A program made the translations under genes and the position numbers. A stretch of DNA of 64,000 nucleotides from Verrucomicrobiota bacterium (GTDB lineage: Bacteria > Verrucomicrobiota > Verrucomicrobiia > Limisphaerales > UBA8199), in the NCBI GenBank assembly GCA_003176045.1, contig PSRM01000234.1:223-64222 (forward strand), given 5' to 3'. Positions 1 to 64,000 of the stretch are shown here, piece by piece. Each line of letters starts with the position of its first letter. Position 1 is the first letter of the stretch. The notes beneath the pieces were generated by a model. That model ran no database searches. It was not told the DNA's origin and was given only the letters and a program-made list of their open reading frames with translations.

Positions 1-1201
1 GCGAGATGACGCAATGATCTCCCACGCGCGCATTTTTATCGATCACCGCATTCTCGATGCGCGTCTTCTCACCCACTCCGATACGCGGTTCGGCACTTTG
101 CGCGCGCTGGGCCACGGATTGCTCAGTCTCGTAATAGTCGCTCCCCATCATAATGGTCCGCGTCAATTGGCTGCCGCGTCCGACGATACTGCGCAACCCC
201 AGAATGCTTTCCCGGATCGTGGCGTCGTTCAGGATGCAACCATCGGATATCAGCGACTGCTCGATTTTTGCGCCGTTGATTTTGGATGAAGGCAGAAAGC
301 GCGGGCGGGTATAAACCGGCGCGGTCATATCGAACAGATCGAAGCGCGGCATGGCTGCTGTGAGATCGAGGTTGCAGTCGAAGAAAGCCCGAATCGTCCC
401 AATGTCCTCCCAGGCGCCCTGAAATATATACGCGCAAACTCGGCGAGAATTCAGCGCGCGCGGGATGACGTCTTTACCGAAGTCAGGGTTTGCCTCGTTC
501 AGTAATTCCAGCAGCGCTTTCCGGTTAAAGACGTAAATCCCCATCGAGGCCAGGAACCGCTCATCGCCTGCGCCCAGCCCCAGCTTTGCCTGCCACTCGC
601 CGGCCAGTTTAAATGCATCCTGCACGACCGGGTCTTTGGGCTTCTCCACAAAATCCGTGATGCGCAACTCGGCATCAACGCGCATCACGCCGAAACCGGG
701 CACGTCCTTGCGCGGCACGGGCAGCGTGGAGACGGTGATATCCGCCTTCGTAGCGATGTGCTGGCCCAGCAGGGAGCGGTAATCCATCCGATACAATTGG
801 TCCCCGCTCAAAATCAGCATGTAATCGAACGGAGTGCTTTGAAAATGTAGAAAATTCTTGCGAACCGCGTCAGCCGTGCCCTCGTACCAGGAAGTGTCCG
901 TAAGCGTCTGTTCGGCGGCCAGGATCTCAACAAACCCGCCCGAGAAATGGTCGAATTTATACGATTGCGAAATGTGCCGGTGCAGCGACGCAGAATTGAA
1001 CTGGGTGAGCAGGTAAATCCGGAGCAAGCCCGAGTTGATGCAGTTGGAAATGGGAATATCCACCAACCGGTATTTGCCTCCCAGGGGCACGGCGGGTTTT
1101 GCCCGGTCCTTGGTGAGCGGGAACAGCCTCGTCCCCCGGCCACCACCCAGGATGACGGCCAGGACGTTATGCGAACCGAATGGAAGGTAAGCTTCAGCCA
1201 T
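1..1201 (-). CDS. glgC: glucose-1-phosphate adenylyltransferase (3' end cut by window edge)
   Basis: Absent from the ORF track because it runs off the window. My reverse-strand translation from ATG 1201..1199 reads MAEAYLPFGSHNVLAVILGGGRGTRLFPLTKDRAKPAVPLGGKYRLVDIPISNCINSG..., the canonical GlgC N-terminus, and stays open to position 1. Confidence 0.9.
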   Translation of the reverse strand, partial: MAEAYLPFGSHNVLAVILGGGRGTRLFPLTKDRAKPAVPLGGKYRLVDIPISNCINSGLLRIYLLTQFNSASLHRHISQSYKFDHFSGGFVEILAAEQTLTDTSWYEGTADAVRKNFLHFQSTPFDYMLILSGDQLYRMDYRSLLGQHIATKADITVSTLPVPRKDVPGFGVMRVDAELRITDFVEKPKDPVVQDAFKLAGEWQAKLGLGAGDERFLASMGIYVFNRKALLELLNEANPDFGKDVIPRALNSRRVCAYIFQGAWEDIGTIRAFFDCNLDLTAAMPRFDLFDMTAPVYTRPRFLPSSKINGAKIEQSLISDGCILNDATIRESILGLRSIVGRGSQLTRTIMMGSDYYETEQSVAQRAQSAEPRIGVGEKTRIENAVIDKNARVGDHCVIS

Positions 1202-1496
1202 TCCCAATTGGAAACTTAGGCCCCCTGAGTAATGGCGTCGAGGTGGGGCAAAGACCTGATATAACGACCACAGACCACAGACCGCAGGACCACTATAGAG
1301 TCAACCGGGCTAACTCAGTTAAGTGGCTTCAAATTGTTGTCACAGTATCAACGAGGCCGGTAAGAGTTTCTCCCATTTGTTTAAGTAGGAGGTGGAAACA
1401 AAATCCGCCTTATGCAAACCAGACTCGCCAATTCACGATTCGGATGGGTCTGGCGCGCGGCAGGAATCGAGGGCCGACTTTCGAGCCCAATGCCTG

Positions 1497-1525
1497 GTCC
1501 CGCAGGGACGGCAGATAATAGCCCA
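1497..1525. repeat. partial copy of the nested-palindrome element (gtcccgcagggacggcaga-aatagccca unit)
   Basis: Matches the unit found in the three full elements at 58.8, 61.3 and 63.1 kb. Confidence 0.6.
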
Positions 1526-1543
1526 TCCCCGGACGCCCCTGAC

Positions 1544-1592
1544 TTTCCACCTTTCCACTAATCCACCATTCCATCGTTCCATCATTCCATCC
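1544..1592. repeat. short-word tandem array (TTCCA/ATTCCA words)
   Basis: tttccacctttccactaatccaccattccatcgttccatcattccatcc; the same words recur at 15176-15208. Confidence 0.85.
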
Positions 1593-1805
1593 TCACTTTC
1601 CCCGTAATAGTTCCCCCCGGCTGTTGAAGTAGGAGGTGGACAAACCGTCCTTTCGCGAGTGCGCAAGGCGGCCCTGGGTCGAATGAAATCGGCGGCGAAA
1701 ATAACGTGTGAGGACGCCGCCGGTTTCTGCCGCCTGGGTAAGAGTTGAACCAAACGAAACATAAAATCGAGTTGGACCGAAACCCCGATCGGCACACCTC
1801 AAAGC

Positions 1806-3992
1806 TTGAAAGACATTATGATTACAATCGCCAACACCGTTACGAATATCATCAGGACCATTATCCCGTTTGGGCGAAGCTCGCAGCCTGGCAGGCCGCA
1901 GCCGCTTGCCATTTCCTGGAGACCGCTTGAGCAGTGGCGACCGGCCATCATTCGATTGAGCCCATCCAATTTCGCCAAGCCTGCGCCCGCCGCGCGAGGC
2001 GTCCGCTCTCCCCTGCGCACGATTGCGAGTTGCGTGGTGTGCGCCGCTGTATTCCTGAGCGCTATGTTTTCCGGTCGGGCCCAGAGCTCCACCCACGCTC
2101 CTCTCAATGGCACCTTCGCCAACAACGGCGACGGCTGGAATAACATTGGCGATCGCAGTGTCGGCGATCCTCACGTGACTACCGACAGTAACGGCACGAC
2201 CGTAGCGCGAATCGGAAAGGACGGCAGCACACCGGGAAAGGCAGGCAAATCAATCTCTACCAAGGTTCCCGACCAATGTGATAACGGTTCTGGAAACTGC
2301 GGGATCAAATTCCACGCAAATTTCACCCAGGCTTCCAACGAAATCGCCAAGGTGCAAATTAACCTGAAGAACAATAACCCGGTCGCCGCAGTCAATAAAC
2401 ATTCCAGAACCGGAACGATTGGAGCCGGATCAGGAAACTGGGTGATTAATCATCCCGACCAATGTGGCGATTTTATCTCCGTCATCTTTTGGATCGAATC
2501 CAACGGTAAGCCGGTTCAGTCCACTTTGGATATCTCGAATGTCGTTGTGACGTGTGACGGTGCGGCGGCTAACGTGCTGGCCATGGCTCTCCCTCAATTC
2601 GGCGATCCGACCGGACCGTCCTATCCGTTGCCTTTAGGCGGCGCTTACGCCGGCTTACCCCCCACAAACTCGGCAATGACTTACCAATGCTCGGCTGGTT
2701 TATCGCCCCTGGCCGATCCCTTTTCCTCGGTCAGCAATTCTCTTGATGAAGTGCTGCCCGCCCACGACCAAACCATTTTTTACAAATATGACCCGCAAAG
2801 CGGCTCGTTCGACAGTTATTACCGAAGTTCCGGCCAGTGGGTGCCCCAGGGCGGAACGTTCGGCCCGGGAGATGCCGCCTTCATTTATAGCCCCGTAGCT
2901 CAACAGTTCGTTTTCACAGGTCAGTACGTGCCCTTTGCATTCAGCCAGCATCCGTCCTCCGGCTCGGCCTTCTTCGCCAATACAGCGGATCGGCCCGCGA
3001 GCTTCGGTGAGGTGATGGGCTTCGAACCCGTGCTCGGAGATGTGTTGGTGATGTTCAAGCATGGCGATACCAACAGCGGCGCCCCTCCCGGAACCCCGGT
3101 CACGGTGTTTACGTACCAAACGAACAACTTTGCCCTCGATCCCATTATCCAACCCGGAGAAACCGTGCAGGTAATCTTTGCCGACCCGACCCAGGTGCCC
3201 CTCTCGATACTCCCATTATCACTAGCTTCGGGGGCGCCCGCAACCAATGTGCTGGTCACAGCCCCTTGGGGTTTGCCGAGTGACGGCATTCTTCAAATCT
3301 CCGATTCACTGGGAACAGGCGCACCGTGGAAGTCGCTCATGGGTGTCGCCGATTACTATTGGGAGCCCGCTACCAATTCCGCGCGCTGGTATCGGCTCGG
3401 GTTCAATCTTCCCACCGAACGCCTCTACGGCTATCTCATGCAATCCAACGGCGCGCCGGCTTCTGGTGTCTCACTGCAGCTTGCCCCGAACGGCGCCTAC
3501 CAACTGTCCGACATGAACGGCATGTTCAGCTTCTTCGACGTTCCAATAAGTTTGGTGGATCTCGAGATCGCCTCGACCATTCAAGTCACTACTTCAACCA
3601 ATTCGCAGACCAATGCGCTCTCCAGCTTCTATACCGTCAGTTTGCCCGTGACGATAGACATGACCCAACAGTCATCCGTGATGTTGAAGGAGAACTTCGT
3701 TCCCCAGGCTGTCGTGATACCCAACCCTGCCTCCTGCCCGTGCATACCTTGGTGCGGCATCGTCGGCGGGAGCGTCGGCGGCGCGCAAAAGGTCGTGGCC
3801 GGCGGTGGTTCGATACCCAATCCATGTCCCAACGGCCCTGCCACCGTGACCATCACCTGGAACGGCAATGTCTTGTGGCAGGGGGCGGGGGACGGCAAAC
3901 CCCACACATTCTCGCCTGCTCCAAACGGAGTCTGGAAGGTTACTTCGACAGTGTGCGGGAATTCAAAAACCTCCTCGATCACGCTGCCTTAA
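1806..3992 (+). CDS. large secreted hypothetical protein with a C-terminal carboxypeptidase-regulatory-like beta-sandwich segment
   Basis: 728-aa ORF. A hydrophobic signal-like segment (CVVCAAVFLSAMFSGRAQS) lies about 70 aa into the ORF, so the true start may be an internal TTG/GTG. The sequence is Gly/Ser/Thr/Pro-rich and extracellular-looking. Confidence 0.6.
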   Translation: MKDIMITIANTVTNIIRTIIPFGRSSQPGRPQPLAISWRPLEQWRPAIIRLSPSNFAKPAPAARGVRSPLRTIASCVVCAAVFLSAMFSGRAQSSTHAPLNGTFANNGDGWNNIGDRSVGDPHVTTDSNGTTVARIGKDGSTPGKAGKSISTKVPDQCDNGSGNCGIKFHANFTQASNEIAKVQINLKNNNPVAAVNKHSRTGTIGAGSGNWVINHPDQCGDFISVIFWIESNGKPVQSTLDISNVVVTCDGAAANVLAMALPQFGDPTGPSYPLPLGGAYAGLPPTNSAMTYQCSAGLSPLADPFSSVSNSLDEVLPAHDQTIFYKYDPQSGSFDSYYRSSGQWVPQGGTFGPGDAAFIYSPVAQQFVFTGQYVPFAFSQHPSSGSAFFANTADRPASFGEVMGFEPVLGDVLVMFKHGDTNSGAPPGTPVTVFTYQTNNFALDPIIQPGETVQVIFADPTQVPLSILPLSLASGAPATNVLVTAPWGLPSDGILQISDSLGTGAPWKSLMGVADYYWEPATNSARWYRLGFNLPTERLYGYLMQSNGAPASGVSLQLAPNGAYQLSDMNGMFSFFDVPISLVDLEIASTIQVTTSTNSQTNALSSFYTVSLPVTIDMTQQSSVMLKENFVPQAVVIPNPASCPCIPWCGIVGGSVGGAQKVVAGGGSIPNPCPNGPATVTITWNGNVLWQGAGDGKPHTFSPAPNGVWKVTSTVCGNSKTSSITLP

Positions 3993-4080
3993 ATCGTCCA
4001 ACCCGCAGGGTTCGCAGAATGTATTCGCGATAGAAATTGCTTTTTGTGCTGGCAACCACTATTATCGATCGTCAAATCAC

Positions 4081-5289
4081 ATGAATGATCACTCGGTCAG
4101 GCCACCAGACCGGACCCGTCTGCTGATTTATTTGAGCATTGCGGCTCAGGCGGTGGCTTGGACCGCTTCTGGAGGGGACGGCGCGCAACTGATTTCAGTA
4201 TCCGTGCAGCCCGGCACGCAGGTGATGCCCCGAACGGTGTTTACGCAAAAGTGGACCATGCAGAACACTGGAACGACCACCTGGTCGCCTGCTCATTCCG
4301 GGTACACATTAAATCTTGCGGGCAACGATGCTTTAGGCGCCATGCCTCGTTCAGCGAGCCCGTATGCGTCGTCGTACATTCCTGTCGCAATCATTGACGC
4401 CGGGACCTCGGTGGCGCCAGGAGCCCAAGCCACGTTCAGTATGGATTTCACCGCGCCGGAAAAGGCTGGTTCGTACACTAACACTTTTCAACTCAACAGC
4501 GCCAGCGGCACGGACTTCGGCCCGCAGGTCACGGTGCAAATTGTAGTACCCCAGGCGGGCTCGACCAACCAGTATGATCGCGCCCGGGCGGTTTCGTACG
4601 CCAATAACTACGCCGGTTACGTTTGCACCGATGGCTTCTTCTGGACCAATGGCTCCAGCTATACGAACGCTGGATCAGGCGCGCCCGTGCCTACCTACGT
4701 CGTCGGCGATGACTGCGCGCATTTCATCTCTTGCTGCATCGGTAGCGAGGCCCACCTGCGAGGCGGCGGACTCTATATTCCGAGCAGAGCCTCGCCGACT
4801 TATGGCGAGCCGGGGGCATCAAGACTCGTCAACACCGTGCTCATCGGAGGCGGCTGGGCCACGGAAGTCTCTTCGCTCAACAGCATGTCGCCGGGCGACG
4901 TGATTGGGTGGAACTGGGAAGGCGACACGAATATTGCAAATCTCGATCACGTAACTCTTTACGTGGGAAACGGCCTGCTGGCGGCCCACGCCAATTCGCA
5001 TTTGGATGTGTCTGCAACCACGTGGTATCAAAGTTCGACACCAGGTTGCGTCCGTCACCTGGTCCATATATTTGACTCGCCCACCCTGGCCGGCAACAAG
5101 TTGGGACAGAATCTGGTTTTGTCCTGGCGAACCAACTGGACCGGGTATTCCCTGTATTCGGCGACCTCTCTGGCCCCAGGCGCCGCGTGGACCAAGGTTT
5201 CAACGACTCCTGTAACGGTCGGCACCTCGAAAACGGTGACCAATACCATCACGCAAAACGCCGTGTTTTTCAGGCTGGTGCATCCTTGA
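4081..5289 (+). CDS. secreted NBR1-type Ig-like (FW) domain plus putative amidase-domain protein
   Basis: ATG at 4081 followed by a TM/signal segment (LLIYLSIAAQAVAW). FTQKWTMQNTGTTTWSP...FQLNSASGTDFGPQVTVQIVV resembles the NBR1 Ig-like domain. YDRARAVSYANNYA...DDCAHFISCCIG resembles the putative amidase domain (Amidase_6). Confidence 0.7.
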   Translation: MNDHSVRPPDRTRLLIYLSIAAQAVAWTASGGDGAQLISVSVQPGTQVMPRTVFTQKWTMQNTGTTTWSPAHSGYTLNLAGNDALGAMPRSASPYASSYIPVAIIDAGTSVAPGAQATFSMDFTAPEKAGSYTNTFQLNSASGTDFGPQVTVQIVVPQAGSTNQYDRARAVSYANNYAGYVCTDGFFWTNGSSYTNAGSGAPVPTYVVGDDCAHFISCCIGSEAHLRGGGLYIPSRASPTYGEPGASRLVNTVLIGGGWATEVSSLNSMSPGDVIGWNWEGDTNIANLDHVTLYVGNGLLAAHANSHLDVSATTWYQSSTPGCVRHLVHIFDSPTLAGNKLGQNLVLSWRTNWTGYSLYSATSLAPGAAWTKVSTTPVTVGTSKTVTNTITQNAVFFRLVHP

Positions 5290-5293
5290 TTCA

Positions 5294-5542
5294 ATGAAGG
5301 AGTACCAGGCGCTTGCCCGCGAATTCAACCTGGCCCAGGAAAAGCGCAACAAGGCTGTCGAAGACTACAACCAGGCCGCCGATCAATTCAACGCCGCCGT
5401 TTCAAACCCTTTCAACGCAGGGCTGGTTAATCTGCAAGGGCTTAATGAAATAGCTAAAGCGAAGAAGGTTGTGTTGGATGCCAGAGGCTCGGATTTGGAT
5501 GACATAACCGCGCGGATGAAGGCAGTGTTATCGGAGAAATGA
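5294..5542 (+). CDS. small helical/coiled-coil hypothetical protein
   Basis: 82-aa ORF starting 4 nt after the upstream stop, with non-biased composition. No recognisable family. Confidence 0.4.
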   Translation: MKEYQALAREFNLAQEKRNKAVEDYNQAADQFNAAVSNPFNAGLVNLQGLNEIAKAKKVVLDARGSDLDDITARMKAVLSEK

Positions 5543-5670
5543 CTGCCACAAAACCAACGAGGGGAGAGGGGCATCCGGCACTTCGTCTTTCACTTTGCTT
5601 GCCACGCAAGAACATAGCCCCAGGGCACGACTCTGTTGCCGATCTCGGCCCGATTGCTTTCGAGGTGCTC

Positions 5671-6396
5671 TCACAACGGAAGGTTCGGCGGCGATTTGGG
5701 TTCGACATGTTCGTGGCTAGGGAAGGTTCTGTCGAGTACGACGGTTGGACTGAGTTTTTTAGGCAAGTTCGCCTTGCACCGGGCGTTCGATGGTATCTTG
5801 TTGGGCCTCCGCTGCCGCAGATATACCACCAGCCTGTATCCCAGCAGAATCGCGAGCACTCCCATAAATGCCAGCGGCTGGCGCGTGTCGGCCTTTACCT
5901 GCATATAATAGTGGATCACACCGGCGACTGCAGCCACGTACGCCAGACGGTGCAAGGCGCGCCAGCGTTTGCCGCCCAAACGTTTGATCATGGCATTGGT
6001 CGAGGTCACTGCCAACGGGACCATGACCAGCAGGCCGGTGCTGCCGACGATCAGATATTTGCGTTTGGCCATTTCCGACAATGTGCCCGAGATGCTGAGC
6101 GATCGGTCCAGGGCGAAAAAAATCAGGAAGTGCGCGCAGGCGTAGAAGAAGGCGTAGAGCCCGAAGGTCCTCCGGAACGATATAATCCAGTTCAAGCCGC
6201 TGATCTTTCGCAGCGGCGTCACCAACATGGTCAGCATCAAAAACACCAGCGCCGACATGCCGGTGGTCAGGATGGCGAACTTGACGGGATTTGCTCCCAA
6301 CTGGTGGTTCCACGCATCCCAGGCCAGCAAGGCGGCCGGCACGGCGCAGTTGACTAGCACCAGGAGTTTGGTGAAACGGAGATTAGCCTCTTTCAT
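5671..6396 (-). CDS. msrQ: protein-methionine-sulfoxide reductase heme-binding subunit
   Basis: Multi-TM ferric-reductase-like protein (HFLIFFALD, conserved His residues) immediately downstream of msrP. Confidence 0.85.
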   Translation of the reverse strand: MKEANLRFTKLLVLVNCAVPAALLAWDAWNHQLGANPVKFAILTTGMSALVFLMLTMLVTPLRKISGLNWIISFRRTFGLYAFFYACAHFLIFFALDRSLSISGTLSEMAKRKYLIVGSTGLLVMVPLAVTSTNAMIKRLGGKRWRALHRLAYVAAVAGVIHYYMQVKADTRQPLAFMGVLAILLGYRLVVYLRQRRPNKIPSNARCKANLPKKLSPTVVLDRTFPSHEHVEPKSPPNLPL

Positions 6397-6425
6397 GGGG
6401 CTTCAGCGCGCAAATTTTCCGAATG

Positions 6426-6474
6426 TAACCTTGTAACCCATTTAACCATTTAACTCATTTAACCTATTTAACCC
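6426..6474. repeat. short-word tandem array (TTTAAC words)
   Basis: taaccttgtaacccatttaaccatttaactcatttaacctatttaaccc; the same word family recurs at 9991-10027. Confidence 0.85.
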
Positions 6475-6531
6475 TTTGGCGCAGCTCAGCCGCGCTCGGT
6501 TTATTCGTGGTTTGATCGACCGCTGCTGGCG

Positions 6532-7506
6532 TCAAAAATTCGTCCTCAGATCCATCCCCGCGTACAGATGGCCCACTTGCTCTTCGTACCCGTTGAACAT
6601 GAGGGTGGGACGCCGGCCGAATTCACCGATCCGCTGCTCAGTCGCCTGGCTCCAACGCGGATGATCCACATGCGGATTCACGTTTGCATAGAAGCCATAC
6701 TCGCGCGGCGCCTCGGAATTCCAGGTGGTGCGCGGCTGAGACGCGACCAGGGAGATTTTGACGATGGACTTGATGCCCTTGAATCCATACTTCCACGGAA
6801 CGACCAGCCGGATCGGCGCCCCATCCTGCGGCGGCAACGCGCGTCCATACAATCCGGTGGCCAGCAGTGTCAAGGGATGCCGCGCTTCGTCTAATCGCAA
6901 CCCTTCGACATAGGGCCACTGGAGCACGCCGGCGCTTTGTTCCGGCATGCGCTTTGGGTCCAATAGCGTCTCGAAGGCGACGTACTTCGCCTCCTCGAGC
7001 GGTTCGACTGCGTCCAGCAGTTTGGATAACGAGTAGCCGACCCACGGGATGACCATGGACCAGCCCTCGACGCAGCGCATGCGGTAGATTCGTTCTTCGG
7101 GCGGACTCAGTTTCAGTAAGTCGTCCAATTCAAAGACCCTGGGCATCTTCACCAGTCCTTCGACGGACACGCGCCACCCGGTTGTATTAAAGTTGGCGGC
7201 CAGTGGAGCGACGCTGGCTTTGTCAGTTGAGAATTCGTAGAAGTTATTGTAATGCGTGATGTCCTGGAGTGAAGTTTGCCGGTCCGCTGCTCGAAAGCCG
7301 GACGGATCCGTCGCCGGCGCCGGCACGGTCACGCCCTGGATCAGGGGAGTATTCACCTCGCCGCCGCCTGCCGGGTTCAGGCGCCTGTAAACCGCGCCGG
7401 TCGCGACGGCGCTGGCCGCGAGAATTCCCGCTCGAATAAAGTTCCGGCGATTGAAGTAAAGGGCCGGGTCCGTTACCTCGCTCGCGGATAGTTTTTTAGC
7501 CAGCAT
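6532..7506 (-). CDS. msrP: protein-methionine-sulfoxide reductase catalytic (molybdopterin) subunit
   Basis: Twin-arginine signal ([16 protein letters not shown]) and YedY/MsrP-like oxidoreductase molybdopterin-binding core. Confidence 0.9.
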
Positions 7507-7536
7507 GTTTCACAGTCCGCTCAGGACGCCAACAGA

Positions 7537-7609
7537 GCGCCGCGTGAGGGCACGCGGCCTACAAGCCAAAACCGGTGCTCCTGTAGGCCGGGTGCCCTCA
7601 CCCGGCGCT
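7537..7609. repeat. REP-like inverted repeat (gagcgccgcgtgagggcacgcggcctaca / tgtaggccgggtgccctcacccggcgct)
   Basis: Imperfect 27-nt arms separated by about 18 nt, between the DUF1223 gene stop and the msrP start. Could also act as a terminator. Confidence 0.75.
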
Positions 7610-7640
7610 CCGGGGTATGAAATTTTCGGGTAAGGGGCTT

Positions 7641-8402
7641 TCATAGGGACACCAGCGGCGCCATGAGCCAGCATCCCGCTGCTTGCAGAGGCTCTAGATG
7701 TCCTGCCTCAGTCACCCAGAGAGCCAGTGCCAGACGGGCTCCCGGTACGCTACGTTTTGAAGCAAGCGTGAACTCGCCGGTTAAGGCGTCACCATGGCCA
7801 ACCAAGGCGGCCTTCTTGACCTCCAGCACAGTAAAATCGTGGTTAAGGCGGCGTCCTTCGTTTTCCCCCGCCTTCACGTCGGAGGTCAATCCGCAGGCCA
7901 ACAACGCGGCATGGACTTCGAATTTCTTCGCGGCATGTTCAATGGGAGCAAAGGTCGCGAGCCAATGGTTTGTGTCCGAAGAAGTAGCCGTCAGAACGCC
8001 GGCGTTCAATCCTACACTGACGGGAGCCTGCTTCTTCGCCGACCATTGCCAGTCCTTTCCGTTCAGCACGAATCCCGGCGTATAAACTGTGTCACTGCGC
8101 CACTGAGCCGCGTACTCACGCTGGCGGTCGGAAAACTTCCTCATCGCCCATGGATCTCGCCAGCCGAGGTGATCCCAATAATCAACGTGGAATGCCACCG
8201 GCACAAAGTCGTTCCATAAGCCAGGTGAGTCCTTCAATTGGCTTAACCATTTCTCGGCTGGTGGACAACTGCTGCACCCTTCAGAGGTGTATAGCTCCAG
8301 CAGTGCGACCTGCTTTGGCCCGCTTCAAACCTCAATCTGCGCGGTCCGGCCGTGGTCCGGCATGGCTGACACAAGGGCAACGCACATAAGCAACTTTCGC
8401 AT
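7641..8402 (-). pseudogene. DUF1223-family protein interrupted by an in-frame TGA (8327..8325)
   Basis: The ORF track gives only 7641..8237 (TTG start). Upstream in the same frame I read ATG(8402) MRKLLMCVALVSAMPDHGRTAQIEV-TGA-SGPKQVALLELYTSEGCSSCPPAEKWLSQL, the signal peptide plus the conserved CxxC head of DUF1223. FHVDYWDHLGWRDPW follows downstream. Confidence 0.6.
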
Positions 8403-8487
8403 ACCTTTTTCTGTTTCTATCCTGATCGTTAGTCGGGCAAAGCCAATAAACCTTACAAGAGGCTCCCAACGGAGTATCATAAGGACA

Positions 8488-9111
8488 ATGCAAACGGCGA
8501 CTCCTTCACCGGAACCTGGCCCAAAGCCAGCCTCGGGGCTTTCGGACCCAGAGCGCTGGGTGGATGAGCATGGCGACTATTTGTTCAAATTTGCATTGGT
8601 ACGATTGCGCGATCCGGTAAAGGCGGAGGATGCCGTCCAGGAAGCGTTTCTAGCGGCCCTGAAAAGCGGTCATCCGTTCGAGGGCCGCAGCGTCGAAAGG
8701 ACCTGGCTTGCCGGGATCTTAAAAAACAAGATCTTCGATCACTACCGCAAGGCCGGTCGCGAAACGAATTTTACCGACCTCGAATTCTACCGCGGCGAGG
8801 AAGGTGACCCTTTTGTGGCTGGAGGCGTGGGCAAAGGAGGCTGGATTCACGAACTCGGCCCGCAGGAGTGGCCGAACCCCGGCGAGAGCCTGGACAACGA
8901 TTTGTTCTGGAAAACCTACCAGGATTGCTCCAGCAAACTGCCCCAAAAGGTCGCCGCCGCCTTCAATTTGCGCGAGTTGGACGGGATGGAGAGCAAGGAA
9001 ATCTGCGCTTTGCTTGGCATCTCTGACAACAACCTGTGGGTGATGCTTCATCGGGCGCGCATGGCTTTGCGTCAGTGCCTGGAAACCAATTGGTTCGGCA
9101 AACACGCGTGA
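8488..9111 (+). CDS. ECF-type RNA polymerase sigma-70 family factor
   Basis: ATG at 8488. Region 2 (DAVQEAFLAAL) and region 4 HTH (ICALLGISDNNLWVMLHRARMALRQCL). Confidence 0.85.
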   Translation: MQTATPSPEPGPKPASGLSDPERWVDEHGDYLFKFALVRLRDPVKAEDAVQEAFLAALKSGHPFEGRSVERTWLAGILKNKIFDHYRKAGRETNFTDLEFYRGEEGDPFVAGGVGKGGWIHELGPQEWPNPGESLDNDLFWKTYQDCSSKLPQKVAAAFNLRELDGMESKEICALLGISDNNLWVMLHRARMALRQCLETNWFGKHA

Positions 9112-9190
9112 ACATTTGTGAAATACATGTAAGGAACTCGCGTTTTGGCCGACTAACAACTGCGGCAGCAGACTGCTCGAGCCTTAACAA

Positions 9191-9478
9191 ATGAACCTTT
9201 GGAAGAGGATTAGCTCAGCTTGCGCGGCGCTTTCACCCGATTGCCGCGAAGCTTCCCGCGCCCAATCCGAACTACTCGACCATCCCTTGCCTTGGCCGAG
9301 ACGGTTTGGCCTTCGAGTACATCTGCTGCTTTGCAAATGGTGCCGCCGTTACGGAAAGCAGATTAACTTTCTGCACCAAGCAACTCGCGATCATGCAGAC
9401 AATTTGGTAAGCGCCACCCCGCAAACTCTCTCCACTTCTGCCCGAGACCGGATCAAAAAGCGGCTGATGGAGAAGTGA
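9191..9478 (+). CDS. putative zinc-binding anti-sigma factor
   Basis: Directly downstream of the ECF sigma gene and contains an HxxxCxxC motif (HLLLCKWC). Confidence 0.55.
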   Translation: MNLWKRISSACAALSPDCREASRAQSELLDHPLPWPRRFGLRVHLLLCKWCRRYGKQINFLHQATRDHADNLVSATPQTLSTSARDRIKKRLMEK

Positions 9479-9725
9479 TCACGCCCTGCGTCTTTGGTTC
9501 AAATCATATGTGTTTACAGGCAAATTAAACGGGGGTGGAGTCAAGCGTGAGGCGCCGCGGGTTGGCCGCTACCGGATATCCCGAACCCCGACCCTTGAAC
9601 TCCTGGCGTGACCGGCAGGATAACGGCGGGCTTCACAAGATGGCCAAAATGCCGCGTGGAGCGCAATACGACCTGGCGCCGACGGTGAGCGGGTGAGGGG
9701 TGCATATTGATACTGCCACCATGCA

Positions 9726-9832
9726 GGAGCGCGGCATTTATGCCGCTTCACCGTCCGTAGCGCGATGAACGGGCCTGATAACCCGGGCGTTTCGTGCGTT
9801 CGGGGCGTGAAGCGGCATAAATGCCGCGCTCC
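9726..9832. repeat. REP-like inverted repeat pair (ggagcgcggcatttatgccgcttcac / reverse complement)
   Basis: Perfect 26-nt arms at 9726-9751 and 9807-9832, each containing the small palindrome ggcatttatgcc. Confidence 0.9.
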
Positions 9833-9990
9833 GTGCCCCCAGCGGCCGCTGCCAACCGGGGCGATAGCGCCGCCGGTGAGGTGGGTTCAGAATTCCTCTT
9901 GCGCTTTGGCGGGAGTGGGAGCAGATAACTATTACACGGACTGGTTAAATGGCAAAAGTGACACGGTTTTCAAAAGAGCTGCGTGTACCC

Positions 9991-10027
9991 ATTTTAACTA
10001 TTTAACTTTTTTAACTATTTAACTTTA
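9991..10027. repeat. short-word tandem array (TTTAAC words)
   Basis: attttaactatttaacttttttaactatttaacttta, just upstream of treS. Confidence 0.85.
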
Positions 10028-10039
10028 GGTCACAGAACG

Positions 10040-13000
10040 ATGCCCAGGCCGAAGGCACAAGCTACCACGCTCGTAAAGGACCCGCTTTGGTACAAAGATG
10101 CCATAGTGTACGAGGTCCACGTGCGCGGGTTCCTGGATAGTAACGGCGATGGGATCGGCGACCTTCCTGGGCTGGCGCAGAAGCTGGATTACCTGCAAGA
10201 CCTCGGCGTGACGGCCATCTGGTTGCTGCCATTTTATCCGTCGCCGCTCAAGGATGACGGCTATGACATCGCCGATTATTACTCGATCAATCCGATTTAC
10301 GGGACCTTGAAAGACTTCAAGGCCTTACTGAACGAGGCGCATCGGAGGAATCTGCGCGTCATTACCGAATTGGTCGTGAACCATACCTCCGATCAGCATC
10401 CCTGGTTTCAGCGCTCCCGCCGGGCGGCGCCGGGCAGTACCTGGCGCGATTTCTATGTGTGGAGCGAGCGGCCAGATAAATACAAGGAAGCGCGGATTAT
10501 CTTCCGCGATTTCGAGCCGTCCAACTGGACATGGGATCCCGTGGCGCAGGCTTACTTCTGGCACCGCTTCTATGCGCATCAGCCGGATCTCAACTATGAC
10601 AATCCCCAGGTCCACAAAGAGATCGGGCGGGCGCTCGATTTCTGGCTGGACCTGGGCGTGGACGGCTTGAGGCTCGACGCCGTGCCGTATCTGTATGAAC
10701 GGGAAGGAACCTCGTGCGAAAATCTGCCCGAGACCCATCAGTATCTGAAAAAGCTGCGGCAACATGTTGACGAAAAATATGGGGACCGCATGTTGCTGGC
10801 CGAAGCCAACCAATGGCCCGAAGAAGCGGTCACCTATTTCGGCTCCGGAAAAGGTGATGAGTGCCACGTCGCCTTCCACTTTCCTCTGATGCCCCGAATT
10901 TTTATGGCCGTGCGGATGGAGGACCGGGTGCCGATTGTGGACATTCTCGAGCAGACCCCCCCGATTCCGGAAACAAGCCAATGGGCGCTGTTCCTTCGCA
11001 ATCACGACGAACTGACCCTTGAGATGGTCACGGATGAAGAGCGGGATTACATGTACCGCGTCTATGCCAATGACGCCCGGGCCCGGCTGAACCTGGGAAT
11101 ACGCCGCCGCCTGGCCCCGCTGCTGGGCAATAACCGGCGTCGAATCGAGCTGTTGTACATGTTGTTGCTCTCGTTGCCCGGCACTCCCGTGCTCTACTAC
11201 GGCGATGAAATAGGCATGGGCGATAATGTTTTCCTGGGTGACCGCAACGGAGTGCGCACTCCGATGCAGTGGAGTTCGGATAAAAACGCCGGCTTCTCCC
11301 GCGCCAGCCCGCAGGCGCTCTATTTTCCCATCATTCTCGATCCCGAATATCATTACGAAGCGGTGAACGTCGAGGCCCAGCAGCGCAATCCCAGCTCCTT
11401 GTTTTGGTGGCTAAAGCGGGCGCTGACCTTGCGCAAACGCATGCGGGCCTTCAGCCGCGGCTCGCTGGAATTTCTCCAGCCCGAAAACCGCAAGATCCTG
11501 GCCTTTATACGCCGATTGGAGAACGAAGCCGTGCTGGTGGTCGTCAACCTCTCGCGTTTCTCTCAGCCGGTGCGGTTGGATCTTTCGACCTGGAAACAGA
11601 CCACGCCGATCGAGCTTTTCGGCAGGACTGAATTCCCTCCCATTTCCAGCGAGCCCTATACTCTGGCCTTAAGTCCTCACGCCGTCTTTTGGTTTTCTCT
11701 TGAAGCAAAGGAGCGCGGGGAGCCTTCTTCTCCCGATGCCGTAAGTGCCATCCCTCCCCAGCCGCTGACCGTAATAGCGGATTGGACCGAACTCCTGAGC
11801 GAAGATGCTCATAGCGCACTTGAGACTCACCTGATCTCCTATTTAAAACGCAACCGTTTCGTCGAGAGAGGTCGAGAAATCAAATCCGCCCGCGTTCGCG
11901 ACGCGATCAACTTGTCAAAAGAGAAGCGCAACGGCCAGGAGAGGCTCTTTCTCCTGGTCCTGCAAGTCGAATATCAGGATGCCGACCCGCAGGATTTCTT
12001 CCTGGCGATTACCTTCGCCACCGGAGAGCAACGCGAAAGGTTGCTGCGGCAGGATGCGCACCGGGTAATCGCGAGCGCGCGCATTACGGATCGAAATATT
12101 GAAGGCATTCTCGTTGAAGCACTCGGCAGTGATTCGCTTTGCCAGCGCCTGGGCGACCTGCTGATGCGGCGGCGCTCAATCGGCGGCAGGGAGGGCGAGC
12201 TGCGAGCTTCTGGTGCTGCCGCGTTGCGCTCCGACAGAAATGGGAACGTGCCATTTTCTCCGAGCAGGCTGAAGACCGAATATGCCAATGGTTCGATTGT
12301 GCTAAACAATAAGTACTTCCTCAAACTTTTCCGGAGATTCGAAGCCGGGATCAATCCAGACCTGGAGGTCGGCCGATTTCTAACGGAACGAGCTTTCCCC
12401 AACATCACCCCGGTGGCCGGATGGCTCGAGTACCATCGCCATGGTGGCGAGCAGAGCACGGCCGGGATCCTCACAAATTTTCTGCCAAATGCGATCGAGG
12501 CCTGGGATTACACGCGCGACATGCTCAGCCGCTATTTCGATCGCGTCCGCAGCGCGCCGCCGGAAAGCCAACCCGACGCCTTGTCGGGCTGCTCACTGCT
12601 GGACCTCTCGGAGCGCGTTGGCGAATTCACAGTAGCGCAGGCGTCTCGACTGCCCCAAGAGGCGGTGATGCCGGCTATGGGGGCAGGCGAGACGCCTGCC
12701 CTACTCTCGATGATCGGCACCTACGTGGAACTTGCCCGGCTCCTCGGCCAGCGCACCGGCGAACTGCACCTGGCCCTGGCCGCGGAAGCCGCCGATCCAG
12801 CCTTCGCACCGGAGCCGTTCACGCCGTTCTATCAACGCGCGCGCTTTCAATCCATGCGGAACCTGGCGCTTCAGAACCTTGAGCTGTTGCGCCGTTCTCT
12901 CGGACAAGCGCCCGAGGCCGTGCGCCCGCTAGCGGAGAAGGTAGCTGCGCTCCAGCCCGAGATCATCAAACGGCTTCGCGCCCTCCATGCGGCCCCGATT

Positions 13001-13474
13001 TCCGCCAGGCGCATCCGGTGCCATGGCAACTTCCATCTGGGCGAGGTCCTCTACACGGGAAAAGATTTCGTGTTCATTGATTTCGAGGGAGAGCCGTCCA
13101 GGCCGCTGGGTGAGCGCCGGATCAAGCGATCTCCGGTGACTGATATCGTGCGCATGGTCCGCTCGTTCGATTACGTTGCCCACGCAGCTCTGCTCCAGCA
13201 ACTCGAACTGGGCACGCAGCATCCTGAACACCTGCATCAACTCGAACCATGGGCCAGGTTTTGGGCGCGTTGGGCTGGCGCAATCTATCTGCGAGCCTGC
13301 CTGGATACCCTGGCCAACTCCGACCTGTTGCCCGCAAACCAAGAGCAGCTTGCCATCCTGCTCGATACACATCTCCTGCAGAACCTCCTGCACGAAATCC
13401 GCTACGAACTGCTTAATAGGCCACAGTGGTTGAAGGTGCCGTTGGAGGCGATGCTCGGAATCCTCGGAGGGTAG
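10040..13474 (+). CDS. treS: trehalose synthase / maltokinase fusion protein
   Basis: 1144 aa. N-terminal GH13 motifs (GVDGLRLDAVPYL, LAEANQWPEE, FLRNHDELTLE) and a C-terminal kinase-like domain (CHGNFHLGEVLYTGKDFVFIDFEGEP). Confidence 0.9.
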   Translation: MPRPKAQATTLVKDPLWYKDAIVYEVHVRGFLDSNGDGIGDLPGLAQKLDYLQDLGVTAIWLLPFYPSPLKDDGYDIADYYSINPIYGTLKDFKALLNEAHRRNLRVITELVVNHTSDQHPWFQRSRRAAPGSTWRDFYVWSERPDKYKEARIIFRDFEPSNWTWDPVAQAYFWHRFYAHQPDLNYDNPQVHKEIGRALDFWLDLGVDGLRLDAVPYLYEREGTSCENLPETHQYLKKLRQHVDEKYGDRMLLAEANQWPEEAVTYFGSGKGDECHVAFHFPLMPRIFMAVRMEDRVPIVDILEQTPPIPETSQWALFLRNHDELTLEMVTDEERDYMYRVYANDARARLNLGIRRRLAPLLGNNRRRIELLYMLLLSLPGTPVLYYGDEIGMGDNVFLGDRNGVRTPMQWSSDKNAGFSRASPQALYFPIILDPEYHYEAVNVEAQQRNPSSLFWWLKRALTLRKRMRAFSRGSLEFLQPENRKILAFIRRLENEAVLVVVNLSRFSQPVRLDLSTWKQTTPIELFGRTEFPPISSEPYTLALSPHAVFWFSLEAKERGEPSSPDAVSAIPPQPLTVIADWTELLSEDAHSALETHLISYLKRNRFVERGREIKSARVRDAINLSKEKRNGQERLFLLVLQVEYQDADPQDFFLAITFATGEQRERLLRQDAHRVIASARITDRNIEGILVEALGSDSLCQRLGDLLMRRRSIGGREGELRASGAAALRSDRNGNVPFSPSRLKTEYANGSIVLNNKYFLKLFRRFEAGINPDLEVGRFLTERAFPNITPVAGWLEYHRHGGEQSTAGILTNFLPNAIEAWDYTRDMLSRYFDRVRSAPPESQPDALSGCSLLDLSERVGEFTVAQASRLPQEAVMPAMGAGETPALLSMIGTYVELARLLGQRTGELHLALAAEAADPAFAPEPFTPFYQRARFQSMRNLALQNLELLRRSLGQAPEAVRPLAEKVAALQPEIIKRLRALHAAPISARRIRCHGNFHLGEVLYTGKDFVFIDFEGEPSRPLGERRIKRSPVTDIVRMVRSFDYVAHAALLQQLELGTQHPEHLHQLEPWARFWARWAGAIYLRACLDTLANSDLLPANQEQLAILLDTHLLQNLLHEIRYELLNRPQWLKVPLEAMLGILGG

Positions 13475-13539
13475 GCTTAGGCTTTCTGGCGAGATCGGCG
13501 TTTGATCCGATAAGGAGTCGGCTCTTCTCTTCTTTCCGC

Positions 13540-13765
13540 GGCCAAACTTTAACATCGCAATTTGCGATCTTAAAGCCAGCAGGCTCTGCCATTCCTCGCT
13601 GGACAGCCTGAACATGAAATCTGGAGGAAAGCGATCCGCATTCCGTTTTACCGCCTCATTAAAGCGAAAGGTAGGCACACCATAGACACGAGCAAGATCA
13701 GAATCGAGGATCACCCGCGTATTCCGCAGCGTGACGATACAGCGGTCAAGGTCGGGCTGGCCATT
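13540..13765 (-). pseudogene. ORF6N (KilA-N-like) domain gene remnant
   Basis: The open frame with no ATG reads CIVTLRNTRVILDSDLARVYGVPTFRFNEAVKRNADRFPPDFMFRLSSEEWQSLLALRSQIA, then loses similarity and runs antisense into treS. Confidence 0.5.
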
Positions 13766-13768
13766 TTA

Positions 13769-15067
13769 TTACTTAAGCCAGGGCGCCACCTGTTCTCCAC
13801 TCCAAATCTCTTCGGTCGCCTGCCGTTCGCGCACCAGCGCCGCCTTACGGCCGCTGACCAAAACCTCCGCGGCCATCGGTCGCGTGTTATAGTTCGAGGC
13901 CATCGCGAAACCGTATGCGCCCGCGCTCAGCAGGGCCAGCGCATCACCGGCACACAGCCTGGGCAGTGGACGGTCGTGACAGAAGAAATCGCCGGATTCA
14001 CATATCGGCCCTACGACATCCGTTTTCACAAGCAAACCATTGCGCCGTACCAAAGGCACGATCTCGTGGTAGGCATCGTAAAAGGCGGGGCGGATGAGGT
14101 CATTCATCGCTCCATCCACAATCAGGAAATGCTTTTTGCCAGTGCGTTTCACATACTCGACGCGTGTCACCAGGACGCCGGCGTTGCCGGAAATAAAACG
14201 GCCCGGCTCCATCAGCACTCGCAAGCCAAGGGGTTTCAGCAGCGGGAGCAGTTTGTCGGCATACTTTTGCGGCGTGAGAATATTCTTTGCCGCCGCAGAT
14301 TTCCACCATTCAGGTGAGCCACTTTCCAGAGCCGGCTCGTACACGATGCCCAACCCTCCGCCGATGCTGAAAAACTCCAGGCCATGCCGCGCTTTCAATC
14401 GGGCCACCAGCGGCAGCGTTTTGCGCACCGCCTGCTCGAAAGGTTGCACCTGCGTGATCTGTGAACCGATGTGCATTTGGACCCCACGCAGATGAAGGTT
14501 CCGCATCCGCGCCGCCCGCGCATACACGGCTTCCACCTGCTCGAAGGCAACGCCGAATTTATTCTCGTAAGTGCCCGTGGTGATCTTTTTATGCGTGTGC
14601 GCTTCCACGTCCGGGTTGACGCGCACGGCCACAGGCGCGGTCTTTTTCAGGCGCGCGGCGATGCGGTTGATGCGTTCCAGCTCCGGCTCGCTTTCCGCAT
14701 TGAACGTATAAACCCCTTTCCTCAGGGCGAACTCGATTTCCCCCTCAGTTTTGCCCACCCCGGCAAACGCGCACTTGCCCGGTTCGCCGCCGGCCTGGAT
14801 CACCCGCTGCAACTCGCCGCCGCTGACGATATCGAACCCGCTTCCAAGCTGCGCCAGCACGCGCAAAACCGAGAGGTTTGAGTTCGATTTAACGGCAAAG
14901 CAAACAAGATGGTCCACGCCCGCCATCGCCCTATCCAGGCTCAGGAAATGCCGCGCGAGCGTGCGTTGCGAATAAACATAAAGAGGTGTCCCGAACTTCT
15001 TTGCAAGCGATTCAACCGAAACGTCTTCGCAGAAGAGCTTTTTGCCAACGTAATGAAAATCGTGCAT
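13769..15067 (-). CDS. lysA: diaminopimelate decarboxylase
   Basis: 432 aa with the PLP-lysine motif FAVKSNSN and a typical Orn/DAP/Arg decarboxylase fold sequence. Confidence 0.9.
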   Translation of the reverse strand: MHDFHYVGKKLFCEDVSVESLAKKFGTPLYVYSQRTLARHFLSLDRAMAGVDHLVCFAVKSNSNLSVLRVLAQLGSGFDIVSGGELQRVIQAGGEPGKCAFAGVGKTEGEIEFALRKGVYTFNAESEPELERINRIAARLKKTAPVAVRVNPDVEAHTHKKITTGTYENKFGVAFEQVEAVYARAARMRNLHLRGVQMHIGSQITQVQPFEQAVRKTLPLVARLKARHGLEFFSIGGGLGIVYEPALESGSPEWWKSAAAKNILTPQKYADKLLPLLKPLGLRVLMEPGRFISGNAGVLVTRVEYVKRTGKKHFLIVDGAMNDLIRPAFYDAYHEIVPLVRRNGLLVKTDVVGPICESGDFFCHDRPLPRLCAGDALALLSAGAYGFAMASNYNTRPMAAEVLVSGRKAALVRERQATEEIWSGEQVAPWLK

Positions 15068-15073
15068 AGAAAA

Positions 15074-15208
15074 ATGGAATGTTGGAAAGTTGGAATAAAG
15101 GAATTGTGAATAGTGGAATTGTGGAATACTGCAGCCCGCCAGAGGGCGCTGCGAGCTATGGAATACTCCAGTATTCCATCATTCCATTATTCCACCATTC
15201 CATCCCCC
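15074..15208. repeat. palindromic short-word array (GGAAT / ATTCC words)
   Basis: Left arm ggaatgttggaaagttggaataaaggaattgtgaatagtggaattgtggaatactgcag; right arm ctccagtattccatcattccattattccaccattccatcc. Confidence 0.85.
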
Positions 15209-15215
15209 AGTCCGG

Positions 15216-16403
15216 CTACTCGGCCAGTATTTTTGCCCGCTCCTGGTGGTATTGCTCGGGGGTGAGTTCGTCGGCCTTGTACTTGCGCAGGAGTTCGGAA
15301 AGCCGATGCTGCTTGTCTTGCGAGATCGGAAGAGCTGGCGCCTCGGGCCGCAAGCCTCCTTTGTAAGCTGGCGGCTGCTCCCTCCTGGGTTCCTCATTGA
15401 AATTTTGCACCGGCGGCGGAGTTTCATTCACCGGCTTGACAGAAGCCGTCTCGCGTTTCCGTTGAGCATCCGTCGGCTGTTTCGCTGCCAAGTCCGCTTT
15501 TCGCTTCTCTTCGGCCTGAACACGCGCCAATTCTTGTTCCGATTTACGCGCCTGCGCATCGGCTGCCGCGCGTTCCTGGTCGGCTTTCTTTCTCGCTGCG
15601 GCTTCAGCTTTTGCGGCCTGTTCTCTTTCCTTCCGCGCTTGGGCTTCCGCAGCGGCTTGCTGCTTCAATTCTGCCTTCGTCGGCTTTGCGGCAGAAGGAG
15701 CTGCGTTGGCCGGCGTCTGAAATTGAGGAGCGTTGCGAGTCTGCGGTGGTGCAACCGGTTCAACACTGCGCGCCGGCGCGGCAGGTGGTGTCGCAGCCAT
15801 TGAGGCTGGCGCTCCGGACATCTCACTCATTTTCTCACGCATCGCTTCACGCGCCTTGGCGATCGCCTCCGGGTCCGAACCCTGCACGGTGTTCAACTGG
15901 GGACTCGGCGCAGGCCGCGGCTGGCTGTAGCTTGAGGTCGTGGGCAGAGCCGAAGGGTGCGACGGCGGAGGCACTGCTTTGGCGGACGCAGGGGGTTCAG
16001 CGTGAGATGGCGGAGTGGCGACGGGAGGTGGCGGAACCGGCTGACCGGTCAGCTCTCCCATTTTTTCACGCATCGCCTGGCGCGCTTTGCTGATTGCTTC
16101 AGGGTCCGAAGCCGGCGTCGTGTCCGACAACGGAGTGGCAGCGGGTCGAGCCTGTGCCATCAGGGGCTCAGCAGAGGCATGTGAAGAACGAGATGCGCCA
16201 GCCGTGGAAGGCGCAGACAGTGCAGCCGGTGGCTTTGTGAAAGGCGAGCGCGCCGCAGGGTTTTGTTTTCTCTCCAATTCAGCGCGCGCCTGTGCCGCTG
16301 CATCCGGGCTCGAAGCGGGCTGAGTATCGTTATCTGCTGTGAAACCGGCCAGGGGAGTTAGCGCAATCGCGCAAGCCGCCAGCAGTGTCTTTGAAAGCTG
16401 CAT
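15216..16403 (-). CDS. Ala/Pro-rich secreted repeat protein
   Basis: Signal peptide (MQLSKTLLAACAIALTPLAG), an internal duplication (DPEAISKARQAMREKMGE / DPEAIAKAREAMREKMSE) and a charged coiled-coil segment. Confidence 0.6.
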   Translation of the reverse strand: MQLSKTLLAACAIALTPLAGFTADNDTQPASSPDAAAQARAELERKQNPAARSPFTKPPAALSAPSTAGASRSSHASAEPLMAQARPAATPLSDTTPASDPEAISKARQAMREKMGELTGQPVPPPPVATPPSHAEPPASAKAVPPPSHPSALPTTSSYSQPRPAPSPQLNTVQGSDPEAIAKAREAMREKMSEMSGAPASMAATPPAAPARSVEPVAPPQTRNAPQFQTPANAAPSAAKPTKAELKQQAAAEAQARKEREQAAKAEAAARKKADQERAAADAQARKSEQELARVQAEEKRKADLAAKQPTDAQRKRETASVKPVNETPPPVQNFNEEPRREQPPAYKGGLRPEAPALPISQDKQHRLSELLRKYKADELTPEQYHQERAKILAE

Positions 16404-16645
16404 ACAGGTATGGGATATGTACGAAAAATCAGGCCGAAGCGCAATAGATTTTGTCAGGGATGTCAGGAAGGACAGGACGGGACTACGAGATTGTGTTTTT
16501 GGCTCCCCGCCCCGTCTCCAACCATCGCCCTTCCAAGTCCCTCATGACAACATTCGCTATCGAGAGGTTCTCGCAACTATGTGTTGGATTTTTTCGCCCT
16601 TACAAGCTGGCTCTCGCCTCGCCGCCTCCTTTTTGAAGCTCCGGG

Positions 16646-17698
16646 CTATGGCTTCCTGCTCGGAGCGATGAGGGTACACCACAGCGCCTGCAAAGGATAA
16701 TAGAGGACCGACCGCGCAATCAGGCCCTTCACCCGACTGCGGCTGACTTTTATCGGTTTAGCGGCGCCCAGAACGTTTCCGTGTCTCAGGAGCTGAATTG
16801 TCTCCATCCCGATCAGAATGGGCCAGGCGCAGGCCAGGCGCACACGGACGCAGCGTGCTGGAAGCGTGTTGGTGTAGCGCCAGCCGGCGCGTAAGTGTTC
16901 CTCCGCACGGTCCATGTAATGGTTGAAAAGAGGGCGCAGGCGCGGTTCGGTATCGGGTTTTAAAAGGTCTTCGGGCAAAAGGTTCATGCCGGCCAGCGTT
17001 TCCGCGGGTAAATAGCAGCGTCCCTGGCGTAAGTCGCGGGCCAGGTCGCGCAGGATGTTCACCAGTTGCAGGCCCTTGCCGAAACGCACCGAGTCCTTGA
17101 GCAATCCCGAGTCATCGAGTCTGGCCCGCGGAAAGAGGTGCGCACGGCAGATTTTGGTCCAAAACTCGCCGACGCAACCTGCGACGCGGTAGGTATAGTC
17201 GTCCAGCTCCGCGTCTGTCTGGAGGGCGATGATGTGCTGAGGGGAGGCTTGCGCGAAGCGTCGCAAATCCAGTTCCTGGCCGCTCAGGATTATGGACAGG
17301 ACTTCTCGAACGAGTTGCGCGTCAGGCGGGGTGAGTTCGCGAAGGAAACCTACGGAGGTCTCACTTTGTTCGAGCAACAACTGCTCGGCGCCAGAGGGCT
17401 GGTTTTGAGCAAGTTCGGAAAGACTGGGCGAGGCGCCCGGCGAACTCGCAGGCGAGGACGCCTGCGCTACATTCGCGAAGCCAAGTATCCGTTGCCGAAA
17501 GGCCTCCAGTGCAGTCAGCCGTTGGTCGAGAGGCACGGCTTCGGTATCGGTGATGGTGTCGGAAGTGCGGGCCAGCAAATAGGCGAGGCCGATTTGAGGC
17601 CGGATTTTTGCAGGCAGGATGCGCAGAGTGAGGTAGAAAGAGCGCGAAACATCCCGCAGAACCGTGGTCAACAGCGCATGGGATGTAAGTTGGCTCAT
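16646..17698 (-). CDS. squalene/phytoene synthase family protein
   Basis: SRSFYLTLRILP...LLARTSDTITD and DDYTYRVAGCVG motifs typical of the SQS/PSY family. Confidence 0.8.
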   Translation of the reverse strand: MSQLTSHALLTTVLRDVSRSFYLTLRILPAKIRPQIGLAYLLARTSDTITDTEAVPLDQRLTALEAFRQRILGFANVAQASSPASSPGASPSLSELAQNQPSGAEQLLLEQSETSVGFLRELTPPDAQLVREVLSIILSGQELDLRRFAQASPQHIIALQTDAELDDYTYRVAGCVGEFWTKICRAHLFPRARLDDSGLLKDSVRFGKGLQLVNILRDLARDLRQGRCYLPAETLAGMNLLPEDLLKPDTEPRLRPLFNHYMDRAEEHLRAGWRYTNTLPARCVRVRLACAWPILIGMETIQLLRHGNVLGAAKPIKVSRSRVKGLIARSVLYYPLQALWCTLIAPSRKP

Positions 17699-17711
17699 TC
17701 AGTCGGACCGG

Positions 17712-19133
17712 TCAGACCGGTCTGACGCGAAATTTCTTGCCCCACCGCGCCAATTGTTTTTTCACCTCCCGGCTGCCCGGAGAGCCCGGGAGACGCCGGC
17801 GGGCCATGGCGGAATCCAAGTCGAAGATTTTCGCTGCATCCGTTGCGAATTTCTTCTCAATGCTTTGCAGCTCGGCGACCGTAAGTTGATTGAGCGGTTT
17901 GGCCAGTTTTTCAGCCAGGGCCACGGCTGCGCCGACGGCATGGTGCGCTTGCCTGAAAGGGACTCCTTTGCGCACCAGGTACTCGGCCAGATCGGTCGCC
18001 AGCAACAGCGGGTCCTGGGCTGCAGCGCGGCAGACTGCCCGGTTCACGGTGATGTTTTTCACCATGGCAGCCATGATCCGCACGGTGGTCCGCACGCTTT
18101 CAACCGTGTCGAAAAGCCGCTGCTTGTCTTCCTGCAGGTCGCGATTGTAAGTCAAAGGCAAACCCTTGAGCAGTGTCAGCAGCGCTACCAGATTGCCGAT
18201 GACCCGGGCCGACTTGCCGCGCGCCAGTTCGGCCACGTCCGGGTTCCGCTTCTGGGGCATGAGCGACGAGCCGGTGGTGTAGGCGTCGGCAATCCTGATG
18301 AAATTGAACTCGCTGCTGGCCCACAGCACAAGGTCTTCCGCCGTGCGGGAAATGTGTGTGGCCAGCAACGCCGCCACAGCGCAGAACTCGATGGCAAAAT
18401 CGCGGTCGCTCACCGCGTCCATCGAGTTTTGGGTCACCTGCGCTCGGCCGCGCCGATCCACGAACCCCAGCAGCCTGGCCACAAATTCGCGATCCAGCGG
18501 CAGAGTCGAGCCTGCCAGGGCCCCGCTACCAAGCGGGCACACGTTAATACGGACTCTGCACTCGGCCAGCCGCTGCTGGTCGCGTTCGAGCATTTCGACG
18601 TATGCCAGTAAATGATGCGCCAGGTAAACGGGCTGGCCGCGTTGCAAATGCGTGTACCCGGGAATTAAGGTCTCAATCTCCTTTTTTGCCAGAGACACGA
18701 AAGCGGCTTGCAAGGCCACAATTTCGCCCTCAAGCGCCCTCGTCTCCTCGCGCAGCCACAGCCGCAGGTCAAGCGCGACCTGGTCATTACGCGAGCGGCC
18801 CGTGTGCAACTTGGCTCCGGCCGGTGTGCGCCGCGTCAGCTCGGCCTCGATGTTCATGTGGACGTCTTCGAGGTCCTCACGCCAGCGGAACTTGCCGTCC
18901 TCTATATCGTGGACGATGGATCTCAGCCCTTTGAGGATCGCTCCCAATTCCGGTCTGGTGATCAACCCAACCTTCTGCAGCATGGCCGCATGGGCGATGG
19001 AACCCACAATATCCTGCCGCCACAACCGCCGATCGAACGAAATGGATTCGGTGAACCGGGCTACATCCGCTGCTGGCCCCGCTGCGAAGCGTCCGCTTCT
19101 GGAAACCACCAACGGCTTTTTAGTTTGTTTCAC
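17712..19133 (-). CDS. argH: argininosuccinate lyase
   Basis: 473 aa with the fumarate-lyase signature GSSLMPQKRNPD. Confidence 0.92.
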   Translation of the reverse strand: MKQTKKPLVVSRSGRFAAGPAADVARFTESISFDRRLWRQDIVGSIAHAAMLQKVGLITRPELGAILKGLRSIVHDIEDGKFRWREDLEDVHMNIEAELTRRTPAGAKLHTGRSRNDQVALDLRLWLREETRALEGEIVALQAAFVSLAKKEIETLIPGYTHLQRGQPVYLAHHLLAYVEMLERDQQRLAECRVRINVCPLGSGALAGSTLPLDREFVARLLGFVDRRGRAQVTQNSMDAVSDRDFAIEFCAVAALLATHISRTAEDLVLWASSEFNFIRIADAYTTGSSLMPQKRNPDVAELARGKSARVIGNLVALLTLLKGLPLTYNRDLQEDKQRLFDTVESVRTTVRIMAAMVKNITVNRAVCRAAAQDPLLLATDLAEYLVRKGVPFRQAHHAVGAAVALAEKLAKPLNQLTVAELQSIEKKFATDAAKIFDLDSAMARRRLPGSPGSREVKKQLARWGKKFRVRPV

Positions 19134-19138
19134 CTGAA

Positions 19139-19300
19139 AGATTCAACGCAAAGACGCAAACAAATAAACTTCGGCAAAGGTTTAACGCAAAGACGCAAAG
19201 AAAAGACAGGCTGACAGAAAAATTTAAGGACAGAAAAAATTTCCTGTCCAAAATCTTTCTGCCAGTCTCCCTCTCTGCGTCTTTGCGTCTTTGCGTTAAA
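19139..19300. repeat. palindromic short-word array (ACGCAAAG words, nested hairpins)
   Basis: aacgcaaagacgcaaag... pairs with ...ctgcgtctttgcgtctttgcgtt; inner hairpin ggacagaaaaaatttcctgtcc. Confidence 0.85.
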
Positions 19301-19321
19301 ATTCGATCCGGTCTCCCGGTC

Positions 19322-20494
19322 TCACGTCGGCCCGTAAAACTGCTGCACAATGTCCCGGAACTGATTGTCCCCAGCCTTGATAATACCCATCTCCCGGGCG
19401 GCGTTCTCTTCCGAATCGCTGGCATGGGCGGCGTTGACCATGATGGTTTGGCCGAATTCCCGCCGGATTGAGCCAGGAGGCGCTTTCGAGGGATCGGTCG
19501 GGCCCAGCACATCGCGGATTTTGCGGACCGCCTCGACCCCTTCATACACCAGGGCAATGCACTTTTCCGAGCCGGGCCGGTCCACTTCGCCCAGCGGACA
19601 TTCCGATGGGGCGCGGCCCGACATGAATCTGACGATGTTTTCGAATTGTTTGTCGCCGAGGGCAGGGCCGAGCATTTCGCCAAGCTGCCGCTCCTGATCC
19701 GGAGCGATCTTGAACCCAAGCTCTTTTTCGATGGCCGCCTTCGCCTTCGTCGCGACGACCTCTTTCATCTTTGCCCTGAGCATCTCACGAACCGGGCCGT
19801 AAAACTCGAGCGCTTGCCCAACGCTCATTCGCACCACCTGGACTCCCACGATGAAAAGGCCCGTCCTGGAAAAGAAATCTATCATGTTCCCGGGCCGGCC
19901 GGTAGGGAACCGGAAATTCTCGGGCTTGATCAGCACTAAGGTTCGCTGGGCCTTCTCGTCCGGGCCGTATGCAATCACGTTTTCCAGGATGCCGCCATCT
20001 GTGGCGGAATAACTGGCCCAAAGCTTGAGCTTGGATTCAGCTTCCTCGGACGTGGGCGCCGCCAGCACAGCCGGCTCGAAGTATTTCACCTGATCGTTAT
20101 CATCCAGGATCAGGTCGCCGTAGGTATCGCGTATGGTTTGGCCGCCTCGGCGATCAGCGCTGATATTTCCCACCACAGACCGCGTGCGCCTGACTGCGTC
20201 TTCCCCCTGCAACAACAGCATCATCACCCGGCGGCGCCTGCCCGTTTTCGGGTCCGGCGCGAGATTTTGCAGAATGTAATTGTAAATCAGTTCCTGAATG
20301 TGCCGGTCCTGCGGGTCATCGGCTGAAATGGTCGCGTCCGAATATTTTTTCACCAACTCGGCGCTAGGCGCGAACATGCGCGCGCCCACCATATCAAGCC
20401 CCGTCCGCGCAATCAGCCGGCTCAGGATGCCGCCAGTACGGGATTTGTGCAGGGAATAGGGTGTAATTATGACGTATGCAAGTTGTTGGGCCAT
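19322..20494 (-). CDS. tandem nucleoside-diphosphate-kinase-like domain protein
   Basis: Start taken at MAQQLAYVIITPY (ATG 20494). The second domain keeps the NAAHASDS catalytic-His motif; the first domain appears to lack it. Confidence 0.75.
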   Translation of the reverse strand: MAQQLAYVIITPYSLHKSRTGGILSRLIARTGLDMVGARMFAPSAELVKKYSDATISADDPQDRHIQELIYNYILQNLAPDPKTGRRRRVMMLLLQGEDAVRRTRSVVGNISADRRGGQTIRDTYGDLILDDNDQVKYFEPAVLAAPTSEEAESKLKLWASYSATDGGILENVIAYGPDEKAQRTLVLIKPENFRFPTGRPGNMIDFFSRTGLFIVGVQVVRMSVGQALEFYGPVREMLRAKMKEVVATKAKAAIEKELGFKIAPDQERQLGEMLGPALGDKQFENIVRFMSGRAPSECPLGEVDRPGSEKCIALVYEGVEAVRKIRDVLGPTDPSKAPPGSIRREFGQTIMVNAAHASDSEENAAREMGIIKAGDNQFRDIVQQFYGPT

Positions 20495-20510
20495 AGTCTC
20501 TCTTCTGAGA

Positions 20511-20723
20511 TCAAGAGACGCTGGGAGCAGCTTTGGGAGCAGCAGGCGTTGGGGAGCTTGGAGCAGCGGCGGCAGCAGACTTGCCGCCAAGAATCTTGAA
20601 CATCACCGTGCCGCACGTGGGACACTTGCCCTTAATGGCTTTGCGCCCGTTCTTCATCGTCTCCTCGACGCCATCAACGATCTCTTTCTTGGCTTTGCAC
20701 TTAACGCAGTATCCTTCGGGCAT
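20511..20723 (-). CDS. small zinc-ribbon protein (DUF5679-like)
   Basis: MPEGYCVKCKAKKEIVDGVEETMKNGRKAIKGKCPTCGTVMFKILG followed by an Ala/Pro tail. Confidence 0.6.
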   Translation of the reverse strand: MPEGYCVKCKAKKEIVDGVEETMKNGRKAIKGKCPTCGTVMFKILGGKSAAAAAPSSPTPAAPKAAPSVS

Positions 20724-20862
20724 AGAAAAATCGGCCTGCCTCGAAGCTTCATGCCTCGCTGCAGTTATGCCCATAGCTTAGATGTGGGGTATCCACACCG
20801 TCAACCGGGAAAAGACACTTTGAGAACCCACAAGGGGGATCGCGGGGAATAGCGAGTGCCAG

Positions 20863-21064
20863 GCACTTTGTCTTTCACTTTGTCTTTCACTTTGTCTCTG
20901 CTGAACTACTCGCAGGATTCTCATTTTTGAGAAAGACCATGATTCCCTAAGAAAAGATTCGTTTGGAACTCATTGCGGACAGACAAAGTGAAAGACAAAG
21001 TGCGGCAAAAGCGAGTTCACCTGAAACCCGACACCTGACACTTGACACCTGACACTTGACACTG
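20863..21064. repeat. palindromic short-word array (CACTTTGTCTTT words) plus adjacent GACACCTGACACTT array
   Basis: Left arm 20863-20900 cactttgtctttcactttgtctttcactttgtctctgc; right arm 20966-20993 cggacagacaaagtgaaagacaaagtgc; then cacctgaaacccgacacctgacacttgacacctgacacttgacactg. Confidence 0.85.
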
Positions 21065-21068
21065 CTCT

Positions 21069-22109
21069 TCACCCCATCTTTTCCACCGCCACCCTTTGCA
21101 CCCGATTCCCCGGCATCCCCCGAGCCAGGAAAGCACCCACGCGGGTACAGACTTCGGCTTCCGACGTATTGACCATGCAATAGGGCACTGGGAAACGGCA
21201 ATAATCGGAACATGGCTTATAAGGGCAAGGTTTGCCCTCCAGCCATTCACCGGCAGGGTGAAGTGGAGCGAACCAATCGGGCAACTGCGGTCCGAAAATT
21301 GTAAAAGTCGGCACCCCGCTCAGGCCCGCCAAATGCGCCGGCCCCGAATCGTTGCCGATGAACGCCCTGGCCTTGTCCAATAGGCCCAGCAACTCGCGCA
21401 CCGTTCGAGGTGTGGCGACTGAGGATTCTCCAGCCTGCAGCCACCAATCGCGCTGCTCGGGGTCGCAGGCCACCTGGACCGTGAACTTTTGACGGCGCAG
21501 GAACGCGATCAGTCCTTTGTAGCGCTCCAGAGGCCACACGCGCACTGGCTGCCCGGCCCCGCTATGAATCAGCACTTCGCCCGTTTGACGAGCTGGTGGA
21601 ACCGGGATTTTTTCGCGGGTGGGCAATTCCAAGCCCAAGGCGCGCGCGATCACCCGCCAATTCTCGTAGATGTGATGCTCCGGTTCAGGCCGCGCCAGCG
21701 GGTGCGTGAGGAAAATTTGGCTATCCACTCGAGGAAATCCGATCCTCATTCGCGCTCGCACCAGGGCCAGCAACAAATGGTCGCGCGGATCCCAGCGCCA
21801 GGAAACGCCTACGTCATAACGCTCGGACCACAGGCGCACGACCCGAAAAATCTCACCCCATGGCCATGCCCAGAGCTTGTATTTGTGGCGAAAAGCTGTC
21901 CAGGGGGCCAGGAAAGGAACCACTCGGACTTCGGGCCAGAATCGGTCCCTGAGATCCTGCGCGAAAGGCTTGGCCAAGAGCGTCACCGCGTATTTTTTGC
22001 TCGCCGCCTGTAAAAATGGCGTGGCGATCACCAGGTCACCCAGCCCCCAAAGCTGAAGGACCAGCAATTTGGGCCGCCGCGTCACGACGCCTGACAACTC
22101 CTGCTGCAT
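21069..22109 (-). CDS. glycosyltransferase family 9 (heptosyltransferase-like)
   Basis: LLVLQLWGLGDLVIATPFLQ and FIGNDSGPAHLAGLSGVPTFTIFGP motifs. Start set at MQQELSG because the longer N-terminus (KVKRKIKIKI) is translated from a gattaag word array. Confidence 0.8.
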   Translation of the reverse strand: MQQELSGVVTRRPKLLVLQLWGLGDLVIATPFLQAASKKYAVTLLAKPFAQDLRDRFWPEVRVVPFLAPWTAFRHKYKLWAWPWGEIFRVVRLWSERYDVGVSWRWDPRDHLLLALVRARMRIGFPRVDSQIFLTHPLARPEPEHHIYENWRVIARALGLELPTREKIPVPPARQTGEVLIHSGAGQPVRVWPLERYKGLIAFLRRQKFTVQVACDPEQRDWWLQAGESSVATPRTVRELLGLLDKARAFIGNDSGPAHLAGLSGVPTFTIFGPQLPDWFAPLHPAGEWLEGKPCPYKPCSDYCRFPVPYCMVNTSEAEVCTRVGAFLARGMPGNRVQRVAVEKMG

Positions 22110-22469
22110 GGCCGCCGCAGGTGTTGAAGAATCACTAAATTGGTCGTTAGGAATCTTAATCTTAATCTTTCTCTTAACCTTACCCTGCTCAAAAGCTAGC
22201 CAAAGAGATTTGAAATTTCCGGCCACGGCTGAACACTGATCCAGACGGATAGAACCATAAAGTGAGGCACTTTCTTACGAGTTTTCAGCCGGCAGAGTCT
22301 AAGAAACCCAAGCCATGAGCGAAAGTTGAAACCGTGAGCCTCTGAGGTCGGAGCGCTGCAAGCCCATGCCTGGGAGCGCATTGGCCGGCCGGCGCCACGG
22401 TCATCTTGCCCGCCAGACACGCAGGCTTTAAACTTAAGACGCTTCTTTAAGCTCCAACCGTAACACCGT

Positions 22470-23408
22470 TTAGTTCAGCGATTCAATTGCCTGCTTCACA
22501 ATGCCGGCACTACGGCTCAGTGCCTGCGTCTCCACCCCATCGAGCGGCAGCGGTATTGTCGCGAGCGCGCCTTGCCCACCGACCAGGTGAGGCAACGCCA
22601 GGGTGACGCCGTCACAAGCCTGCACATCCTCCATGCGCGCGCAGATGGTCAGGATGGCGCGTTGATCGTGCAGTAGCACATCCACGATCCGGGCCACGGC
22701 GCTGCCGATGCCATAGTAAGTCGCCCCTTTGCTGGCGATGATGTGGTAGGCGGCGCGGCGAACGTTTTCGTCAATGCCCCTGCGGTGCTCGTCCGTGAGC
22801 GGCTTGCCGTGGACTTTGGCAAATTCGTCGAGATTCAATCCGGCGATGGTCGCTTGCGACCAAACCAGCACCTCGGAATCACCGTGTTCGCCGATGACGT
22901 AGGCGTGGACGTGGTGCGGATCCACGCCGAAATGCAGGCCAAGCAGTGTGCGGAACCTGGCCGTATCCAGGGTCGTGCCTGAGCCGATGACGCGCGTGTG
23001 GGGCACGCCAAAGTCGGCGGCAAAACGCGCGGCCAGATGCGTCATGATATCCACGGGGTTGGTTACCACGAGCAGGACGGCCTCGGGCGCATGGCGCAGG
23101 ACGGAGGGGACGATCTGGTGGAATACCTCCGCATTGCGCCTGAGAAGTTCCAGGCGAGTTTCGCCGGGCTTTTGCGCGACACCACCGGCTATGACCACGA
23201 CCTCCGCGCCGGCCAGGTCCGGATAATCCCCGGCCCGAATAGTCAGCGGATGCGCAAACGGGACGGCGTGATAAATGTCGTTGGCCTCGCCCTCGGCCCG
23301 GGCGCGGTTCAGGTCCACGAGCACGATCTCACGGCCCACACCGCGCATCACGAGTGCGAATGCTGAGCTGGAGCCCACCATGCCGCACCCGACGATCCCA
23401 ATCTTCAT
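22470..23408 (-). CDS. ldh: L-lactate dehydrogenase
   Basis: [14 protein letters not shown] Rossmann motif, VVTNPVD and IGEHGDSEV. Confidence 0.85.
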
Positions 23409-25897
23409 ACATTGTCGCCTTCGGTCGAGCTGCGCTTTGCCGCCGCCGCACCTTTTTCGCCCCAGCGCCAGCCGAGGACAAAGGGATGGTCTTCGCCGCG
23501 CTCGTCAATATAGCGGCGATGCTCCAGGAGCGCGTTGCGAATGGCCTGCTTGGCATAAGCGGCGCGCGCGCCGAGCTGCGGTGAGCGGTCAATGACATCC
23601 TGCACCAGATGAAAGCGGTCCATTTCGTTCAAGACAACCATGTCGAACGGAGTCGTAGTAGTGCCTTCCTCCTTGTAACCGCGCACGTGAAGATTGCGGT
23701 GGTTGGTGCGGCGATAGGTCAGGCGGTGGATGAGCCAGGGATAGCCGTGAAATGCGAACACGATCGGTTTGTCCTTCGTGAATAACGTGTCGAAATCGTT
23801 ATCGCTCAAACCGTGCGGGTGCTCGCTCGCGGGCTGAAGCTTCATCAGGTTGACCACGTTGATCACGCGCACCTTCAGCTCAGGAACGTGCTGATGGATC
23901 AACTCCACCGCGGCCAGCGTTTCGAGCGTCGGCACGTCCCCGCAGCACGCCATTACCACGTCCGGTTCGGCGCCTTTGTCGTTGCTGGCCCATTCCCAGA
24001 TGCTGATGCCGGCGGTGCAATGCTTGATGGCGTCGTCCATGCTCAGCCACACCGGCGCAGGCTGCTTGCCCGCCACCACTACATTGACGTAGTTGCGGCT
24101 GCGCAGGCAATGGTCCGTGACTGAAAGCAGGCAATTGGCGTCCGGCGGCAGATACACGCGCACGATCTGCGCCTTCTTGTTGACCACATGATCAATGAAT
24201 CCCGGGTCCTGATGCGAGAACCCGTTGTGGTCCTGGCGCCAAACATGTGAGCTGAGCAGGTAATTGAGCGAGGCAATTGGCCGGCGCCACGAGATGTGAT
24301 TGCACACCTTCAGCCATTTGGCGTGCTGGTTGAACATGGAATCAATGATGTGAATAAACGCCTCGTAACAGGAGAAGAACCCGTGCCGTCCGGTGAGCAG
24401 GTAACCTTCCAGCCAGCCCTGGCATTGGTGTTCACTCAATATCTCCATGACCCGGCCATCCGGTGCCAAGTGATCGTCATATGGAAACCGCTCGGCCATC
24501 CAGGCCCGGTTGGTCACATCGAGCACATCCTGCCAGCGGTTCGAATTGTTTTCATCCGGGCTGAAGAGGCGGAAGTTTTTGCTCTCGAGATTCAGCTTCA
24601 TGACATCGCGCAGGAATTTGCCCATGACGCGCGTGGCCTCAGCATCGGTGCCGCCGGGTTTTTTTATCTCGATGGCGTATTTGCAGAAGTCCGGCAAACG
24701 CAGGTCGCGCAGGAGCAGTCCGCCGTTGGCGTGGGGATTTGCGCTCATGCGGCGCTCCCCTTTGGGGGCAATCGCGGCCAATTCCGGATCGAATCGGCCA
24801 TGGCTGTCGAACAACTCCTCCGGCTTGTAACTCTTCATCCACTGCTCGAGGATTTTGATGTGCTCCGGCTTCTCCTGCATGTCACCCATCGGGACCTGGT
24901 GTGAGCGCCAGGAATCTTCCGCGCGTTTGCCGTCAATTTCTTTCGGGCAAGTCCACCCCTTCGGTGAGCGCAGGATAATCATCGGCCACCGCGGCCTTTC
25001 GGTGGACCCATTGCCGGGCGTGCCGGTTTGGATGCGCTGAATTTCGGTGATCGCCTCGTCGAGCGCAGCGGCCATCAGTTGGTGCATCTTTAGCGGCTCG
25101 TGGCCCTCAACAAAGATGGGCGTGTATCCATAGCCGCGGAACAGGTGGTCCAGTTCCTCGTGGCTGATGCGCGCCAGCACACAGGGATTGGCGATCTTGT
25201 ACCCATTGAGGTGCAAAATCGGCAGCACGGCGCCATCCGTCACCGGATTGAGGAATTTATTCGAGTGCCAGCTTGTAGCGAGCGGCCCGGTCTCGGCCTC
25301 GCCGTCACCCACCACGGCCGCGACTATCAGGCCAGGGTTGTCGAAGGCCGCGCCGTAAGCGTGGCTGAGCGCGTAGCCCAGCTCGCCGCCTTCGTGAATG
25401 GACCCCGGCGTTTCGGGGGCGACATGACTCGGAATTCCGCCCGGGAAAGAGAATTGCTTGAACAACTTTTTCATCCCTTCCTCATCCTGCGAGATGTTCG
25501 GATAAACCTCGCTGTAAGTCCCTTCGAGCCACGTGTTCGCAACAATACCCGGGCCACCATGCCCCGGCCCGATAATGTAAATCATGTTCAAATCGCGCTC
25601 CGTGATCAGGCGATTCAGATGGACGTAAATGAAATTGAGGCCGGGCGTCGTGCCCCAATGCCCGACCAGGCGCGGCTTAATGTGCTCTTTCTTAAGCGGC
25701 TCTTTGAGCAGCGGGTTGTCGTAAAGGTAGGTCTGGCCCACCGACAGATAATTGGCCGCCCGCCACCACGCATCTATCTTGCGCAGTTGATCGGACGAAA
25801 GCGGACCTTTGGCTGCCCGGGTTGAGTCCCGGAGTTCGGAACGGCTCGGGGTCAGCTTGGGTTGAGGAATTCTGGATTTGGCAGTTGTACTTTTCAT
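23405..25897 (-). CDS. xfp: xylulose-5-phosphate/fructose-6-phosphate phosphoketolase
   Basis: About 830 aa with [18 protein letters not shown] and [16 protein letters not shown] signatures. Start set at MKSTTAK (ATG 25897). Confidence 0.9.
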
Positions 25898-26132
25898 AGA
25901 TTTGGATTTACAGTGAGTTTGTACCCGACGCAAGTGCTGGGCACAACAATATGCTTGCCATCGCCCTTACTGTACGGGACAGCGAGAGGATCCTTGGCAT
26001 ACTCTGTGCCAGACGGAGTCGCGGACGGCCTCGTCCGCGTTCAGGAGTTTTTTTCGATCCCGGAAAGCAAATCACGCTTCGTTTACAGTTGGTAACGATC
26101 GTCCGTTGATTTGATACGAACATACATCCTTC

Positions 26133-27230
26133 TCATCCATGCGCAATCGTTGTGGACGCCCGGTCGTCCTTCGAGCGAGCGGTCGCCCCGCTGATTGAAG
26201 CTTTATCCTGGTCAGTGGTCTGGTTTCCCGTATTTGTGTGGATAAAAGCAAAGTAACCGATGACCAGCAGGACGCCAGGTATCCACCACCAAAGAGCGAC
26301 AGCGAGGTTGTGTGGGGACACCGTGGAGTCATATATCGATAAGGCAAAGTTCGGATCACGCGCCGGAAGAATATTGGGAAAGATACCTACGGCCGCGGTG
26401 GCGAGCGCAGCAAAAAGGGCAACGCATGAGGAGAGATAGGCAAGGCCTCGTTTGCGATGGCTTCCCCAGATGAGAGACGCGGCTAAACCGGCAAGCGTCA
26501 GTGTCGGGAACAAGAGTCCCCATGGCCGGGCTCGCAGAGCGTCACGAAATTGCAGGCGGGCCGCGAAGCTGGCGAGGTCGAGGAACAGGAGGAGCACGAA
26601 CGTGGTGATGCAGAACGGAATTGCCAGGCGGGCGGCACGTTGACACACAGGCCCGTTAGTCCGTGCCTCAAGCCAACATGTGCCGTGGTGCGCCAGAGCG
26701 AACACGGCGGTCAAGCCTGCGAGGACTGTGTACCAATCCAGGATGCCGGTTTGTTGGCCTACGCGGAAGTTGGTCCATAAGGGTTCGAAAAATATGCCCT
26801 GGCCATCGAGCGGCACCCCTCGGACGACATTGCCCAAAGCGGTGCCGAAGAAGAGTGCCAAAAGAAAGCTGCTGAGCGACAGCGCGACATCCCAGAACTG
26901 CCGCCACAGTGGATCGTTGATGTGATGGCGCAGTTCCAGGCCAAGCCCTCGGAAAGCCAGCAACCACACTACGATCGTCAACGCCAGATAAAAGCCGCTG
27001 AAGGACGCCGCCAGAGCGGTTGGGAAGGCCAGGAACATCGTTCCCCCGGCGGCGAGCAGCCAAACCTCATTCGGTTTCCAGGCCGGGCGAATGGCATGAA
27101 TGACTTGTGAACGCTCCTCCTCATTCCGCGCGATCAGCAGCGACAGCATGCCTACGCCGAGGTCAGTGCCGCCCAGGACGACATAGCCGCCAAGCATGAA
27201 TACCAACAAGCAAAACCAGATCAGAGTCAT
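26133..27230 (-). CDS. cydB: cytochrome bd ubiquinol oxidase subunit II
   Basis: 365-aa polytopic membrane protein directly downstream of cydA. Confidence 0.85.
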   Translation of the reverse strand: MTLIWFCLLVFMLGGYVVLGGTDLGVGMLSLLIARNEEERSQVIHAIRPAWKPNEVWLLAAGGTMFLAFPTALAASFSGFYLALTIVVWLLAFRGLGLELRHHINDPLWRQFWDVALSLSSFLLALFFGTALGNVVRGVPLDGQGIFFEPLWTNFRVGQQTGILDWYTVLAGLTAVFALAHHGTCWLEARTNGPVCQRAARLAIPFCITTFVLLLFLDLASFAARLQFRDALRARPWGLLFPTLTLAGLAASLIWGSHRKRGLAYLSSCVALFAALATAAVGIFPNILPARDPNFALSIYDSTVSPHNLAVALWWWIPGVLLVIGYFAFIHTNTGNQTTDQDKASISGATARSKDDRASTTIAHG

Positions 27231-27297
27231 TTCACGAAGGTGTTGTCTGGATGGGTTTGAGTTCGACTCGCGGACGGGGGCGTCCGCGCTCCTAATT

Positions 27298-28641
27298 TCA
27301 CGCAGGCATTGGCTGGATGGGTTCGGACTCCGGTCCTTGCCTGAGAATTTTCAGGAATAGTACGAGGTAGATGATGGCGAGCAAAACGTAGAGCCCCAGG
27401 AAGCCAAGCAAGGTGAAACCAACATTGCCCGAGGAAACGTTTTGCGAACTGCCCTGAGCCGTCCGAAGGAGGCCATAAATGATCCATGGTTGGCGACCGG
27501 TCTCCGCGGTCACCCAGCCCAGGGTGTTGGCAATGAACGGAAACGGCCAGGCCAACATCAAGGCCCAGAGTAGCCCGCGTTTTGCAAAGAGAGTCCGCCG
27601 CCAGGCGAAGAATGAGGCGAGTGCCATCAACACTATGAACAATGTTCCGAGCCCGGCCATGATGTGGTAGGAATAATAGACCAGCGGGACGAATTGGGGC
27701 CACTGATCCGGAGGAAACTCGGCCAACCCTTTCACTGGAGCATTCCAACGTTGGTGCGTTAGAAAAGAAAGCAGGCCCGGCACCTTGATCGGGTTGTCGA
27801 GCCGCAGAGTCTCCATGTTCGGCTGACCGATGAGCACCATCGCCGCGCTGTCTTCAGTATGGAAGTGGCCTTCCATGGCAGCGAAGGCCGCCGGCTGATG
27901 CTGGTAAACCAACTTGGCTTCCCAATCACCGGTAGGTACAGCGGCCAACACACTTGCTGCGAGACCGACGACCACCGAAACCGAGAGGAAGCGCCGGGAG
28001 TTATTGATGTGGACGCCGCGGAGCAGGTAAAGCGCCCCGATCCCGGCCATGCAAAAGCTGCCGGTAATGGCCGCGCCTGCCATGTTGTGCAGATACTGAA
28101 TCAAGGCCCAGCGGTTGCTCAAGAGCGCCCAAAGACTGATCAACCGGGCTGACCCATCCGGCTGCATCTCGAAACCAACGGGGTGCTGCATCCAGGCGTT
28201 GGTGCAAACAATAAAATAGCCGCTTAGCCAACTCCCCAGGAATACCAGGAGCGCGGCCGCCCAATGTCCCCATCTGCCCAGTTGTTCCTCGCGATAAAGC
28301 AGGAAATACAGAAATGCGGCCTCAAGAAAAAACGCAAAAACGCCCTCCATCGCGAGGGTTTGGCCGATAATGCCGCCAGAGACTTTGGAGAAGCGGGCCC
28401 AGTTCGTGCCGAACTGGAATTCCAGCGGAATCCCGGTCACAACGCCCAAGGCAAAACTCAAGCCGAACAGCTTCAGCCAAAATCGCGCGGCCCGGTTTGC
28501 CTCCTCGTCTCCGCGCAGGGCCATCGTCTTGAGGATGAAGATCAACAACGCAAGCCCCATCGTGAACTGGGGAAACAGATAATGGAATGTGACTGTGAAC
28601 GCGAACTGCAGACGATGGACATCGGCGGCTTCCATACTCAC
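27298..28641 (-). CDS. cydA: cytochrome bd ubiquinol oxidase subunit I
   Basis: 447 aa; FAFTVTFHYLFPQFTMGLALL and GIPLEFQFGTNW are typical of CydA. Confidence 0.9.
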   Translation of the reverse strand: MSMEAADVHRLQFAFTVTFHYLFPQFTMGLALLIFILKTMALRGDEEANRAARFWLKLFGLSFALGVVTGIPLEFQFGTNWARFSKVSGGIIGQTLAMEGVFAFFLEAAFLYFLLYREEQLGRWGHWAAALLVFLGSWLSGYFIVCTNAWMQHPVGFEMQPDGSARLISLWALLSNRWALIQYLHNMAGAAITGSFCMAGIGALYLLRGVHINNSRRFLSVSVVVGLAASVLAAVPTGDWEAKLVYQHQPAAFAAMEGHFHTEDSAAMVLIGQPNMETLRLDNPIKVPGLLSFLTHQRWNAPVKGLAEFPPDQWPQFVPLVYYSYHIMAGLGTLFIVLMALASFFAWRRTLFAKRGLLWALMLAWPFPFIANTLGWVTAETGRQPWIIYGLLRTAQGSSQNVSSGNVGFTLLGFLGLYVLLAIIYLVLFLKILRQGPESEPIQPMPA

Positions 28642-28754
28642 ACGACCGCATCTTCCATTTCGATCAGGTATTCTGTTTGCATTCGGGCCAGCGCGGCGCG
28701 CATCGCGAATGCATCCGCTTCGTTGTTGAATCCAAGTACGATCAGGTTGCTCAT
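28638..28754 (-). CDS. 38-aa ORF overlapping the cydA start (resembles a DUF1269-type N-terminus)
   Basis: My translation: MSNLIVLGFNNEADAFAMRAALARMQTEYLIEMEDAVV-stop. Its TGA overlaps the cydA GTG start (gtgtga). Too short for the ORF track. Confidence 0.3.
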   Translation of the reverse strand: MSNLIVLGFNNEADAFAMRAALARMQTEYLIEMEDAVV

Positions 28755-28770
28755 ATTGTTTTTTACCTTT

Positions 28771-29820
28771 CTACGTTTGTTTTTTGACGGAAATGTCTCG
28801 GGCGCCTTCACGGAGGGTGACTATTCCCGGCAACTTTTCCCGGATGCGCCGGGAGAACGCCGGGTCTTTGTCGGCCGCCTTCGCGCGGTCGGTGATTTGA
28901 CTGCGCGCTTTGAGTTCGGCAAATGGGAGAGTCTGATCCAGCGACTTCCGCTCGTAGGCCATCTCGTCAACTCTTGCATTAGCCAGAATCCGCCAGTCGA
29001 ATCGCGCGTTCTTCACGTAGGGCTTGGCCAGTCCACGGATTAAGGTAGTGCAGTTAGCAGTCACGGCATTGTACCACTCCGCCTGGTCCTTGAGGCGGTT
29101 GATCTGTTTCATGTACCCCAAAAACACCTGGCGCGCCACCGCAATGTCTCCGTTCAAACGATACAGATAGACGCTTTCTCCCCGGTAATTGGTGCGAAGC
29201 CGAACGAGATCGCGCTCGTCGCCAACGACGTAGATGAGTTCGAACTGCCGGAAGAAGCCTTTGATGGCGGAGAAACCCTCGCCCTTTTCCTTCCGGGCCT
29301 CGATGGAAAAGCAGACATAGTTGCCACCTTCGAAGCCGAAGCTCAACATGGTATGGGCGATCAACGGCGGGCCCCAACAGCAAACATAAAGGTCCGCTGA
29401 CTGCAGTTTCGCCACGTCGTAAACCCTGTCGTAGTAGCTGACGGTGTAATTGGTTTCACTGAGGTAATCGCAGTTGCGCACGTTGTGGATCGTCACCCGG
29501 TCCCCATTTACCTCAGCGAAGGGCAGCAAGGCCACATCCGGTTGCCAGTCGCGATTGTTGGAAGGAGGTATCAGGAGGAACCACGCGACCACGCCGCCGA
29601 AAAGCGCCAGCAAGACCATGCGGGCCACCCACCAGGGACGCACACGGATCAGAATTCCGAAAAGCACCGCCAAATAAAAGATCGAGGCCAGAGAACGCAT
29701 CCATCCAGGGGGCAGATTTGAATAGTAAACCGCTAGCGTGGACCAAACGGCGAGGCCGGCGAACACCAGTCCCCGCAGTAATCGAAAACCCATCTTCGCC
29801 GTGCGGGTGAGCGCCGACAC
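28771..29820 (-). CDS. DUF4105 (Lnb N-terminal periplasmic domain) membrane protein
   Basis: NRDWQPDVALLPFAEVNGDRVTIHNVRNCDY...HTMLSFGFEGGNYVCFSIEARKEKGE pattern. Confidence 0.75.
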   Translation of the reverse strand: MSALTRTAKMGFRLLRGLVFAGLAVWSTLAVYYSNLPPGWMRSLASIFYLAVLFGILIRVRPWWVARMVLLALFGGVVAWFLLIPPSNNRDWQPDVALLPFAEVNGDRVTIHNVRNCDYLSETNYTVSYYDRVYDVAKLQSADLYVCCWGPPLIAHTMLSFGFEGGNYVCFSIEARKEKGEGFSAIKGFFRQFELIYVVGDERDLVRLRTNYRGESVYLYRLNGDIAVARQVFLGYMKQINRLKDQAEWYNAVTANCTTLIRGLAKPYVKNARFDWRILANARVDEMAYERKSLDQTLPFAELKARSQITDRAKAADKDPAFSRRIREKLPGIVTLREGARDISVKKQT

Positions 29821-29949
29821 GAGCCTTGCCCGGTCCTTCCCGTGGCCGTTCAGTACCTTTGTTTGTTCTGCTTCGATGCTTATTGATGGGCTAAGCCTTA
29901 CTCATGCCACATGCGTGCGTCGGCTGTGCATGATGAGATAGCCGCTCCA

Positions 29950-30515
29950 TTAAGTCACCCGGCAAACGAGAGAACGCTCGGAGTCAGGCGGGCGAACACT
30001 GCTTCGGTAGTTCGTCCCACTACTGAGTCTCGACGGCTTAGCTGTTGCGCCCCATGCAGAGCCTATAGACAATGGACGGAATAGCGTCCCTAGGCCGAAC
30101 TTCCGTCCTGACCTTTTGGCAAAAAGCGAAAAGTTTGCTCTGCTTTCCCCGTAAATTGTGCTTGAGAACACAGGTAGCGGGACAAAAGGTCCGGGAGATT
30201 GGTCATTTGCGGTTCGGTCTTGCAGCCGCAACCCTGCTTAAGACCATCGACCAGGCGCGCGGAAAGTAGCAGCCGGCGATTCAGAACGGACCGCCAGTTA
30301 GGAGTAAGGCCTCAGTCAGAGCGGGGCGGAGCGCCGAACTCCGTTTCGGCGCGTTCGGGAATCCGTGACAGGTTTGCGCCGAAATAGAATTCGGCGCTCC
30401 GTAGCGGCCGTCACTCAAGCAGTCCAGTCAGAAGCAATTTAGTCAGAAGCAATTTAGTCAGAAGCAATTTAGTCTTGCAAAAGCCAGAACCAGGAGCGAT
30501 TCTGGTTTTGGCTTT
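29950..30515 (+). ncRNA. candidate structured non-coding transcript (family unknown)
   Basis: About 700 nt without a credible ORF. A 12-bp hairpin closed by a C(UUCG)G tetraloop at 29988-30018, several further stems, and a terminator-like 12-bp hairpin with a T-rich tail at 30480-30520. Confidence 0.25.
30427..30474. repeat. perfect tandem repeat, 15-nt unit x3 (gtcagaagcaattta)
   Basis: gtcagaagcaatttagtcagaagcaatttagtcagaagcaatttagtc, read directly from the sequence. Confidence 0.95.
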
Positions 30516-30527
30516 TCCTTTGGACCT

Positions 30528-30731
30528 ATGAGAAAGCTGATCTGGGTTTTGATCGCGATGCCCATCCTACTGGCGGGCTGTGGAGGCTTCCACGCCAGCA
30601 AATCCATATCGCCCCTCGACTTCCTCCTTCCCGGCCTCATGCAAAACGACCCCTCGCGACCACCCGTCCCGGAATGCACGAATGCGCCCACGGTGCTGGC
30701 TGCGCAGACCGTGTCAGTCAGTAGTCCGTAG
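30528..30731 (+). CDS. small putative lipoprotein
   Basis: MRKLIWVLIAMPILLAGC lipobox signal peptide. Confidence 0.5.
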   Translation: MRKLIWVLIAMPILLAGCGGFHASKSISPLDFLLPGLMQNDPSRPPVPECTNAPTVLAAQTVSVSSP

Positions 30732-30806
30732 TCAGTGGTCTGTGGTCTGTGGTCTGTGGTCCGTCTTCGGAGGGATTAAGATTAAGAGAAAGATTACGAT
30801 TAAGAG
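30721..30806. repeat. short-word tandem arrays (GTGGTCTG words, then GATTAAG words)
   Basis: gtagtccgtagtcagtggtctgtggtctgtggtctgtggtccgtc ... gattaagattaagagaaagattacgattaagag. Confidence 0.9.
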
Positions 30807-31043
30807 GCGTGTGTATATGTACATCCTCAAAAAGGGCTGCAAGTGAGAGGTGCTCGGTAAATACGGGCTGAAACCGCGTTTTAAAGTGTGCTGCAAGTGT
30901 GCGGCAGGTGTGCTGTGGCTGGGAGGTGTCGGCAAATGCGGGGCGGAATTGGCCTTTTTGAGGGACCTCAAAGTGTGCTGCAGGTGTGGGAGGAATTGAG
31001 GACGTGGAAGTGAGAACGAGGGGCCAGGGGTGCTTCCGAAGCG

Positions 31044-31220
31044 GCGGCGCGCCTACGGAAAGCGCTCATCGTACAGACGAGAAATTCTCACCAGCGCGGC
31101 ACCATACTCTTTGGCGGTGGCGTCATAATCTACCCACTCGAACGCGAAAGGGTCGGTGTTGGTGGCGCGGAAGCGCAGGATCACGAATTCGTCAAAGCTG
31201 GGCCTGGCTCTCGAAACCAA
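31044..31220 (-). CDS. 58-codon ORF or gene fragment, unknown function
   Basis: My translation (TTG start): LVSRARPSFDEFVILRFRATNTDPFAFEWVDYDATAKEYGAALVRISRLYDERFP. Its composition looks coding, whereas the overlapping plus-strand frame is R/W-rich. Confidence 0.25.
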
Positions 31221-31293
31221 TTATTGCTCGGCGCTGGCGGTGCTTGTTGCTGAAAAGTATGGCCTCTCACGGTTTGCTGCTGCAGGATTCTTC

Positions 31294-31906
31294 GATGCGC
31301 TTTCAAGTTCTGGTCAATGAAGAGCCACGCCCGGTAGAACTCGTCTTTGGAGGTGCGCGCGATTTGGCGCTGGTGGACCGGTGGCGAGTTCCTCCTGGGG
31401 TCGCCTCCGGGTCGGGAGCGCGCGACGCACTGGAATTCGCTCGTCTGGCATCAAAGCGTTGGCGTTATTACCGAGAGTCCATTTCTACAGCATCTGACCT
31501 GGAGTCATTCAGGTCAATTCTCCAGCAGCGCCGTGAGTCAGAAATTTCCGTGCTGTTGGTGGTTCGGGCTGATTGGTTCAGTTACTCCCGCATTCTCGGT
31601 CTGGCCCAGTGCCGGCGCACTTACTGCCATCATATCATCCTGGAGTTTCTCGCTGTGCATCCTTCCATTGTCGGGGGCTTACAGCCGATGATTCGCGGTG
31701 TCGGCGCAGGTTTGATCTACAGTTTGGCCGTCCTGGCTGGAGCCGTGGATGTGCCGCTCATTTGGGGTGAAGCGACCGCCTTTTCTGCGCCCTTCTACGT
31801 GAAGACCTGCCGGCTTCCGAAAGTGGAGGACTACTTCTTTCTGCGCAAACGATCTCTGCAATTCTGTCGCGGGCAATTCCGTCGGAAATATTTCGGCGAG
31901 GCTTGA
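31294..31906 (+). CDS. GNAT-like acyltransferase-fold protein (tentative)
   Basis: C-terminal part of the 306-aa ORF. ILEFLAVHPSIVGGLQPMIRGVGAGLIYSLAVLAG...ATAFSAPFYVK resembles GNAT motif A (R-x-x-G-x-G/A) plus the following helix. The start is uncertain. Confidence 0.45.
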
Positions 31907-31937
31907 AATTCTTTGCTAAGAGACGGATACTGAAGCT

Positions 31938-32189
31938 GTGAAAAAGAGAACCGTCTCAAAAGAGGAAATGGTCAGGACTCTCAAAGAGGCTACTGCCTGT
32001 GAGGATTATTTTCCTGGCGTCCTCGGAAATCCGATTACCTTTGCCGCTCGTTGGGGGCTTCCTTTGTCGAAGAGCTATCTCAAGTTCAAGCAACGAGAAC
32101 TGCGAGCCGCCAAAAGGCAGGCGCACAGCAATTCCGCCGGACACAACGGTAACTCGAAAAGGAAGCGCCGCACGGATAAGGTCAGGTAA
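31938..32189 (+). CDS. small basic protein, possible DNA-binding (HTH-like)
   Basis: 83 aa with a GTG start. ITFAARWGLPLSKSYLKFKQRE is followed by a Lys/Arg-rich tail and then a terminator. Confidence 0.4.
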   Translation: MKKRTVSKEEMVRTLKEATACEDYFPGVLGNPITFAARWGLPLSKSYLKFKQRELRAAKRQAHSNSAGHNGNSKRKRRTDKVR

Positions 32190-32225
32190 GGGAGGCTGGC
32201 ATCAAAATCCGAAGATCTCAAATCT

Positions 32226-32265
32226 CCAGCCAACTCCTTTCGGCTGGCCCGTTTTCTATTTTCTA
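32226..32265 (+). terminator. rho-independent terminator
   Basis: ccagcc-aactcctttc-ggctgg followed by cccgttttctattttc. Confidence 0.6.
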
Positions 32266-32311
32266 TTGTCTAATCGCTATTCCCGGGATTTCTCCTCCCT
32301 CACTGCGTGCT

Positions 32312-32372
32312 CCGTAGTCCGTGGTCTGTAGTCCGTGGTCTGTGGTCAGTGGTCCGTCCTCGGTCTGGTCCG
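32312..32372. repeat. short-word tandem array (GTCCGTGGTCTG words)
   Basis: ccgtagtccgtggtctgtagtccgtggtctgtggtcagtggtccgtcctcggtctggtccg. Confidence 0.9.
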
Positions 32373-32648
32373 AACGGTGCGCGGGAAATCTAGCGCCCAC
32401 TCCGCGGCGGGTTCGAGCATGCTCCTGAGCAGGCTTCAGTTTGGATCGCACAAGAACGGTTTAGAGGATAGCAGCAGGGAATTCCAGTAGATTTGCTCAG
32501 CGAATCTCAGGGAATCCTGCACTAGTGGAAAAAACTCGCTCTGGACTCGGCGACGCCTTTTGATCAAGTCCCCGATAACTTGGAAGAGATTTCAGTCACC
32601 GCGAGTGCTTAGATTTTTTACGTTTCAGCGCGGACCGGGGTCTTGTAG

Positions 32649-34406
32649 CTAAACCTCGCGTTTTCGGAGGTGATCATGCACGTCTGAGATCAACCTCCAA
32701 GGCTGTTTGTCCAGATTTACCTCCAAATTAGGTACCAGCTGAACCGCTCGCGTAATCCAGGCGCGCTTATCGGCCTCCCAATGAACTCCATAGTCGCTTA
32801 GGGATGCCTCTAGCTCCCCGGACGGGTTGATAAAGAGGCCAGCAGCACCGCAAATAGCGTAGAGCTTTTCAAACTCAGCGCGAGTGTTTTTCAGCGCCGC
32901 CACTCCGCCTTTCTTCAAAACTTGCCAGCCCGAAGCATCAGCTTTCAATTTTTCTGATTCACGCCGAAGCTGGTCCAAAATCTTTTCCTGAACATTTGGA
33001 TTTCCCGCAAGCGCTGCGTCGGCAGCGGCTTTCATTTCAGAAATTCGCTTTCTTGCCGTTTCCAAGCGAGCCGAAGCAGGTGTAGCCCTTACTTCAGCGT
33101 CGATCTTTTCCCTCGCTTCCTGTGCTTTCGTGAGCGGATCTCCTGTGATTGCAGCAGCCTCAAGCTGTTTATTGAATTCTTCCGGGTTGTTTAGAACGTC
33201 AATATCAACGACGCCTGCACACTCCATTCCGAGCTTTTTATACGCAGCCAAAACTTTCGGCACCGTCTGCTTGTTGTCCGCATTAACAAAATGAAAATCG
33301 AGGCCAGTGTTCACTTTGTTCGACACCAACTGATAGAAACGCGAGTCCGCATCAGCCTCGGTTACTACAACTCCGGAATAAAAGAGGCCATTGAGCACGC
33401 CCGCAGCGCTAAGGAGCGGGTCAGCAGTTAACCTGCGGAGGTCAACCGGATCGAGTGTGTTGACAACATTGTTATCGCCTGCCCGGTCAATTCGGGCTAC
33501 TAAAACATCATTCGCCTTAAAAATAACTCCCCGCAACACATCGGCGCTATGGGTCGCCACGATAACTTGTCGTTCTGGCGACGCTTGAGATGCTATGAAC
33601 TGACCGATGCGAAACGCTTGCGGCGGGTGCAGAAAGGCTTCTGGCTCATCAATTAAGACAACTGGCCGCCGAAGTGTGGTCCGTGCGACGGCTATGCCAA
33701 CGTAACTGCGCAATCCGTCGCCCTGATCATCAAGCCGTTCGCACTTGACAAGGGTGGCTCGAGCGTCCCGTGGATCGGGGGGTAAATTGCTGAAGTCAGT
33801 TCCAACCTTAAAATCCAGCCTCTGCGGGATTGTGAAATCCAACACTATCTGAATTCCAGGGAAAGCCTCCGAAACAATCTGACGAATCTCCAACTCCTTT
33901 TCTCGTCCACTAGCGTAGAGCACCTGAAGCAGATTCGCAGCTTGATGGGGGTCAACGGCGCTTGGCTTCTGCGAAACGAGGCTCAACCGCCCCTCAGTCG
34001 TCAGCATTGCGGGGAGCTGCGCTCCGAAATGGGTCAAGAAATGATCCGGCCGCTTCACAAAGGCGTCAAAATCATCCGGCCATTTTCGAACGGCACCACC
34101 GTAACCGATATTTTGTTCGTCGTGTAGTGTTGGCTGTAAAAATCGAAAATGAGCCTGACCCTCATGATCCAAGATGGGCGAAATTCCGTAAGTGGATTCC
34201 AGTTCCTTCGCATTTTGAGGAAAGTTCGTAAGGGCACGTCCGACCACGAGAACACTCTTATTATTGGTCGTCGTAAGCTTCAGGATGTCTTTCAACGCGC
34301 GACTTTTGCCGCTGTTGTTTGGGCCCACGATCACCGTCAGATTTGGAAGGCTTAAGGTGCTCGAGTCGGAAAAGGTGATCTCTTGGATGCGGTAGTGATA
34401 GGGCAT
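32649..34406 (-). CDS. OLD-family-like nuclease: N-terminal ABC/AAA ATPase fused to a C-terminal TOPRIM-like domain
   Basis: Walker A VIVGPNNSGKS, signature-like DDQGDGLRSYVGI, Walker B VVLIDEPEAFLHP and VATHSADVL. TOPRIM-like Glu (GVVVTEADAD) and DxD (GVVDIDVL), then a coiled-coil of about 90 aa and GLFINPSGELEASL. 585 aa. Confidence 0.75.
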   Translation of the reverse strand: MPYHYRIQEITFSDSSTLSLPNLTVIVGPNNSGKSRALKDILKLTTTNNKSVLVVGRALTNFPQNAKELESTYGISPILDHEGQAHFRFLQPTLHDEQNIGYGGAVRKWPDDFDAFVKRPDHFLTHFGAQLPAMLTTEGRLSLVSQKPSAVDPHQAANLLQVLYASGREKELEIRQIVSEAFPGIQIVLDFTIPQRLDFKVGTDFSNLPPDPRDARATLVKCERLDDQGDGLRSYVGIAVARTTLRRPVVLIDEPEAFLHPPQAFRIGQFIASQASPERQVIVATHSADVLRGVIFKANDVLVARIDRAGDNNVVNTLDPVDLRRLTADPLLSAAGVLNGLFYSGVVVTEADADSRFYQLVSNKVNTGLDFHFVNADNKQTVPKVLAAYKKLGMECAGVVDIDVLNNPEEFNKQLEAAAITGDPLTKAQEAREKIDAEVRATPASARLETARKRISEMKAAADAALAGNPNVQEKILDQLRRESEKLKADASGWQVLKKGGVAALKNTRAEFEKLYAICGAAGLFINPSGELEASLSDYGVHWEADKRAWITRAVQLVPNLEVNLDKQPWRLISDVHDHLRKREV

Positions 34407-34740
34407 AGGATCGCGATCGTTACGCTTTGGGGACGCATTAAGGCGAGGGATGGTGACGACAACATCGTCGGGGTTCTCGGAGGTGTTGCAGTTGGTTGTC
34501 CCAAGCGCTTTGCTGAGGAGAATATTACCGGTGCGGTGTTCGACAAGATCTAATTATGGTCCTCATTGGTCAGCGCCGAGAATTTAAACATGCGGAGGAG
34601 TTCGGGCCACCTCCATCGGAAGGAATTTATTGCGAACCCGACTCCTTAAGAAGCGACGATCGGCGGCTGAACGCGTGTGGATGAAAAACGCAGAAAAGTT
34701 TCAGGTGAGGAAATCCATGCAGGGCGGGGCTCGCGAAATC

Positions 34741-34781
34741 ATAAAAAGGCGGGCTCGGGGCTGGCGCACGCCGAGCCCGCC
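34741..34781 (-). terminator. strong rho-independent terminator (minus strand)
   Basis: An 11-bp GC stem, ggcgggctcgg/ccgagcccgcc, followed on the minus strand by ttttTat. Confidence 0.65.
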
Positions 34782-35125
34782 AAGGGTGGTAAAATCGCCG
34801 AATCCGGCGCAATTGGACTAGCACTAATCATCAAGTTCAGGCGCGTTCTACTGTTAGAAGAGGATACGGGCGAGATCCATGGAACTCGCCCCGAGAACAC
34901 GATCCCGAGTCGTAGGCCATTTAGGCCTTTATTGGCATTCCGATAATATGGGCTTTAACCCGCGCCAGTTCTACCCCACCGGTTTATCACGCCGATTCGC
35001 TTTCGCTTGAAGGGTTGTGTTCTGGACGCTCATTATACTGTAAGTCAAACCGGGCTCGCATTAACAGCCTTCGGCTTGGGCTTTCTGTTGTCCTGTAGAA
35101 TTACCGAACTCAATAGAGGCTCGGC

Positions 35126-35290
35126 TTAGCGTAGTTTCTTGTCCTTTTCGCCGAACTCGAAAGTAATTCCGATTCCGGACTTATAGGTCGCTTTCGTAAT
35201 GCGGCGGGCGAGAATTGTCACCGCGCGTGCGACCGGGACAATAAACAGCACTGCTAATACGCTAATCAGCTGGGCGTTTATTTCTTGCAT
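35126..35290 (-). CDS. 54-aa single-pass membrane protein (hypothetical)
   Basis: MQEINAQLISVLAVLFIVPVARAVTILARRITKATYKSGIGITFEFGEKDKKLR: one hydrophobic helix plus a basic tail. Confidence 0.35.
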   Translation of the reverse strand: MQEINAQLISVLAVLFIVPVARAVTILARRITKATYKSGIGITFEFGEKDKKLR

Positions 35291-35881
35291 AGAAAAGCGG
35301 TTGCAAGCCCCGACTCCCTGCATGTCAAAGAACGTGAGTTTGTGTACAACAGAAGTTCGGGTTTTGCAAGTAAAATTAACTTGAGCGAGGGAGTTCCCTT
35401 TCTTGAGCCAATCTATCTTTATCTTCCGTGAGGAGGGTGACCTGAGTGGCTCCAGGTCGTTTTTCTGTCAGCTGGCTACGACAGCAAATACCGAAGCGCG
35501 CGAAAAGGGGGCCACCCATAGCATAGTTAGGCATGCCGGGGCGCGATTCTACCCGCTTAACCAATTGCCTCTGACATTTCGCGCTTCGAGGCAACAGAGG
35601 ACAGAGGAGAGTCGTCAGTGGGCAGTAGTCAGGCGTCAGTGGCCTGGGGTCGGAAATCAGCCACAGATGACAGAGAACGGAGGACACAGGACAGGTGTCC
35701 TGCTCTAGCGGGCTATAGCCACCGTGAAATGGGAGCTGGCTTGCAGTACCGTGGGATCTAAGATTTGAGATTTAGAATGTCAGAGAGGAAGGAAAACCGG
35801 GTGGGCCCTGAATTCTCGCACGCAGGTTTTTTTTGCCTGCGAAAGATGCGAGAAGGCGCGAAAAGCGAGAGTGAAGAAGCG

Positions 35882-36763
35882 CTACTTGTCCCAAGACAGC
35901 TTCGTCATTTGCGTTAGCTGCGCCATGATTTCTGAGTGACCCGCGATTAACTTGCTGTCCGCGATTATATACAAGCGCTGTTCGTTATGCTTTGCGTCGA
36001 TTTTGGACGTGCTGTAAGGGAGATTCGTCTTAGCGAGCAACTCGTTCACCTCTGGCGGGACCTTTTTCGAAAACCAGAAGACCAGCCTGGACTTGTTTCC
36101 ACCTGCAGTCTCGAGCTTGAGGTATCTCTGACCGTCAATGAGGACTGCGATGTACGAATTGACGTAGTGCAATTCAGCAGTGGGGAAAGTGGGGCTGATT
36201 GCTTCGAGAAGAGCTTTGGAGGTATCAAGCGTGCCGGGCGATTCCTGTCGCCAATATCCTTCGTTGCACTCCTGGTAAACTGATCCATTGGCTGAATCGT
36301 CCGGCTCGTCGTAGGCATCGAGTATTTTTGTAAACAGCAGGGATTTTGCGCCAGCCGTCTCGATAATGCTTGCCTGGATCGCTATTAACGGAATCGAGTG
36401 GCTAAAAAGATGAATTACCTCGAAGAACCTCCGGTTGATGTGTTCCGCCACCAGAACCGCGGAGTGTTGCCGTTGTGGGAATCTTCGCCGTTCCCTGTTC
36501 CAGTATTCAATCGTTCTGATTATGTGGGTCTCGTCTGTTTCCCCAAGCATTACTTCGACTTCATACATTGCGTCGTTATCCGGGTCTTTCAAGAGAATGT
36601 CGAGCCGGCCGCCATGTAACTGGCGCCGCTCTTTGTCCAATACTTCCAGGTCGCCAAAGCCCAAGATCGAGGGATTCTTGCAGATTTGGTCTTGCAGCCA
36701 AACCTCATCATGTCCCAACTCGCGGATTGAAACCGCTTTTGCTATCGCAATGTCGCCTTCCAT
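35882..36763 (-). CDS. NucS/DUF91-like PD-(D/E)xK nuclease-fold protein with an uncharacterised C-terminal domain
   Basis: HDEVWLQDQICKNPSILGFGDLEVLDKERRQLHGGRLDILLKDPDNDAMYEVEVMLGETDETHIIRTIEYW follows the pattern of restriction-endonuclease-like domains (ligand-sensing head, GxxD, ExE/K). Confidence 0.6.
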   Translation of the reverse strand: MEGDIAIAKAVSIRELGHDEVWLQDQICKNPSILGFGDLEVLDKERRQLHGGRLDILLKDPDNDAMYEVEVMLGETDETHIIRTIEYWNRERRRFPQRQHSAVLVAEHINRRFFEVIHLFSHSIPLIAIQASIIETAGAKSLLFTKILDAYDEPDDSANGSVYQECNEGYWRQESPGTLDTSKALLEAISPTFPTAELHYVNSYIAVLIDGQRYLKLETAGGNKSRLVFWFSKKVPPEVNELLAKTNLPYSTSKIDAKHNEQRLYIIADSKLIAGHSEIMAQLTQMTKLSWDK

Positions 36764-36856
36764 ATCTTGTTCCGCTGTGAACTGGACTGATTATGGTCCA
36801 GCGCGACAAAGGGTCAATGCGTTTTGCCTGCTTCGGTGACAGCCTCGATGGAACCA

Positions 36857-37906
36857 TCACTGGTTGTACGAACTGATCACGGTGCCAACCCAGTTTGGGC
36901 TGGTGTTGTCCGGAGATCGGGAGAGGGAGACTTCGGTTTGGTGGCCAAGATCAAACGGGTTACCAAAAGTGCAGCGAAGATAATTGGCACCACCCGCCGT
37001 GTTGTACAACTGGTTTGTGCCGCGGGTGCTCGGGTTCGCGAGGATTATCGAGTCCCAGTATTGGCCTTGGCCGAATTGGATGATGTAGGAGACCACTACC
37101 TGTCCTGGGTTGGCGCTGTTGACTATTCGCCAGCCGTCGGTGGTACCGTCACGTTCAAGGGTCAGTGTATCCGTGCGGGCCACGATGGAGCCAAGCGTCG
37201 AATTCGTGGATTGGATGCGGCGGATGATGAGGCCACGGCCAGCGGGTTCGGCTGTACCGGTTTCAGAGCCTTGGCGGAGGAGGCCGGCGAGTTTGAGGTC
37301 GGTGCCTACGGTCAGGGAGCCTGGGAATTGGCTGCTCCCGGCGGCGTCCAGCGCTAGATTTGCATCAATTTCAAGCTGAGCGGCTGGGCCCAAGCCCGGA
37401 CCTTCCTTAGAGGCGATGGAAGTCTGGCCGCTGGTGTCGCGCAGCATGAATCCGAAACCCGAGCCCCCTACATTGAGAGTTGCAGCTACGGCGGAGGTTA
37501 CGTCAATTGTGACGAAACGCTTGGCTTGGATTTTGGCGGCTGGAGCTGTGCCGATTATGATTGAGTCAGAAGTCGGCATCGGTGTGTTCGTAACAACAGC
37601 TTCAGTCCAGGGCGAAGTGATCGAGGTGGCGACGAGATCGCCAGAGTTGCGCGCGTTCACGATGTAGATTTTGAGCCTGGCGCTTACGATGTTGGTTGTA
37701 TTGAACTGGGCAGGAAGCGAGACGAGGTCGAACTGCAGGAGCGCGGCCTGATTCGCGTTGAGAGTGAGCATGGGTGCTTTCCCGTTGGCTGGGGTCAGGG
37801 CACCGGCGGAGGAAGTGAAGGTGTCTTCCGCAACGGGTAGCGAGATCGCTAAGGCTGAGGCGGTGACAAATGCGGAGATCACGATTGACGTTACGAGGGT
37901 TTTCAT
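36857..37906 (-). CDS. secreted DNRLRE-domain protein with an unknown C-terminal half
   Basis: Signal peptide MKTLVTSIVISAFVTASALA. AEDTFTSS...ALLQFDLVSLP...IVSARLKIYIV...ITSPWTEAVVTN...FVTIDVTSAV matches the DNRLRE pattern. Confidence 0.65.
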   Translation of the reverse strand: MKTLVTSIVISAFVTASALAISLPVAEDTFTSSAGALTPANGKAPMLTLNANQAALLQFDLVSLPAQFNTTNIVSARLKIYIVNARNSGDLVATSITSPWTEAVVTNTPMPTSDSIIIGTAPAAKIQAKRFVTIDVTSAVAATLNVGGSGFGFMLRDTSGQTSIASKEGPGLGPAAQLEIDANLALDAAGSSQFPGSLTVGTDLKLAGLLRQGSETGTAEPAGRGLIIRRIQSTNSTLGSIVARTDTLTLERDGTTDGWRIVNSANPGQVVVSYIIQFGQGQYWDSIILANPSTRGTNQLYNTAGGANYLRCTFGNPFDLGHQTEVSLSRSPDNTSPNWVGTVISSYNQ

Positions 37907-37984
37907 TGTCTGTAAGTGGTTCTTCGGTTGTGGCTGACATATTATTTGGCGGGTCAAGATCCCAAATGGTTGCGACGGCGGTGG

Positions 37985-38272
37985 TTACCGCACTGAGACT
38001 GGCGGCATGTATTTCGCATCGGGAGGCGGTGATTGGTAGTCAATGCGGCCCTTGGATTCTCTTGCGTTGCGAAACTCCAGGACTAGTCGGATCTTCTGCA
38101 TCTCGTCTGCGTGGTCGCGAAAGCAGCGGTAGAACAAGTAAAGCACCCATACCTGGGCCGCGAAGACGATTCCACCGACTACGAAGCCTGCAAAAGCGAG
38201 GTTGCGCAACATGTCTTGTTGCTGCTGAAGCATTTGTTGGTTGAAGCTCATCAGTTGTTGGAAGTCGGGCAT
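37985..38272 (-). CDS. 95-aa single-pass membrane protein with a Gln-rich N-terminus
   Basis: MPDFQQLMSFNQQMLQQQQDMLRNLAFAGFVVGGIVFAAQVWVLYLFY... Confidence 0.4.
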   Translation of the reverse strand: MPDFQQLMSFNQQMLQQQQDMLRNLAFAGFVVGGIVFAAQVWVLYLFYRCFRDHADEMQKIRLVLEFRNARESKGRIDYQSPPPDAKYMPPVSVR

Positions 38273-38389
38273 ACCAATAGACCAGCAGATCGGACGTGTG
38301 GCGTCAAGAGCCTTTCGCCTTGGCCGCGGGCCGTTTATTAGCCGCGCCACAGCGATTGATAGTCAGTGATTCGCGGCCCCACTTTCATA

Positions 38390-38515
38390 CTTTCATACCT
38401 CTTTGCGGCACGGCTCTGGCACGGCTCTGTCAGACCCTTGTCACGGCTTTTGGCACGGGTAAATCGCCAAAAAAACCCAGTAAAATGCAGATTGTCACGC
38501 TGTCACGGCTCAGAC
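38390..38515. repeat. short-word repeat region (CACGGCT words)
   Basis: ggcacggctctggcacggctctgtcag...gtcacggcttttggcacgg...tgtcacgctgtcacggctc. Confidence 0.75.
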
Positions 38516-38564
38516 CACCAGAAGGTCAAAAAGGGTGGCAAAACTGTTCATTAATCCACGATTT

Positions 38565-39944
38565 CTAGACACTTTCAGCTTGCGAGTCGGGAACATACCG
38601 GAGCCAGACTTCCAACAAATCCAGTCTCTCGTACCCTTTCGCGCGCATTTCTGCAGCCCGCAGCGTTTTTGGATGGATGCCGTATGGACGCAACTGATGC
38701 GCAAGCCACAGTTCGTTCAGCTTCTTGCTTCCCATCGCCTCATGCCAGGGCCGCTCCTTGAGCAGGCCCAGAAAATAAATAATGTTCCGGCTGAACAGCC
38801 GCTCCGCCTTGTAATAGCTAAAAGCCCGCAGAACATCCCACAGCAGCGCCCCGATGGGACTCGATTCCTGCGCCATCGCGCTTAAGGCCGTGGCTGCATC
38901 CCGCGCCAGAGCCGGCCAACGGCCACCAGCCACATCCGCAAGCGCCAGCAGGGGGTCCCAGACATCGGCGGCCCGGTCGTTCAAGTCCACGGGGATTTTC
39001 GGCTTCGCCGCCCTGATGGCGCGCGCATGATCGGCGGCGAATCGAGCGCAACGGCGCCGAAGCCCCCCTGCCGACAGGTTGCGCAACCGTTCGCATCGCT
39101 CGCCGGTGCTCTTTCTGTGCATCGTGATCACAATGCAGCGATCTGCCAGCGTCTCGGGCAGCCGGCCAATCATCGAGATGACCTTCGGGCACCAGCACGA
39201 AAACTGCGTCAGCCGGCCGCCGGTCAAATGGGCGAGAGGGGTTGCATGAGGGTCGAGAGCCGTGGGACGAGGGGCGAGAGTTGGATGGCTTTTGACATTG
39301 GACTTCTTGTCCGCCGCAGCTTTAGCGAAGGTGGATGGACTTTGGATCTTGAACTCAGTCAGGAGTCCGTCTTCTGTCCTCTGCCCTCTGTCCTCTGAAT
39401 TCCGCTCCCCTGTCCCTGGTCCGTGGTCCGTACTTGGCTCGGGGACCGAGCGGCCTTCGACTTTGGACTTTGGACTTTGGACTTTGGACTCTCCGAGTGG
39501 TCTCCTTCGTTGACTGGACACCCTTACCACATACGCCGTGCTGCGGGTGTAGCCGGAATTGAGGATGCCGCGCAGTTCTTCGTTGCCCTGGAGGAAGGTG
39601 TCGGCTTCGTCAATGAGTAACGTTGGATGGAGTTCTTCGATGACACGAAACAACGCGGGCGGGCTGATGTTGGCGGCAATGACAGGCCGGTTGACGAGCG
39701 CGTTGAGAATGCTGAGCAATGTGGTTTTGCCACATCGTTTTTCCGGCGACTCCAGACCGATGTAGGTGCTGACTTCCCGCAGTTCGTAGACGTAGGTGTG
39801 CAGGATCCAGAGAGCCAGGGTTTCGGGCGCCCATTTCGGGAGCACGACGAATCGGCGCAGGGTGGCGGCAAGAGCGTCCAGGAGCGCCCCGATTTCGGAA
39901 GTGGAAGGGGTGCAAGGGATTTCTGGCTGTTGATTCGTGTTCAT
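38565..39944 (-). CDS. DUF3631-family P-loop protein (mobile-element associated) with an internal low-complexity insertion
   Basis: Walker A EKRCGKTTLLS and Walker B LLIDEADTF. The C-terminal FSCWCPKVISMIGRLPETLADRCIVITMHRK...DRAADVWDPLLALADVAGGRWP is typical of DUF3631. Confidence 0.7.
   Translation of the reverse strand: MNTNQQPEIPCTPSTSEIGALLDALAATLRRFVVLPKWAPETLALWILHTYVYELREVSTYIGLESPEKRCGKTTLLSILNALVNRPVIAANISPPALFRVIEELHPTLLIDEADTFLQGNEELRGILNSGYTRSTAYVVRVSSQRRRPLGESKVQSPKSKVEGRSVPEPSTDHGPGTGERNSEDRGQRTEDGLLTEFKIQSPSTFAKAAADKKSNVKSHPTLAPRPTALDPHATPLAHLTGGRLTQFSCWCPKVISMIGRLPETLADRCIVITMHRKSTGERCERLRNLSAGGLRRRCARFAADHARAIRAAKPKIPVDLNDRAADVWDPLLALADVAGGRWPALARDAATALSAMAQESSPIGALLWDVLRAFSYYKAERLFSRNIIYFLGLLKERPWHEAMGSKKLNELWLAHQLRPYGIHPKTLRAAEMRAKGYERLDLLEVWLRYVPDSQAESV
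39285..39500. repeat. block of short-word tandem arrays inside the DUF3631 reading frame
   Basis: gactttggactttggactttggactttggact (39459-39490), gtcctctgccctctgtcctctg, ggtccgtggtccgt and ggactttggatcttg, all of which keep the frame open. Confidence 0.85.
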
Positions 39945-39964
39945 AGATTTGTTTTTGGAGAATT

Positions 39965-39998
39965 GTAAAAGAGAAGGTGGGACAAAAACTGTCCCACC
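39965..39998 (-). terminator. rho-independent terminator-like hairpin (minus strand)
   Basis: ggtgggac-agttttt-gtcccacc followed by ttctctttta on the minus strand. Confidence 0.5.
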
Positions 39999-40058
39999 CT
40001 CTTCCGTACGATTACGGATGCGTGGCAGGTCAAATTTTGAACGAAGATCGCAAACGAG

Positions 40059-40082
40059 GAGCGCGGACGCCTTCGTCCGCGC
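40059..40082. repeat. REP-like hairpin ggagcgcggacg-cctt-cgtccgcgc
   Basis: Same head and stem as 27270-27292 (reverse orientation); same stem at 26021-26038. Confidence 0.8.
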
Positions 40083-40365
40083 GGGCAGTCAGAGGGGATT
40101 AACCACGCATCTGGTCGTACTTTGTGTTCACCATTGCTGTTGAGCTACCCGTCGCTACGAGCGACTGATCTCGCTCATGCCTGGGTGGTACGTCGAAACG
40201 CATCGCAACGAGGTTGAACAGGACATCCGCGAAAACGCCGAGGCCTGAGCATGGCCTTGCTCTGCGCTGTAATTCTCAGGGCGCGTCATCCGCCGGCCCC
40301 AGACGTAACTTGGCCCGGCGCAGCCGCGGTTTCTCTCCCTCGACCCTCGACCCCGACCCTCCCGC

Positions 40366-41472
40366 TCAATCCTTACTCACGCGCCACGTCGGATCCGGAT
40401 CGTAGATGGTCATCTTCCGCGCAACTTGCTCGGTCTTTGGGCCAAGGTCCTTCTGATAAACGCGGCCTTGCTGGTTGACGATGAAGGTCATGATGCCGGA
40501 TTCGCCGTACTCGGCGGGCCAGGCGACCAAAGCGAAACCGGCAATCATATTTCCGTTGATGATGTACCCGTACTTGCCGCCGGGGGCGTGGGTGCCCTGT
40601 TGGGTGAGGATTCTGAAGTAATAACCATGGAACGGCTGAGGTTCATCTGTGATTTTGCGAAAGTAACCTCCGCTCTGAGCTTCTGCGACCATCGGCCCCA
40701 GCGGACTGACTTGTCCGTTTAACTCTGTCGGCCAGTAAAGCCCATCCGTTTTGCCAGGCGAACTGGCGATCCGTTGTGCGTACTTCAAAACGCCGTTACC
40801 ACTGCGGTCGCGGCTTGCGTATTCGCGTTGTGCGTCCACGTAAGCCCGCACGGCTTGGAGCGCTTCAATTTCGTTCCGGCCGATGCGGCGGTTGAGAACC
40901 TCCTCACGGCCGGCGGCGCTGTCGAAGAACCAGCCATCGGCCGTTTTCACGATAGGAACGGGGAAAGGCCAGTTGTCGTTGCCCACCTCGAGAATCATTT
41001 GCGTATCGGACTTGCGGGCCAAATGGTTCGTGAGATTAAAAGCGGCCGTAAACTCTGCCAGGTCTTGGGCACCCTGTACGGTATCAGGATTTGCCAGCCA
41101 TTCGCCTTCTGGTCCAAAAAGAACGGCGAAGGCCGCTTTGTTCGTGGTGTTGACCGCCTGGCCCAGCGAACTGACCAGCTCTTGCGGAGAGGAGAACGTC
41201 TTGGCGCTACCGGCGCGCGCTGTGATTCCGGACATCGTGCCGGCGATAAGAATCAGTACGCCGCCCACGGTGGCGCAACGTAGCGAAGATTTCCAATCTG
41301 CGGTATCGCAGTGCTTCCAGCCTGCGAGGCGGAGGCTCTCTGGTGTTCGGACGGTCTGCCGATTGGAAATCGGCGATACAGCAGGTTGGAAACCTGCGCT
41401 ACTTTTCGTCCGAAGTGCCCGTTCGAAATGAGTTGTCGCAACTAAATCGTTCTGAAAAAAAGAAGTAATCAT
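40366..41472 (-). CDS. DUF2950-family secreted protein
   Basis: FHGYYFRILTQQGTHAPGGKYGYIINGNMIAGFALVAWPAEYGESGIMTFIVNQQGRVYQKDLG is the characteristic C-terminal block. The true start is probably internal. Confidence 0.7.
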   Translation of the reverse strand: MITSFFQNDLVATTHFERALRTKSSAGFQPAVSPISNRQTVRTPESLRLAGWKHCDTADWKSSLRCATVGGVLILIAGTMSGITARAGSAKTFSSPQELVSSLGQAVNTTNKAAFAVLFGPEGEWLANPDTVQGAQDLAEFTAAFNLTNHLARKSDTQMILEVGNDNWPFPVPIVKTADGWFFDSAAGREEVLNRRIGRNEIEALQAVRAYVDAQREYASRDRSGNGVLKYAQRIASSPGKTDGLYWPTELNGQVSPLGPMVAEAQSGGYFRKITDEPQPFHGYYFRILTQQGTHAPGGKYGYIINGNMIAGFALVAWPAEYGESGIMTFIVNQQGRVYQKDLGPKTEQVARKMTIYDPDPTWRVSKD

Positions 41473-41495
41473 AAATCAAATTGTTTAAAATGAGT

Positions 41496-42764
41496 TTAGC
41501 GTCTGCGCCCGCCACCACCACCGCCACGACCGCCGCCACCTCCACCGCCACCCCGGCTGGAAGAGCCTCGGCTGCTGAAGCTGCTGGCCTTCGAGCCGCT
41601 GCTTACCCCGCCGAACGCGCTGGAAGAGGATCTGCCACCGCCGCCAGCACCGGAGCCGCGCGATGAGGCTCCAGCCGAGGTCCCACCTCCGCCACCACGC
41701 GAAGGCTGACTGCTTGCGGAAGGTCTCTGTGATGCTCCGGCACCGGCCTGGCCGCCTCGGCCGCCGCCCTGTCCACCCGCACCAGTTTGCGAAGGACGTG
41801 CGCCGGCGCCCGTTCCGCCGCGCTGGGAGGCTTGCGCACCGCCGCTTCCGCCCCAGCCGCGCGCATCACGATTCTGCGAAGAGGCCGATGCGCCCGATGA
41901 CCGCATGCGGCTTTGGTCCGGCTGCCATCCTTTCTGCCGGCTGCTGCTGTTAGCGCGCGCGCTCGATCGATCCGTGTTCCGATTCACGTTGCGATTTACG
42001 TTGCGGTCAACATCTACGTTCACGTCGCCTCCCCCCCAATTGCAGTTATTGGCCAGGATTGCTCCCCATGCCATCCCGACACCGAACGTAACCAGCGGCG
42101 CCACGGGATTATAAACATACGCAGGCGGAGGGGCGTAAACGGCAGGCGGATAACTGGGCACATAGACCACCTGCGGGTTCGAAGGCTGGATCTCGACAAC
42201 CGTGTTTGTCACCACCACGACTTTCTCCTCGACCACCTTCTCCACCACCTGGTTGGTCACCACCACCACTTGTTGGTCCGAGCTTCGCAGCGTGCCGGCT
42301 TTGTTCGCCTTGGCCCGGAGCGCCTGAATGGTATCCATCAACTCTTTGCGTTGATCCAGAAAGGCCAGGCCCAGATCGGTCGTCCATGCCAGGTCCGCAT
42401 CCATTTGCGCAATCAAGTCCGGATATTTCGCGACCGCCTTTACGTTCTCGTCCCAGGGTTTTTCGTCCACCTTCGCGCAGTTATTGGTGTCCTTTACAAA
42501 ACGAGCCGCCTGGACGATCTCGACGGGATAAACCGCGGCCGGCAAAATGATCGCGATCAAAGGATCAGGATGCAGCGCGATGGGCATGGCCAGCTTCTCC
42601 AGTTCGGCCGCGCTCCGCTGGGCCGGGGCCGCGGGCGGGGGAGCCGGGTTGTCTGGAGGCGCAGCTTGGGTTGTATCTGGCGCTGCGGTTTGTGCCGGCG
42701 CCGTGTGCAGCGCGCTGAAAAAAGTCAGCGCGACAATCAGGGAGGGAATGTGAATCGATCTCAT
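41496..42764 (-). CDS. DUF3300-domain secreted protein with a Gly/Ser/Arg-rich tail
   Basis: LAMPIALHPDPLIAIILPAAVYPVEIVQAARF is the DUF3300 hallmark. Paired with DUF2950, as is commonly seen. Confidence 0.75.
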   Translation of the reverse strand: MRSIHIPSLIVALTFFSALHTAPAQTAAPDTTQAAPPDNPAPPPAAPAQRSAAELEKLAMPIALHPDPLIAIILPAAVYPVEIVQAARFVKDTNNCAKVDEKPWDENVKAVAKYPDLIAQMDADLAWTTDLGLAFLDQRKELMDTIQALRAKANKAGTLRSSDQQVVVVTNQVVEKVVEEKVVVVTNTVVEIQPSNPQVVYVPSYPPAVYAPPPAYVYNPVAPLVTFGVGMAWGAILANNCNWGGGDVNVDVDRNVNRNVNRNTDRSSARANSSSRQKGWQPDQSRMRSSGASASSQNRDARGWGGSGGAQASQRGGTGAGARPSQTGAGGQGGGRGGQAGAGASQRPSASSQPSRGGGGGTSAGASSRGSGAGGGGRSSSSAFGGVSSGSKASSFSSRGSSSRGGGGGGGGRGGGGGGRRR

Positions 42765-43228
42765 AAGCTTACTCTTGTACGGACTGCAATAGATCTGGAG
42801 TGGATAGGGACTGATCGTTTGCGCTCGACGGCAGGGACCTCCTCAGAGTGCCCCTGCCAAAGCCAGAGCATAGCCTCCTCAAAACTCCGGAAGCCCCGCA
42901 CCTGCCAGCCGTGCATGGACGTTATGAACGCAAACAACCGCGCGCGGCCATGCGGGTCGGCCGAATAGAGCAACGCGAGGCGGTGGGTTCGTGAAAAGCC
43001 CAGATACGGAAACGCGTTGATCAGCGCGATCAGGTCGGCCCGTGACAACCGCGCCTTGGGCAGCGGCTGCAGCTCGCGCAGATCCAGCATCGCCCGATCA
43101 ATGCCGCGCTTTTGACAGCCCTGCGCGATCTTAATAAGCGCCAGCTTGCTGGCCGTCAGATCGAAATTGCCGGTCGCGTTCAGCCGTATGAATTCACTCG
43201 CGCGAATGAGTTCCAGTTCCAATGGCAT
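42761..43228 (-). CDS. conserved hypothetical protein, MPLEL paralog A
   Basis: 155 aa with clear similarity to 57568..58059 (MPLELELIRASEFIRLNA... versus MPLELQVIRASEFVRLNA...). Overlaps the DUF3300 start by 4 nt. Confidence 0.6.
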   Translation of the reverse strand: MPLELELIRASEFIRLNATGNFDLTASKLALIKIAQGCQKRGIDRAMLDLRELQPLPKARLSRADLIALINAFPYLGFSRTHRLALLYSADPHGRARLFAFITSMHGWQVRGFRSFEEAMLWLWQGHSEEVPAVERKRSVPIHSRSIAVRTRVSL

Positions 43229-43306
43229 ATAAAACCTTTTGTTATCCGTGTTTAGCTTTATTCATCCGTCGTTGAAATTTCAAATATCTTTTACGATCTC
43301 CTCACT

Positions 43307-43972
43307 CTAAGGTTGTCGCGCTGTCATCTGTCCGCGCGCAGCAGCCAGGTCGGAGGCGGCCTGGGTCATGATCTCGGCTAGCGCCTGGTTCCATCCCGCC
43401 ACAACAGCTTCCGCAGTGGACTCTTTCAGCGGGACGCGCCGGCTGTAATCCTTTTGAAAAACGAGCGAATCTTTTTCCGAGCGAAACATGGCAAATCTCA
43501 AGGAAAGCACCGCCGCCGGCGGCGCAGGCTTTCGAAAATCGCCGTACAGTTCGGATGCGTGGACCTCCAGGACATTGTCTGCTCTCAACCGGCTCCCCGG
43601 CTCAACAACCGCCTCAAAATTTCCGGAGCCTCTGAGATAAGCGCGAACCGGAATCGCCAACGCGGGGCCGGGAGGAACGACAAATTCCGCGTAAGGGTCC
43701 GCTTCATACAAATCCGGCCCCACCCGGTACATAAAAGCTCGCCCCTCAAAAAGCGGCGACACGCGCACTGAACCTACGGCCAGGACTCCCCGTGGATTGG
43801 AGTTAGTTCCCTGCGCAGTCTCGGCGGCGTGCAGCGCATATGTCCGATGCACCAGGGCAGGGCGAGACAGGCAGCCGGTAGAAACGAAGGCCAGAACCAA
43901 AAGCGACGCAGCGCAGCAAAGGCGCCGAATTGGCGCGAATCCGCCTGGAGCGCGGCATTTATTCGTAACCAT
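43307..43972 (-). CDS. ABC-type transport auxiliary lipoprotein (PqiC/DUF330-like)
   Basis: Start set at MVTNKC (ATG 43972). Lipobox LAFVSTGC. GVLAVGSVRVSPLFEGRAFMYRVGPDLYEADPYAEFV is typical of the family. Confidence 0.7.
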   Translation of the reverse strand: MVTNKCRAPGGFAPIRRLCCAASLLVLAFVSTGCLSRPALVHRTYALHAAETAQGTNSNPRGVLAVGSVRVSPLFEGRAFMYRVGPDLYEADPYAEFVVPPGPALAIPVRAYLRGSGNFEAVVEPGSRLRADNVLEVHASELYGDFRKPAPPAAVLSLRFAMFRSEKDSLVFQKDYSRRVPLKESTAEAVVAGWNQALAEIMTQAASDLAAARGQMTARQP

Positions 43973-44181
43973 GCAGTTCAACAGGAGATAACAGAGAGAA
44001 CAGAGGAAGAAACACGATGCCCGAGGCTGTTTGTGGGGTCTTGGCATGCTCACTAAATCGTGACGCGCTCTCGATGCTTGCGGCCTACCTCCTGTTCTCT
44101 TCTGAATAGTTACGGATTTATGCCGCTTCACGCTGGGAAGGCCAACGGGTACCGGATTTCGCATCGGCGTTCCTCTGCTAT

Positions 44182-44254
44182 CTGGGAGCGCGGGCATCCC
44201 TGCCCGCGAGCGCACCAGACTCGAGACTCGCGGGCAAGATGCCCGCGCTCCCAG
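44182..44254. repeat. REP-like inverted repeat (ctgggagcgcgggcatccctgcccgcgag / ctcgcgggcaagatgcccgcgctcccag)
   Basis: Arms at 44182-44210 and 44227-44254, between the mlaD stop and the lipoprotein gene. Confidence 0.85.
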
Positions 44255-44274
44255 GTCGGTCATGCAAATCACGC

Positions 44275-45240
44275 TCACTTGCGCCCCCTTGTTTGCTTTA
44301 CCGCTGTCGCAGGCACAGGGGGCTCGCCCAAAAAGAAGCCCGAGGGGTACCGATTCATCTGCACCAGCGTCTGATTTAAGGTCTGTAGAGTCTCCTGGAG
44401 ATCGCCAACGGCTTCCTGAAGCGGAACATCGTTCAACTTGACCAGCAGATTTTGGAGATGGACCGTGCTGTTGCGAAGGTCAGAAAGCAGGCTGTTTGCG
44501 TTCTGGCCGACTTGCTCCAGTTGCATCGCTTTGAGTGTGTCCTGTATTTGGCCGATGGTATTCTGCACCTTTACCACGGCGGTTCTGGTTTCGACCAATA
44601 ACGAGTTGCCATTGGTAACTACAGTTTCCAGGTCCAGTTGTTTCAGCTTCTGCGCAAATTGCTCCGCAGCACCCAAGGCGTTCGTGAGCCCCTGGCTGAC
44701 TCCTGGGAAGTCCAGTCCCTCCAAATGCTGCAGCGTTTTTTCCACGGTCTCCAAAATGCGCGAGAACTGGCTCCCAGCCGAAGGGATATAGTAATGATGC
44801 GGAGCGTAATCGAGAGACAACGTGCGCGGCGGCGGGGTGACGATCTCGAGAGACAAAAGACTCGTGCCCGTAATGCCCTGGCCTTTCACGATCGCGCGGA
44901 GGCCCGAACTCACCGCTTCCTGGGCTATGGCCCTAACTTCGCCCGGTGGCCAGGGCATCAGGTCACTATCCACTTCAAACTCCACCACCAGCGCCTGCGA
45001 TTTGGAGCCCGGGTATGCATGCCAGGCGAATGTAATCCGCGTTACTTTGCCGATCGGCACTCCCCGCAATTCGACATTCGAACCGACCGACAGGCCCGAA
45101 ACATCGTCCTCGACCGCCGTTTCGAAATGCGTCTTGGGCGTAAAGTAAGTCTTGGCGCCAAATGCCAGGAGCCCGGCAATCAGCAGCGCCACCGCTACCA
45201 GCACGAAGACGCCGATTTTTAAATGGTTGTTATGGCTCAT
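44275..45240 (-). CDS. mlaD: MlaD/MCE-family substrate-binding protein
   Basis: N-terminal TM (IGVFVLVAVALLIAGLLAF) plus an MCE domain (GLSVGSNVELRGVPIGKV) and a long helical tail. Confidence 0.8.
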   Translation of the reverse strand: MSHNNHLKIGVFVLVAVALLIAGLLAFGAKTYFTPKTHFETAVEDDVSGLSVGSNVELRGVPIGKVTRITFAWHAYPGSKSQALVVEFEVDSDLMPWPPGEVRAIAQEAVSSGLRAIVKGQGITGTSLLSLEIVTPPPRTLSLDYAPHHYYIPSAGSQFSRILETVEKTLQHLEGLDFPGVSQGLTNALGAAEQFAQKLKQLDLETVVTNGNSLLVETRTAVVKVQNTIGQIQDTLKAMQLEQVGQNANSLLSDLRNSTVHLQNLLVKLNDVPLQEAVGDLQETLQTLNQTLVQMNRYPSGFFLGEPPVPATAVKQTRGRK

Positions 45241-45264
45241 GGGCCAATGCTGTTTGTTCCTGGA

Positions 45265-46062
45265 TCAGACTGCCAGACTCACCTGCGGGGGCGCTTCGGC
45301 TTGCCGGTTAAAAAATTGCCGGACCCAGGGGTTGGGCGAATGGTCCCGGAGTTCTTCAGGTTTTCCCGTTCCAATGATTCCCTTAGTGTTTGCATCGAGC
45401 ATAATGACGCGGTCCGCCACCGCGAAAATGCTCTGCAACTCGTGCGTGACGATTACAAAAGTGAAACCCAGGTTTTTCGACAAATCTTTAATCAGGGCGT
45501 CGAGGCCGGCCGAGGTGATGGGATCCAGCCCGGCCGACGGTTCGTCCAGAAACAGAATTCTCGGGTCCAGCGCCATCGCCCGCGCGATGGCCGCCCGCTT
45601 TTGCATGCCGCCACTAAGTTCCGCCGGCATTTTGTTCCCCGCGGCTTCCATGGCGACCATCTTTAGTTTTGTCAGGGCGATGAGTTCCTTGGACTGCATC
45701 GGCAGTTCGGTAAATTCGTCGAGCGGCAAACGGACGTTTTCCAGCACGGTGAGTGACCCAAACAATGCGCCGCTTTGATACATGACGCCAAATTGCCGCA
45801 GAATCTGCAGCCGCTCATCGCCGCGCGCGCCAACCAGGTTGCTCGTTCCGAACCAAATCTCGCCCGCCATGGGCTGGTAGAGTCCTATTATATGTTTCAG
45901 GAGAGAGCTCTTGCCGCACCCGGAGCCTCCCAGGATGACGAACACTTCGCCGCGCCGCACCGAAAAATCAACGCTCTCCAGCAGCACCTTGTCGCCATAA
46001 CCCACCTTCAGGCCTTTCACGGCGATGACCGGCTCATCGGATTGAATGTTCGGGGTGCTCAT
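45265..46062 (-). CDS. mlaF: ABC transporter ATP-binding protein (MlaF-like)
   Basis: Start at MSTPNIQ (ATG 46062). GGSGCGKSSLLK, LSGGMQKRAAIARA and ILFLDEPSAGLDP. Confidence 0.85.
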   Translation of the reverse strand: MSTPNIQSDEPVIAVKGLKVGYGDKVLLESVDFSVRRGEVFVILGGSGCGKSSLLKHIIGLYQPMAGEIWFGTSNLVGARGDERLQILRQFGVMYQSGALFGSLTVLENVRLPLDEFTELPMQSKELIALTKLKMVAMEAAGNKMPAELSGGMQKRAAIARAMALDPRILFLDEPSAGLDPITSAGLDALIKDLSKNLGFTFVIVTHELQSIFAVADRVIMLDANTKGIIGTGKPEELRDHSPNPWVRQFFNRQAEAPPQVSLAV

Positions 46063-47219
46063 ATCCGAAGGAAATAAAGCAGCACCGCAATGACCGCATC
46101 GGCCACAATGACCAGCAGGATACTGGCGACGACCGCGCGGGTGGTGGATTCGCCCACCGCACTGGGCCCTTGTTTGGTCTGCAACCCGCGCAGGCAACCG
46201 ATGCCGGCAATCAGCGCGCCGAAAACCACGCCTTTACTCACCCCAATCAAAAGGTCCGCGCAATGAACGCTTTGGGCCATTTGGTTGTAAATCGTAATGA
46301 GCGGGAATCCCATCGCGACCATCACCAGCACTCCACCCATGATGGAAACGCAGATCGAGTAAATAGTAAGCAGAGGCGCCAGGAGGACCCCTGCCACGAG
46401 CCGCTGAACTACGAGGAATCGCACGGGGTCCAGACCCATGGTCGTGAGCGCGTTGAGTTCCTCATTGACCTTCATCGTGCCTAATTCCGCCGCGAAAGCC
46501 GAACTCGATCGCCCCGCCAGGATAATGGCCGTCATCAGGGCGCTCATCTCCCGCGCCATGATGATCCCGAGCATGTTCGCGATGAAGATTTGCGCGCCAA
46601 ACATCGCGAACGGCGCCGCTGCCTCAAACGCGATGATCAGCCCCACCAGCAGGCTGATCAGCGAGATGATGGGTAGAGCGTCCACGCCCGCTCGCTCGAA
46701 TACGCGTCCGATTTCTCCCCATCGCATGGCCTTCGCCCGCGTCATGTTCCGGCCCAGGCCGGCGGTTACCTCGCCGATGAACGAGAGCTCAGCTTTTGTA
46801 CCTTGGGCCAATGCCACCGCAGAGCGGCCGACGTGTTCGAGGACCGGGGCTCGCCGCGAGACCGCAGGCCGATGCTTCCGGTAGTCCTCCGCAGACAGCC
46901 TCTCAATTAGCTTAAGGAATTCCGGGCGCAACCCGTGAAACGTCGGCTTGGCCTCCGCTGCAAGCACGCCGCCCAGGCTGAGAAACTGAAGCAGAGATGC
47001 GCCTGCGCCATCGCAATACTCAACACCCGAAGCCTCCACCTCCAGAGCCGAAACCTTTCCGTGCCGAAGTTGGGTGTGAAGATCCTTCCATAAAACCGCA
47101 GTCGAGTCGGCATCCAGCCGCCCATTCAAAGTCAGCGTCCAGGACCCCGAACTGTTCTGCCGCAGTTCACAAGAGGCGTTCGTCGCATGCATGGCAGGTG
47201 GCCACTTGGTGGAGATCAC
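46059..47219 (-). CDS. mlaE: MlaE-family ABC permease fused to an N-terminal STAS (MlaB-like) domain
   Basis: N-terminal WTLTLNGRLDADSTAVLWKDL...EASGVEYCDGAGASLL (STAS-like) followed by the polytopic MlaE core. Confidence 0.8.
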   Translation of the reverse strand: MISTKWPPAMHATNASCELRQNSSGSWTLTLNGRLDADSTAVLWKDLHTQLRHGKVSALEVEASGVEYCDGAGASLLQFLSLGGVLAAEAKPTFHGLRPEFLKLIERLSAEDYRKHRPAVSRRAPVLEHVGRSAVALAQGTKAELSFIGEVTAGLGRNMTRAKAMRWGEIGRVFERAGVDALPIISLISLLVGLIIAFEAAAPFAMFGAQIFIANMLGIIMAREMSALMTAIILAGRSSSAFAAELGTMKVNEELNALTTMGLDPVRFLVVQRLVAGVLLAPLLTIYSICVSIMGGVLVMVAMGFPLITIYNQMAQSVHCADLLIGVSKGVVFGALIAGIGCLRGLQTKQGPSAVGESTTRAVVASILLVIVADAVIAVLLYFLRI

Positions 47220-47220
47220 A

Positions 47221-47346
47221 AACCACGTAGTTCGTAGTCAGTTGTCAATAGTCTGCTTATCCGTGTTTATCCGTGTTTATCCGTGGTCAAAACACTCAGC
47301 TTCCAAGCAACCCAGACCCTTCACGTTTCACGTTTCACGTTTCACG
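47221..47346. repeat. short-word tandem arrays (CGTAGT, TATCCGTGTT, TTCACG words)
   Basis: cttatccgtgtttatccgtgtttatccgtgg and ttcacgtttcacgtttcacgtttcacg. The ATCCGTGTTTA word also occurs at about 43243. Confidence 0.9.
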
Positions 47347-47349
47347 CGC

Positions 47350-47688
47350 CTATCCTTGCGGCTCCAGGTGTTTCCGCAGGTCTTCAATCAAATCTATCCC
47401 CCGGGTTTTTGAAACATAGTTGAAGAAAATTTCCGGTGGCGAGCGGGAAAACTCCACCGCATTGAGAATGCGGCGATATAATTCCGATTTCACATGCCGC
47501 TCAAAGTCAGCCTCCGAGTCCCAGCGCTCCAAAAACAACACCGCGTTATCCACACCATCCTCTTCGTAGATACGGCAACTTTTACAGTGCGGGTAGGACT
47601 GAATAGGTCCTTGCACCGAGCGCAGAATGGACAGCAAATGACGACGCTCGTCCCGCGATGGAAAGAGGCGGAATGTCGAGATAACCAC
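47350..47688 (-). CDS. antibiotic-biosynthesis-monooxygenase (ABM) domain protein
   Basis: 112 aa; LFLERWDSEADFERHVKSELYRRIL is typical of ABM/quinol monooxygenase-like proteins. Confidence 0.65.
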   Translation of the reverse strand: MVISTFRLFPSRDERRHLLSILRSVQGPIQSYPHCKSCRIYEEDGVDNAVLFLERWDSEADFERHVKSELYRRILNAVEFSRSPPEIFFNYVSKTRGIDLIEDLRKHLEPQG

Positions 47689-47864
47689 ATCTAGATTGTT
47701 GCGAGAATTGTGCCAGTTTGCTTTTCAACCGCGCGCAAACCTGAGATGCCCCATTGCACCGTTTCAAACCGCTAAACAGCCGCTTTTTAGCCCATTACTA
47801 GCGCAGACTATCAGGTTGAGATGCCGTCCTTGGGTCGGGATGCCGTCTCTGACTGCGATACACC

Positions 47865-48968
47865 TCACGCTCTCGCCTGATCGCGCTCACGCCGCGTCGG
47901 CACTCCTAGCTTTTGCATGCGGGAATACAGCGTTGAAGGCTTCATGCCGAGTCGTTCCGCGGCGCCTCTCGGGCCTTTGATGCGCCAGCGGGTGACTTCG
48001 AGAGTGCGCAGGATGTGTTCGCGCTCAGTTTCTTCGAGGGTTCGGATCTCTGCACCGGTTTCGGCCGCGATTTCGAGGCGAGGGATTCGCAAGGTTTCGC
48101 CGTGGCTAATGATGACGCTGTGCTCGATGATGTTCCTGAGTTCGCGGATGTTGCCGGGCCAAAAGTGTCGCTGCAACGCCTCCATGGTGTTTTGCGGCAC
48201 GACGGTGATCTTCTTGCCCATACGCGAGCAGAACTCGGCAATGAAAGCCCAAACCAGCCCGGGCACATCCTCGGGCCGGCCCCGTAAAGGCGGGACCTTG
48301 ATCGGAAAGACGTTCAGGCGATAGAATAGATCTTCACGAAAACGGCCTTTGCGCATCTCCGCCGACAAGTCGCGGTTGGTGGCGGCGATGAGGCGCACAT
48401 CAACTTTGATGGGCCTGGGATTTCCGAGCCGTTCGAATTGTCCTTCCTGGAGGACGCGCAGAAGTTTGGCCTGCATTTCTGGCGAAAGTTCACCCACTTC
48501 ATCCAGGAATAAAGTGGACCCGTCGGCGGTTTCAAACCGGCCAACCTGGCGGGTCAGCGCGCCGGTATAAGCACCCCTCTCGCGGCCAAAGAGTTCGCTC
48601 TCGATCAGTCCGGAGGGAAGCGCGGCGCAACTGACTTTGACCATGGGCCGAAGTCTGCGCGGGCTGAGCGCGTGAATGGCTTCGGCGATCAGCTCCTTGC
48701 CAGTCCCGGTTTCGCCTTGTATCAGGACGGAGGAGGGAGTTGGCGCAACCTGGTTTATAAGCACCACAATTTCCTGCATCGCTTTGCTTTCGCCTACGAC
48801 CATCCCGCAGGGAACGCCCGCTACAGGTACATCTGTTAGTTGTTCGTTTTCCATGGTCGCCTGAGTGTTCAAGGGTTCGCGTTCGTTGTATTCAAGGGGC
48901 TGACCGGGGTTTACAAATTCGGGAGATCGCTCGCCGAGGTCCGTGTAGGAATGTAATGTCTCACTCAT
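47865..48968 (-). CDS. sigma-54-dependent transcriptional activator (AAA+ plus Fis-type HTH, no receiver domain)
   Basis: GETGTGKE, ESELFGRERGAYTGA, DVRLIAATNRDL and a C-terminal AAERLGMKPSTLYSRMQKLGV. Confidence 0.85.
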   Translation of the reverse strand: MSETLHSYTDLGERSPEFVNPGQPLEYNEREPLNTQATMENEQLTDVPVAGVPCGMVVGESKAMQEIVVLINQVAPTPSSVLIQGETGTGKELIAEAIHALSPRRLRPMVKVSCAALPSGLIESELFGRERGAYTGALTRQVGRFETADGSTLFLDEVGELSPEMQAKLLRVLQEGQFERLGNPRPIKVDVRLIAATNRDLSAEMRKGRFREDLFYRLNVFPIKVPPLRGRPEDVPGLVWAFIAEFCSRMGKKITVVPQNTMEALQRHFWPGNIRELRNIIEHSVIISHGETLRIPRLEIAAETGAEIRTLEETEREHILRTLEVTRWRIKGPRGAAERLGMKPSTLYSRMQKLGVPTRRERDQARA

Positions 48969-48977
48969 GTGTTTGAA

Positions 48978-49556
48978 TTAAAAAGTGGCTTGCTGCGCGC
49001 AAATAATTCCGCAGACCAGGGCCGACAGCCCGGATGCCCTGGGCGCCAGGCGGTATTCCGGAATCCTGCGCAGCGCTTTAAAATCGGCCGGCGCCGCAGC
49101 CAGCGACTGGTACAGAAGCCCGACCAGCACCGTTAATCTTTCGAACGACGCGGCTTTTGCTACAAAATGATCGGCGCCTGCTTTGTAGCACGCAGTGATA
49201 TGACCTTCCGCATCCGAGTCACTGTAGATAATGACCGGCGTCTGAACGAACTCCGGCCTGCCGCGGATCCAGCGAAGCAGCTCAAGGCTGTTTTCGATCC
49301 CAATGAAGAAGTCGAGCAAAACCGCAGCCGGCATCGGGAAGAGGCCCCGATTACAAAGTTGGCCGGCCCCTTCCAGATAGGTGCGAGCGGCAGGCAGTGT
49401 ATTGAGGAATTGGAAAGTCATATCCAGCCGGCATGAACGGGTCGCCTCCTCTACGAAGAACTGATCGTGGGGATTGTCATCAATATACACGATCGAAATC
49501 TCGGACCCCCGATGGGGGGCTGAGCCGCTCACTTCGTTTCCAGACTGTTTCGGCAT
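48978..49556 (-). CDS. stand-alone response-regulator receiver-domain protein
   Basis: ISIVYIDDNPHD...AVLLDFFIG...PVIIYSDS...KAGADHFVAK receiver pattern. Confidence 0.65.
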   Translation of the reverse strand: MPKQSGNEVSGSAPHRGSEISIVYIDDNPHDQFFVEEATRSCRLDMTFQFLNTLPAARTYLEGAGQLCNRGLFPMPAAVLLDFFIGIENSLELLRWIRGRPEFVQTPVIIYSDSDAEGHITACYKAGADHFVAKAASFERLTVLVGLLYQSLAAAPADFKALRRIPEYRLAPRASGLSALVCGIICAQQATF

Positions 49557-49590
49557 TACGCAGTCCTCTTAAGGTAGTCCAGGCACCCTT

Positions 49591-50814
49591 TCATGCCGCA
49601 GCCGCCAACTCTCTCGCCGGACGCCGCCGCCGGCGCAAGCCGAGCACCAGCAGGGTATGGCGGGCGATCATCAGTTCTTCGTTTGTGGGCAGCACCCAGG
49701 CCGCGACGCGGCTCCTGGACTTGGTGATGCGTGGCCCACCCCGGGCGTTTGCTGCGGGATCTATATCCACACCGAGCCACTCCGCATTGCGGCACACCGC
49801 CTCCCGAATCTTCACCGCATTTTCACCCACTCCGGCCGTGAAGATCATGGCATCCAGGCCGCCCAGCGCGGCGGCGAGCGAGCCCAACTCACGCCCAATC
49901 CGATAAACAAAAAGGTCCAAGGCTAGCTTGGCCCGCGGATCCTTGCTCTCGAGCAATATCCGCACGTCGCTGGAAATGCCCGAGACACCCAGGAGGCCGG
50001 ATTGGCTATACAGAAGTTTTTCCAGTGACCGCAACTCCATCTTACGCTGATCCAGCAGGAACAGGATCACGCCCGGATCCAGCGCTCCACAGCGAGTGCC
50101 CATCGCCAGGCCGTCCAGGGCCGAGAAGCCCATCGTGGTCGCGATGCTCTGGCCGCCGGCTAAAGCGCACATGCTCGAGCCGCTGCCCAAGTGCAGAACC
50201 ACCGTTTTGCCTTTCGCGGCCTGGGGGGCTTTCTCAGGCAGCACCGATGCGATGTATTCATACGATAGGCCGTGGAATCCATAGCGCCGCACGCCCGCAT
50301 CGGTCAGTTCTTTGGGAATCGCAAAAAGCTGCGCCAATTGAGGGTTCGTGTGATGAAAGCCCGTGTCGAAGCAGCCCACCTGCGGCACGTCCGGCATTTT
50401 TTCCAGCACCAGGCGGATCGCGGCTAAATTGTTAGGCTGGTGCAGCGGCGCAAGAGGTACCAACTTTTCCAGGTCCGCGACCACCTCGGCATCTATGCGC
50501 ACCGGCTCAAAAAAACGGAGGCCGCCATGGACGATACGGTGACCCATGCCGGCCAGCCGGAGGTCTCCGCGGTTCTCGCGAAGAAACACGCGCAAGTATT
50601 CGATGGCCCCCTCATGCCCAAGCTTCACGCCGTCGCCCCACGACTTTTCACCCATTACGCTGCCGGCCGCGTCTTTGGCAATAAAATGAGGCGAAGTAAA
50701 AAGCCCTTCGACCTGGCCACGAAAGGCCTGCGTGAGCTCGCCATTTTTGGCCGCGAAAACCGAGAACTTTATGCTCGATGAGCCGGCGTTGATGACCAGA
50801 ATCGCGTCTGTCAT
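49591..50814 (-). CDS. ackA: acetate kinase
   Basis: ILVINAGSSSIKFSVF N-terminus, 407 aa. Confidence 0.9.
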   Translation of the reverse strand: MTDAILVINAGSSSIKFSVFAAKNGELTQAFRGQVEGLFTSPHFIAKDAAGSVMGEKSWGDGVKLGHEGAIEYLRVFLRENRGDLRLAGMGHRIVHGGLRFFEPVRIDAEVVADLEKLVPLAPLHQPNNLAAIRLVLEKMPDVPQVGCFDTGFHHTNPQLAQLFAIPKELTDAGVRRYGFHGLSYEYIASVLPEKAPQAAKGKTVVLHLGSGSSMCALAGGQSIATTMGFSALDGLAMGTRCGALDPGVILFLLDQRKMELRSLEKLLYSQSGLLGVSGISSDVRILLESKDPRAKLALDLFVYRIGRELGSLAAALGGLDAMIFTAGVGENAVKIREAVCRNAEWLGVDIDPAANARGGPRITKSRSRVAAWVLPTNEELMIARHTLLVLGLRRRRRPARELAAAA

Positions 50815-50817
50815 AAC

Positions 50818-51864
50818 CTACGATTTTTCTGCTGCTTCCCTGATTCGCTTCGCGTACGCCACCAGTTTCATCACGGCGATCGAGGCCAGGCGTGTCCGGA
50901 CATTATCCGCGCGACTGGTCAGAACGATCGGCACACGCGCGCCCAGCACAATCCCTGCGGCATCCGCGCCGGCCAGATACTGCAACTGTTTGGCCAGCAT
51001 ATTGCCCGCCTCCAGGTCGGGCACGAGCAGGATGTCAGCCTTGCCGGCCACAGGCGAATTGATCTTCTTGGTCTTAGCCGCCTGCTCGCTGATTGCATTG
51101 TCGAAGGCCAACGGGCCGTCAAGAATGGCGCCGGTAATCTGGCCGCGGTCGGCCATCTTGCAGAGGGCCGCGGCATCGATGGTCGAAGGGATCTTCTCAT
51201 TGATGGTTTCAACCGCGGAGAGGATAGCCAACTTTGGTTCTTTCACCCCGATCACGTGCGCCAGATCAATCACGTTCTGCGCGATGTGCTTCTTGTCTTC
51301 GAGAGTGGGGGCGATATTGATGGCGGCATCTGTGATGGCCAGGGCGTTTGGATGCGTAGGGACATCCATCAGAAACACATGGCTGATGCGCCGACTGGTC
51401 CGCAGGCCCGTGGCCGAAGAGACAACAGCCGACAACAAAGCGTCCGTGTGCAGGCTGCCCTTCATGAGTGCCTCGGCTTCGCCGGCCCGAACAATGGCCA
51501 CAGCTTTTTGGGCCGAGTCATGGCTGTGCTCTGCCGGAACGATTTGGAAAGGCGACAAATCCACCTTTTCCGCATCGGCCACCGCCTGGATTTTATCCAC
51601 CGGACCTACCAGGATCGGATCAATGAGCTTGAGTTTGGCGGCTTCGATCGGACCCAGCAGCGAATCGCGATCGCAAGGATAGGCCACCGCGCAGCGCACC
51701 GGCGGTATCCCTTCGCATCTCTTCAGGAGTCTGGCGTATTTATCTTTACGCCGAAGAACGATCTGCGGCGTGGCGACCTCGGTGTAACGCACTCGCTGTT
51801 CCGGATGAATCGATTTGAAGGTGACCTCAGCGGCCCGATGAAGATGACTTCCCGGATTACTCAT
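50818..51864 (-). CDS. pta: phosphate acetyl/butyryl transferase
   Basis: Start set at MSNPGSH (ATG 51864). PTA_PTB-type sequence (DPILVGP...AEALMKGSLHTD...GADAAGIVLGARVPIVLTSRAD). Confidence 0.8.
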   Translation of the reverse strand: MSNPGSHLHRAAEVTFKSIHPEQRVRYTEVATPQIVLRRKDKYARLLKRCEGIPPVRCAVAYPCDRDSLLGPIEAAKLKLIDPILVGPVDKIQAVADAEKVDLSPFQIVPAEHSHDSAQKAVAIVRAGEAEALMKGSLHTDALLSAVVSSATGLRTSRRISHVFLMDVPTHPNALAITDAAINIAPTLEDKKHIAQNVIDLAHVIGVKEPKLAILSAVETINEKIPSTIDAAALCKMADRGQITGAILDGPLAFDNAISEQAAKTKKINSPVAGKADILLVPDLEAGNMLAKQLQYLAGADAAGIVLGARVPIVLTSRADNVRTRLASIAVMKLVAYAKRIREAAEKS

Positions 51865-52149
51865 AAAACGGGTTCTGGTTTGCTTAGGCTGTTTCCTTAC
51901 AGCCGCAATATTCCCTTTGCCTGAATCGTGCCAACTCCCCAAAGCGACAGTGCACGTGCCAAAACCATCGGGCGAGCGCAGCTTTCTTCTGTCCACCCTT
52001 CCTATTGCCTTAGAACAACTTACGGGAAAAGAGTCGGTATATCGTCCCCGGGATTGCCTTTCGTCCTTCTTCGACCTTAACATCAGTCTTCATTAGGGTT
52101 ACGTCCTTGATTTTCATTCGATTTCTGATCTGCGTGCCCAGGCTTTTCC

Positions 52150-53466
52150 TTGCTAACAAGGAATGCTTCCGGCTATTCTTTCCTTATGGACAAGGAAAGA
52201 CTTAAATATGTCTTGAAGGAGGGCGAGGAATTGCCCCTGCCTTCCATGCATCCGCGAGCGTTGAAGCTGCCGCTGAATTCGGGCAAGGTACTGGTGCTGG
52301 TGGGTATTCGGCGCAGCGGCAAGACCTTTATGTTGCTGGACGTGATGCGCCAACTGCTGGCCCAGGGAGTGGAGCGGGGCCAGATCATCCAATTGAGCTT
52401 TGAAGACGACCGATTGCAGCCGTTAAGAGCGGGCCAGTTGGACTTGATCTTGCATGCGCAGGCGGAGTTGCACCCGGACCTGGTTGGCAAGCCGCGCTAT
52501 TTCCTGTTTGATGAGGTGCAGAACGCTCCCGGCTGGGAGCGCTTCGTTAGACGGCTGCAGGATACGCGGGCAGGGGCGGTGTTTCTGACCGGGTCATCCT
52601 CGAGACTGCTGAGCCGTGAAATCGCCACCGGCTTGCGGGGGCGGTGCCTTAGCTACGAGATATTTCCGCTCTCCTTTCCAGAATACCTGGCCTTCCGCGG
52701 ATTGCGCCATGAGCCGTATTCTACGAGCTCGGACGCGGTGATGGCAGCAGCGCTCGATGACTACTTGCAGACCGGCGGGATGCCCGAGGTGGTGCTGGCG
52801 GAGGAGGCCTTGCGGCCAAGGATGCTGCGCGAATACACCGATCTGGTGTTCTACCGTGACCTGTTGGAACGTCACCGGCTTTCCAATCCAGAAGTTCTGC
52901 GGGAGCTGATGCGTTATTGTTTGGCCGCGCCCGCCTGCCTGTTCAATCCCCACCGGCTCTATCTTGATCTTCGTTCACGCGGCCTGGCCGTGGGCAAGGA
53001 CACTCTTTACCGCTATCTCGGGCACATGGAAGAAGCGTATCTGATTTTCTTGCTGCCAGTGGCGGAGCGCTCGGCCCGGAAGCGCGCCATGGCTCCCAAG
53101 AAGCTGCACGTGGTGGACTGGTCGCTGGGCTATTCGTACCAGCCTGGACCGATGATAGACCGGGGGCGGCGCCTTGAGAACGCCGTTTTCCTTCATCATC
53201 GGCGCCAGCGCGAGGACCTGGGGTACGTCGCTGGTCCCGCCGAGATTGACCTGGTTGTAGGCCTCGACGGAGCCGAGGCGTGGATCAACACGGCCTGGTC
53301 GCTTTCGGATGAAGATACCTGGCAACGTGAGCTGCGGGCGTTGCAGCGGCCCGGCGGCCCAACCACACGCGTATTGGTCGCGCGTGAGACCGCAGGCCGC
53401 GTCGCGCCACAAGGTACTCGAATCATTGAGGCTTGGCGGTATTTGGCGGGTGAGGAGAGAGCGTGA
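52150..53466 (+). CDS. AAA_14 / DUF4143 ATPase
   Basis: GIRRSGKT Walker A, FLFDEVQNAPGWERFVRRL and a C-terminal DUF4143-like region. An alternative start lies at 52186. Confidence 0.8.
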   Translation: MLTRNASGYSFLMDKERLKYVLKEGEELPLPSMHPRALKLPLNSGKVLVLVGIRRSGKTFMLLDVMRQLLAQGVERGQIIQLSFEDDRLQPLRAGQLDLILHAQAELHPDLVGKPRYFLFDEVQNAPGWERFVRRLQDTRAGAVFLTGSSSRLLSREIATGLRGRCLSYEIFPLSFPEYLAFRGLRHEPYSTSSDAVMAAALDDYLQTGGMPEVVLAEEALRPRMLREYTDLVFYRDLLERHRLSNPEVLRELMRYCLAAPACLFNPHRLYLDLRSRGLAVGKDTLYRYLGHMEEAYLIFLLPVAERSARKRAMAPKKLHVVDWSLGYSYQPGPMIDRGRRLENAVFLHHRRQREDLGYVAGPAEIDLVVGLDGAEAWINTAWSLSDEDTWQRELRALQRPGGPTTRVLVARETAGRVAPQGTRIIEAWRYLAGEERA

Positions 53467-53575
53467 AGAAACCCATCGCATTCTGTCTCAGAGCAGTGTT
53501 TTACCGAGGTGAAATCCAATTCCGAGGCGTGCTCAGGGCGTGCTGTCCGTGCGCGCGATGGTAGAATATCCTGCA

Positions 53576-55042
53576 CTACCTGGGCGCGGCAGTGGTGTGT
53601 TGCTTAAGCTTCTGGGCTAAAAACGTGTAGAGGAGCCCGGTCACAACGGCCCCGATCAGCAACACGGCTATGAGAACCAGGCAAAGGCGAAAACCGTGGT
53701 CCACGACCTTTTGCATATCCGCATCCGCCTGACGCGTGAGTCGCTGGATTTCCGGCGCGGTTTGGTTCACTGAGTTGACCAGCACATTGAGGTCATTGGC
53801 CATCCTGGCGATCTCATCGGCTGTTTTGGCGTAGTCGAGGATGTTAAAGGGGGGCGAGTTCGTTCCGGACGCCTGATTCACCGTTGGTTCGCCTACACCG
53901 AACCGCTTCATCAAGCTGTTGAAGTTGGTAACAGTTACGTTAACTGAGTCGGACATGCTTTTGCCGGAGGCCAGAGCGCCGTTCACCCCGGCGACCAGGT
54001 CTCGCAATTTGGTTCCTTGCAGGTCAAGTGTCGCAAGGATTTCCTTTCTCTCCGCCGAGAGCCGGTCGGGCAACTGGGCTACCGACTGGCTGATGTTCTC
54101 GGCTGCCCGGCTGACGCGCTCGGCGGAGTCGCTGAGCTGAGTAGAGTTGCTCAGCGCGAGTTGCACGCCCGGTTGTGCCACCAGGTCGTGAGCCAATAAT
54201 TCGGCTTGCAAGCGGAGCAGAAAAGGCATGCGCTGCATGGTGAACATGGCTCGCTCGGCAAAAAGCCGGGAGCGCGTGACTTCACGCACGGCAGGATCAA
54301 GCCCCGCCGTCGGATCCAGATTGACCAGGCCGAAGACGCTGCTGACTCCGGCTCCTTTCTCCTTCGTGGTCCGCACCATGGAGGCGAAGGCATGCGGCCT
54401 GGCAAAAAATGCGGTGCGTACTTCAGGGGTCCGCGCGTACCATTGCTCAATGCCCAACCGCAGTTCCTGAACCTGCGCAGGCTTGAGAAACCGCGCTGCC
54501 AGATCCCAAACGTTAGTTTCCAGTACGCGGCTGGCTTCGAGCCACGGTTCAAACGCCGCGCCGTTGGTGGTCTTCATCCAGTAGTTTTCAACGGACATGC
54601 GGGCGAGCACGGTGACTGAGACAATGTCGAGCAAATTAACATTGGGGTTTGGACCGCTGACGACGCTGAGCATGGAAGAACCGCATACGAGCTTGAGGCG
54701 CATCACCTGAACCCGGCCGGAGTCCGTGCCCAAACGCTCGGCCGAGGCATCGAGGGCCTGGCCTGCCTGCGCCAGGAAATCGTCCGCAAAGCGCTGGAGT
54801 TGCATTTGCTGGTCCACTGGATCCAGTTTTGATGAGTGGCCTTCCGGGACCACCGAGGCAACCATCGTCGAGGGGGCCCGAAGCAGGCCACAGCCAGGGG
54901 TAAAACCAAGCATGCTCACGATGAGGACCAATGCGAGCGAACGGCCGACCGGCACATTCTGCGTGGAATATCTTCCCGAAATGCGAGCGAGGCCGGTCCC
55001 GGCCATGGGTGTCCGCCTGAACAGTTCTCGGGCGGCGTTCAT
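53576..55042 (-). CDS. hypothetical lipoprotein-like protein with a C-terminal TM anchor
   Basis: 488 aa; LGFTPGC lipobox-like site, helical repeats and a terminal TM (LCLVLIAVLLIGAVVTGLLY). Confidence 0.55.
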   Translation of the reverse strand: MNAARELFRRTPMAGTGLARISGRYSTQNVPVGRSLALVLIVSMLGFTPGCGLLRAPSTMVASVVPEGHSSKLDPVDQQMQLQRFADDFLAQAGQALDASAERLGTDSGRVQVMRLKLVCGSSMLSVVSGPNPNVNLLDIVSVTVLARMSVENYWMKTTNGAAFEPWLEASRVLETNVWDLAARFLKPAQVQELRLGIEQWYARTPEVRTAFFARPHAFASMVRTTKEKGAGVSSVFGLVNLDPTAGLDPAVREVTRSRLFAERAMFTMQRMPFLLRLQAELLAHDLVAQPGVQLALSNSTQLSDSAERVSRAAENISQSVAQLPDRLSAERKEILATLDLQGTKLRDLVAGVNGALASGKSMSDSVNVTVTNFNSLMKRFGVGEPTVNQASGTNSPPFNILDYAKTADEIARMANDLNVLVNSVNQTAPEIQRLTRQADADMQKVVDHGFRLCLVLIAVLLIGAVVTGLLYTFLAQKLKQHTTAAPR

Positions 55043-55119
55043 AGAGGAGCCGATTGCTTCAGAAAACTCTTCACTGCCTGGTCCGCGTTGAATTTCCTTT
55101 GTTCATTTTGTTCACCAGG

Positions 55120-55917
55120 TCACAGACTCGGCGCCGGGCCTGGCGCACGCTCTTCCCGGTTTAATCCAATCTTCACATTCAGCCGGAAGATATTCTCGCT
55201 AAATTCGAGCGGCCCGCCGTTGGAGCGCTCAAAGTGGGCGTAGTAACTGAATTCCAGGTGGATATGGTGGTTGAGGACGTAACCTATTCCACCGGAGACA
55301 TTCAGCGGGTTGATTGCATGTTCATCGAACGTGTAGAAGGGTTCGACATCTACCAGGGCGTACACGGTCCGGGTTTGCCAGGCCCGATCGCGCGAAGTGA
55401 GTGGTATCTCGGCGCCAAAGCGGCTGCGAATTCGGTTGTGGTATTGCCAATTGTGGGTGTCGAGGTCTTCGATGGCCCGATACTCGTAGCGGGTGAAATT
55501 GTAAAAATTGATTTTCAAATCATTTGGGACAAACAGTTTCAGCCCCAGGTACGGGCGCAGCTCGAGCTGGTCAGTTTTGTTCTGGTTGTCGGTGTATCGG
55601 TTAATGAGTCCTTCCCAGATTTGAAGCCATGGGCTGGCCGTGTAGTATAACCCTGGCGAAAGGAAATTGAAGTTATGGCTTTCCTGGCTCGGGTCGAAGG
55701 TGTAGCTGAGACGAGCATAAACTGTGAACTTATCCGAGAGATCATACCAGGGAAGTGAGGTAAGGCGGTACGCGTCGTTCGCGCCCTGCGCGTGGCCTGA
55801 ACCCAGGAGCAAGGCGAGCAACAGCGCCGCGAGCCTGTTACCGGAGCCCCATTTGATCCGCGCGAGCAGACCTATTCGATGTGTCCAGTAGCTCTGGGAC
55901 TTTACTGTTGGGGGCAA
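55120..55917 (-). CDS. DUF2490-like outer-membrane beta-barrel protein
   Basis: Signal peptide, alternating aromatic beta-strand pattern and a terminal aromatic-rich strand. Confidence 0.5.
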   Translation of the reverse strand: MPPTVKSQSYWTHRIGLLARIKWGSGNRLAALLLALLLGSGHAQGANDAYRLTSLPWYDLSDKFTVYARLSYTFDPSQESHNFNFLSPGLYYTASPWLQIWEGLINRYTDNQNKTDQLELRPYLGLKLFVPNDLKINFYNFTRYEYRAIEDLDTHNWQYHNRIRSRFGAEIPLTSRDRAWQTRTVYALVDVEPFYTFDEHAINPLNVSGGIGYVLNHHIHLEFSYYAHFERSNGGPLEFSENIFRLNVKIGLNREERAPGPAPSL

Positions 55918-57506
55918 AAGCTGCGTTCCATTTTTTCGACGATTTGGTCTATGCTGAAACTCGAGGGCCGCTGACTGGGCGGGTAATCCTTGAACGTGGC
56001 CAGGAATTTGGCGACAACAGGTTGCGCGCCCAGAAATGGCGCCGGGTTGGAGATCATCCAGTCGTAGTAGGTATTGGAAGTGATGTCAGCCCGTTCGTAG
56101 GGGTCGGCGTGGAGATCAAAGAATTTGGGCATGCGCAGCTTGGTAAAGGGTTCAGCCCAGATTCGAAGTGTCCCCTGCACCCGCTGCTCCTCGAATACGA
56201 TCTTCCAATTCTCAACACGCAAGGCGACAAGATCGCCGTCGTCGTTGAAATACACGAACTCTCTCCGCGGACCGCGTTCTTGCTGACCCGTCAGGTATGG
56301 AAGCTGGTTGTACCCATCGAGATGAACTTTAAAGGTAGTGCCGCCGACGTCGTGGCCCTTGAGCAGTTTCTCTCCAATATCCGGTTCGCCTGCGGCAGCC
56401 ATTAATGTCGGCAACCAATCCAGCCCGCTGACGATTTCATTGGAAACGGAGTCGGGTTTGACATGGCCCGGCCATCGGATCATGCACGGGACGCGGAAGG
56501 CGCCTTCCCAACAGGTGTCCTTTTCGCTGCGGAAAGGGGTCATCGCTGCGTCCGGCCACGAATTCATGTGGGGACCGTTGTCGGTGGTGTAAACAACGAT
56601 GGTGTTATCGGTGATGCCCAGATCGTCGAGCGCCTTAAGCAGCGTGCCGACGGTGTTGTCATGTTCGATCATGCCGTCGGCGTACTCAGTGCGTGATGTG
56701 AACCCCGGTTTGTCGCGATGCTCCGCGCGGACGTGGGTGCGAAGGTGCATGCGCGTGGTGCACATCCAGCAGAAGAAGGGCTTGCCCGCTTTGGCCTGGC
56801 GCTGGATGAAATCAATGGCGGCGCCCGAGGTCTCGTCGTCAATGGTTTCCATGCGTTTTTTTGTTAGCGGCCCGGTATCTTCGATCGTCTGCTTGCCGAT
56901 TTTTCCGAAGCGAGGCTGTTCTGTGGGATCATCGGTATCAGTTGCCTTGCACTTGAGGACGCCGCGCGGTCCAATCACAGCCCGGATCGCTGGATCCTGG
57001 GGGTAGGTCCATGATTCCGGGTCCTCTTCTGCGTTCAGGTGGTAGAGGTTGCCGAAGAATTCGTCGAACCCGTGCATGGTGGGCAGGTACTCGTTTCGGT
57101 CGCCCAGGTGGTTCTTGCCGAACTGCCCGGTCGCGTAACCGAGGGGCTTCAAGAGCTGGGCGAGAGTCACGTCCCGCGCCTGGAGACCAGCCTTGGCGCC
57201 GGGCATGCCAACCTTGCTAAGACCAGTGCGCAAGGTGCATTGTCCGGTGATGAAGGACGACCGGCCGGCGGTGCAACTTTGTTCAGCGTAATAGTCCGTG
57301 AACAGCAAGCCTTCTCTGGCAATCCGATCAATGTGGGGTGTCCTGTAGCCCATCACCCCGTGGGTGTAGGCGCTGATGTTGGCTTGCCCTATGTCATCGC
57401 CGAAGATAACCAGGATGTTGGGTTTCTTTTGCTGCGCCGTCGCAGGCTGGGCGAACGCCACGGCCAAGGCGACGCTGAGCAGAGCGGCTATGTTCCTTCG
57501 TTTCAT
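55902..57506 (-). CDS. arylsulfatase
   Basis: Signal peptide, KPNILVIFGDDIG and the formylglycine motif SCTAGRSSFITG. Confidence 0.88.
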   Translation of the reverse strand: MKRRNIAALLSVALAVAFAQPATAQQKKPNILVIFGDDIGQANISAYTHGVMGYRTPHIDRIAREGLLFTDYYAEQSCTAGRSSFITGQCTLRTGLSKVGMPGAKAGLQARDVTLAQLLKPLGYATGQFGKNHLGDRNEYLPTMHGFDEFFGNLYHLNAEEDPESWTYPQDPAIRAVIGPRGVLKCKATDTDDPTEQPRFGKIGKQTIEDTGPLTKKRMETIDDETSGAAIDFIQRQAKAGKPFFCWMCTTRMHLRTHVRAEHRDKPGFTSRTEYADGMIEHDNTVGTLLKALDDLGITDNTIVVYTTDNGPHMNSWPDAAMTPFRSEKDTCWEGAFRVPCMIRWPGHVKPDSVSNEIVSGLDWLPTLMAAAGEPDIGEKLLKGHDVGGTTFKVHLDGYNQLPYLTGQQERGPRREFVYFNDDGDLVALRVENWKIVFEEQRVQGTLRIWAEPFTKLRMPKFFDLHADPYERADITSNTYYDWMISNPAPFLGAQPVVAKFLATFKDYPPSQRPSSFSIDQIVEKMERSFCPQQ

Positions 57507-57567
57507 ACGTTTGGGTGTTGGGTTTTAGGTTTTAGATTTTTATGCCAGCAACCGATGGCTAGGCCAT

Positions 57568-58059
57568 TCATCGCGAATTGCCTTTGGCCCTCAGAACGAG
57601 GGCCCGAGTTCTGGATCTGCCAGCAGGTCTCTTGATTGGGATCGGAACCGCCGTCAGGCGTCCTTCGGCCGGGCTTTCATTTCCTTCCGAGAGCCACTCC
57701 AACGCTCTCTCAAACTCTGTAAACGCCTGAACCTGCAGTCCGCCCAACCGGCCAAGAAATGCAAACTTCCGAATACCCCCATAAACATCACTGAGATAAA
57801 GCACGCCCAGCCGGTCCTCCTTTCCAAAGCCTGCTTCACGAAAGGTGGCGACCAGCGCGGCCAGTTGGGTGATGGTGAACTGTGGCTTGGAAGGCACGGG
57901 CACCGAGCGCACGTCCAACAGAGCCCGAGTCAGCCCGCGCTTGCGGCAGGCGTACGCCAACTGCCGCAACGCGGTCTTGGATTGCTCGAAATCAAGCAGC
58001 GCGTCGGCATTGAGCCGGACGAATTCACTCGCCCGGATCACCTGTAATTCCAACGGCAT
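57568..58059 (-). CDS. conserved hypothetical protein, MPLEL paralog B
   Basis: 163 aa, paralogous to 42761..43228. Confidence 0.6.
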   Translation of the reverse strand: MPLELQVIRASEFVRLNADALLDFEQSKTALRQLAYACRKRGLTRALLDVRSVPVPSKPQFTITQLAALVATFREAGFGKEDRLGVLYLSDVYGGIRKFAFLGRLGGLQVQAFTEFERALEWLSEGNESPAEGRLTAVPIPIKRPAGRSRTRALVLRAKGNSR

Positions 58060-58088
58060 GGTTCCCCTCGGTTAGAAAGGAATTCAGG

Positions 58089-58691
58089 TCATTCCTGGTC
58101 GTTCACCTTATCTACAGAGACAACCGTGGCTTCGGCGCAAGTGACAACAACGGTATCGCCCAGGCGAGGTTTCTCCAAAATGCTGGGATCTTTTACGCGC
58201 ACTGTAAGGTAGCGGCCCCGCGGTCCTTTGAGAGTGACCGTCTGGGTGGGGCGGTCCAAACCTTCGATCGTGGCGACCACTCGCACGACACGAACCCCGC
58301 CAACTCCGGGAGGAGCTTCAGAGGACGCTTTCGCGCCGGTTTCAACCACGACGAGAGGCGCTTTTTCCTCTTCAGGTGTCGGGGCGCGAAGTTCGGCAGC
58401 GATGCCGAGGTAGTACTTGGCCGCGACTTTGTCGCCGGGCTTGATTTCGTCCAAACGTTTGACCTTGTCGCTTACGACGTACGTATTGACGTTGCCCAGG
58501 GGGCCTTTGAGAGTCAGCTCGCGTTTGGCGACGTCCACCGCTTCTACTTTTGCAGTCACGCTGACGACTTGTTCAAGGATTCGAGCCCCGCCCGGCGCCT
58601 GTTTGTCCTCTTGCGCCTGCATCTGAACGGCCAGGGCGGCGCAGAGGAGGCTCTGGAGCAGGGCATGTTGAACTATGTGTTTCGATTTCAT
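58089..58691 (-). CDS. periplasmic protein with two tandem beta-rich repeats
   Basis: Start at MKSKHIV (ATG 58691) with a signal peptide. Two copies of V-x-V-D-x3-R-x-(L/V)-TLKGP-x-G ... GD-x-V. Confidence 0.55.
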   Translation of the reverse strand: MKSKHIVQHALLQSLLCAALAVQMQAQEDKQAPGGARILEQVVSVTAKVEAVDVAKRELTLKGPLGNVNTYVVSDKVKRLDEIKPGDKVAAKYYLGIAAELRAPTPEEEKAPLVVVETGAKASSEAPPGVGGVRVVRVVATIEGLDRPTQTVTLKGPRGRYLTVRVKDPSILEKPRLGDTVVVTCAEATVVSVDKVNDQE

Positions 58692-58810
58692 GGATATACT
58701 TAATTTGATGGTTATGATTTCGGGTGTTAAAGGTTGGTTCGGTCCGGGCAGCTTCGCAAAAAAACGTTGCAGGCTTTCCAGCCCAATGCCAATAGCATTT
58801 GATTTCTTAA

Positions 58811-58990
58811 TCCCGTAGGGATGAAAGAAAATAGCCCAGCGTTTCAACGCTGGGTACGAGCGGTTGAAAGGCGTGACTCCCGGAGGGACGACAGAGAAGT
58901 GGTTCTGTCGTCCCTAACGGGACTTATTCCATGTCGGACCAAAATCCCAGCGTTGAAACGCTGGGCTATTGTCTGTCGTCCCTCCGGGAC
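58811..58990. repeat. nested-palindrome intergenic element, copy A (about 180 nt)
   Basis: Forward unit tcccgtagggatgaaagaaaatagcccagcgtttcaacgctggg; central hairpin gggacgacagag...ctgtcgtccc; reverse unit cccagcgttgaaacgctgggctattgtctgtcgtccctccgggac. Confidence 0.9.
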
Positions 58991-59190
58991 TGTAACCCGC
59001 GGCAGTCGAGAAGGTAGCAGCCTCGGACTTTCTCGACCCCTGAACCTCTCCAGCCCAGGGGCCGCGGCGCTGAAAAGCGCCGCGAATCCCGCTGGACGGG
59101 ACTGAAAGCCTGCACTGCATCGTCGTCCGTTTCGCATGTCACTCAGATCGGGCTCTTCCGTTCTGCGCTCCCCGCAACTCGGCACTCGTG

Positions 59191-59805
59191 TTAACTCGAC
59201 TGCGCCGACAAGGCCTTTTCCATCTTGTCCATTTCCTTGAGCGCATCTTTGATGGCGCTGGAGACGAATTTGTAGTTCCAATTGGCGCTGCGCACTGTGC
59301 TCTTCATGGATTTGATCCCGTCAGCGGTAACATCATGGGAGAGGGCCTTGTCAATGTCGCTGAGGTCCGAGAGAAACGGGCGGAACTTATCGGCGGCGGC
59401 TTTCATTTCTTCCTGGACCTTGTCGTAGCTCTTTGCGGCGGCGTCGAGCCGTTTCTGGGCCTTCTTTTGCAGGGAGGGATTGTTGATCCCCTGGATGGTC
59501 GCCTGCCAATCGCGGAAATAATTCTCCCGTTCCTTGGTCATGGTCTCCAGGCGAGCGCGTGTAACGGTTGCGGCACTCTCGGTCTTGGGAATCTCTGACC
59601 GAAAAGCCTGGTAGCACGGATTGAGGTCGCCTTTGGTGCCCACCAGGGTGTTAAGCGCGGTAAGGGTCGTGCTGAGCTGCGTGGCCGTTGATGCGGCCTC
59701 TTCGCGAGCTTGTTTGATGCTGGCGGCGAGCTGTTCCTGACCGGCTTGCGCGGCAGATACGAGCACGGTTGCCAGTCCCAATGTAAGTACGATGTGTTTT
59801 TTCAT
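59191..59805 (-). CDS. DUF2959-like secreted helical protein
   Basis: Signal peptide MKKHIVLTLGLATVLVSAAQA; all-helical sequence with a layout resembling DUF2959. Confidence 0.5.
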   Translation of the reverse strand: MKKHIVLTLGLATVLVSAAQAGQEQLAASIKQAREEAASTATQLSTTLTALNTLVGTKGDLNPCYQAFRSEIPKTESAATVTRARLETMTKERENYFRDWQATIQGINNPSLQKKAQKRLDAAAKSYDKVQEEMKAAADKFRPFLSDLSDIDKALSHDVTADGIKSMKSTVRSANWNYKFVSSAIKDALKEMDKMEKALSAQSS

Positions 59806-59867
59806 TGTTTGATTTGGATTTTGTTTGTTTGTTTGTTAATGGTTCCTGTTGTTTACAACATCTTCAT

Positions 59868-60722
59868 TTAGTATCTCTCCGGAACTACTTTTCTGGAGCG
59901 GATGGTCGCCTGGTCGTCGTAAGCGCCTTTCATGGAGCGCTTCGGCAGCGTGATCTTGTCGCGCGGCACTTTCTTATGCGGGATCAGGTCCAGAATATGA
60001 TGAAGGCAGTTGAGCCGTGCGCGCTGTTTGTCATCCGAGTGCAGAATGTACCAGGGCGCCCATTTGGTATCGGTCGCTGCCAGCATCTTGTCCCGCGCGC
60101 GCGAGTACTCAAACCATTTGCTGCGGGAGGGAAGGTCCATCGGGCTTAACTTCCACTGGCGCAAAGGATCCTCGATCCGCGCCTCAAAACGGCGCTTCTG
60201 CTCCTTATCACCGACTTCGAGCCAGATCTTGATAAGCTGAACGCCAGCTTCCACGATGAATTTTTCCGTCACGGGACAAAGTTCGAGGAAGCGCTTGTAC
60301 TGTTCCTGCGAACAAAAACCCATCACATGTTCAACGCCGGCCCGGTTGTACCAACTACGGTCGAAAATGACGACCTCTCCTCCCGCCGGGAAATGGTTCA
60401 TGTAGCGTTGCATGTACATCTGCGATTTCTCACGGTCTGAAGGCGCGGGCAGTGCCACGACGCGAAACACGCGCGGGCTTAGGCGCTCGGTCAGCGCCCG
60501 GATGGTGCCGCCTTTGCCGGCGGCATCGCGTCCTTCGAAGATAATAATGACGCGCAGCCGTTTGTATTTCACCCACTCCTGGAGGTTGCAGAGTTTTTCC
60601 TGCAAGCGGCGCAGTTTCTTGGCGTATTTTTTGCCTTTGAGTTTCTCCTTGCCGTTTGCCCTTTTTTCAGTGGTTTTCATTTCCTTTTTGATGGTCTTGG
60701 TTTTCATCCCGGCCAATTCCAA
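59868..60722 (-). CDS. ppk2: polyphosphate kinase 2
   Basis: IIIFEGRDAAGKGGTI Walker A and FDRSWYNRAGVEHVMGF. Confidence 0.88.
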   Translation of the reverse strand: MELAGMKTKTIKKEMKTTEKRANGKEKLKGKKYAKKLRRLQEKLCNLQEWVKYKRLRVIIIFEGRDAAGKGGTIRALTERLSPRVFRVVALPAPSDREKSQMYMQRYMNHFPAGGEVVIFDRSWYNRAGVEHVMGFCSQEQYKRFLELCPVTEKFIVEAGVQLIKIWLEVGDKEQKRRFEARIEDPLRQWKLSPMDLPSRSKWFEYSRARDKMLAATDTKWAPWYILHSDDKQRARLNCLHHILDLIPHKKVPRDKITLPKRSMKGAYDDQATIRSRKVVPERY

Positions 60723-61357
60723 TATCCGAAATCGAAGACAGGCCTGCCGTTATCGAGCTGGTTCAGTTGAAGCGCAAAAAGATCTACTTTGAACCGTCCT
60801 TGAGAGTGTGACATGTGGTCCAACTCCTCCCGCGCGGCGTGTATTCGCGCGTCCAGATCAGCAACCGTCTCTCTTGCCTGTTCGATTCTGTGGAAGTCCA
60901 CCGTCGGGGTCTGCACCAGCGCGTAGTATTCCCAGTGCCAGCCATCGTAGGCGGGGAGCCTGGCGATCTGTTCCGCGACAGCTCGCTCTTGCTCCATCTT
61001 TGCGATCGAATCCTGCAATTCCTTGTGGCGGCGGGGGCCTTCTCGTGGTGGATTTTTCAATACAAAGACTTGCGGACCAGCTACGCCTTCGATTTTTCCG
61101 CGGATGACCCAGGCAAAGTTCGCTTCCTGTTCCAGCGTGCCATGCAAATGTTTCCATCTCATCAAAGGTCGTGGACCGTGTGGTTCCTCCCACCAGCGAA
61201 TCAGCGGGGTGAGATCCACTGCGTGGCTTTGAATCATGCGCTTCGGGTGGGCGGCGGGGTTGGCGATCGCGAGGTTTTGTGAGAGTAGCAAGGTTCCGAA
61301 TAAAAGCCAAGCTGTAGAAAGCCCGGCAGGGCGGCAGAAAATAGCCCAGCGATTCAT
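60704..61357 (-). CDS. secreted hypothetical protein
   Basis: Start proposed at MNRWAIFCRPAGLSTAWLLFGTLLLSQNLAIA (ATG 61357). The longer ORF-track N-terminus is translated repeat sequence. Confidence 0.5.
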   Translation of the reverse strand: MNRWAIFCRPAGLSTAWLLFGTLLLSQNLAIANPAAHPKRMIQSHAVDLTPLIRWWEEPHGPRPLMRWKHLHGTLEQEANFAWVIRGKIEGVAGPQVFVLKNPPREGPRRHKELQDSIAKMEQERAVAEQIARLPAYDGWHWEYYALVQTPTVDFHRIEQARETVADLDARIHAAREELDHMSHSQGRFKVDLFALQLNQLDNGRPVFDFGYWNWPG

Positions 61358-61507
61358 CGCTGGGTTGAGCATCGGCAAAAAGGCGAAGTCCCGCAGGGAC
61401 GGCAGAACCAAAAGCGCGGTTCTGCCGTCCCTGCGGGACTTGTATAGTCCGGCGCTGCGTCCCCAGCGTTGAAACGCTGGGCTATTCTCTGTCGTCCCTG
61501 ACGGGAC
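61320..61507. repeat. nested-palindrome intergenic element, copy B
   Basis: Same architecture as copies A and C. The central hairpin gggacggcagaacc...ggttctgccgtccc carries a compensated A:T to G:C change. Confidence 0.9.
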
Positions 61508-61566
61508 TAAAACACCTGCGATGTTTCGTGGACTAGTTTGGCGCATGCTGCAAGGCCGTTTCACTC

Positions 61567-63045
61567 TCATTTGCGTCCGTGGTGCGGTGGTTCTCCCGCG
61601 CTTGCCTGCAGCGCGGCTGTCTGTGTCTCCCAGCCGCCGCCGAGGGAGATGTAAAGCTGCACGACGCTCAGCAACTCATTCAGGCGGGCCTGGGCAAGCA
61701 ACAACTCAGCGCTGAATAGCTCCTGTTCGTTATAGAGCACTTCGAGGTAGCTGGTCACTCCGCCTTCGTAGCGGTCGGTGGCAGTCGTGGCCGCATCGCG
61801 GTGCGCTTGTGTGTTTTGCTCCTGCTTTGCGCGAAATTCGCGTGTGCGCTGGTAGGCCACCAGGCTGTCTGAAACCTGGCGAAAAGCCTCCTGCACCGAT
61901 CTTTGATACGATGCGACGGATTCCTGGAACCTGGCTTCAGCGAGTTTCAAATTGCCGCGCAATTTGCCGCCTGTGAATAACGGGAACGTAACCGACGGGC
62001 CGAACTGCCAGGCGCGCGCCGGTGCGTTAAACAAATCCGAAAGAGCCACGCTTTGGTAACCATAAAAGCCTGTCAGCGCGACTTGTGGATAGAAGGCAGC
62101 CTTTGCCTGGCCGATATCCGCGTTGGCGGCCACAAGTTGTTGCTCGGCAGCCCTCAGATCCGGCCGGCGTTCCAACAAGTCAGACGTCAGCCCCGGCGGT
62201 ACGTCGGCCGCGAGGGTCTGTGAGACAAGAGGGCTTCCGCGTTGGATGTGGCCGGGATTACGACCCAGCAGGATGCTCAGAAGGTTTTCCTGCTGTTCGA
62301 TGCGGCGGAGTGTATCAGCAATCGAGGCTTCGGCCGTGAAGACAAGGATTTTCCCCTGATGCACGTCCTGGATCGAACCGACACCGCCCTCTTCGCGAGA
62401 ACGGGCAAGCTCGAGCGAATTGGTTCTGACACCGTAAGTGTTCTGGGCAATTTGAAGTTCCAGATCCAGTTCCAGCAAACTCAGGTAAGCAGTCGCGACT
62501 TCCGAAACCAACGTCTGCCGGACGGCACGCTGAGCTTCTTCCGTTGCCAACAGATTGGCTCGAGCTGCTTCGTTGGCGCGACGAATCCGGCCCCAGAGGT
62601 CCACCTCGTAAGCGGGCATCGCCAGGCCAATATCGGCGTATCCTCGCTGCGGATTTACGCCAGGGGGAATCGGGATGGGACCTTTCTCCGAAGTCCGCGT
62701 GGTATAGACGTCGCCCGCGGCGTTGACTGTCGGGAAAAATTGCGAACGCGCGATGCGCGCGGCCGCCTCGGCCTGGAGCACTCGCGCGGTGGCGATTTTT
62801 ATATCCCAACTGTTCGTCAGAGCCTCTGCAATGTAGGCTTGGAGCTGCGGCTCCTTGAATGTCTCCCACCAGCCGAGATCGCCGAAAGAACCAGCGCCGC
62901 TGGGGGCATTGGTGTCCGAGGCCGCGCGTCGATAGGTGTCAGGGGTATCGACTGAAGGCCGTTTGTAATCTGGTCCCACGGCGCAACCGCCGAGCAAAAA
63001 GGCGGCCGCGAGCGCGGTTATGGTGAAGGTGTAAAAAGAAACCAA
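61567..63045 (-). CDS. efflux transporter outer-membrane factor lipoprotein, NodT family
   Basis: Proposed TTG start at 63045 gives MVSFYTFTITALAAAFLLGGC (lipobox), followed by AVGPDYKRP, the NodT hallmark. The upstream part of the 621-aa ORF is repeat-derived. Confidence 0.85.
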   Translation of the reverse strand: MVSFYTFTITALAAAFLLGGCAVGPDYKRPSVDTPDTYRRAASDTNAPSGAGSFGDLGWWETFKEPQLQAYIAEALTNSWDIKIATARVLQAEAAARIARSQFFPTVNAAGDVYTTRTSEKGPIPIPPGVNPQRGYADIGLAMPAYEVDLWGRIRRANEAARANLLATEEAQRAVRQTLVSEVATAYLSLLELDLELQIAQNTYGVRTNSLELARSREEGGVGSIQDVHQGKILVFTAEASIADTLRRIEQQENLLSILLGRNPGHIQRGSPLVSQTLAADVPPGLTSDLLERRPDLRAAEQQLVAANADIGQAKAAFYPQVALTGFYGYQSVALSDLFNAPARAWQFGPSVTFPLFTGGKLRGNLKLAEARFQESVASYQRSVQEAFRQVSDSLVAYQRTREFRAKQEQNTQAHRDAATTATDRYEGGVTSYLEVLYNEQELFSAELLLAQARLNELLSVVQLYISLGGGWETQTAALQASAGEPPHHGRK

Positions 63046-63061
63046 CTTGTGAAACTTATAA

Positions 63062-63242
63062 TCCCGTAGGGATGACAGAAAATAGCCCAGCGTTTCAACG
63101 CTGGGGTCGTGGTCCGATGTGGAATAAGTCCCGTTAGGGACGACAGAACCACTTTCTCTGTCGTCCCCATGGGACTCGGTCCCTCCAACCTCTCGTACCC
63201 AGCGTTGAAACGCTGGGCTATTTTCTGTCGTCCCTCCGGGAC
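63062..63242. repeat. nested-palindrome intergenic element, copy C
   Basis: tcccgtagggatgacagaaaatagcccagcgtttcaacgctgggg ... gggacgacagaacc...ctgtcgtcccc ... cccagcgttgaaacgctgggctattttctgtcgtccctccgggac. Confidence 0.9.
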
Positions 63243-63320
63243 TAAGACCAGCCGGATGTGAAAAGTTAATCTCAGCAGGGTGGAAACCTGCGCTACAAAA
63301 TCGCAACGCGCACGTTCGGT

Positions 63321-64000
63321 TCATGAATGTGCTCCTATGGCTTCTTCCTCGACTGCGGGGGGGACTACGACGGGGATCTTGGGCGCAGGTTTTTTCCCAC
63401 GTTCGGACAACCGCTGCACGAACACATAGCAAACCGGGATGATGAAAAGGCCGACGGCAGTGGCGATGGTCATGCCGAACACCACACCCGTTCCCATCGT
63501 GCTGCGCGAGGCCGCTCCGGAGCCAGACGCCAGCATCAGGGGCACGCTGCCCAAAATGAAAGCGAAAGAGGTCATCAGGATCGGGCGCAAGCGCAGTTTT
63601 GAGCCATCGACAGCGGCGTCCACAATTTCATGCCCTTCTTCCCGGCGCATCTTTGCGAATTCCACGATGAGGATGGCGTTTTTGGCCGCAAGGCCGATGA
63701 GCATCACCAACCCAATCTGCGCGTACACGTTCAAGTCGAAGTGCCGCGCCAACATGCCGATCAGCGTTCCGAGGATCACAGTCGGCGTCGCCAAAAGCAC
63801 AGAGAAAGGAAGACTCCAGCTTTCGTATTGCGCCGACAGCAACAGGAACACGAAGAGCACGGCCATGCCGAAGATGATGGGCGCCTGGCCTTCAGATTTC
63901 TTCTCCTGGAGCGTCAATCCGGACCATTCATAGCCGGTTTCGGTCGGCATCGTTTTCATGACCTCCTCGATGGCCTTGATGGCCTGTCCCGAGCTATAAC
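63321..64000 (-). CDS. RND efflux permease (AcrB/HAE1 family), C-terminal part; 5' end beyond window
   Basis: LLSAQYESWSLPFSVLLATP...GLVMLIGLAAKNAILIVEF...RLRPILMTSFAFILGSVPL; the frame remains open to position 64000. Confidence 0.9.
   Translation of the reverse strand, partial: YSSGQAIKAIEEVMKTMPTETGYEWSGLTLQEKKSEGQAPIIFGMAVLFVFLLLSAQYESWSLPFSVLLATPTVILGTLIGMLARHFDLNVYAQIGLVMLIGLAAKNAILIVEFAKMRREEGHEIVDAAVDGSKLRLRPILMTSFAFILGSVPLMLASGSGAASRSTMGTGVVFGMTIATAVGLFIIPVCYVFVQRLSERGKKPAPKIPVVVPPAVEEEAIGAHS

Follow-up and report, generated by a model that had tools for sequence, protein, structure and literature searches.

A probable Class 1 OLD-family ATPase-nuclease with an enlarged helical module in a Verrucomicrobiota bacterium

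To our knowledge, Class 1 is the least understood class of the OLD family, with phenotypes available only for P2 Old, Vc OLD and YbjD. These three proteins differ in their trigger, in their substrate and in the domains that they require. P2 Old, the archetype of the class, is a prophage-borne protein of 586 aa with a RecBCD-linked trigger and tRNA-Thr(UGU) as its target, and its H332A mutant loses ATP-dependent cleavage (PMC12445682). TsOLD of Thermus scotoductus (6P74) is a solo gene product of the same class in which the metal ligands E377, D381, D431 and D433 were validated by mutation (PMC7049728). Phage restriction by a Class 1 OLD acting on its own has been demonstrated for Vc OLD (Vibrio cholerae) and YbjD (OldB of E. 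coli) (PMC12392090; PMC13261556). Vc OLD needs both of its domains and the TOPRIM of YbjD is dispensable for the YbjD phenotype, so the TOPRIM need not be the effector (PMC13261556). The length criterion for the class is about 500-600 aa (PMC12392090). An OLD-family protein may also serve outside defence, as does archaeal Cran1, which is reported to act in the cell cycle (PMC12796447).

The window analysed here, a stretch of 64,000 nucleotides from an uncultured environmental Verrucomicrobiota bacterium, carries a chromosomal gene that probably encodes a Class 1 (single-gene) OLD-family ATPase-nuclease of the P2-Old-like branch, in which an N-terminal ABC-type ATPase and a C-terminal two-metal TOPRIM nuclease are joined in one chain. 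The kind is already known, being the phage P2 Old type of probable anti-phage protein, and the sole difference from the studied examples is a larger, fast-evolving helical module. The gene is located as follows:

32649-34406, minus strand: complete OLD-family ATPase-TOPRIM gene (ORF list and translation), 585 aa, ATG start
32649-32651, minus strand: stop codon of this gene

The reading frame, previously proposed with its strand unstated, is real. Its homologues align from residue 1-3 to about residue 580, the lengths in the family are mostly 555-620 aa, and the 585-aa protein lies inside the Class 1 length range. The length is nearly equal to that of P2 Old, which is likewise the product of a single gene and has the same order of motifs. 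All the motifs quoted in the earlier, sequence-only reading (GPNNSGKS, DGLRS, LIDEPEAFLHP, ATHS, VVVTEADAD, VVDIDVL and GLFINPSGELEASL) were found in the translation. On the evidence of their conservation a chance origin is excluded: K34, D253, E254, H286, E350, D354, D401, G530 and E533 are identical in 213 of 213 full-length relatives.

The N-terminal half was recognised by Pfam AAA_21 and AAA_15, both above their cut-offs, and its fold matches in Foldseek included SMC/Rad50 heads and TsOLD. As in other OLD proteins, the region includes an insertion that is not part of the ATPase core. Its features are these:

33417-34406, minus strand: N-terminal ABC-type ATPase region, residues 1-330 (Pfam AAA_21 9e-15, AAA_15 1.6e-12)
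34302-34325, minus strand: Walker A (P-loop) GPNNSGKS, residues 28-35, K34 invariant, aligned with TsOLD GPNGAGKT
33705-33719, minus strand: signature-like DGLRS, residues 230-234, inside a conserved DDQGDGxRS block
33624-33656, minus strand: Walker B and following loop LIDEPEAFLHP, residues 251-261, D253 and E254 invariant
33546-33557, minus strand: H-loop ATHS, residues 284-287, H286 invariant, aligned with P2 Old H332

The Walker B stretch aligns with IIEEPEMYLHP of TsOLD and IDEPELYLHP of P2 Old, and in the signature-like block D226, G229, D230 and G231 are invariant in the homologue alignment. The ABC-type ATPase motif set was therefore complete, as had been proposed, with its key residues unchanged in the 213 relatives and aligned with those of TsOLD and P2 Old.

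The C-terminal half contains the TOPRIM strands and the helices inserted between them:

33189-33386, minus strand: TOPRIM core strands 1-3, residues 341-406 (E350, D354, K379, D401-x-D403)
32844-33188, minus strand: helical insert between TOPRIM strands 3 and 4, residues 407-521 (AF2 model)
32805-32843, minus strand: TOPRIM strand 4 and distal acidic block GLFINPSGELEA, residues 522-534, G530 and E533 invariant, E531 at 92%
32652-32804, minus strand: C-terminal helices, residues 535-585, K547 and W550 near-invariant

VVVTEADAD corresponds to residues 346-354 and VVDIDVL to residues 399-405. Pfam OLD-like_TOPRIM matched residues 341-403 at 21.6 bits, below its gathering cut-off of 23.2, a cut-off that many homologues of the protein pass. 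In the profile match to 6P74, E350, D354, D401 and D403 align directly with the four TOPRIM acidic ligands E377, D381, D431 and D433 of TsOLD, as the ATPase motifs do with theirs, and D354 aligns with the tested P2 Old residue E402. K379 and D403 are kept in 212 of the 213 full-length relatives. By this alignment E350, D401 and D403 correspond to the metal-A ligands and D354 to the first metal-B ligand of a two-metal TOPRIM site, in agreement with the TOPRIM-like Glu and DxD that had been read from the sequence. The last conserved block, residues 523-536, includes the distal acidic motif, which matches P2 Old GIYIWKSGDIEA. Both proteins share the S-G-[DE]-x-E form of this block along with K379, K498 and K547, and G530-E531-x-E533, K547 and K498 are at least 92% conserved in the family. 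The position just ahead of G530 is variable (C, V, T, A), and the motif spacing was measured from the alignment. The G530-E531-x-E533 block may correspond to S478/E480, the metal-B ligands of TsOLD. K547 is a candidate counterpart of R487 in TsOLD and of K562 in BpOLD, with K498 as the other candidate. Over residues 174-407, identity to P2 Old reaches only about 23%.

The family placement was examined with profile and fold searches. The best PADLOC model was 'Old' (5.4e-23, over residues 172-473); the retron ATPase-Toprim, AriAB and GajA models ranked below it and all matched mainly the ATPase, with the GajA models at about 40 bits or less, far under the 'Old' score. TsOLD 6P74 was the best PDB sequence-profile match of the homologue profile (4e-9), and P2 Old was matched by BLASTP at 1e-9 and by hhalign at 96%. 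The AF2 model of the full-length protein had a pLDDT of 92.7 and a pTM of 0.88, and that of the C-terminal region alone a pLDDT of 91.8. When the full-length model was searched with Foldseek, 6P74 came first (1.2e-10), followed by retron-Eco8 OLD and GajA; the profile and fold results place the protein in the OLD family. For the C-terminal region, the sole matches at probability 1.0 were the C-terminal regions of BpOLD (6NK8), XccOLD (6NJW) and TsOLD (6P74), in line with its earlier reading as TOPRIM. The TM-scores were modest: the full-length model reached 0.36-0.41 and the C-terminal region 0.38-0.47, and the best C-terminal E-value was only 3.7e-3.

A coiled-coil insert of about 90 residues had been predicted between the DxD and the last conserved block. 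A helical stretch was indeed observed there (pLDDT 82-96), but it is about 125 residues long and is modelled as a compact bundle rather than a single continuous coiled coil. In the AF2 model, three antiparallel helices (422-440, 444-466 and 470-490), each about 20 residues long, are joined by 3-residue turns, and two shorter helices (495-504 and 509-521) come after this three-helix module. The helices of residues 422-490 are the variable module and those of residues 495-521 bear the conserved W494, K498 and G501; the conserved helix after the module, with W494 and K498, is a probable contributor to the active site. The DxD and G-E-x-E are about 125-127 residues apart. The corresponding distance is 84 residues in P2 Old and, to the S-x-E, about 45 in TsOLD, which has neither the 'Insert 3' helix nor the C-terminal helical domain (PMC7049728). 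The 585-aa protein has two further C-terminal helices relative to TsOLD, and the global TM between the two is only 0.36-0.40. The segment of residues 418-492 has a median length of 75 aa in the family against 25 aa in P2 Old, and its mean identity to the query is 19%, compared with 47% for the TOPRIM core. By these alignments the three-helix module is the fastest-evolving part of the protein, diverging at over twice the rate of the catalytic cores, and its length is conserved. P2 Old also has an insert between the DxD and the distal block, and the Class 2 OLD/GajA proteins (BpOLD 6NK8, XccOLD 6NJW, GajA 8SM3), the best fold matches of the isolated C-terminal half, carry helical additions to the TOPRIM core as well, some of them at the position that separates helix 3 from strand 4. 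Because the same site holds the smaller P2 Old insert and the Class 2 'Insert 3' helix, the insert is an enlargement of a known variable site and not a new feature.

The gene sits in a GC dip of about 5 kb (0.52 vs 0.575) between housekeeping blocks, adjoining a DUF3631 gene. The phyletic spread of the family is patchy, across phyla, and does not track taxonomy; several genomes carry pseudogenised or truncated copies, the copies in Nostoc ride on the nifD excision element, and defence genes occur as neighbours at some family loci (in a pool of 105 neighbour proteins). For these reasons the gene is considered accessory, and it moves alone between genomes as accessory DNA. The same observations on spread, decayed copies, the low-GC island and the nifD element weigh against a non-defence OLD-family ATPase acting in DNA repair, genome maintenance or cell-cycle control like archaeal Cran1, with the helical module as an SMC-like interaction arm. 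Such a role would agree with the resemblance of the ATPase fold to SMC, Rad50 and RecN heads, with the location of some homologues among housekeeping genes and with the existence of OLD members that have non-defence roles (PMC12796447; PMC13261556). The module, however, lies inside the TOPRIM, unlike the SMC/Rad50 arm between the ATPase lobes, and we consider this explanation unlikely. An SMC/Rad50/RecN housekeeping ATPase proper was rejected: the helical module follows a complete ATPase, Pfam SMC_N scored 24.7 bits against a cut-off of 40, and the patchy distribution and the pseudogenes are at odds with vertical inheritance.

The surroundings of the gene were then compared across genomes. On the upstream side they comprise:

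34407-35881: ORF-poor gap upstream of the gene, 1.5 kb without a convincing ORF
34741-34782, minus strand: hairpin and T-run GGCGGGCTCGG...CCGAGCCCGCC TTTTT, about 335 nt upstream of the start codon, read from the sequence
35882-36763: gene for a 293-aa PD-(D/E)xK-like protein, an island neighbour

The sequence-only reading had offered, as its alternative, the sensor-effector of an unclassified system. Such a system could be specific to the island and consist of several genes, in which the ATPase-TOPRIM protein would act together with the 293-aa protein, with small membrane ORFs or with an RNA made from the gap. The accessory block of orphan genes around the gene, about 10 kb long, and the gap itself would suit this explanation. 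The cross-genome context lent it no support: the island neighbours recur beside 0 of 33 other family members, the closest homologue (69% identity) is found between UbiD and unrelated housekeeping genes, and neither Rfam nor Pfam, in whatever frame, matched the gap. Three further homologue contexts were inspected and were all different, and an all-against-all neighbour comparison did not reveal any neighbour family common to the 34 loci beyond local Nostoc synteny. In addition, the strong hairpin with its T-run parts the gene from the upstream genes; it is likely a terminator that would insulate the gene from the upstream minus-strand genes, and it was not listed by a simple consensus scan. We regard a multi-gene system of this type as quite unlikely. 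Rfam at permissive thresholds over 29500-41000 gave a single chance miRNA match only, and Pfam on all stop-to-stop frames of 34407-35881 gave no match, which rules out a decayed helicase, RT or AriB partner in the gap. PADLOC, NCBIfam and PHROGs did not yield a defence assignment for the island neighbours, and a repeat search at the island ends gave short-word arrays only and no convincing att sites.

Since the definition of the classes is based on context and no neighbour gene is conserved across the 34 loci, the protein is assigned to Class 1 (solo) OLD, as one of the earlier alternatives had it; the OLD profiles and folds and the aligned catalytic residues are in agreement with this. For Class 2 (Gabija GajA), the GajB/UvrD-like helicase adjoins neither this gene nor any homologue examined, and the helicase domain is absent from the neighbours here and in the homologous loci. 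No helicase, reverse transcriptase or DUF4435 domain was found in the neighbouring genes within the window, and the earlier statement that an adjacent GajB or separate DUF4435 partner is lacking also held in the homologous loci. For Class 3 (retron effector), neither an RT domain nor, apart from the chance match, an Rfam ncRNA was found in 29500-41000, and for Class 4 (PARIS) the 585-aa protein had no DUF4435 Pfam match. The resemblance to fused AriA-AriB that had been suggested did not hold, as PADLOC AriAB covers residues 248-309 only. A PARIS-like fusion, or an OLD effector of the retron type (Class 3), with its partner lost or hidden is highly improbable and largely refuted: the 585-aa protein does match PADLOC AriA, AriAB and ATPase-Toprim_I-B and the NCBIfam retron Eco8 effector, and retron Eco8 OLD chains occupy fold ranks second to sixth, but the profile matches are limited to the ATPase Walker-B region (about residues 225-320), their scores are far under the family cut-offs (Eco8 33 bits vs 250), the AriB fold is weak (probability 0.51-0.69, vs 1.0 for the OLD C-terminal regions), and no reverse transcriptase, retron RNA or DUF4435 occurs in the window or at any homologous locus.

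By analogy with its studied relatives, the Class 1 OLD protein would have an anti-phage role. If it behaves like P2 Old, TsOLD and Vc OLD, it would self-associate via the region inserted in the ATPase and would be inactive in uninfected cells. A phage-derived cue may then cause ATP binding or hydrolysis to license the TOPRIM site, and the licensed TOPRIM would cut double-stranded nucleic acid and abort the infection. The substrate could be DNA, cut by nicking or exonuclease activity in the manner of TsOLD and Vc OLD, or else tRNA stems, the target of P2 Old. The trigger and target of P2 Old cannot be assumed to transfer to the 585-aa protein. Vc OLD and YbjD, likened here by description, have the same solo-gene ATPase-TOPRIM architecture; their domain needs and triggers differ, and no specific behaviour is transferable from them.

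The three-helix module may lie at the surface and determine specificity for the trigger, the substrate or a partner. A more specific proposal, which we advance only tentatively, is that the module at the 'Insert 3' site is a swappable specificity or sensor module that chooses the activating phage cue or the nucleic acid to be cut (DNA or a particular tRNA stem). If the module is swappable, the large branch would represent a natural series of solo OLD nucleases with changed targets, and the short-insert P2 Old and Corynebacterium-type proteins would represent the minimal state.

For annotation of the genome, the gene can be recorded as a probable anti-phage nuclease of the single-gene type, located in a small accessory island. 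The gene belongs to a large uncharacterised branch in which all catalytic residues are kept and the helical module is conserved in length and variable in sequence. The long-insert members, P2 Old and the short-insert relatives make up a comparison set for specificity and activation in solo OLD enzymes. A tblastn search against 50,697 phage records gave a single weak match, to a mycobacterial prophage AAA ATPase (27% identity), and the branch is therefore not typically phage-borne, unlike P2 Old. At E<1e-30 there are matches to about 1150 clusters (50% identity), and members of the branch are common among Nostocales, Acidobacteriota and Planctomycetota.

On the minus strand of the window, at 32649-34406, lies a 585-codon ORF with an ATG start. 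It encodes an OLD-family ATPase-TOPRIM protein, which is a Class 1 (solo), P2-Old-like OLD nuclease of a kind already known. The ORF list and the translation confirmed the ORF and all motifs quoted for it in the sequence-only reading, the strand being minus; the plus-strand frame over 32649-34406 has many stops.

Motifs of the OLD protein (window 32649-34406, minus strand)
Residues 28-35, GPNNSGKS
Residues 230-234, DGLRS
Residues 251-261, LIDEPEAFLHP
Residues 284-287, ATHS
Residues 346-354, VVVTEADAD
Residues 399-405, VVDIDVL
Residues 523-536, GLFINPSGELEASL

The start codon is credible because homologue alignments begin at residues 1-3. The frame stays open for 49 codons 5' of the ATG, with the first stop at 34553 (window 32649-34553, minus strand); since homologues begin at the annotated Met, this extension is probably untranslated. 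No obvious Shine-Dalgarno-like sequence precedes the ATG.

In Pfam, the protein matched AAA_21 (9e-15) and AAA_15 (1.6e-12), both past the cut-offs, and OLD-like_TOPRIM over residues 341-403 with 21.6 bits, slightly below the 23.2-bit cut-off; this last match is precomputed for many close homologues. The top PADLOC model was 'Old' (5.4e-23, residues 172-473), extending through the TOPRIM core. The GajA, AriA/AriAB, PtuA and retron ATPase-Toprim models were weaker and aligned mostly around the Walker B region only, and NCBIfam gave no match near any cut-off. A 50-member family profile matched Thermus scotoductus OLD (TsOLD, PDB 6P74) at 4e-9, aligning E350, D354, D401 and D403 with TsOLD E377, D381, D431 and D433, the metal-A and metal-B ligands that, when mutated, leave the enzyme unable to cleave (PMC7049728). 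Phage P2 Old (sequence from AF063097) was matched by BLASTP at 1e-9 and by hhalign with a probability of 96%. H286 aligned to P2 Old H332 and D354 to E402, both experimentally tested residues (PMC12445682), and the distal SGELE corresponds to SGDIE in P2 Old. Residues K34, D253, E254, H286, E350, D354, D401, G530 and E533 are identical in all 213 relatives compared, K379 and D403 in 212 of them, and E531, K498, K547 and W494 are at least 92% conserved; the enzyme therefore appears, from this conservation, to be catalytically intact and under selection.

The AlphaFold2 model of the protein (50-sequence alignment) was confident, with a pLDDT of 92.7 and a pTM of 0.88. The fold search against OLD, GajA, AriA and AriB structures that had been proposed earlier placed OLD on top: Foldseek against the PDB returned TsOLD first (1.2e-10), then retron-Eco8 OLD chains and GajA, while SMC/Rad50 heads matched through the ATPase only. 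Because the global TM of these matches was low (0.36-0.40), the C-terminal 252 residues were folded separately (pLDDT 91.8, alignment made from the fetched loci). The sole probability-1.0 matches of this model were the OLD C-terminal regions of BpOLD (6NK8), XccOLD (6NJW) and TsOLD (6P74), so the C-terminal half stands as TOPRIM-like; PARIS AriB was weaker (probability 0.51-0.69), and the PARIS likeness suggested from sequence is not supported. The match scores were modest (E-values 3.7e-3 and weaker, TM 0.38-0.47), which fits a predicted conserved TOPRIM core with a large helical addition that has no PDB counterpart.

In the full-length model, TOPRIM strand 3 (residues 396-400) is followed by the DxD and strand 4 (524-526) by G-E-x-E. 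The intervening stretch is made up of helices 402-406 and 408-417, then three long ones (422-440, 444-466 and 470-490) linked by 3-residue turns, and finally helices 495-504 and 509-521. The insert is thus predicted to be a compact antiparallel helical module; the segment after the DxD that was proposed earlier as a coiled coil is indeed predicted to be helical, but in the model it forms three antiparallel helices with short turns instead of one long coil. The same site holds the 'Insert 3' helix in Class 2 (Gabija GajA) OLDs and topoisomerases, which is missing from TsOLD (PMC7049728).

Spacing from the DxD to the distal block
Family of the OLD protein (213 full-length relatives), median 127 residues, range 78-138 (D403 to G530)
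P2 Old, 84 residues
TsOLD, about 45 residues (D433 to S478; PMC7049728)

The three-helix segment (residues 418-492) has a median length of 75 aa in the family versus 25 aa in P2 Old, and most of it is missing from a distant Corynebacterium relative in which the core blocks are retained. No other part of the protein is as poorly conserved: the mean identity of the segment to the query is 0.19, whereas the TOPRIM core with its flanks reaches 0.47 and the ATPase 0.41. Its charged-residue fraction is higher (0.34 vs 0.26). Near-invariant are W494, K498 and G501 in the helix right after the segment and K547 and W550 after strand 4, all with counterparts in P2 Old. We infer that the variable module would serve as a surface for specificity or regulation, and that the helix following it, which is conserved, would supply K498 to the active-site region. 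The enlarged insert is an elaboration of an already variable insertion site, common to a large, generically annotated family. A Class 1 assignment with such an insert should not surprise a specialist, and this uncharacterised branch would lend itself well to comparing specificity among solo OLD enzymes.

An exhaustive representative search returned 2896 clusters at E<=1e-3 and 1151 at E<=1e-30, mostly with end-to-end alignments. Named genomes with homologues include Nostoc, Anabaena, Microcoleus, Dapis, Planctomycetota, Acidobacteriota, Burkholderia, Sphingomonas and Corynebacterium; identities do not track taxonomy, and NCBI names several members 'ATP-dependent nuclease' or 'ATP-dependent endonuclease'. 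When neighbour ORFs of 34 loci were compared all-against-all, the OLD protein was the only family common to all, other shared families being restricted to closely related Nostoc genomes, and three metagenomic homologues each had a different context. The gene is therefore Class 1 by the context-based definition (PMC7049728; PMC10568477), which bears out the solo option of the sequence-only reading. No window neighbour carries a defence or partner-type domain, in line with the adjacent helicase or DUF4435 partner having been reported absent. A local multi-gene system built from the genes of the surrounding island is unlikely, as none of them recurs with the OLD family, and the idea of a sensor-effector of an unclassified system loses ground for the same reason.

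In Nostoc, homologues lie directly after an integrase-like (XisA-type) gene and beside NifD/NifK-type genes (fetched locus L008:4499-5806 with L008:345-3860; also L006, L009, L010 and L015), which makes them cargo of the nifD excision element. Split, frameshifted or truncated copies in Anabaena sp. WFMT (L011:6004-7770), a proteobacterial MAG (L028:5995-7757), Cylindrospermum NIES-4074 (L024:6172-7245) and a Terriglobia MAG (L033:6061-6519) fit a dispensable accessory gene. Patchy distribution, pseudogenes and mobile-element carriage make it unlikely that the protein has a housekeeping role or, like Cran1, one in the cell cycle. Nor is it placed with PARIS-like or retron-type systems, as it lacks the context and domains that define them. 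In Nostoc sp. LEGE 06077 the gene immediately 3' of the homologue (L018:7808-9283) codes for an NB-ARC/NACHT-type STAND NTPase, an architecture common in defence. Of 105 pooled neighbours, about 7-11 match PADLOC models of other defence systems (MADS, type I REase, SspE/GmrSD-like, AbiTii, DolB), a raw count from which no enrichment is claimed; no family recurs among them.

The architecture, intact catalytic residues, OLD fold and solo mobile lifestyle of the Class 1 enzyme are shown. By analogy, it would probably self-associate through the region inserted in the ATPase, as TsOLD does, with ATP binding or hydrolysis probably gating the two-metal TOPRIM site; once cued by a phage, the enzyme would cleave double-stranded nucleic acid, and the infection would abort. 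Either DNA, the substrate of TsOLD and Vc OLD, or tRNA stems, recently demonstrated as the target of P2 Old, may be what it cuts (PMC12445682; PMC12392090).

The gene belongs to an orphan-gene block whose GC content drops to 0.51-0.53 over 32-37 kb, versus about 0.575 elsewhere in the window, flanked on one side by cydAB, an Lnb_N protein and phosphoketolase and on the other by DUF2950, DUF3300 and Mla-like genes. At its right edge is a DUF3631 protein (38565-39944, minus strand, 4.5e-39), a marker typical of integrative and mobile elements; searches of the window revealed neither an integrase or tRNA gene nor convincing att repeats. The ORF-poor gap of about 1.5 kb between the OLD gene and the next gene (34407-35881) matched nothing in Rfam, nor in Pfam when every stop-to-stop frame was searched; it may be decayed DNA or the source of an unknown RNA. 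Within it, upstream of the OLD gene at about 34741-34782 (minus strand), is a strong hairpin with a T-run. The next gene encodes a 293-aa orphan (35882-36763, minus strand) with an N-terminal PD-(D/E)xK-like pattern (RLDILLKD...YEVEVMLG); it had no match in Pfam, PADLOC, NCBIfam or PHROGs and does not recur beside OLD homologues elsewhere. Intergenic tandem arrays of 7-nt words (GTCTGTG / GTCCGTA and variants) occur at 30704-30784, 32297-32377, 35608-35660 and 39359-39411; two flank 306-aa and 110-aa orphan ORFs (30986-32331), and one copy is inside the DUF3631 gene. In ORF-free DNA left of the island (30417-30474 and 30327-30401), a 15-nt unit, AAGCAATTTAGTCAG, occurs three times in tandem, and there is also an inverted repeat of 26 nt that is 88% complementary and REP-like.
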